Translations under genes and position numbers: made by a program
The notes under the pieces: generated by a model
What the model was told of the DNA's origin: nothing
Seen by the model: only the letters and a program-made list of their open reading frames with translations
Databases searched by the model: none
Shown: positions 1-6,471 of the stretch, in pieces
Layout: each line of letters starts with the position of its first letter
How positions within the stretch are numbered: the stretch's first letter is position 1
IMG/VR virus record: IMGVR_UViG_2537561829_000009
Coordinates: 1-6,471 of that record
Reading direction: 5' to 3' (one strand)
Origin: a virus
Lineage: Duplodnaviria > Heunggongvirae > Uroviricota > Caudoviricetes
DNA length: 6,471 nucleotides

Positions 1-315
1 TTCGCCATATTTTCTATATTTTTCAAGCCAGTTGCATACAGTACCAAAGGCTGGTATTCCGTGTTTTACCGCTACTTCACGAACAGAAAAACAGTCATCC
101 ACGACTTCTTTTACTACTGTGAGTTTTAACTCAGCAGAATAGCGTCCTTTTTTACCCGTAAGTATGCTTATCCCATGTTCCCGATAGGCATAAGCCCATT
201 TTCTTACTGTGCAGGGACTGATACCGTACATCCTTGCTACAGATTTCAGACTCAACTCTCCCTCCAGGTACTTTTCTGATACTACCTTTTTGAACTCCAA
301 TGAAAACTTTTCCAT
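1..315 (-). CDS. IS3-family (IS150-group-like) transposase OrfA, N-terminal helix-turn-helix part; start codon inside the window, 3' end runs off the window start
   Basis: Translating the minus strand from the ATG at 315..313 gives 105 codons with no stop down to position 1: MEKFSLEFKKVVSEKYLEGELSLKSVARMYGISPCTVRKWAYAYREHGISILTGKKGRYSAELKLTVVKEVVDDCFSVREVAVKHGIPAFGTVCNWLEKYRKYGE. This ORF is not in the supplied track because it is truncated by the window edge. It has the duplicated HTH pattern (YGIS..TV.KW...Y.EHG, then S.REVA..HGIP...V..WL.KY...GE) that I recognise from OrfA proteins of the IS150 group of the IS3 family. The region is visibly more AT-rich than the phage genes next to it. The family call is from memory, not a search. 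Confidence 0.7.
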   Translation of the reverse strand, partial: MEKFSLEFKKVVSEKYLEGELSLKSVARMYGISPCTVRKWAYAYREHGISILTGKKGRYSAELKLTVVKEVVDDCFSVREVAVKHGIPAFGTVCNWLEKYRKYGE

Positions 316-362
316 GCATCCTCAGTTTTTGGTCTGGTGTCTAACCTTTGGGGCGCAGTTCA
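1..362 (-). mobile_element. Partial insertion sequence (IS3 family), one end only; inner boundary approximate, somewhere in 316..362
   Basis: OrfA occupies 1..315. Read on the minus strand, the 47 nt upstream of its ATG are TGAACTGCGCCCCAAAGGTTAGACACCAGACCAAAAACTGAGGATGC. A TGAAC start about 45 nt before orfA is typical of IS3-family terminal inverted repeats, which would put the IS end at 362. The other IS end is outside the window, so the inverted repeat cannot be confirmed. Confidence 0.45.
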
Positions 363-2818
363 TTACCAATGGACACAACACCGCTGGTATTATTAATTGT
401 AATCGGTCGCAAACTGTTCCATGAACCTAACGTATCTCCTGATGCTGTTAGCATGAAATATGTGCTGCCGCCGTCATTACGGATAAAGAACCCATAGTTA
501 CCGTAAGCAATGCGGAAACCATTTGCATATTTTGAAACGATCTCACCAGAAGACGTTACCCCCCCAGATAATGTGCCACCTGAAAGCGGTAATGCTCCTA
601 CATCAGAAGCTGTTGGTTTGTTTCTGGTGTTATAAGAACGACGCCAGCCTGGCGCATAACCACTTCCATTGTACACATAAATAAATTCCGCATTATTAAC
701 ACCACCATGACCCGATGTTGTTGTCGTTGTAACACGAATAGTGTAATTGCTTGTTGCCTTATTACTAAACACCTCAATCACGGAACCAGATAGATCGATC
801 CTACCGCAACCAGTGTCGTCTATATAATTATTGTTGGCGTAAACCCATGAGCACCGTGCAATCCAATATTTGTTTGAAAATGCACCCTGATTATTTAGCC
901 ACGTTATAAACTGAGCAGTCGTAAATGCTGTTCCGTTACCACTATTTAACCATCCGGCGGCAGCGGTTGGTGCGTTTATATCAGCCGGCTGAGGTCTAAA
1001 TCCAGTCGTGTAAACCTGCTCCCAACCACTTTCAAAACCATAACCGTCTCTTGAAGAACGGTAGAACAGACCACCATTTCTGTAATGCGCCTTCATCTGC
1101 AGGGTCCGGCAACTTCCGACTCCGGTATAGAAGTTAACCAGAATATAGCTGTCGCCAGAGCGGGTGACATTGTAAGCGCCTGATTCGGCATTCCAGGGAA
1201 CGCCACCATCCGCATCGGCATACGTATCCGTTGCCCTTCTGGCAAAAGCAGCCACATGCGCGGCGGTTAAAGTGATATCCGCAGTCAGTGCTTTACCGTT
1301 AACTTTTCGGTTAGATGGCACCCTGCTATTCGCATTGTCATTGGCTGCTTTAACTGCTTTTGGCGTTGCGGCCAGCGATTCACTGGTGCTATCAACAGCA
1401 CTGCTAAGTTTCACAACACCTTTAGTTGTAAGGCTTGCGTCTTCCATCGCAACTGCACCGGCAATCTCTTCAGCACGATCAGCAGCAGCTTCCGCACGGG
1501 TCGCAGCGGATTCAGCAGCAGTTTTGCTCTGAGATGCTGCCGTCGCACTGCCTGCCGCCTCTGTTGCTTTCGTGGATGCCGTCGTGGCGCTGCCCTTCGC
1601 TGCTGACGCCTGTCTGGTCGCCTCATCTTTTGAAGCAGACGCAGATGATGCCGATGACGCCGCAGAACTGGCTGACGATGCGGCTGCCGCCTTAGAGGAA
1701 GCAGCATTGTCTGCTGAAGTCTTTGCATTTGTTTCAGAGGTTTTTGCTGCAGAAGAAGACCTCGCTGCTGCAGTGGCTTGCTCAGTGGCTTTGCCCGCCT
1801 TCGTTGTGGCTGTTGAAGCGGATGATGCGGCGCTTTCTGCCGATTTTCCGGCGGCGGTGGCACTGGCTGAGGCCTGCCCGGCACTTGTTGACGCGGCACT
1901 GGCAGACGACGCAGCCGCTGTTTTTGAACCTGCCGCAGCTGAGGCGCTCTGTCCCGCTGCTGTTTCAGAAGACTTAGCGTTCGTCTCGGACGTTTTTGCC
2001 GCCTTCGCGGAATTTCCTGCCGCCGTTGCCGAGGAAGCTGCATTACTGGCACTTGATGATGCATTCGTTTCTGATGATTTCGCTGCCTCTTTTGAGGCCG
2101 CCGCACCCCGTGCCGAGGTGGCAGCTTCTGACGCCTTTGTGGTCGCGGCGGATGCAGAAGTGGCTGCAGATTTTTGTGACGCTGCCGCATTCGTTTCTGA
2201 CGTTTTCGCGGCACTGGCACTGGTAGCTGCCGCGCTTTTTGAGGACTCTGCGGCGGCAGCACTTTTTGATGCTTCAGTGGCCTTTGTTGATGCTGTTCCT
2301 GCGCTGGAAGACGCTGACTGAGCCGACGACGCGGCCTGTCCGGCTGACGTGCTGGCTGCACGTGCTGAGCCTGCAGCATCAGTTGCACGGGTTGCCGCCT
2401 CACGGGCTGATGTGCCGGCATCGCTGGCTGACTTCTTCGCGGCTGCCGTGTTCTGTGCCACTGCGGACGCGTTACGCGCCACCTCTTCCACCATCAGTTC
2501 AAAGCGGCGCAGTGCCTCCGGACGGACATCATCCTCCGTCATGGCACCGAGAAAATCATTCAGCGTACCCGGTTGTGAGTCTTCATACACGGTGATGGTC
2601 CCGGCATGCGATGGCGGGAAGCCTTCCACCAACAGAATAACGCTGTACTGACCGTACTCAACGTCCATGCTGTAACGCCCGGCTTCATCCGGATTTTCTG
2701 AGGCCACCGTGTTCGCCACCACCGTGGTGCTGTTACGTTTTGCTTTCAGCTGGATTGTACAGTTCTGTACCGGTTTACCTGCACCGTCTTTCAGTACACC
2801 TGAAATCTTTACTGCCAT
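341..2818 (-). CDS. stf: Side tail fibre protein Stf (lambda Stf-like N-terminus and Ala/Ser/Thr-rich rod; divergent C-terminal domain; probably 3'-truncated by the adjacent IS)
   Basis: The track ORF 341..2824 begins MNMAVKISG with a GTG; the likely true start is the ATG at 2818..2816, preceded by GGGGTGA as a Shine-Dalgarno about 6 nt upstream. The N-terminus MAVKISGVLKDGAGKPVQNCTIQLKAKRNSTTVVANTVASENPDEAGRYSMDVEYGQYSVILLVEGFPPSHAGTITVYEDSQPGTLNDFLGAMTEDD matches lambda Stf as I recall it. A long KTSETNA-type Ala/Ser/Thr-rich rod follows. The C-terminal part carries tail-fibre motifs (GALPLSGGTLSGGVT, GFFIRNDGGSTYFMLTASGD). The stop TAG is at 343..341, only 25 bp from the IS orfA start. Confidence 0.88.
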   Translation of the reverse strand: MAVKISGVLKDGAGKPVQNCTIQLKAKRNSTTVVANTVASENPDEAGRYSMDVEYGQYSVILLVEGFPPSHAGTITVYEDSQPGTLNDFLGAMTEDDVRPEALRRFELMVEEVARNASAVAQNTAAAKKSASDAGTSAREAATRATDAAGSARAASTSAGQAASSAQSASSSAGTASTKATEASKSAAAAESSKSAAATSASAAKTSETNAAASQKSAATSASAATTKASEAATSARGAAASKEAAKSSETNASSSASNAASSATAAGNSAKAAKTSETNAKSSETAAGQSASAAAGSKTAAASSASAASTSAGQASASATAAGKSAESAASSASTATTKAGKATEQATAAARSSSAAKTSETNAKTSADNAASSKAAAASSASSAASSASSASASKDEATRQASAAKGSATTASTKATEAAGSATAASQSKTAAESAATRAEAAADRAEEIAGAVAMEDASLTTKGVVKLSSAVDSTSESLAATPKAVKAANDNANSRVPSNRKVNGKALTADITLTAAHVAAFARRATDTYADADGGVPWNAESGAYNVTRSGDSYILVNFYTGVGSCRTLQMKAHYRNGGLFYRSSRDGYGFESGWEQVYTTGFRPQPADINAPTAAAGWLNSGNGTAFTTAQFITWLNNQGAFSNKYWIARCSWVYANNNYIDDTGCGRIDLSGSVIEVFSNKATSNYTIRVTTTTTSGHGGVNNAEFIYVYNGSGYAPGWRRSYNTRNKPTASDVGALPLSGGTLSGGVTSSGEIVSKYANGFRIAYGNYGFFIRNDGGSTYFMLTASGDTLGSWNSLRPITINNTSGVVSIGNELRPKG
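1470..2430 (-). repeat. Low-complexity Ala/Ser/Thr-rich repetitive coding region inside stf (fibre rod)
   Basis: Stf residues ~130..450 are almost entirely A/S/T/K/E/G with recurring units such as AAKTSETNA, KSSETAAGQSASAAAG and SSASSAASSASSA. The DNA is GC-rich and lacks stops in several frames, which produces the long overlapping track ORFs 1411..2421(-), 1572..2321(+) and others. Boundaries are approximate. Confidence 0.6.
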
Positions 2819-2828
2819 ATTCACCCCA

Positions 2829-2856
2829 CAAAAAAGCCCGCCAGAACCGGCGGGCT
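2829..2856 (-). terminator. Putative intrinsic (rho-independent) terminator between lom and stf, oriented for minus-strand transcription
   Basis: Perfect 8-bp stem 2835..2842 (AGCCCGCC) pairing with 2849..2856 (GGCGGGCT), 6-nt loop AGAACC. On the minus strand the hairpin is followed immediately by TTTTTTGTGGGG (complement of the A-run 2830..2835). The plus strand has no T-run after the hairpin, so it is unidirectional. It lies 27 bp downstream of the lom stop and overlaps the stf ribosome-binding region. Confidence 0.6.
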
Positions 2857-2882
2857 GTCATAACACTGTGTTACCTGGCTAA

Positions 2883-3482
2883 TCAGAACTTATAACCGAC
2901 ACCCACGATGAAACCGTCAGTGCGCCAGTCGCCACTGCCGGAGCCTTCATAAGCGACATCAATGGCCACGGATTCGGTCGGGTTAAACTGCACGCCAGCC
3001 CCCCACGCCAGAGACATGTTGCTGTGGCGACCGTCATCACTTCCGGTCAGCACATCGTGCGTTTTCCCCTTGTTGTCAGTTACGCGGAGATAATCCCCGG
3101 AGAAAGTCGACACACGGCTGTAAGCCACACCCACCATCGCATACGCGCTGAACCATTCATTCACGCGTACAGACGGCCCCGCCATCACGCTGAACCAGCG
3201 GTTACGCACGGAATCTTCATGCCAGCGGGTATCGCTGTAGCGCGTTTTTTGCTCATCCTCAGCATTGGCATAACTGAAGGACGTAATCAGCCCCAGCGCG
3301 TCCGTAAACTCATAACGGTATTTCACGTTAATCCCGTTCAGATTATCGCTGCCGGGAGCGTTCGTACGGGCATGAAGATACCCTGCGCTCAGTGTGGCCT
3401 GCTGCTCAGACGCCCATGCAGGCGCACCGGATACGGCCAGACAGATGGCTGCGGACAAAATGGCTGCACAAACTTTACGCAT
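2883..3482 (-). CDS. lom: Lom outer membrane protein (Ail/Lom/OmpX-type 8-strand beta-barrel; lambdoid prophage moron)
   Basis: 199-aa ORF with ATG at 3482..3480 and GAGAGG Shine-Dalgarno about 6 nt upstream. N-terminal signal peptide MRKVCAAILSAAICLAVSGAPAWA with an A-W-A cleavage motif. C-terminal ...GFIVGVGYKF ends in an aromatic residue, as outer-membrane beta-barrels do. The sequence is near-identical along its length to lambda Lom as I recall it (NLNGINVKYRYEFTD, RWHEDSVRNRWFSVMAGPSVRVNEWFSAYAM, LAWGAGVQFNPTESVAID). Position between J and stf matches the lambda gene order. Confidence 0.93.
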   Translation of the reverse strand: MRKVCAAILSAAICLAVSGAPAWASEQQATLSAGYLHARTNAPGSDNLNGINVKYRYEFTDALGLITSFSYANAEDEQKTRYSDTRWHEDSVRNRWFSVMAGPSVRVNEWFSAYAMVGVAYSRVSTFSGDYLRVTDNKGKTHDVLTGSDDGRHSNMSLAWGAGVQFNPTESVAIDVAYEGSGSGDWRTDGFIVGVGYKF

Positions 3483-3504
3483 AATTACCTCTCGCTTTTC
3501 TGCA

Positions 3505-3530
3505 ATAAAAAAGGCGCCATTTCTGGCGCC
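3505..3530 (-). terminator. Putative intrinsic terminator between J and lom, oriented for minus-strand transcription
   Basis: Perfect 7-bp stem 3513..3519 (GGCGCCA) pairing with 3524..3530 (TGGCGCC), 4-nt loop TTTC. On the minus strand it is followed by TTTTTTAT (complement of the A-run 3507..3512). It lies 20 bp downstream of the J stop and about 20 bp upstream of the lom Shine-Dalgarno. Confidence 0.6.
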
Positions 3531-3549
3531 CGTATATGGGTTATAAAAT

Positions 3550-5073
3550 TCAGCTGATACTGATGCCTGCGGTGGCTTTCTTCATCACCACAACCAGCAA
3601 ATCGCTGATACTTGCTGTGGGATACCAGTTATTTACCAGCCATGATGACACCGAAAACTCCAGCGTCATGTGGCCGCGACCGGCAGGCATATCAATAACG
3701 CCACTGTAAATCAGCGTATTATCCAGCGCGGTACGGTTATAAATTTCAGCACCGTTTTTCCGTACTATCAGGCGGCATGACGAATAAATATCGTTATTCT
3801 CCCTCTCATGTTTAGCGCCGCTGAATGCCACCGCCGGAATAACAATCTGCCGGTCAAACGGCTGATCGTCATAAACCCTGACGGTGATGGTCCCTGATGG
3901 CCACCGTTCCGGTGCACGGGAGTCCCGGGGGAAAGCTTTGCCCACTGTTTTAACGAGATCGCCTTCAATCTGGTTGGCGGACAGTTTTCCCAGAACCCGA
4001 CAGTTCTCGTTAATCGTGACGTTGTTGAGCGTCCCGGAGTTCGCATTCACGCTGCCACTGATATCTGCATTTTTCGCCGTCAGCCGCCCGTTCGGTGTCA
4101 GGGAAAATACCGGAGGATTACCGCCGCTGGTAATGGTGGGAGCCGTCAGGCGTTTCAGGAACACGTCGTTCATGAATATCTGATCGCCCTGCCCAACAAA
4201 CATCGGCTTTGTGTTGCCATTCGCAGGATTAATCATCGCAATCCTGTCTGCCGCCAGCAGCACCTGACTCTGCATGCCGTCAGGGGTGTTCTCAATACCG
4301 GCACCAATACCCGCGATATAAAGGCGTCCGTCCTGCATCTGCTGCAGCTTCACAGCCCACATGCTGTTCAGGTTATTATTTGTATCAACCTGAACCTTCT
4401 GTATCTGCTGGATCGCTGCACTCTGGTCTTCCAGTTTCTTATTGACGGTCTGTGTGATTTCATTGCTGACATCCGTAATGGACGTCCTGATTTCAGCCAG
4501 GTCAGGCGCAAGCTGACCGTTATCAATCTGCGTCCACAACTCCTGGGCCAGATGTGTTTTCCCGATTTCTCCTTTGAAAAAATCCAGATAGCCGGATGCG
4601 TCATCACTCGGCTGACCAACAGCCTCCACGAATGCCGATTTGCCAACGGTGTTCACACTGCGAACGTAAAAATAATAATTATGGCCCGGCCTGATATTGA
4701 TACTGGCGGCTATCCAGTACAGCGCCGTACCAAGATAGCGGGCTGTGGTTTCAACCTGCCTGATATCCGCAATCCGCTTTTCCGAGAACCAGAACTCAAA
4801 CTGTACCGTCGGGTCATAAACGGCAAGATGCGGCGTGGCGGTTATCTGAAAATAGCCCGGCGTCAGCTCAAGCCGCGACGGCACTGCAGGTGCGGCAATC
4901 CGGAACGATACCGATGCCGGATCGCCCTGCTGCCCCCACGCATTTACCGCCCGGACTGTCAGCCTGTAGTTCCCTGGCGCCAGCTGCGTGAAGCGGTATG
5001 TGGTTTCCGTCGTCCGGGCCGTGCTGACCAGCCGCTCACTGCCGTCATCCGCTGCCACGGTCAGGCGAAGCAA
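3550..5073 (-). CDS. J: Intact C-terminal segment of J (fibronectin-like and receptor-binding region); a gene caller would report it as a separate CDS
   Basis: Track ORF 3550..5073, 507 aa. The 5073 start is an ORF-finder artefact (TTG inside the J frame). Content is J-like throughout ([64 protein letters not shown]). The last ~150 aa differ substantially from lambda J. Confidence 0.55.
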
Positions 5074-5449
5074 AGCTCACCCCTTCACCACCTTCGGCGT
5101 GTCCCAGCGCCAGCACCTGTATTCCCCGCTGTCTGCGGTGACTTCGGCGGTCAGTGCTGCACGCTGGCGGCGTGACACCATTCACCGTGCCGCTCTGGTC
5201 CGTCAAAGTGCGCCCCGTTATCCACGATGGCTTCTTTTCCGGTACATGCTGCACGCAGTGATGGCATACGTACCGTCGTCGTTCTCACGGATACTCACAC
5301 AGCGGAACAGGCGCTGGCGCAGCGTCGGCAGCTTCAGCCCCCACACGCTGTATCGGCAACGCCGTCAGGAACCCGGCTCACTTTCACCTTCACGCCGTCG
5401 GTGAGGACTGACCTCCACGCTGACCGGATCCCTCCGTCAACCAGGCTTA

Positions 5450-6471
5450 TCAGCGTGGTCCGGAGGATGGCAGCGTGATTTCACGGTCGAGCGTCAGCGT
5501 CCGGGTCTGGCTGTTCACCGCCAGCACGCGCCCCGGTGCTGATACCGGCATAGTCATCATCGCAGATTTCAATGACATCCCCGGTACATGGCGAAGCCCT
5601 TCGCACCCACGCTGAAGTCCACGGTCTGCGTTCCAGCAGTTCGTTTTAATCAGCCACAGCCCGGCGCGGTGTGCCTGCCCCCGGCTGGTACAGCCAAAAG
5701 CATCCATCTTCGTGACGTTACGACCGTAACGGGCAATGGCCTGAGTATCTTCAACAAGCTCTGTCGCCGTCTCCCAGCCGTTGTTCGGGTCAATCCAGTT
5801 CACCTCAACGGCATTATGGCGGTCCTTCAGGGCGCTGAAGCTGTAGCGGAACGGCGCACCATCATCCGGCATCACCACATTACTGCGGTTATAGGTCCAC
5901 ACCTTATCTGATGGTCGGTCCTGCACGAACATCAGCGTCTGCCCGTTCCATACCGGCATACAGCGCATCGCCGAGCAGAAATCACTGAGCACATCCCACG
6001 CCTTGCGCTGTGTGGTCAGGTACGCATTACAGGTGATGCGCGGCTCCGTGCCGCCAAAGCCGTCCGGCACCGACTGGTCGCAGTACTGGCCGATGACATA
6101 CAGCGCCCATTTATCTACATCCGCTGCACCAAGACGTTTCCCCATGCCGTAGCGCGGATGGGTCAGCATATCCCACATACACCAGGCCATGTTGTTGCTG
6201 TATGCTGGCTTAAACGTTCCGTCCCAGATACCGCTGTATTGCCGCGTCTGCGGGTTATAGTTCGACGGCACCTGCAGAATGCGCCCGCGCAGATGATAAT
6301 TACGGCTCACCTGCTGGCTGCCGAACTGCTCCGAATCCACCTGTACGCCGACCAGTGCCGTGTTCGGGTAGCACTGTTTCACATCGATGATTTCGGTGTA
6401 TGACGACCAGAGCGTTTTGTTCTGCAGCTGGTCTGTGGTGCTGTCCGGCGTCATCCTGCGCATCCGGATAT
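5450..6471 (-). CDS. J: Upstream in-frame segment of J (5' end beyond window) ending at a premature stop created by frameshifts
   Basis: Track ORF 5450..6463, which continues in frame to the window edge at 6471. It is a clean J match down to about 5642; the last ~65 codons before the TGA at 5452..5450 alternate between J-matching and out-of-frame stretches. Confidence 0.5.
   Translation of the reverse strand, partial: IRMRRMTPDSTTDQLQNKTLWSSYTEIIDVKQCYPNTALVGVQVDSEQFGSQQVSRNYHLRGRILQVPSNYNPQTRQYSGIWDGTFKPAYSNNMAWCMWDMLTHPRYGMGKRLGAADVDKWALYVIGQYCDQSVPDGFGGTEPRITCNAYLTTQRKAWDVLSDFCSAMRCMPVWNGQTLMFVQDRPSDKVWTYNRSNVVMPDDGAPFRYSFSALKDRHNAVEVNWIDPNNGWETATELVEDTQAIARYGRNVTKMDAFGCTSRGQAHRAGLWLIKTNCWNADRGLQRGCEGLRHVPGMSLKSAMMTMPVSAPGRVLAVNSQTRTLTLDREITLPSSGPR

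What the first reader, a model, noticed from the sequence alone, without database searches (positions are those of the whole stretch)
1..362. IS3-family element inserted against the 3' end of stf, probably truncating the side tail fibre and removing tfa
An IS150-group-like transposase OrfA starts at 315, only 25 bp from the stf stop at 341. The expected tail-fibre assembly gene (tfa) after stf in lambdoid phages is absent. If the IS end is the TGAACTG at 362..356 on the minus strand, the last ~7 Stf codons (NELRPKG) are IS-encoded and the native distal tip is lost or displaced. The IS region is also more AT-rich than the phage genes. Together with the J defect this points to a degrading, defective prophage.
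Basis: partly seen in the sequence, partly recalled or inferred. Interest (0 to 1): 0.5.

Follow-up and report, generated by a model that had tools for sequence, protein, structure and literature searches.

The report
Insertion sequence splitting a prophage tail-fibre gene
A 1,420-bp mobile element of the IS3 family has jumped cleanly into the side tail fibre gene of a lambda-like E. coli prophage, cutting off its last third, which is an ordinary event; the only notable detail is that this element seems to choose a specific short palindrome as its landing site.

Summary
Window 1-362 is the left end of a 1,420-bp IS150-group (IS3 family) insertion sequence.

A sister assembly (L004) holds the whole element, flanked by a 4-bp duplication, GTAA. 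Removing the IS and one GTAA restores a 1,190-codon stf. That gene is 3573/3573 nt identical to an IS-free allele in E. coli NCCP 13717.

The insertion lies after codon 819. Six IS-encoded codons (ELRPKG) and a stop follow, giving an 825-aa product.

Two parts of the interpretation fail:
- tfa is not removed. In L004 the last 371 stf codons and an intact tfa lie just beyond the IS. The window simply ends inside the repeat.
- The "J defect" is 20 small deletions within 570 bp, in a gene that is intact in L004. It looks like an assembly artefact.

One extra result came out of the work. Independent copies of this IS sit in TGTCCA-N7-11-TGGACA palindromes: 10 of 23 flanks carry an exact TGGACA 6-8 bp from the tip. 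The motif resembles the subterminal part of the element's own inverted repeats.

Overall this is an ordinary IS disruption by a new member of a known kind.

The parts
1..362 (-). Left (IRL-proximal) 362 bp of a 1,420-bp IS150-group insertion sequence; the rest lies off the contig
   Evidence: Identical to L004 12457-12818. E. coli IS copies match 1-362 at 100% identity and stop there.
336..362 (-). Left inverted repeat, TGAACTGCGCCCCAAAGGTTAGACACC, with the TG tip at 362-361
   Evidence: Pairs with IRR TGAACTGCGCCCCAGATCTTGGACAAC in L004. Resembles the IS150 inverted repeats.
1..315 (-). First 105 of 168 codons of orfA (two HTH domains)
363..366 (-). One copy of the 4-bp target-site duplication, GTAA (TTAC on the + strand)
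   Evidence: GTAA flanks both IS ends in L004 and occurs once in the IS-free allele L002.
341..361 (-). IS-encoded tail of the fused ORF: GAA CTG CGC CCC AAA GGT TAG, i.e. ELRPKG plus stop
   Evidence: The native allele reads ...VSIGNGLNVTGG... at this point.
341..2818 (-). Truncated side tail fibre ORF (825 aa from the ATG at 2818; 827 aa from the GTG at 2824). It keeps phage_tail_N and the Gp34_trimer-like domain and lacks the distal 371 residues
363..376 (.). Stf-side half of the target palindrome (minus strand GTGTCCATTGGTAA; TGTCCA at 375-370). This half made megablast extend IS matches to 376

Best explanation
Window 1-362 is the IRL end of a 1,420-bp IS150-group (IS3 family) insertion sequence. 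It transposed by the usual IS3-family route into a lambda-type side tail fibre gene, between codons 819 and 820 of 1,190, and duplicated 4 bp (GTAA). That route (copy-out through a circle, then paste-in) is inferred from family membership.

Reading on from stf, translation crosses 6 IS-encoded codons and stops. The product is an 825-aa Stf that keeps the N-terminal attachment domain, the Ala/Ser-rich shaft and a gp34-trimer-like domain. It lacks the Collar domain and the distal receptor-binding part.

The distal 371 codons and tfa are displaced 1.42 kb downstream, not deleted. This is shown in a sister assembly and inferred for the window's own strain. The window ends inside the IS because short-read assemblies break at repeats.

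The site was probably not random. stf contains TGTCCA-N7-TGGAC, and independent copies of this IS sit in the centre of TGTCCA-N7-11-TGGACA palindromes. The arms resemble the subterminal TTGGACA/TTAGACA block of the element's own inverted repeats. The inferred mechanism is that the HTH part of OrfAB or OrfA binds the target arms as it binds its own ends, and so positions strand transfer 6-8 bp away.
For: IS identity:
- OrfA has HTH domains and OrfB has rve domains.
- An A6G frameshift window lies in the orfA/orfB overlap.
- The catalytic motif is D(59)D(35)E with K at +7, identical in spacing to IS150.
- OrfB is 57% identical to IS150 InsK, and the inverted repeats are IS150-like TG...CA ends.

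Simple insertion:
- L004, a 568-kb contig, carries the same 825-aa Stf, the whole IS, then a 350-aa Collar-containing ORF and tfa.
- GTAA flanks both ends.
- Removing the IS and one GTAA gives a 1,190-aa ORF that is 3573/3573 nt identical to the IS-free allele in E. coli NCCP 13717.
- Window 1-3630 is identical to L004.
- The displaced 371 aa match side tail fibre C-termini of lambdoid phages.

Target preference:
- 14 sites gave 23 flanks. Ten carry an exact TGGACA 6-8 bp from the tip, against a chance rate of about 0.0017 per flank (binomial P about 2e-22).
- Empty sites were seen for stf (L002) and for the dadX-cvrA spacer in K-12.
- Four sites were hit in both orientations.
- The only TGTCCA-N6-12-TGGAC site in the 21-kb reconstructed native region is the insertion point.
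Against: - The window itself does not contain the right IS end, so 'simple insertion' is transferred from L004.
- A third assembly (L005) joins the same stf-IS junction to the dadX-cvrA site instead.
- The target motif was found post hoc in the same flanks used to test it.
- Some sites may have spread by descent or by riding on IS66 elements rather than by repeated insertion.
- Three to four sites (L009, L013, L033) lack the motif, so it is a preference and not a rule.
- Binding of the transposase to the target arms is pure inference.
Confidence: 0.9

Rival explanations
1. IS-mediated deletion or rearrangement. In the window's own strain the IS right end is joined to unrelated DNA, so the stf 3' part and tfa are truly gone.
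For: L005 (GCA_000356765.2) joins the identical stf-IRL junction, through the IS, to the cvrA side of the dadX-cvrA site. That geometry fits a roughly 57-kb deletion between two direct IS copies. The window contig ends in the IS, so nothing excludes this directly.
Against: - L004, on a 568-kb contig, shows the intact insertion with its duplication, the stf 3' part and tfa.
- The dadX-cvrA site is a common independent target of this IS (L025, L029, L034, L043). A second copy there, plus a short-read misjoin through a 1.4-kb repeat, explains L005 equally well.
- A 57-kb loss that includes phoPQ, purB, icd and minCDE is unlikely in a natural isolate (map positions are from my knowledge of K-12).
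Confidence: 0.12
2. The IS really ends at about 375-376 (TGTCCAT...ATGGACA termini) and this copy carries a variant inverted repeat. The stf/IS boundary would then be 13-14 bp further into stf.
For: Megablast aligns more than 100 E. coli copies through window 376 with only 3 mismatches (365-367). L001 shows a 42-nt inverted repeat that includes TGTCCAT/ATGGACA.
Against: - The IS-free stf allele already contains GTGTCCATTGGTAATGGAC as coding sequence.
- K-12 has the same kind of palindrome empty at dadX-cvrA.
- The bases between CAGTTCA and TGGACA vary in sequence and length between copies and include the 3-4-bp duplications.
- Many copies match 1-362 at 100% identity and end exactly there.
Confidence: 0.01
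3. A naturally short Stf allele, or an assembly chimera that joins an IS read to stf.
For: Only three draft assemblies carry the 825-aa protein. None of 5,426 complete E. coli genomes has the junction.
Against: - The same junction appears in three separate assemblies, one of them on a 568-kb contig.
- A perfect 4-bp duplication is present, and precise excision restores a known allele.
- The six terminal codons are IS inverted-repeat sequence.
Confidence: 0.02
4. The target choice reflects DNA structure (a hairpin or cruciform, as proposed for elements that target PU/REP sequences), not sequence-specific recognition of TGGACA.
For: - The targets can fold as DNA hairpins of -5 to -10 kcal/mol.
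- Relatives with near-identical inverted-repeat tips in metagenomes lie next to REP-like palindromes.
- IS1397 and ISKpn1, also IS3 family, target palindromic units (PMC1525189).
Against: - The arm sequence itself is conserved across unrelated sites, while the spacers differ.
- Two sites (a DcrB-like gene and a P4-like integrase gene) have only one good arm yet were used, one of them in both orientations.
- The motif matches the element's own subterminal repeat block.
Confidence: 0.2

Closest known systems
IS150 (E. coli K-12 insJ/insK; IS3 family, IS150 group)
   Same: - Two overlapping ORFs with an A6G -1 frameshift window.
- D(59)D(35)E with K at +7.
- OrfB 57% identical.
- Inverted repeats of the pattern TG.ACTG..CCC......TTGGACA.
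- Target duplications of 3-4 bp.
- Similar length (1,420 against 1,443 bp).
   Different: OrfA is only 31% identical. The inverted-repeat tips differ (TGAACTGCG against TGTACTGCA). I do not know of a TGTCCA...TGGACA target preference reported for IS150. No ISfinder name could be obtained for the present element.
IS1397 / ISKpn1 (IS3-family elements that insert into palindromic units of BIMEs)
   Same: IS3-family elements that insert into the centre of short palindromes, with specificity attributed to the transposase (PMC1525189, citing Wilde et al. 2003).
   Different: The targets here are not REP/PU sequences. They are TGTCCA-N7-11-TGGACA sites in coding DNA, in the 5' leader of an IS66-family element and in one intergenic spacer. 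Sequence relatedness to IS1397 was not tested, because no IS1397 sequence was available.
Targeting of IR-like sequences by IS911 and IS30
   Same: The insertion goes into or next to sequences that look like the element's own transposase-binding sites.
   Different: This comparison rests on my memory of that literature, not on a test here. In the present case the target mimics only the subterminal block, as a head-to-head pair, and a normal duplication is made.
Lambda Stf/Tfa and the frameshifted stf of laboratory lambda (PaPa)
   Same: The gene order is J-lom-stf-tfa. A phage_tail_N domain is present, and the distal part resembles lambdoid side tail fibre C-termini. A broken stf leaves a phage without side fibres.
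   Different: Here the break is an IS insertion at codon 819, not a frameshift. This Stf is longer (1,190 aa) and has an extra gp34-trimer-like domain.

Membership tests
IS3 family, IS150 group | orfA and orfB overlap, with an AnG -1 frameshift window that yields OrfAB | tested here: met
   orfA is L004 12504-13010 and orfB is 12986-13849. An A AAA AAG window lies at 12955-12961. RefSeq annotates other copies of this element as 448-aa programmed-frameshift products.
IS3 family, IS150 group | DDE catalytic domain with D(57-60)D(35)E and K six residues after E (criteria as listed in PMC5771124) | tested here: met
   D135, D195, E231 and K238 give the spacing 59/35, identical to IS150 InsK. Pfam domains rve, rve_2 and rve_3 are present.
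IS3 family, IS150 group | HTH DNA-binding domain in OrfA | tested here: met
   HTH_28 (4.5e-18) and HTH_Tnp_1 (1.7e-17). The window part alone matches the NCBIfam IS3 transposase model only below its cut-off.
IS3 family, IS150 group | Imperfect terminal inverted repeats ending 5'-TG...CA-3'; 3-4-bp target duplication | tested here: met
   Duplications of 3-4 bp were found at 8 reconstructed sites, with GTAA in stf.
IS3 family, IS150 group | OrfB groups with IS150 rather than with the IS3, IS2, IS51, IS407 or IS911 groups | tested here: inconclusive
   OrfB is 57% identical to IS150 InsK and the inverted-repeat pattern is shared. No tree against the other groups was built.
IS3 family, IS150 group | Transposition through a figure-of-eight and circle intermediate | not testable with these tools
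   Inferred from family membership only.
PU/REP-targeting IS3 elements (IS1397, ISKpn1, ISPsy8) | Insertion inside REP/PU palindromes of BIMEs | tested here: not met
   None of the 14 sites is a REP/PU. The arms are TGTCCA/TGGACA. More distant relatives in metagenomes (OrfB about 52% identical) do lie beside REP-like palindromes.
PU/REP-targeting IS3 elements (IS1397, ISKpn1, ISPsy8) | Insertion at the centre of a short palindrome, in either orientation | tested here: met
   The tip lies 6-8 bp from each arm. Four sites are occupied in both orientations.
Lambda-type side tail fibre (Stf) with its assembly protein Tfa | N-terminal prophage tail fibre domain; position after J and lom | tested here: met
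   PF08400 covers residues 1-134 at 1.1e-71. The gene order is J, lom, stf.
Lambda-type side tail fibre (Stf) with its assembly protein Tfa | Distal receptor-binding part followed by tfa | tested here: met
   This is met in L004 and L002 only. A Collar domain lies at 960-1007, the last 371 aa are 74% identical to lambdoid side tail fibres, and a 194-aa Caudo_TAP gene follows directly. None of this is present in the window's ORF.

The most novel reading that the evidence does not exclude
This unnamed IS150-group element would be a sequence-specific insertion sequence. Its transposase, or OrfA, would recognise head-to-head TGGACA half-sites (TGTCCA-N7-11-TGGACA) that mimic the subterminal binding block of its own inverted repeats. 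Its main natural landing pad would be the 5' leader of ISCro1/ISEc8-type IS66 elements, and a chance copy of the motif in stf would have caused this disruption. I found no description of this specificity in the searchable literature.
Probability: 0.45. Interest if true: 0.4.

Novelty: new member of a known kind. Interest (0 to 1): 0.25.

Why it matters
For the prophage, the result means virions, if made, would lack functional side tail fibres, while the rest of the tail module need not be defective. That corrects an over-reading of decay.

For annotation, there are three practical lessons:
- A contig that ends inside an IS is not evidence that downstream genes were lost.
- BLAST extension into a conserved target motif can misplace an IS boundary by 14 bp.
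- Clustered small deletions in a draft contig should not be read as pseudogenisation.

The target preference, if confirmed, would add a tractable example of how IS3-family transposases choose sites. It would also explain why this IS is so often nested in IS66 elements.

Tried and rejected
- Exact scan of species-representative genomes for the 24-nt IRL: 0 hits.
- Full-text search for the inverted-repeat sequence: only chance matches.
- Attempts to name the IS through NCBIfam, cluster member names (only 'IS3 family transposase' and one 'ISRSO11-like' label) and literature searches: no ISfinder name obtained.
- The IS1397/ISKpn1 primary papers (PMC169884, PMC95333) are not held, so a direct comparison with IS1397 was not possible.
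- My early idea that the junction arose by microhomology-mediated deletion, or by recombination between IRL and an IRL-like stf sequence (from the 13/16 match at 361-376), was dropped. L004 showed both ends with a clean GTAA duplication.
- The reading of a 1,446-bp IS with TGTCCAT termini was rejected on the empty-site evidence.
- One tblastn call failed on a frame error and was repeated.

Full report
**What is in the window**

All genes are on the minus strand. J is split into two ORFs (6463-5450 and 5073-3550), followed by lom (3482-2883) and stf (2818/2824-341). An ORF then starts at 315 and runs off the window start. That last ORF encodes 105 residues with HTH_28/HTH_Tnp_1 domains. It is the N-terminus of a 168-aa OrfA of an IS3-family element. 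The window is itself a complete 6,471-bp draft contig, AQAB01000100.1 of GCA_000356805.2, reversed.

**Where the IS ends**

Megablast of window 1-420 against 5,426 complete E. coli genomes found the element in 250 genomes. The top matches ran to position 376 with three mismatches at 365-367. Matches to stf homologues began at 357. That overlap looked like an odd hybrid junction.

It was resolved by looking up the exact 825-aa Stf product. Three draft assemblies encode it, and one of them, L004, carries it on a 568-kb contig with both IS ends. The sequences compare as follows:
- L004: ...GTGTCCATTG[GTAA]TGAACTGCGCCCC...IS...GGGGCGCAGTTCA[GTAA]TGGACTAAATG...
- IS-free allele in E. coli NCCP 13717 (L002): ...GTGTCCATTGGTAATGGACTAAATG...

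The element is therefore 1,420 bp, with TG...CA tips and a 4-bp duplication, GTAA. In the window its tip is the TG at 362-361. A spread sample of E. coli hits confirms it, because many copies match 1-362 at 100% identity and stop exactly there.

**Identity of the element**

- orfA (168 aa) and orfB (287 aa) overlap, and an A AAA AAG window lies in the overlap region.
- OrfB has rve domains and the motif D(59)D(35)E with K at +7, the same spacing as IS150.
- OrfB is 57% and OrfA 31% identical to IS150 InsK and InsJ.
- The inverted repeats follow the IS150 pattern:
  - this IS: TGAACTGCGCCCCAAAGGTTAGACACC and TGAACTGCGCCCCAGATCTTGGACAAC
  - IS150: TGTACTGCACCCATTTTGTTGGACG and TGTACTGACCCCAAAAAGTTGGACA

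These features meet the IS150-subgroup criteria listed in PMC5771124. I could not obtain an ISfinder name, because all sources call the protein "IS3 family transposase".

**Effect on stf**

Removing the IS and one GTAA from L004 gives a 1,190-codon ORF. It is 3573/3573 nt identical to the IS-free allele, so the insertion is precise and recent.

The native protein has three recognisable domains:
- phage_tail_N at residues 1-134
- a Gp34_trimer-like domain at 709-808
- a Collar domain at 960-1007

Its last 371 residues are about 74% identical to side tail fibre C-termini of lambdoid phages. The insertion lies after codon 819. The N codon is preserved, and then ELRPKG plus stop are read from the inverted repeat (361-341). 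Truncation is therefore real, but it removes 31% of the protein, not just a tip.

**tfa and prophage decay**

In L004 the IS is followed by a 350-aa ORF, which is the stf remainder, and an intact 194-aa Caudo_TAP tfa. Window 1-3630 is identical to L004. The simplest reading is therefore that the window's strain has the same arrangement and the contig merely broke in the repeat.

A third assembly, L005, joins the same junction to the cvrA side of the dadX-cvrA spacer. That spacer is itself a frequent target of this IS. L005 is therefore either a deletion between two direct copies or a misjoin, and I cannot decide which.

The J "defect" consists of 20 small deletions confined to 5073-5643, plus scattered SNPs, relative to an intact 1,159-aa J in L004. 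This looks like a poor consensus rather than decay.

**Why megablast ran to 376: a target preference**

I collected flanks from E. coli genomes, viral contigs and metagenomes. They gave 14 distinct sites and 23 flanks.
- Ten flanks carry an exact TGGACA 6-8 bp outside the tip, and 14 carry at least 5 of 6 matches. Chance gives about 0.0017 and 0.032 per flank, so the binomial P values are about 2e-22 and 7e-16. The motif was found post hoc in these same flanks.
- Reconstructed native targets are TGTCCA-N7-11-TGGACA palindromes. They include the 5' leader of ISCro1/ISEc8-type IS66 elements, the dadX-cvrA spacer, a DMT transporter gene, one unidentified metagenomic site (L019) and stf. A DcrB-like gene and a P4-like integrase gene have only one good arm.
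- The dadX-cvrA site is empty in K-12.
- Four sites are occupied in both orientations.
- In the 21-kb reconstructed native prophage region, the only TGTCCA-N6-12-TGGAC site is the insertion point.

The arms resemble the subterminal TTGGACA/TTAGACA block of the element's own inverted repeats, a block also present in IS150. I infer that the HTH of OrfAB or OrfA binds the target arms. This step is inference only.

More distant relatives in metagenomes have OrfB about 52% identical and near-identical inverted-repeat tips. They lie beside REP-like palindromes. That fits the known palindrome-targeting habit of some IS3-family elements, such as IS1397, ISKpn1 and ISPsy8 (PMC1525189).

**Verdict**

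The feature is an ordinary, recent IS disruption of a non-essential tail fibre gene. The IS is an apparently undescribed member of a known group, and its target preference deserves a bench test. None of the complete E. coli genomes searched carries this particular junction.

Noticed in passing
window 5073-5643 (J gene, minus strand): There are 20 one- or two-base deletions within 570 bp, relative to the intact 1,159-aa J of sister assembly L004, and none elsewhere. This splits J into two ORFs and looks like a consensus or assembly artefact rather than pseudogene decay.
   Followed up: partly
window 3630-6344 versus 1-3630: The window is identical to L004 from the IS through lom. It then differs by dozens of clustered SNPs across J. 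This suggests either a mosaic J allele or a collapse of several prophage J copies in the draft assembly.
   Followed up: no
L005 2521-3940 and its right flank: In GCA_000356765.2 the same stf-IS junction continues into the cvrA side of the dadX-cvrA spacer, followed by ldcA, emtA, ycgR and treA. This is either a roughly 57-kb deletion between two direct IS copies or a misjoin through the repeat.
   Followed up: partly
L001 1926-1942 and 3363-3376; also L007, L012, L030, L039, L040: Most E. coli copies of this IS are nested in the 5' leader of ISCro1/ISEc8-type IS66 elements. They sit in the palindrome ATGTCCATCATTTTTAATGGACAC just upstream of the tnpA start, in both orientations. What that palindrome does for IS66 is unknown.
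   Followed up: partly
L038 2060-2079 (K-12 MG1655, dadX-cvrA spacer): K-12 carries an empty perfect target (TGTCCATTAAAAGGATGGACA, within a 12-bp-arm palindrome ATAGTGTCCATT/GATGGACACTAT) about 110 bp upstream of an annotated partial IS1414. Its native function is unknown.
   Followed up: no
L022 548-2003 and L023 154-1609: These are 1,456-bp relatives from metagenomes, with OrfB about 52% identical and inverted-repeat tips TGAACTGCGCCCCAAATGTTGGACAG. They sit next to REP-like palindromes (e.g. CTGTAGGAGCCAACTTGTTGGCGA), not TGGACA sites.
   Followed up: partly
window 1400-2420: The Ala/Ser/Thr-rich repetitive shaft of Stf produces long spurious ORFs in other frames and on the opposite strand (for example 1411-2421 on the minus strand and 1572-2321 on the plus strand). 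They should not be called as genes.
   Followed up: no
L002 1260-1433 and 2306-2890; L004 16361-16627: Beyond tfa, the prophage end next to potB carries a SAM-dependent methyltransferase gene and a second, partial tail fibre assembly gene. The latter is probably a remnant of an invertible or exchanged fibre cassette.
   Followed up: no

What the first reader, a model, noticed from the sequence alone, without database searches (positions are those of the whole stretch)
2829..3530. Intact lom moron bracketed by two terminators while both flanking tail genes are damaged
lom has a complete signal peptide, a beta-barrel C-terminus and its own Shine-Dalgarno, and is the only fully intact phage gene in the window. 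J upstream is frameshifted and stf downstream is IS-disrupted. Hairpin plus T-tract terminators lie in both spacers (3505..3530 and 2829..2856), the arrangement expected of a self-contained cassette within the late operon. Lom-family proteins are known lysogenic-conversion factors, so its preservation may reflect host-level selection. No convincing promoter was identified, so independent expression is unproven.
Basis: partly seen in the sequence, partly recalled or inferred. Interest (0 to 1): 0.45.

Follow-up and report, generated by a model that had tools for sequence, protein, structure and literature searches.

The report
Ordinary lom gene between two terminators
This is the well-known lom outer-membrane-protein gene of a lambda-like prophage, sitting between two real, conserved transcription terminators as it does in phage lambda itself, and nothing in this window shows that selection has spared it.

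Summary
The sequence facts hold. All phage genes are on the minus strand. lom (2883-3482) is an intact 199-aa Ail/Lom gene. Strong hairpin-plus-T-tract terminators lie in both spacers (3504-3531 and 2829-2856). stf is cut by an IS3-family element (1-362), and J is frameshifted. No promoter is detectable.

- The J–T–lom–T–stf layout is found in all 82 lom loci examined, including lambda, so it is already known biology.
- Six lambdoid phages that lack lom keep the upstream hairpin between J and stf. The presence/absence unit is therefore 2831-3503: a 21-nt leader, lom and the downstream terminator. That unit has no room for a promoter of its own.
- The J "damage" is 26 single-base deletions in 570 bp, with no substitutions against intact alleles. 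This looks like sequencing or assembly error.
- stf, lom and the J 3' end (363-4051) are 100% identical to an E. coli prophage whose J is intact, so there has been no time for differential decay.
- dN/dS for lom (0.18) lies between the J C-terminus (0.22) and the stf N-terminus (0.12).
- In K-12 Rac the pattern is reversed: lomR is IS-disrupted and stfR is intact.

Selective preservation is not supported. Interest is low.

The parts
1..362 (-). End of an IS3-family insertion sequence. The terminal inverted repeat ...GGGGCGCAGTTCA ends at 362. The orfA ATG is at 314 and the ORF runs off the left edge of the window.
   Evidence: 98-99% identical to IS3-family copies in 250 E. coli genomes, in unrelated contexts.
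363..2818 (-). 5' two-thirds of the side tail fibre gene stf (ATG at 2818-2816), truncated by the IS after about codon 819 of 1190.
   Evidence: Pfam phage_tail_N 1-134 and Gp34_trimer. 100% identical to the stf of E. coli NCCP 13717.
2829..2856 (-). lom-stf intrinsic terminator (T_lom). Stem-loop AGCCCGCCG-GTTC-TGGCGGGCT at 2856..2835, then the T-tract.
   Evidence: Present in lambda with only wobble differences. 58 of 82 loci carry this version. The other 24 carry a different canonical terminator just before stf.
2861..2873 (.). Perfect palindrome TAACACAGTGTTA in the conserved 30 nt after the lom stop codon. Function unknown.
   Evidence: Read from the sequence. 2 of 30 columns are polymorphic, against 77 of 199 lom third positions.
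2883..3482 (-). lom, an Ail/Lom-family outer-membrane beta-barrel protein of 199 aa. It is intact. The signal peptide is encoded at 3411-3482.
   Evidence: By DNA identity it is the same as the CDS WP_001532653.1. 43% identical to lambda Lom. Matches PDB 9wso_C, OmpX and Ail.
3483..3503 (-). 21-nt lom leader GCAGAAAAGCGAGAGGTAATT, with the Shine-Dalgarno GAGAGG at 3488-3493.
   Evidence: The 30 nt before the ATG are invariant in 55 aligned loci (0 of 30 polymorphic columns against 77 of 199 lom third positions, Fisher p = 2e-6).
2831..3503 (-). Presence/absence unit (the 'moron'): leader + lom + T_lom, 673 nt. Both joints fall at terminator T-tracts.
   Evidence: Comparison with the lom-less phages 4A7 and PhiR57_1.
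3504..3531 (-). J-distal intrinsic terminator (T_J). Stem-loop GGGCGCCA-GAAA-TGGCGCCT at 3531..3512, then TTTTTTATT. It is a resident feature of the J-stf spacer and is not specific to lom.
   Evidence: Present in all 82 loci, 100% of cells paired, 2 pairs with compensatory changes. The same hairpin lies between J and stf in lom-less phages.
3550..6471 (-). 3' 84% of the tail-tip gene J (stop codon at 3552-3550). The reading frame is broken between 5072 and 5642.
   Evidence: Pfam J domains. PDB lambda gpJ. Alignment to the intact gpJ of NCCP 13717.
5072..5642 (.). Cluster of 26 single-base deletions with no accompanying substitutions. Probably a sequencing or assembly artefact.

Best explanation
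The locus is the standard lom accessory gene of a lambda-like prophage.

Shown from sequence and comparison:
- The layout is J stop, terminator T_J, a 21-nt leader with a Shine-Dalgarno, lom, terminator T_lom, then the Shine-Dalgarno and start of stf.
- A terminator between J and stf is a resident feature of this tail region. It is there whether or not lom is present.
- The unit that is present or absent among related phages is leader + lom + T_lom (2831-3503). Its joints lie at the T-tracts of the two terminators.

Inferred from established lambda biology, not shown here:
- During lytic growth, RNA polymerase modified by the Q antiterminator at pR' ignores both terminators, so J, lom, stf and tfa are made from one late transcript.
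- In the repressed prophage, T_J stops stray transcription coming out of J, and T_lom keeps any lom transcript out of stf.

Expression in the lysogen: Lom is reported as expressed in lambda and phi24B lysogens. The variable unit has no space for its own promoter, so that expression must come from one of two sources. Either there is a weak start overlapping the T_J tail and leader, or there is a promoter inside J with partial read-through of T_J. This point is unresolved.

Why lom is intact here: lom is a small target, the IS insertion in stf is one recent event, and the J lesions are most likely sequence error. Selection need not be invoked.
For: - lom identity and integrity.
- Terminators are far beyond chance and lie only in the two spacers. 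They are also the two strongest sites in a 12-kb stretch of the closest intact prophage.
- Conservation: T_J is in 82 of 82 loci with compensatory G-C to A-U and C-G to U-A changes. A canonical terminator lies before stf in all 82. Lambda has both. A Citrobacter relative keeps a T_J with a different stem.
- lom-less phages keep T_J and lose exactly leader + lom + T_lom.
- No promoter found.
- Lysogenic expression of lom is reported, and its promoter is described as little known: PMC7067206, PMC1151598, PMC4651098, PMC2147009.
- No decay time: 363-4051 is identical to a prophage whose J is annotated as intact.
- The J lesions are artefact-like.
- dN/dS is 0.18 for lom, 0.22 for the J C-terminus and 0.12 for the stf N-terminus.
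Against: - Termination and Q read-through were not measured. They are inferred from structure and from lambda.
- The direction of the indel is unknown. lom-less phages could have arisen by deletion between the two T-tracts, in which case the assignment of terminators to J or to lom is a convention.
- The invariant 30-nt leader and the conserved 30 nt after the stop codon point to extra regulatory constraint that this account does not explain.
- I could not find the window's source record, so sequence error in J is an inference from the pattern of differences.
Confidence: 0.8

Rival explanations
1. One reading: lom with both terminators is a self-contained moron cassette, kept intact by selection on the host while the flanking tail genes decay.
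For: lom is the only intact phage ORF in the window. Terminators lie on both sides. Lom is reported to be expressed in lysogens and to aid adhesion.
Against: - The upstream terminator stays behind in lom-less phages.
- lom GC content (56.3%) equals that of J (56.6%), so there is no foreign-DNA signature.
- The mosaic joint relative to lambda lies inside lom near 3010, not at a terminator.
- 363-4051 is identical to a prophage with an intact J.
- The J lesions look artefactual.
- dN/dS for lom is not lower than that of both neighbours.
- K-12 Rac shows the opposite pattern.
Confidence: 0.08
2. T_J acts as a leader attenuator for lom. A promoter in the last few hundred bases of J starts transcripts that mostly stop at T_J, and conditional read-through sets Lom levels in the lysogen.
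For: There is no room for a promoter between T_J and the ATG. Weak promoter-like sites occur in the J 3' end, for example ATGAAG-17-CAGTAT ending at 3557. The leader is invariant. One array study did not detect lom in a lysogen, which fits low or conditional expression.
Against: The candidate promoters score no better than background sites elsewhere in the window. The same hairpin is present where there is no lom to regulate. No Rfam family matches the region.
Confidence: 0.12
3. The hairpins serve mainly as 3'-end stability barriers that set the relative amounts of J, lom and stf segments of the late polycistronic mRNA. Stopping RNA polymerase would then be secondary.
For: Q-modified polymerase is expected to ignore them during late transcription, which is established lambda biology. 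Stable G+C-rich stems at gene ends are typical exonuclease barriers. The stems are conserved by compensatory change.
Against: The uninterrupted U-tracts directly after the stems are conserved as well. A pure stability element does not need them. This reading does not exclude the terminator reading.
Confidence: 0.1

Closest known systems
Phage lambda lom (lambdap26) and its J-lom and lom-stf (orf-401) spacers
   Same: Same gene order J-lom-stf. There is a hairpin plus T-tract in both spacers. The lom-stf spacer, the last ~128 nt of lom and the stf N-terminus are homologous to lambda, 86% identical over the 1,101-nt aligned block. The distance from T-tract to ATG is also short (21-24 nt).
   Different: Lom is only 43% identical overall (199 against 206 aa). 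The J C-terminus and the T_J stem sequence also differ.
Morons as defined for HK97/HK022 (Juhala et al. 2000; Cumby et al. 2012, PMC3594210)
   Same: It is extra DNA at a fixed place in an otherwise collinear late operon, absent from close relatives. It ends in its own terminator. It encodes a host-affecting protein that lambda expresses from the prophage.
   Different: No promoter of its own is detectable, and only 21 nt lie upstream of the ATG within the variable unit. GC content is the same as in the neighbouring genes.
Ail / OmpX / PagC / Rck family of small outer-membrane beta-barrels (Pfam PF06316, PF13505)
   Same: Full-length family match, and sequence matches to the solved structures of OmpX, Yersinia Ail and lambda Lom.
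   Different: It is phage-borne and embedded in a tail-gene operon. Its function was not tested here.
lomR of the K-12 cryptic prophage Rac
   Same: It occupies the same lom-stf-tfa neighbourhood in a decayed lambdoid prophage carrying an IS insertion.
   Different: In Rac, IS5 disrupts lomR and stfR is intact. In this window an IS3-family element disrupts stf and lom is intact.

Membership tests
Ail/Lom outer-membrane protein family (PF06316) | Full-length match to the family profile above the curated cut-off | tested here: met
   409.6 bits against a cut-off of 23, covering residues 1-199 of a 199-position profile.
Ail/Lom outer-membrane protein family (PF06316) | Cleavable N-terminal signal peptide and a C-terminal aromatic residue typical of outer-membrane barrels | tested here: met
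   Read from the translation: MRK + hydrophobic core + AWA|SE, and a C-terminus of ...GVGYKF. No dedicated predictor was run.
Ail/Lom outer-membrane protein family (PF06316) | Eight-stranded beta-barrel fold | not tested
   Only sequence matches to solved barrels were obtained: lambda Lom 9wso_C at E 5e-49, OmpX and Ail at about 1e-20. No model was built.
Moron (Juhala/Hendrix sense) | Present in some and absent from other, otherwise collinear, related phages at the same position | tested here: met
   Six lom-less lambdoid phages have J joined to stf by a 58-nt spacer. The indel is 673 nt.
Moron (Juhala/Hendrix sense) | Own terminator downstream of the gene | tested here: met
   T_lom at 2829-2856 lies inside the variable unit.
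Moron (Juhala/Hendrix sense) | Own promoter upstream of the gene | tested here: not met
   No sigma-70-like site was found. Only 21 nt of the variable unit precede the ATG. Other sigma factors and activator-dependent promoters were not excluded.
Moron (Juhala/Hendrix sense) | Base composition different from the surrounding genes | tested here: not met
   GC is 56.3% for lom and 56.6% for J. GC3 is 62.5% and 62.2%.
Moron (Juhala/Hendrix sense) | Expressed from the repressed prophage | not testable with these tools
   Reported for lambda and phi24B lom in the literature. One array study did not detect it.
Rho-independent (intrinsic) terminator | G+C-rich stem-loop followed directly by a U-tract on the coding strand | tested here: met
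   Both sites qualify: 8 and 9 pairs, -15.1 and -17.0 kcal/mol, each with a run of six T. The strict rule gives 0.003 sites per shuffled window.
Rho-independent (intrinsic) terminator | Structure kept in evolution | tested here: met
   T_J: 100% of cells paired and 2 pairs with compensatory changes. T_lom: only wobble changes and no double changes, so the support is weaker.
Rho-independent (intrinsic) terminator | Transcripts actually end there, and Q-modified polymerase reads through | not testable with these tools
   Needs Term-seq or in vitro transcription.

The most novel reading that the evidence does not exclude
The lom unit has no promoter of its own, and both of its joints lie at terminator T-tracts. 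The invariant 30-nt leader and the conserved palindrome after the stop codon (TAACACAGTGTTA) could be regulatory elements. Examples would be a start site built across the resident J terminator, or a target for a small RNA or a protein, that sets Lom expression in lysogens. Terminator T-tracts would then be preferred joints for gain and loss of accessory genes in late operons.
Probability: 0.15. Interest if true: 0.35.

Novelty: already known. Interest (0 to 1): 0.12.

Why it matters
It matters little beyond correct annotation. The window shows a textbook accessory gene in its usual place.

Two points are useful for anyone working on lom. First, the upstream terminator belongs to the J-stf spacer and not to lom. 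Second, the mobile unit carries no promoter, so the promoter behind the reported lysogenic expression, described in the literature as little known, must overlap or lie upstream of that terminator.

There is also a caution for genome scans. A run of single-base deletions with no substitutions should be read as sequence error before it is read as gene decay.

Tried and rejected
- Source of the window: exact searches for the IS/stf junction in genome contigs, metagenome contigs and viral contigs found nothing. Whether the J deletions appear in an independent record therefore remains unknown.
- Promoter search: the tool scan and my own -35/-10 weight matrix over 3441-4300, and over the matching lambda region, gave nothing above the window's background. 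The site TTTATT-17-AATTAT ending at 3481 was rejected because its start would fall inside the coding sequence. By eye I found no convincing PhoP box or sigma-E motif shared by the window and lambda. That check was from memory and was not a formal test.
- Literature: five full-text searches found no mapped lom transcription start. Liu et al. 2013 (PMC3718152) is not held.
- Rfam: nothing in or near lom. The only matches are sub-threshold isrG hits antisense to the stf repeats.
- PDB 9wso: I checked whether this lambda Lom entry also holds J or Stf, which would hint at a Lom-tail interaction. Neither query returned that entry.
- Class-2 loci: I first thought 24 of the 82 loci lacked a downstream terminator. 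Reading further showed a different canonical terminator just before stf in them too.
- Downstream hairpin: it shows no double compensatory changes, so covariation support exists only for the upstream one.

Full report
**What is in the window**

All phage genes read on the minus strand. From right to left the window holds:
- the 3' 84% of the tail-tip gene J (3550-6471);
- a 67-nt spacer;
- lom (2883-3482);
- a 64-nt spacer;
- the first two-thirds of the side-tail-fibre gene stf (ATG at 2818);
- the end of an IS3-family insertion sequence, from position 362 leftwards.

Pfam confirms each assignment. Lom matches Ail_Lom over all 199 profile positions at E 2.7e-123. stf has the prophage tail-fibre N-terminal domain. 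The J pieces carry the expected J domains.

**Checking the observation**

Both hairpins are real and strong. The scan ranks them first and second in the window: minus strand 3531..3512 followed by TTTTTTATT, and 2856..2835 followed by TTTTTTG. Folded alone they give -15.1 and -17.0 kcal/mol.

I also applied a stricter rule: at least 7 Watson-Crick pairs, at least 5 G-C pairs, then a run of at least 5 T. These are the only two sites on either strand. 300 dinucleotide-preserving shuffles of the window averaged 0.003 such sites. In the closest intact prophage they are also the two best sites in 12 kb of tail genes.

lom has a readable signal peptide (…SGAPAWA|SEQQ), a C-terminal …GVGYKF and a GAGAGG ribosome-binding site. 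stf is truly interrupted. Its match to an uninterrupted stf stops at the IS terminal repeat …GGGGCGCAGTTCA at position 362. No promoter-like site lies near lom in the tool scan or in my weight-matrix scan.

**The damage in J is suspicious**

Against E. coli NCCP 13717, the window is identical from 363 to 4051. The single mismatch in that alignment, at 360, lies in the IS end. The frame-breaking differences in J are 26 single-base deletions, all within 5072-5642, with no insertions and mostly outside homopolymers.

Against other E. coli genomes, the stretch 5000-5700 aligns with 701 identities in 727 columns. That means 26 gaps and no substitutions. None of 10,886 matching places in 5,426 complete genomes reaches 99% identity over this stretch.

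Natural decay would leave substitutions alongside indels. This pattern is what a poorly polished or low-quality stretch of an assembly looks like. I could not find the source record to check, so this remains an inference.

**How general the arrangement is**

I fetched 80 lom loci from viral contigs, plus lambda. Every one has a hairpin and T-tract between J and lom. Across the 14 distinct spacer variants, 100% of cells pair. Two stem positions show compensatory changes, G-C to A-U and C-G to U-A. In eight loci the loop is inverted (AGAAAT to ATTTCT).

Lambda has a hairpin with a different sequence at the same place. A Citrobacter relative with 69% identical Lom has yet another stem followed by the same T-tract.

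Downstream, 58 loci carry the window's type of terminator, which lambda shares with only wobble differences. The other 24 have a longer spacer that ends in a different canonical terminator just before stf. J–T–lom–T–stf is therefore the rule in this set of 82 loci, and the finding restates known lambda-type architecture.

**Which terminator belongs to lom**

I ran a search with the J 3' end joined to the stf 5' end. It found six lambdoid phages with no lom: 4A7, Lambda_4C10, ev087, ev110, PhiR57_1 and PhiR47_2. Their J-stf spacer reads J stop–ATTTTATAACCCAGATAC–GGGCGCCAGAAATGGCGCC–TTTTTTATT–TGTGGAGTGAATATG. That is the window's upstream hairpin and T-tract, joined directly to the sequence that follows the window's downstream T-tract.

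The presence/absence unit is therefore 2831-3503, 673 nt. It holds a 21-nt leader with the ribosome-binding site, lom, and the downstream terminator. A terminator between J and stf exists whether or not lom is there. Only the downstream one travels with lom, and the unit has no space for a promoter.

The direction of the event, insertion or deletion between the two T-tracts, cannot be told from these data.

Two further points weaken the cassette picture:
- lom has the same GC content as J (56.3% against 56.6%).
- Relative to lambda, the mosaic joints lie inside J (about 4363-4533) and inside lom (about 3010), not at the terminators.

**How it most likely works**

The steps shown here are the anatomy and its conservation. 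The steps below are inferred from established lambda biology.
- In lytic growth, polymerase modified by Q at pR' reads through intrinsic terminators, so J, lom, stf and tfa are co-transcribed.
- In the repressed prophage, the two terminators isolate lom from its neighbours.

The literature says lom is expressed in lambda lysogens (PMC7067206, PMC1151598). In phi24B its expression is described as constitutive and uncoupled from phage regulation (PMC4651098). One array study failed to detect it and noted that little is known about the lom promoter (PMC2147009).

Given the 21-nt leader, that promoter must either overlap the T_J tail or lie inside J and depend on read-through of T_J. I could not decide between these two.

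One unexplained signal remains. The 30 nt before the ATG are invariant in 55 aligned loci in which 39% of lom third positions vary (Fisher p = 2e-6). The 30 nt after the stop codon, which contain the palindrome TAACACAGTGTTA, have 2 variable columns (p = 3e-4).

**The selection claim**

It is not supported, for five reasons.
- The 3.7 kb from stf through lom into J is identical to a prophage whose J is annotated as intact. No time has passed in which differential decay could show.
- The J lesions are probably not real.
- Nei-Gojobori dN/dS across the related loci is 0.18 for lom, 0.22 for the J C-terminus and 0.12 for the stf N-terminus. These are ratios of pairwise means, and the pairs are not independent. 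All three genes are under ordinary purifying selection.
- lom is about 0.6 kb of a roughly 7.5-kb J+lom+stf target, so one or two random lesions would miss it about 85-92% of the time. This is simple arithmetic.
- In the K-12 Rac prophage the roles are reversed: lomR is split by IS5 and stfR and tfaR are intact.

**Comparison with known systems, and verdict**

The protein is a member of the Ail/Lom family. By DNA identity it is the already catalogued WP_001532653.1.

As a moron it meets the presence/absence and own-terminator criteria. It fails the own-promoter and deviant-composition criteria as tested here.

The finding is real at the sequence level but ordinary. It is already known biology, with an over-reading about selection. 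The only modest additions are the nucleotide-level boundaries of the lom unit and the consequence that its promoter cannot lie within it.

Noticed in passing
window 5072-5642: There are 26 single-base deletions in 570 bp of J, with no insertions, mostly outside homopolymers, and no substitutions against the best E. coli alleles. No place in 5,426 complete E. coli genomes reaches 99% identity here. This looks like an unpolished or low-quality stretch of the source assembly and not like gene decay.
   Followed up: yes
window 363-380; L083, L125, L126, L127, L128: Independent insertions of this IS3-family element are followed by similar host DNA 4-5 bp beyond the IS end. Examples: TTAC-CAATGGACACAAC in stf, TAAA-CAATGGACACAAT beside an integrase, TTTT-TAATGGACACTAT beside IS66 tnpA, and ATAA-CAGTGGCATCAAC in a dcrB-like gene. 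This suggests a target-site preference, possibly for a sequence resembling the subterminal TGGACA of the element's own ends.
   Followed up: partly
window about 3010 and about 4363-4533: Relative to lambda, the J C-terminal receptor-binding part, the J-lom spacer and the first ~470 nt of lom form one diverged block; only two short internal stretches (4000-4363 at 78%, 3286-3343 at 84%) still align, and Lom is 43% identical in protein. The last ~128 nt of lom, the terminator and the stf N-terminus are 86% identical, and the J middle part is 93% identical. One mosaic joint therefore lies inside lom.
   Followed up: partly
window 3483-3512 and 2853-2882 (palindrome at 2861-2873): The 30 nt before the lom ATG are invariant. 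The 30 nt after the stop codon, which contain the perfect palindrome TAACACAGTGTTA, are nearly invariant. This holds across 55 loci in which 39% of lom third codon positions vary. The constraint is unexplained.
   Followed up: partly
L003-L082, upstream hairpin loop (window 3518-3525 equivalent): Eight of the 82 loci carry the J-lom hairpin with its loop and closing pair inverted (CCAGAAATGG to CCATTTCTGG). This is the kind of flip expected from strand switching at a palindrome.
   Followed up: no
L094-L105 and other short loci: Assemblies of unrelated bacteria, including Neobacillus, Kitasatospora, Pseudomonas, Shewanella, Bradyrhizobium and Paenibacillus, hold low-coverage contigs encoding a Lom of lambda's length (618 nt); the one locus read (L094) also carries lambda's own J-lom and lom-stf spacers. 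Several of these contigs are about 48.4 kb long. This is almost certainly contamination by lambda control DNA.
   Followed up: no
window 1477-2238, + strand: Three sub-threshold Rfam hits to the Salmonella sRNA isrG (22-28 bits against a gathering score of 100) lie antisense to the Ala/Ser-rich repeat region of stf. They most likely reflect tail-fibre homology of the isrG locus and not an RNA gene.
   Followed up: no
L129 3390-4985 (E. coli K-12 Rac prophage): In K-12 Rac, lomR is split by IS5Y while the adjacent stfR and tfaR are intact. This is the mirror image of the window.
   Followed up: yes
PDB 9wso chain C: A solved structure entry for lambda Lom (206 aa) exists. Queries with this window's J and Stf did not return that entry. 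I could not find out what the other chains are or which paper describes it.
   Followed up: partly

Follow-up and report, generated by a model that had tools for sequence, protein, structure and literature searches.

Apparent mosaicism of a lambdoid J gene and its common receptor-binding tip

Gene J of the lambdoid E. coli prophage analysed here is very probably a mosaic of four modules ending in a working adsorption tip, which would dock into a porin. The first module would comprise the hub and FNIII part of the lambda/phage 21 type. The second would be a long helical shaft with the upper fibre, of the kind that phage 21 shares with the O157 Sakai prophages, the third a lower fibre that is conserved in all J types and would offer homology for crossing over, and the fourth a receptor-binding domain (RBD) of the VT1-Sakai/PPompW type. 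Recombinational mosaicism, i.e., ordinary module swapping among phages, is well supported by comparison of J sequences, and the gene in effect resembles J of phage 21, except that its tip is that of the O157 Sakai-type prophages. The tip itself is an ordinary, very common allele, already known and annotated, and nothing new in kind. The host cells accessible to a lambdoid phage, or to a lambda-based particle for DNA delivery, are determined by the J tip.

Gene content of the window and domain organization of J

The window, i.e., the whole stretch of DNA analysed, consists of 6,471 nt (positions 1 to 6,471 of the IMG/VR record IMGVR_UViG_2537561829_000009). It contains the J-lom-stf gene order of the lambdoid tail module, which is also annotated in Escherichia coli NCCP 13717 and in lambda (Table 1). 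The 5' part of J lies beyond the right end of the window. The J sequence starts at lambda J nt 533 (aa 178), and its stop codon occupies 3552..3550. The intact lom gene, a full-length Ail/Lom match, is located directly downstream of J, as in lambda. Positions 1 to ~380 represent the end of an IS3-family element, and stf is cut at about 357-380. This end of the window matches IS3-family transposase loci with 98-99% identity (window 1-380) in ~250 E. coli genomes, many of the copies being on plasmids. Since the match to NCCP 13717 begins at 357 and the stf ORF ends at 341, the insertion element truncates stf.

Table 1. Features of the window; all lie on the minus strand.
Feature	Position	Strand	Basis or remark
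J (tail tip / central tail fibre), 3' 86% of gene	6471..3550	-	DNA alignment to lambda J
J upstream ORF	6463..5450	-	
J C-terminal ORF, 507 codons, intact	5073..3550	-	
Two FNIII/Ig-like domains, lambda type	5070..4576	-	PF24421 Ig_J and PF24489 Ig_J_second
Left junction zone relative to lambda, end of FNIII-2 (VEAVG/QPSDDAS...GEIGKTH)	4621..4570	-	Mismatch density, maximum chi-square
Alpha-helical shaft and upper beta-prism fibre, 'long' type	4614..4270	-	Block identities
Lower beta-prism fibre, conserved across all J types compared	4269..4021	-	84% aa, 84-91% nt to lambda
Receptor-binding domain, 151 aa (NCRVLGK...AGISIS), Ig_GpJ_C	4005..3553	-	PF12421
FPR loop of the tip, 13 residues	3930..3892	-	4 residues longer than in phage 21/A8/phi330; lambda length
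ERENND loop of the tip, 12 residues	3813..3778	-	ENFNSNNQQS hairpin of A8/phi330/phage 21 reduced by 5-6 residues
Third loop of the tip, 10 residues	3648..3619	-	Counterpart of the phi330 rim-contacting hairpin
lom, 199 aa	3482..2883	-	PF06316 Ail_Lom, E = 2.7e-123
stf (side tail fibre), 827 aa	2824..341	-	PF08400 prophage tail fibre N-terminal domain

Sequences matching the window are found in lambdoid prophages of 5,109 out of 5,426 complete E. coli genomes. The closest is that of NCCP 13717, which aligns as a single piece with 98.6% identity over 357-6471 (6,115 nt). The corresponding locus adjoins potB and pepT, and is annotated as encoding an intact gpJ of 1159 aa (WP_492226186.1), Ail/Lom and a prophage tail fibre. 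The whole arrangement is also colinear in phages vB_EcoS-640R1 (96.4%) and PhiR55_1 (95.5%), the latter propagated on E. coli C, and is likewise carried by PhiR46_1.

For the domains of J we follow the nomenclature of Ge and Wang (2024) for lambda gpJ, namely, hub, FNIII-1, FNIII-2, alpha-helical shaft, beta-prism central straight fibre and Ig-like RBD with four distal loops (PMC11101478). The 507-aa ORF has the domain content of a lambda-type gpJ, with all four Pfam domains scoring above the curated thresholds: Ig_J (PF24421; residues 2-62; 67.6 bits, cutoff 29), Ig_J_second (PF24489; 64-166; 132.8 bits, cutoff 27), Phage_Tail_Tip (PF09327; 220-348; 108.7 bits, cutoff 22) and Ig_GpJ_C (PF12421; 377-507; 134.6 bits, cutoff 26.2). 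The last of these matches covers the full profile (E = 3e-39). Against the NCBIfam model lambda_TipJ (NF049904), the 507-aa ORF aligns over its entire length and scores 884 bits (positions 652-1163 of 1163) and the upstream ORF 714.5 bits (positions 181-517). The model cutoff of 1950 bits exceeds the sum of both ORFs, because the first ~180 codons lie outside the window and the region 5073-5450 is frame-scrambled.

The same order of genes and of J domains is found in lambda (PDB 8iyk, 8xcj, 8xck). In the helical shaft, J of the window has an insert of 28 residues, or four heptads (4432-4536), over lambda and h434. The long shaft is common to phage 21, BP-4795 and Sakai-type J genes, and the 1163-position lambda_TipJ model is close to them in length; thus, within this set of J genes, it is the short shaft of lambda that seems less typical.

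The best-scoring solved structure is that of the A8 gpJ (9wca, E = 8e-121), and the lambda gpJ-LamB complex is matched as well (8xcj, E = 1.6e-99). Judging from homology to these solved fibres, the RBD very probably has an Ig-like fold. The structural model of the C-terminal domain, which the preliminary description of this DNA had called for, was obtained but turned out to be poor: an AlphaFold2 monomer of the last 239 aa, built with 32 near-identical homologues, has a mean pLDDT of 44. In a Foldseek search, this low-confidence model retrieved 9wca, 8xck, 8xcj and 9wcb as the top matches, at TM scores of only ~0.4, and it lends the fold no independent support.

Identity blocks along J and module exchange

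The preliminary description had proposed that the C-terminal region of J departs from lambda J, and this divergence is real. DNA identity to lambda (NC_001416), scored in 100-nt windows, is 89-99% over 6471-4608, with the exception of one window at 84%, and drops to 17-62% over 4607-4208. The segment 4207-4008 is again similar (84-91%), whereas only 34-60% of positions match in the final ~450 nt (4007-3550). Uniformly high identity along the C-terminus is, therefore, not what is observed. The same blocks are seen at the protein level. In the two FNIII/Ig domains (lambda aa 653-805), 143 of 153 residues are identical (93.5%), versus 46% in the following segment that includes the shaft insert (aa 806-892), 84% in the lower fibre (70/83; aa 893-975) and 45% in the segment corresponding to the RBD (70/156; aa 976-1132). 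When the 151-aa RBD is counted from NCRVLGK, identity is 43.7%. The difference in identity to lambda between the FNIII domains and the RBD is significant (Fisher p = 6e-22).

The single best breakpoint by maximum chi-square falls at 4570; identity is 93.7% on its upstream side and 55.2% downstream of it. Mismatch density climbs from ~4621 and again at ~4025. Compared with lambda, the gene has two junctions or more (~4621-4570 and ~4025). Both peptides by which the divergent part had been delimited are located in the ORF 5073..3550, at 4572..4480 (ending in IRTS) and 3669..3553 (MTLEFSV...GISIS), and the point from which divergence had been said to start essentially coincides with the 4570 breakpoint. 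The accompanying claim that the upstream part of J is near-identical to lambda holds for the DNA but not for the reading frame, which is interrupted by 19 deletion events between 5073 and 5643 that remove 26 nt.

To place these blocks, J of the window was aligned with eight other J genes. The front half is mostly 90-100% identical at the nucleotide level to those of lambda, h434, phage 21, 640R1 and NCCP 13717, versus 57-88% for VT1-Sakai (Sp15), 204576 and BP-4795. In the shaft and upper fibre (4607-4208), identity is 92-100% to phage 21, VT1-Sakai, 204576, 640R1 and NCCP 13717, and 17-62% to lambda and h434. In the tip (4007-3550), it is 100% to NCCP 13717, 94-100% to 640R1, 96-100% to 204576, 89-98% to VT1-Sakai and 49-78% to phage 21. 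Thus, VT1-Sakai and 204576 combine a divergent hub and front half with a shaft and a type of tip that they share with the window (89-100% nt). Phage 21 J (~1160 aa) shares the front half, the long shaft and the upper fibre at 90-100% nt, except for one window at 86% that overlaps the deletions, and its tip is of a different kind. Phage 434 J (h434) belongs to the same family and has the conserved lower fibre, but its shaft is of the short lambda type. The whole mosaic is common to the window and to the J genes of NCCP 13717, 640R1 and PhiR55_1 (95-99% nt).

Sharply bounded blocks of identity that recur elsewhere in other combinations bear out the earlier suggestion of a modular exchange of the tip. 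That phage 21, VT1-Sakai and 204576 combine the same blocks differently argues for recombination, which is the only explanation of such a pattern. The lower fibre is the likely homology tract for tip swapping. Exchange at this conserved junction is already in use for engineering, as in the A8 and 1A2 chimeras, the latter being Eligo's second OmpC-binding chimera (PMC11338833). In the A8 chimera (9wca, 9wcb), the switch from lambda to donor sequence (SGTL/NNVTINENC) coincides with the tip boundary in the window.

The receptor-binding tip and its candidate receptors

The RBD of the window belongs to the VT1-Sakai/PPompW-type allele by near-identity over 151 aa (96-100%): it is identical to that of NCCP 13717 and shares 99% of residues with 204576, 98% with 640R1, and 96% with both VT1-Sakai and phage 2G7b. 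Lower values are found for phage 21 (69%), BP-4795 (67%), A8 (65%), h434 (47%) and lambda (44%). By sequence, the domain falls outside the LamB-binding lambda type as well as outside the OmpC-binding A8/phi330 type, from which it also differs in that the ENFNSNNQQS hairpin is 5-6 residues shorter. Its DNA is 100% identical to that of the annotated intact J of E. coli NCCP 13717.

This type of tip is among the commonest J tips of E. coli and Shigella prophages. RBD DNA of at least 95% identity is present in 2,157 E. coli records in the complete-genome set, and some match is found in 3,388 of the 5,426 genomes. In the phage collection, ~51-52 records carry the tip at 95% or higher amino acid identity, including Stx2a phages, O157 PPompW prophages and phage 2G7b. 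A search of 5.8 billion proteins yielded 876 clusters matching the tip. Among the best 120 of these, identity is 80-99%, with a single cluster below 94%; their source organisms are E. coli, Shigella sonnei and S. boydii, and most are partial sequences at contig ends. Since the tip is carried by plaque-forming phages, it can be taken as a working adsorption module.

Differences between the tip of the window and those of phage 21, A8 and phi330 are concentrated in three distal loops (Table 1). The phi330 (PV189401) tip is of the A8 type by alignment. The C-terminal strand of 18 residues is nearly identical between the A8/phi330 tips and the window, in which the FPR loop is longer by 4 residues. 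The phage 21 tip likewise has the shorter FPR loop, along with a long NFNSNNQQSYW hairpin. The ENFNSNNQQS hairpin of phi330 (E953-S962) was predicted by its authors to point into the OmpC barrel (PMC12502783). Its shorter counterpart in the window, the ERENND loop, is a hotspot of variation within the allele type (R/K, N/H/D, N/T/S). The tip is set apart from the lambda (LamB) and A8/phi330 (OmpC) tips mainly by the lengths and sequences of its distal loops.

Several J tips have assigned receptors. Lambda uses LamB (PMC11101478). Phage 21 natively uses LamB as well, whereas a single I1025T substitution extends its range to OmpC, and additional changes extend it to OmpF (PMC11336670). OmpC is the receptor of the A8 chimera (PMC11338833), for which the gpJ-OmpC complex has been solved (9wcb), and of phi330, as demonstrated by knockout and complementation (PMC12502783). 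Phage 434 uses OmpC, too. For the VT1-Sakai/PPompW tip type, no published experimental receptor was found in a literature search that included searches by phage name. The SNIPE paper, consulted for PhiR55_1, 2G7b and 640R1, gives ManYZ dependence only, and a 2026 preprint on receptor prediction concerns Drexlerviridae-type J rather than lambdoid tips.

By analogy with the lambda J-LamB and A8 J-OmpC complexes, we infer that the tip of the window docks into a porin. J would form a trimeric central tail fibre, the C-terminal Ig-like domain of which binds the outer-membrane receptor. The distal loops of the three RBD copies would enter the mouth of the trimeric porin, and binding would trigger a rearrangement of the fibre that opens the tail. 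The receptor is most likely a trimeric porin, either OmpC or LamB. Sequence identity cannot assign the receptor, because the A8/phi330 and phage 21 tips are 82% identical although they use different porins (OmpC and LamB, respectively), and the tip of the window is only 65-69% identical to either. That it binds a receptor different from that of lambda, as the preliminary description had suggested, is plausible from its sequence.

An alternative to a changed receptor is that the tip has diverged and still binds LamB. The tip of phage 21 is only 49% identical to that of lambda, though both phages use LamB (PMC11336670), and the FPR and ERENND loops of the window resemble lambda, rather than A8 or phage 21, in length. 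However, identity of the tip is 44% to lambda and 69% to phage 21, and loop length is not predictive, given that phage 21 (LamB) and A8 (OmpC) both have the long hairpin. Furthermore, the single I1025T substitution that lets phage 21 use OmpC indicates that receptor choice is labile in this family (PMC11336670). We consider continued LamB binding unlikely, while giving it real weight. Somewhat more doubtful is the proposal that the tip recognizes something other than the LamB of lambda and phage 21 or the OmpC of A8, phi330 and 434, for example OmpF or particular OmpC variants, with the short ERENND and long DSRAPERW loops as the specificity determinants. If the receptor of this common tip were assigned, host range would become easier to predict for Stx-converting and other O157-type prophages, and engineered particles would gain a further tip to choose from.

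Integrity of the J copy and of its mosaic

As written, J of the window is not a single uninterrupted reading frame. Between 5073 and 5643 there are 19 deletion events of 1-4 nt (26 nt in total) and zero insertions, compared to lambda and NCCP 13717. The deletions are seen relative to every J reference and split the gene into two ORFs with scrambled frames in between. They also set the copy in the window apart from J of its closest relatives, such as NCCP 13717 and 640R1. Columns polymorphic among five lambda-type J references account for 19 of the 26 deleted bases, versus 58 of the 661 retained ones (odds ratio 28, Fisher p = 3.6e-14). The coincidence of deletions with sites that vary among J copies points to a collapsed-repeat consensus rather than mutation, and the 19 deletions most likely arose as a consensus or assembly artefact when reads from several copies of J were mixed. 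The organism itself probably carries an intact J.

The deletions, together with the stf gene cut by the IS3-family element, could also be taken to mean that this copy of J may make no functional fibre, or even that the prophage is decaying and this J is a real pseudogene, with a tip that currently has no function in the strain. The J genes of VT1-Sakai and 204576 are frameshifted too, which would fit with decay. We nevertheless regard a pseudogene as improbable: besides falling at paralogue-variable sites, as consensus errors would, the changes are exclusively deletions and are confined to ~570 nt, whereas the last 507 codons are intact and the DNA of the tip has an exact counterpart in an intact J. 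In addition, stf is dispensable, as exemplified by laboratory lambda.

A related possibility is that the mosaic itself is an assembly chimera, in which reads of several J copies were collapsed such that a lambda-type front was joined to the tip of another prophage. The signs of a collapsed-repeat consensus at 5073-5643 would be compatible with such an origin, as would the fact that J fragments are very often found at contig ends in public assemblies and that most of the protein matches are labelled 'partial'. Nevertheless, the same front and tip are colinear in the complete genome of NCCP 13717 (98.6%) and in phages 640R1 and PhiR55_1, and there are no indels relative to NCCP 13717 and 640R1 outside of 5040-5700. 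A chimera is hence very improbable, and we rejected it on the grounds of the colinear arrangement in complete bacterial and phage genomes. That the tip diverged gradually without exchange, by rapid evolution or under diversifying selection, is hardly credible and was likewise rejected. Substitutions within the allele type do recur in the distal loops (e.g., RBD positions 62, 68-71, 110, 121 and 126), which means that diversification in place does happen to some extent, but the DNA identity to lambda shifts abruptly from block to block (~89-99%, 17-62%, 84-91% and 34-60%), synonymous sites are hit too, and the block combinations in phage 21, VT1-Sakai and 204576 are explained by recombination only.

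The VT1-Sakai J is annotated as a 'truncated protein by a mutation', and the translations of the VT1-Sakai and 204576 J genes contain 3-4 in-frame stops. Evidently, assembly of J genes is difficult, and database entries often show them as interrupted.

The stf ORF combines the prophage tail fibre N-terminal domain with a Gp34-like trimerisation domain. The two are separated by a long low-complexity stretch rich in Ala, Ser and Thr (~1400-2450) with a GC content of 56-63%. Two further ORFs of 336 aa and 249 aa, which overlap stf in other frames, look like by-products of this composition. Tandem repeats in the stf region are limited to one weak 21-nt repeat at 1468-1517.

Follow-up and report, generated by a model that had tools for sequence, protein, structure and literature searches.

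The gene J of the prophage sequence analyzed here is open on both sides of a stretch of about 570 bp and broken up within it, which raises the question whether the gene has decayed in the prophage or whether the sequence itself is at fault. The window, by which we mean the whole stretch of DNA that was analyzed (6,471 nt), corresponds over its full length to the contig AQAB01000100.1 (6,471 bp, reverse strand), as was found by an exact look-up of the IS-truncated Stf protein. This contig belongs to the draft assembly GCA_000356805.2 from the enterotoxigenic Escherichia coli (ETEC) isolate P0302293.3. The window carries a lambda-type tail module on the minus strand with the gene order J-lom-stf, to which the following features were assigned:

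3550..6471, minus strand: J, lambda-type tail tip gene, nt 533-3480, with 95-96.5% identity to annotated J genes
5644..6471, minus strand: 5' flank of J, in frame, of the L010 (13KWH46) type according to segment comparison with intact alleles
5073..5643, minus strand: deletion block in J, J nt 1362-1957 (approximately residues 454-653), from alignments to intact J genes
3550..5072, minus strand: 3' part of J, in frame, deposited separately as the 507-aa protein ENE18355.1, with a TTG start at 5073
2883..3482, minus strand: lom, Ail/Lom outer membrane protein, 199 aa, identical in L004 and NCCP 13717
341..2818, minus strand: stf, side tail fibre gene, N-terminal 825 aa, shortened by an IS insertion
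1..356, minus strand: end of an IS3-family insertion sequence with the N-terminal part of the transposase; the contig stops within the element

The gene J and the origin of the contig

In the ORF listing of the window, J is open at 5450..6463 and 3550..5073 and broken up between these two segments. The first 532 nt of the gene are absent, since the contig ends within its 5' part. The contig is thus bounded by repeats, with J nt 533 at one end and the inside of the IS3-family element at the other, and a contig that leads in this way from one repeat (J) to another (IS) is what an unresolved repeat node typically looks like. Apart from this, J is of the ordinary lambda type. It shares with phage lambda gpJ, the tip attachment and host specificity protein, the gene order J-lom-stf and a nucleotide identity of 95-96.5% with gaps counted, and its position within the tail module is that of a lambda-type J, whereby homologues of M, L, K, and I are located upstream in L004 and L003. 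The intact J of L004 (contig AQEP01000006.1) contains the domains FNIII-A_GpJ, Phage-tail_3, Ig_J, Ig_J_second, Phage_Tail_Tip, and Ig_GpJ_C, all above the Pfam cut-offs, and the 507-aa fragment of the window contains Ig_J, Ig_J_second, Phage_Tail_Tip, and Ig_GpJ_C. According to the domain coordinates of the L004 protein, the deletion block extends from the end of the Phage-tail_3 domain across a linker into the first Ig-like domain. No biological difference from lambda gpJ was found; the window copy differs in that it is cut at nt 533, forms a patchwork of haplotypes, and is 26 bases short.

Isolates of the P0302293.x series are described as ETEC that came from patients with diarrhoea in Bangladesh (PMC5469772, Table 3; PMC10904246). 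According to the sequencing descriptions of the project (PMC4462620, section 6; PMC5469772, section 13), several colonies from each patient were sequenced on the Illumina HiSeq platform, with a read length of 100 bp and an average coverage above 200x, and the Celera Assembler was used for assembly. The isolate P0302293.3 is not named in the main and methods text of PMC4462620 and PMC5469772, and the sequencing method given there most likely applies to it as well. The isolates of the series appear to be related to one another.

The missing bases were located by global alignments of the minus strand of the window J to three reference alleles, namely L001 (E. coli ATCC 43896), L003 (NCCP 13717), and L004, which is a draft of the P0302293 series. 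Each alignment contained 26 gap columns, and all 26 missing bases were deletions in the window that lay between plus-strand positions 5073 and 5643. Correspondingly, a query of 1101 nt across the block covers 1127 nt in every intact relative. The missing bases form 22 deletion events, 18 of 1 nt and four of 2 nt, which add up to a net shift of 2. With their positions anchored on polymorphic columns, the missing bases are J nt 1362, 1374, 1404, 1428, 1476, 1479, 1551, 1578-1579, 1581, 1586, 1605, 1612, 1665, 1764, 1782, 1821-1822, 1860, 1869, 1905, 1916-1917, 1947, and 1956-1957. Outside the block, no indel was found relative to L004 across the whole 6,471 nt, which comprise J, lom, stf, and the IS part.

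These results agree with the first-pass annotation, which had been made from the sequence alone, in that the frameshifts are confined to a block that it had placed at 5074-5642 and in that J is in frame for about 820 bp upstream and about 1520 bp downstream; the measured flanks are 828 nt (5644..6471) and 1523 nt (3550..5072). Its estimate of ten or more indels, mostly deletions, pointed in the right direction and was too low, as every one of the 22 events is a deletion. Eight of the nine J peptides that it had quoted from the three minus-strand frames were recovered verbatim, and the ninth reads TLISLVDG instead of ALISLVDG. The alignment to J homologues with the sequence context of each indel, which it had proposed as a check, yielded no continuous frame through the block and an ordinary homopolymer context.

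Coincidence of the missing bases with differences between J haplotypes

The positions of the deletions turned out to be highly selective. When the window was aligned by dynamic programming to a pair profile of L001 and L003, all 26 deletions were placed on columns that are polymorphic between L001 and L003; the alignment needed no insertion, and every window base agreed with at least one of the two alleles. Only 42 of the 760 columns in this profile are polymorphic, which corresponds to a hypergeometric P of 1.3e-37 for the coincidence of 26 out of 26. A null with 42 randomly marked columns, which was run through the same alignment in 80 trials and which allows for alignment slack, placed on average 4.1 and at most 9 of the 26 deletions on marked columns. 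All 26 columns are likewise variable in a panel of nine intact J alleles that includes lambda J (L007), and they show the same split into two groups, hereafter X type (L001, L009, and largely lambda) and Y type (L003, L004, and L011). Furthermore, 20 of the 26 missing bases occupy the third codon position (binomial P of 6.7e-6), a bias that characterizes natural allelic variation under purifying selection and not sequencing error. Most of the deleted bases lie in runs of length 1 or 2, with a mean of 1.6 as the per-base background. Homopolymer slippage was discarded as a cause on account of these ordinary run lengths.

If the gaps are filled with the bases of either haplotype, one continuous J frame is obtained, whereby the two fills differ at six amino acid positions. 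With the Y-type fill, the window J shows 99.5% identity to real J genes. For the X-type fill, no real allele in the panel or the complete genomes equals the window, the best one reaching 98.5%. At twelve X/Y sites within or beside the block, scored as L001/L009 versus Y type, the window has retained the Y base, and at three sites (J 1468, 1494, and 1545) it has retained the X base. Given the best X-fill match of 98.5% and these retained bases, a second J copy would need to be a mosaic that lies outside the panel. Differences between the haplotypes carry on at either side of the ~570 bp block.

We therefore regard the block as very probably a collapsed or chimeric consensus of a multi-copy J in which the polymorphic columns have been lost, and not as a real biological feature. 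The proposed course of events would be as follows. Several lambdoid prophages are often present in one genome, so that J occurs in multiple copies. Over J nt 1362-1957 the reads of two J copies that differ in haplotype would have been merged by the assembler, and wherever the copies disagreed there would have been no consensus base, either through the call of a gap or through the removal of an ambiguity symbol ahead of deposition. In this way, a single SNP between the copies would lead to a deletion of 1 nt and two adjacent SNPs to a deletion of 2 nt. On both sides of the block, the consensus would have tracked one or the other copy, which would leave a patchwork of haplotypes in J.

The leading explanation of the first-pass annotation had been a patch of low-quality sequencing or assembly. 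This was correct insofar as the block appears to be an artefact and not natural decay, and it does not hold with regard to random errors, since all 26 missing bases sit at haplotype-polymorphic sites. Bases missed at random in a patch of low quality or low coverage could account for small deletions only, within one short block that is private to one assembly. Such errors would have no reason to fall on haplotype-polymorphic columns in 26 of 26 cases (P about 1e-37) or to prefer third codon positions, as 20 of the 26 do, with no enrichment in homopolymers; they would also be expected to bring insertions or bases foreign to both haplotypes, and neither was seen. In addition, the Illumina data of the project are described as having more than 200x average coverage (PMC4462620), and indel errors are rare with this type of data. 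At such a coverage, low base quality is unlikely, which makes a mis-assembled multi-copy repeat the better reading. Overall, we consider random sequencing errors very unlikely.

Another possible origin is a loss of bases after deposition, in the preparation of the scan or of the database, whereby the deposited record itself would be intact or would contain ambiguity codes. The stripping of IUPAC codes at mixed positions would yield exactly the pattern described above, and the window indeed holds no letters other than A, C, G, and T. However, the protein ENE18355.1 (507 aa) was annotated by the submitters under E. coli P0302293.3 and starts right after the last deletion. Its presence in GenBank means that the frame was already broken in the submitted sequence, and a loss after deposition thus has very little probability. 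It is possible that ambiguity codes were stripped on the side of the submitters before deposition, which would be a variant of the collapsed J consensus.

J in related drafts and the patchwork in the window

A consensus merged from several J copies should be restricted to one assembly, and this is what was found. The 507-aa J fragment occurs on no second contig in the look-up collection, and the deletion pattern was not found anywhere else in this collection or in 5,426 complete genomes. L004 is a 568-kb contig that carries an intact J (1159 aa) together with lom, stf, and IS sequences identical to those of the window. L020 (AQAE01000065.1, 5.4 kb) contains J-lom-stf with the same lom and stf sequence as the window where it is covered; the contig starts within J and cuts the gene at nt 496, and it stops inside stf before the IS site. 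In both L004 and L020, J reads through the block and has the Y-type bases at all 26 sites. A third draft contig, L005 (AQAA01000228.1), begins only after lom, and J is located on a separate contig there. Among the RefSeq complete E. coli genomes, none exceeds 96.5% identity across the block. A 31-mer spanning two of the deletions had no exact match in the species-representative contigs, which is uninformative, since the source of the window is not a representative.

These comparisons also bear on genuine pseudogenisation, that is, on a prophage J that has truly been killed by 22 small deletions. This prophage has suffered damage already, as an IS3-family element splits its stf, and selection on its tail genes may be relaxed. 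Nevertheless, the drafts of the series with identical lom and stf have a J that reads through, the deletions are accompanied neither by nonsense mutations nor by unique substitutions, and the pattern recurs in none of the collections given above. Moreover, no known mutational process deletes exactly those sites that differ in another allele. A decayed pseudogene would carry lesions that are inherited by relatives and that are blind to SNP sites and codon positions, and the lesions found here are of the opposite kind. Pseudogenisation is therefore extremely improbable. The first-pass annotation had stated that J, if the indels are real, is dead and that the prophage cannot make an adsorbing tail tip; this conditional does not apply here, because other drafts of the series have a J that reads through the block at the same locus. 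Natural decay was rejected together with programmed frameshifting and diversity-generating mechanisms, as all changes are deletions, occur on one contig only, and are located at inter-allele SNP sites.

The deletions might also be real in another sense, if recombination between two diverged J copies had produced a heteroduplex of about 600 bp that underwent an unknown mutagenic processing. This would be a new recombination-associated mutational signature, in which mismatched bases are excised without being replaced, and we attach next to no probability to it.

In favor of a merged consensus, more than one J copy per genome is common. The number of J-like places per complete E. coli genome has a median of 2 and goes up to 14. 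NCCP 13717, which is the nearest complete relative, has three such places, and the ATCC 43896 chromosome carries an X-type J copy as well as a largely Y-type J copy. We infer that P0302293.3 itself carries at least two J copies. The true J next to this lom and IS3-interrupted stf is in all likelihood intact and the same allele as in L004.

The remainder of the window J shows the haplotype patchwork that would be left if the consensus switched between copies. Over J nt 533-1282, the sequence is of the L010 type with one mismatch in 750 nt, compared to 20 mismatches of the same flank to L004. The backbone of the block is of the Y type except for the three sites with X bases, and about 300 nt on its 3' side are of the L001/L009 (X) type with no mismatch, versus 14 mismatches to L004, which is of the Y type at these places. 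The 3' end of the window J is again of the L003/L004 type. No real allele is identical to either of the in-frame flanks, the best ones showing 98.7% and 99.6% identity; this fits a chimeric or mosaic J, and it is not diagnostic by itself. Relative to L004, the window is 100% identical over plus-strand positions 1..3629 and has 73 substitutions in J, which occur in patches that match other haplotypes. Such patches beside 3.6 kb of perfect identity are unexpected between isolates that share this locus, and they agree with a path of the assembler that leads through several copies of J. The J of L020 differs from that of L004 by 65 substitutions, which are mostly located at places other than the 73 of the window. 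Thus, the J alleles on short contigs of this draft set are probably chimeric.

A separate observation concerns L014 (JARAGK010000045.1, 1061..5933), which encodes the same Lom and comes from an unrelated draft. Its J is also split and is divided into ORFs of 920, 252, 60, and 254 aa, which include overlapping duplicated J segments, and this J is either mis-assembled or rearranged.

Known lesions of this kind, consequences, and the adjoining stf and IS3 element

When short reads from a repeat are collapsed, the usual outcome is that the contig breaks or that the consensus takes the base of one copy. The window shares with collapsed or chimeric short-read consensus sequences a target gene that is generally multi-copy in E. 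coli, the short contig bounded by repeats, the errors at differences between the copies (26 of 26), and the restriction of the pattern to one assembly, with related assemblies that are discordant with one another. It differs from the usual outcome in that the disagreeing columns have been dropped altogether, which results in frameshifts. A genuine frameshifted prophage tail gene is known as well, namely stf of laboratory lambda with its single-base frameshift. Genuine cases resemble the window J in that small deletions break the frame of a tail gene; however, they comprise one event or a few, which relatives inherit, whereas the window has 22 events in 570 bp that are absent from the other drafts of the series.

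The main value of this analysis lies in quality control. ENE18355.1, which is annotated as a "fibronectin type III domain protein" of 507 aa, is very probably a by-product of a mis-assembled repeat, and the J "pseudogene" should not be counted as an instance of prophage decay or of a lost adsorption function. J sequences from short contigs of these drafts are unsafe for allele typing or for the inference of host range. The pattern may serve as a diagnostic beyond this locus, in that clustered deletions of 1-2 nt at inter-copy sites, combined with a bias toward third codon positions, point to a merged repeat rather than to mutation or to poor sequence quality.

The lesion in stf looks genuine, unlike the frameshifts in J. 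An IS3-family element of about 1.4 kb splits stf after codon 825 and leaves a short new C-terminus (window 1..~383; L004 12463..13876). The junction between stf and the element was placed somewhere within plus-strand positions 357-383. Three draft assemblies encode the same truncated Stf protein. L004 resolves the insertion in full, and the 3' part of stf, tfa, and potBA come after the IS there. In L005 (2568..12542), the genes that adjoin the IS behind the truncated stf have Pfam matches to a Na+/H+ exchanger, Peptidase_S66, SLT, PilZ, and trehalase. This set of genes resembles the cvrA-ldcA-emtA-ycgR-treA region of E. coli K-12. The difference between L005 and L004 behind the IS may be due to a rearrangement mediated by the IS, or else the assembly may have been joined differently across it. 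Finally, a gene of 245 aa has been called on the strand opposite to stf (window 1584..2321, plus strand; L006 4151..4888). It overlies an Ala/Ser-rich repeat region and has no family match, and the call is most likely spurious and due to the biased composition.
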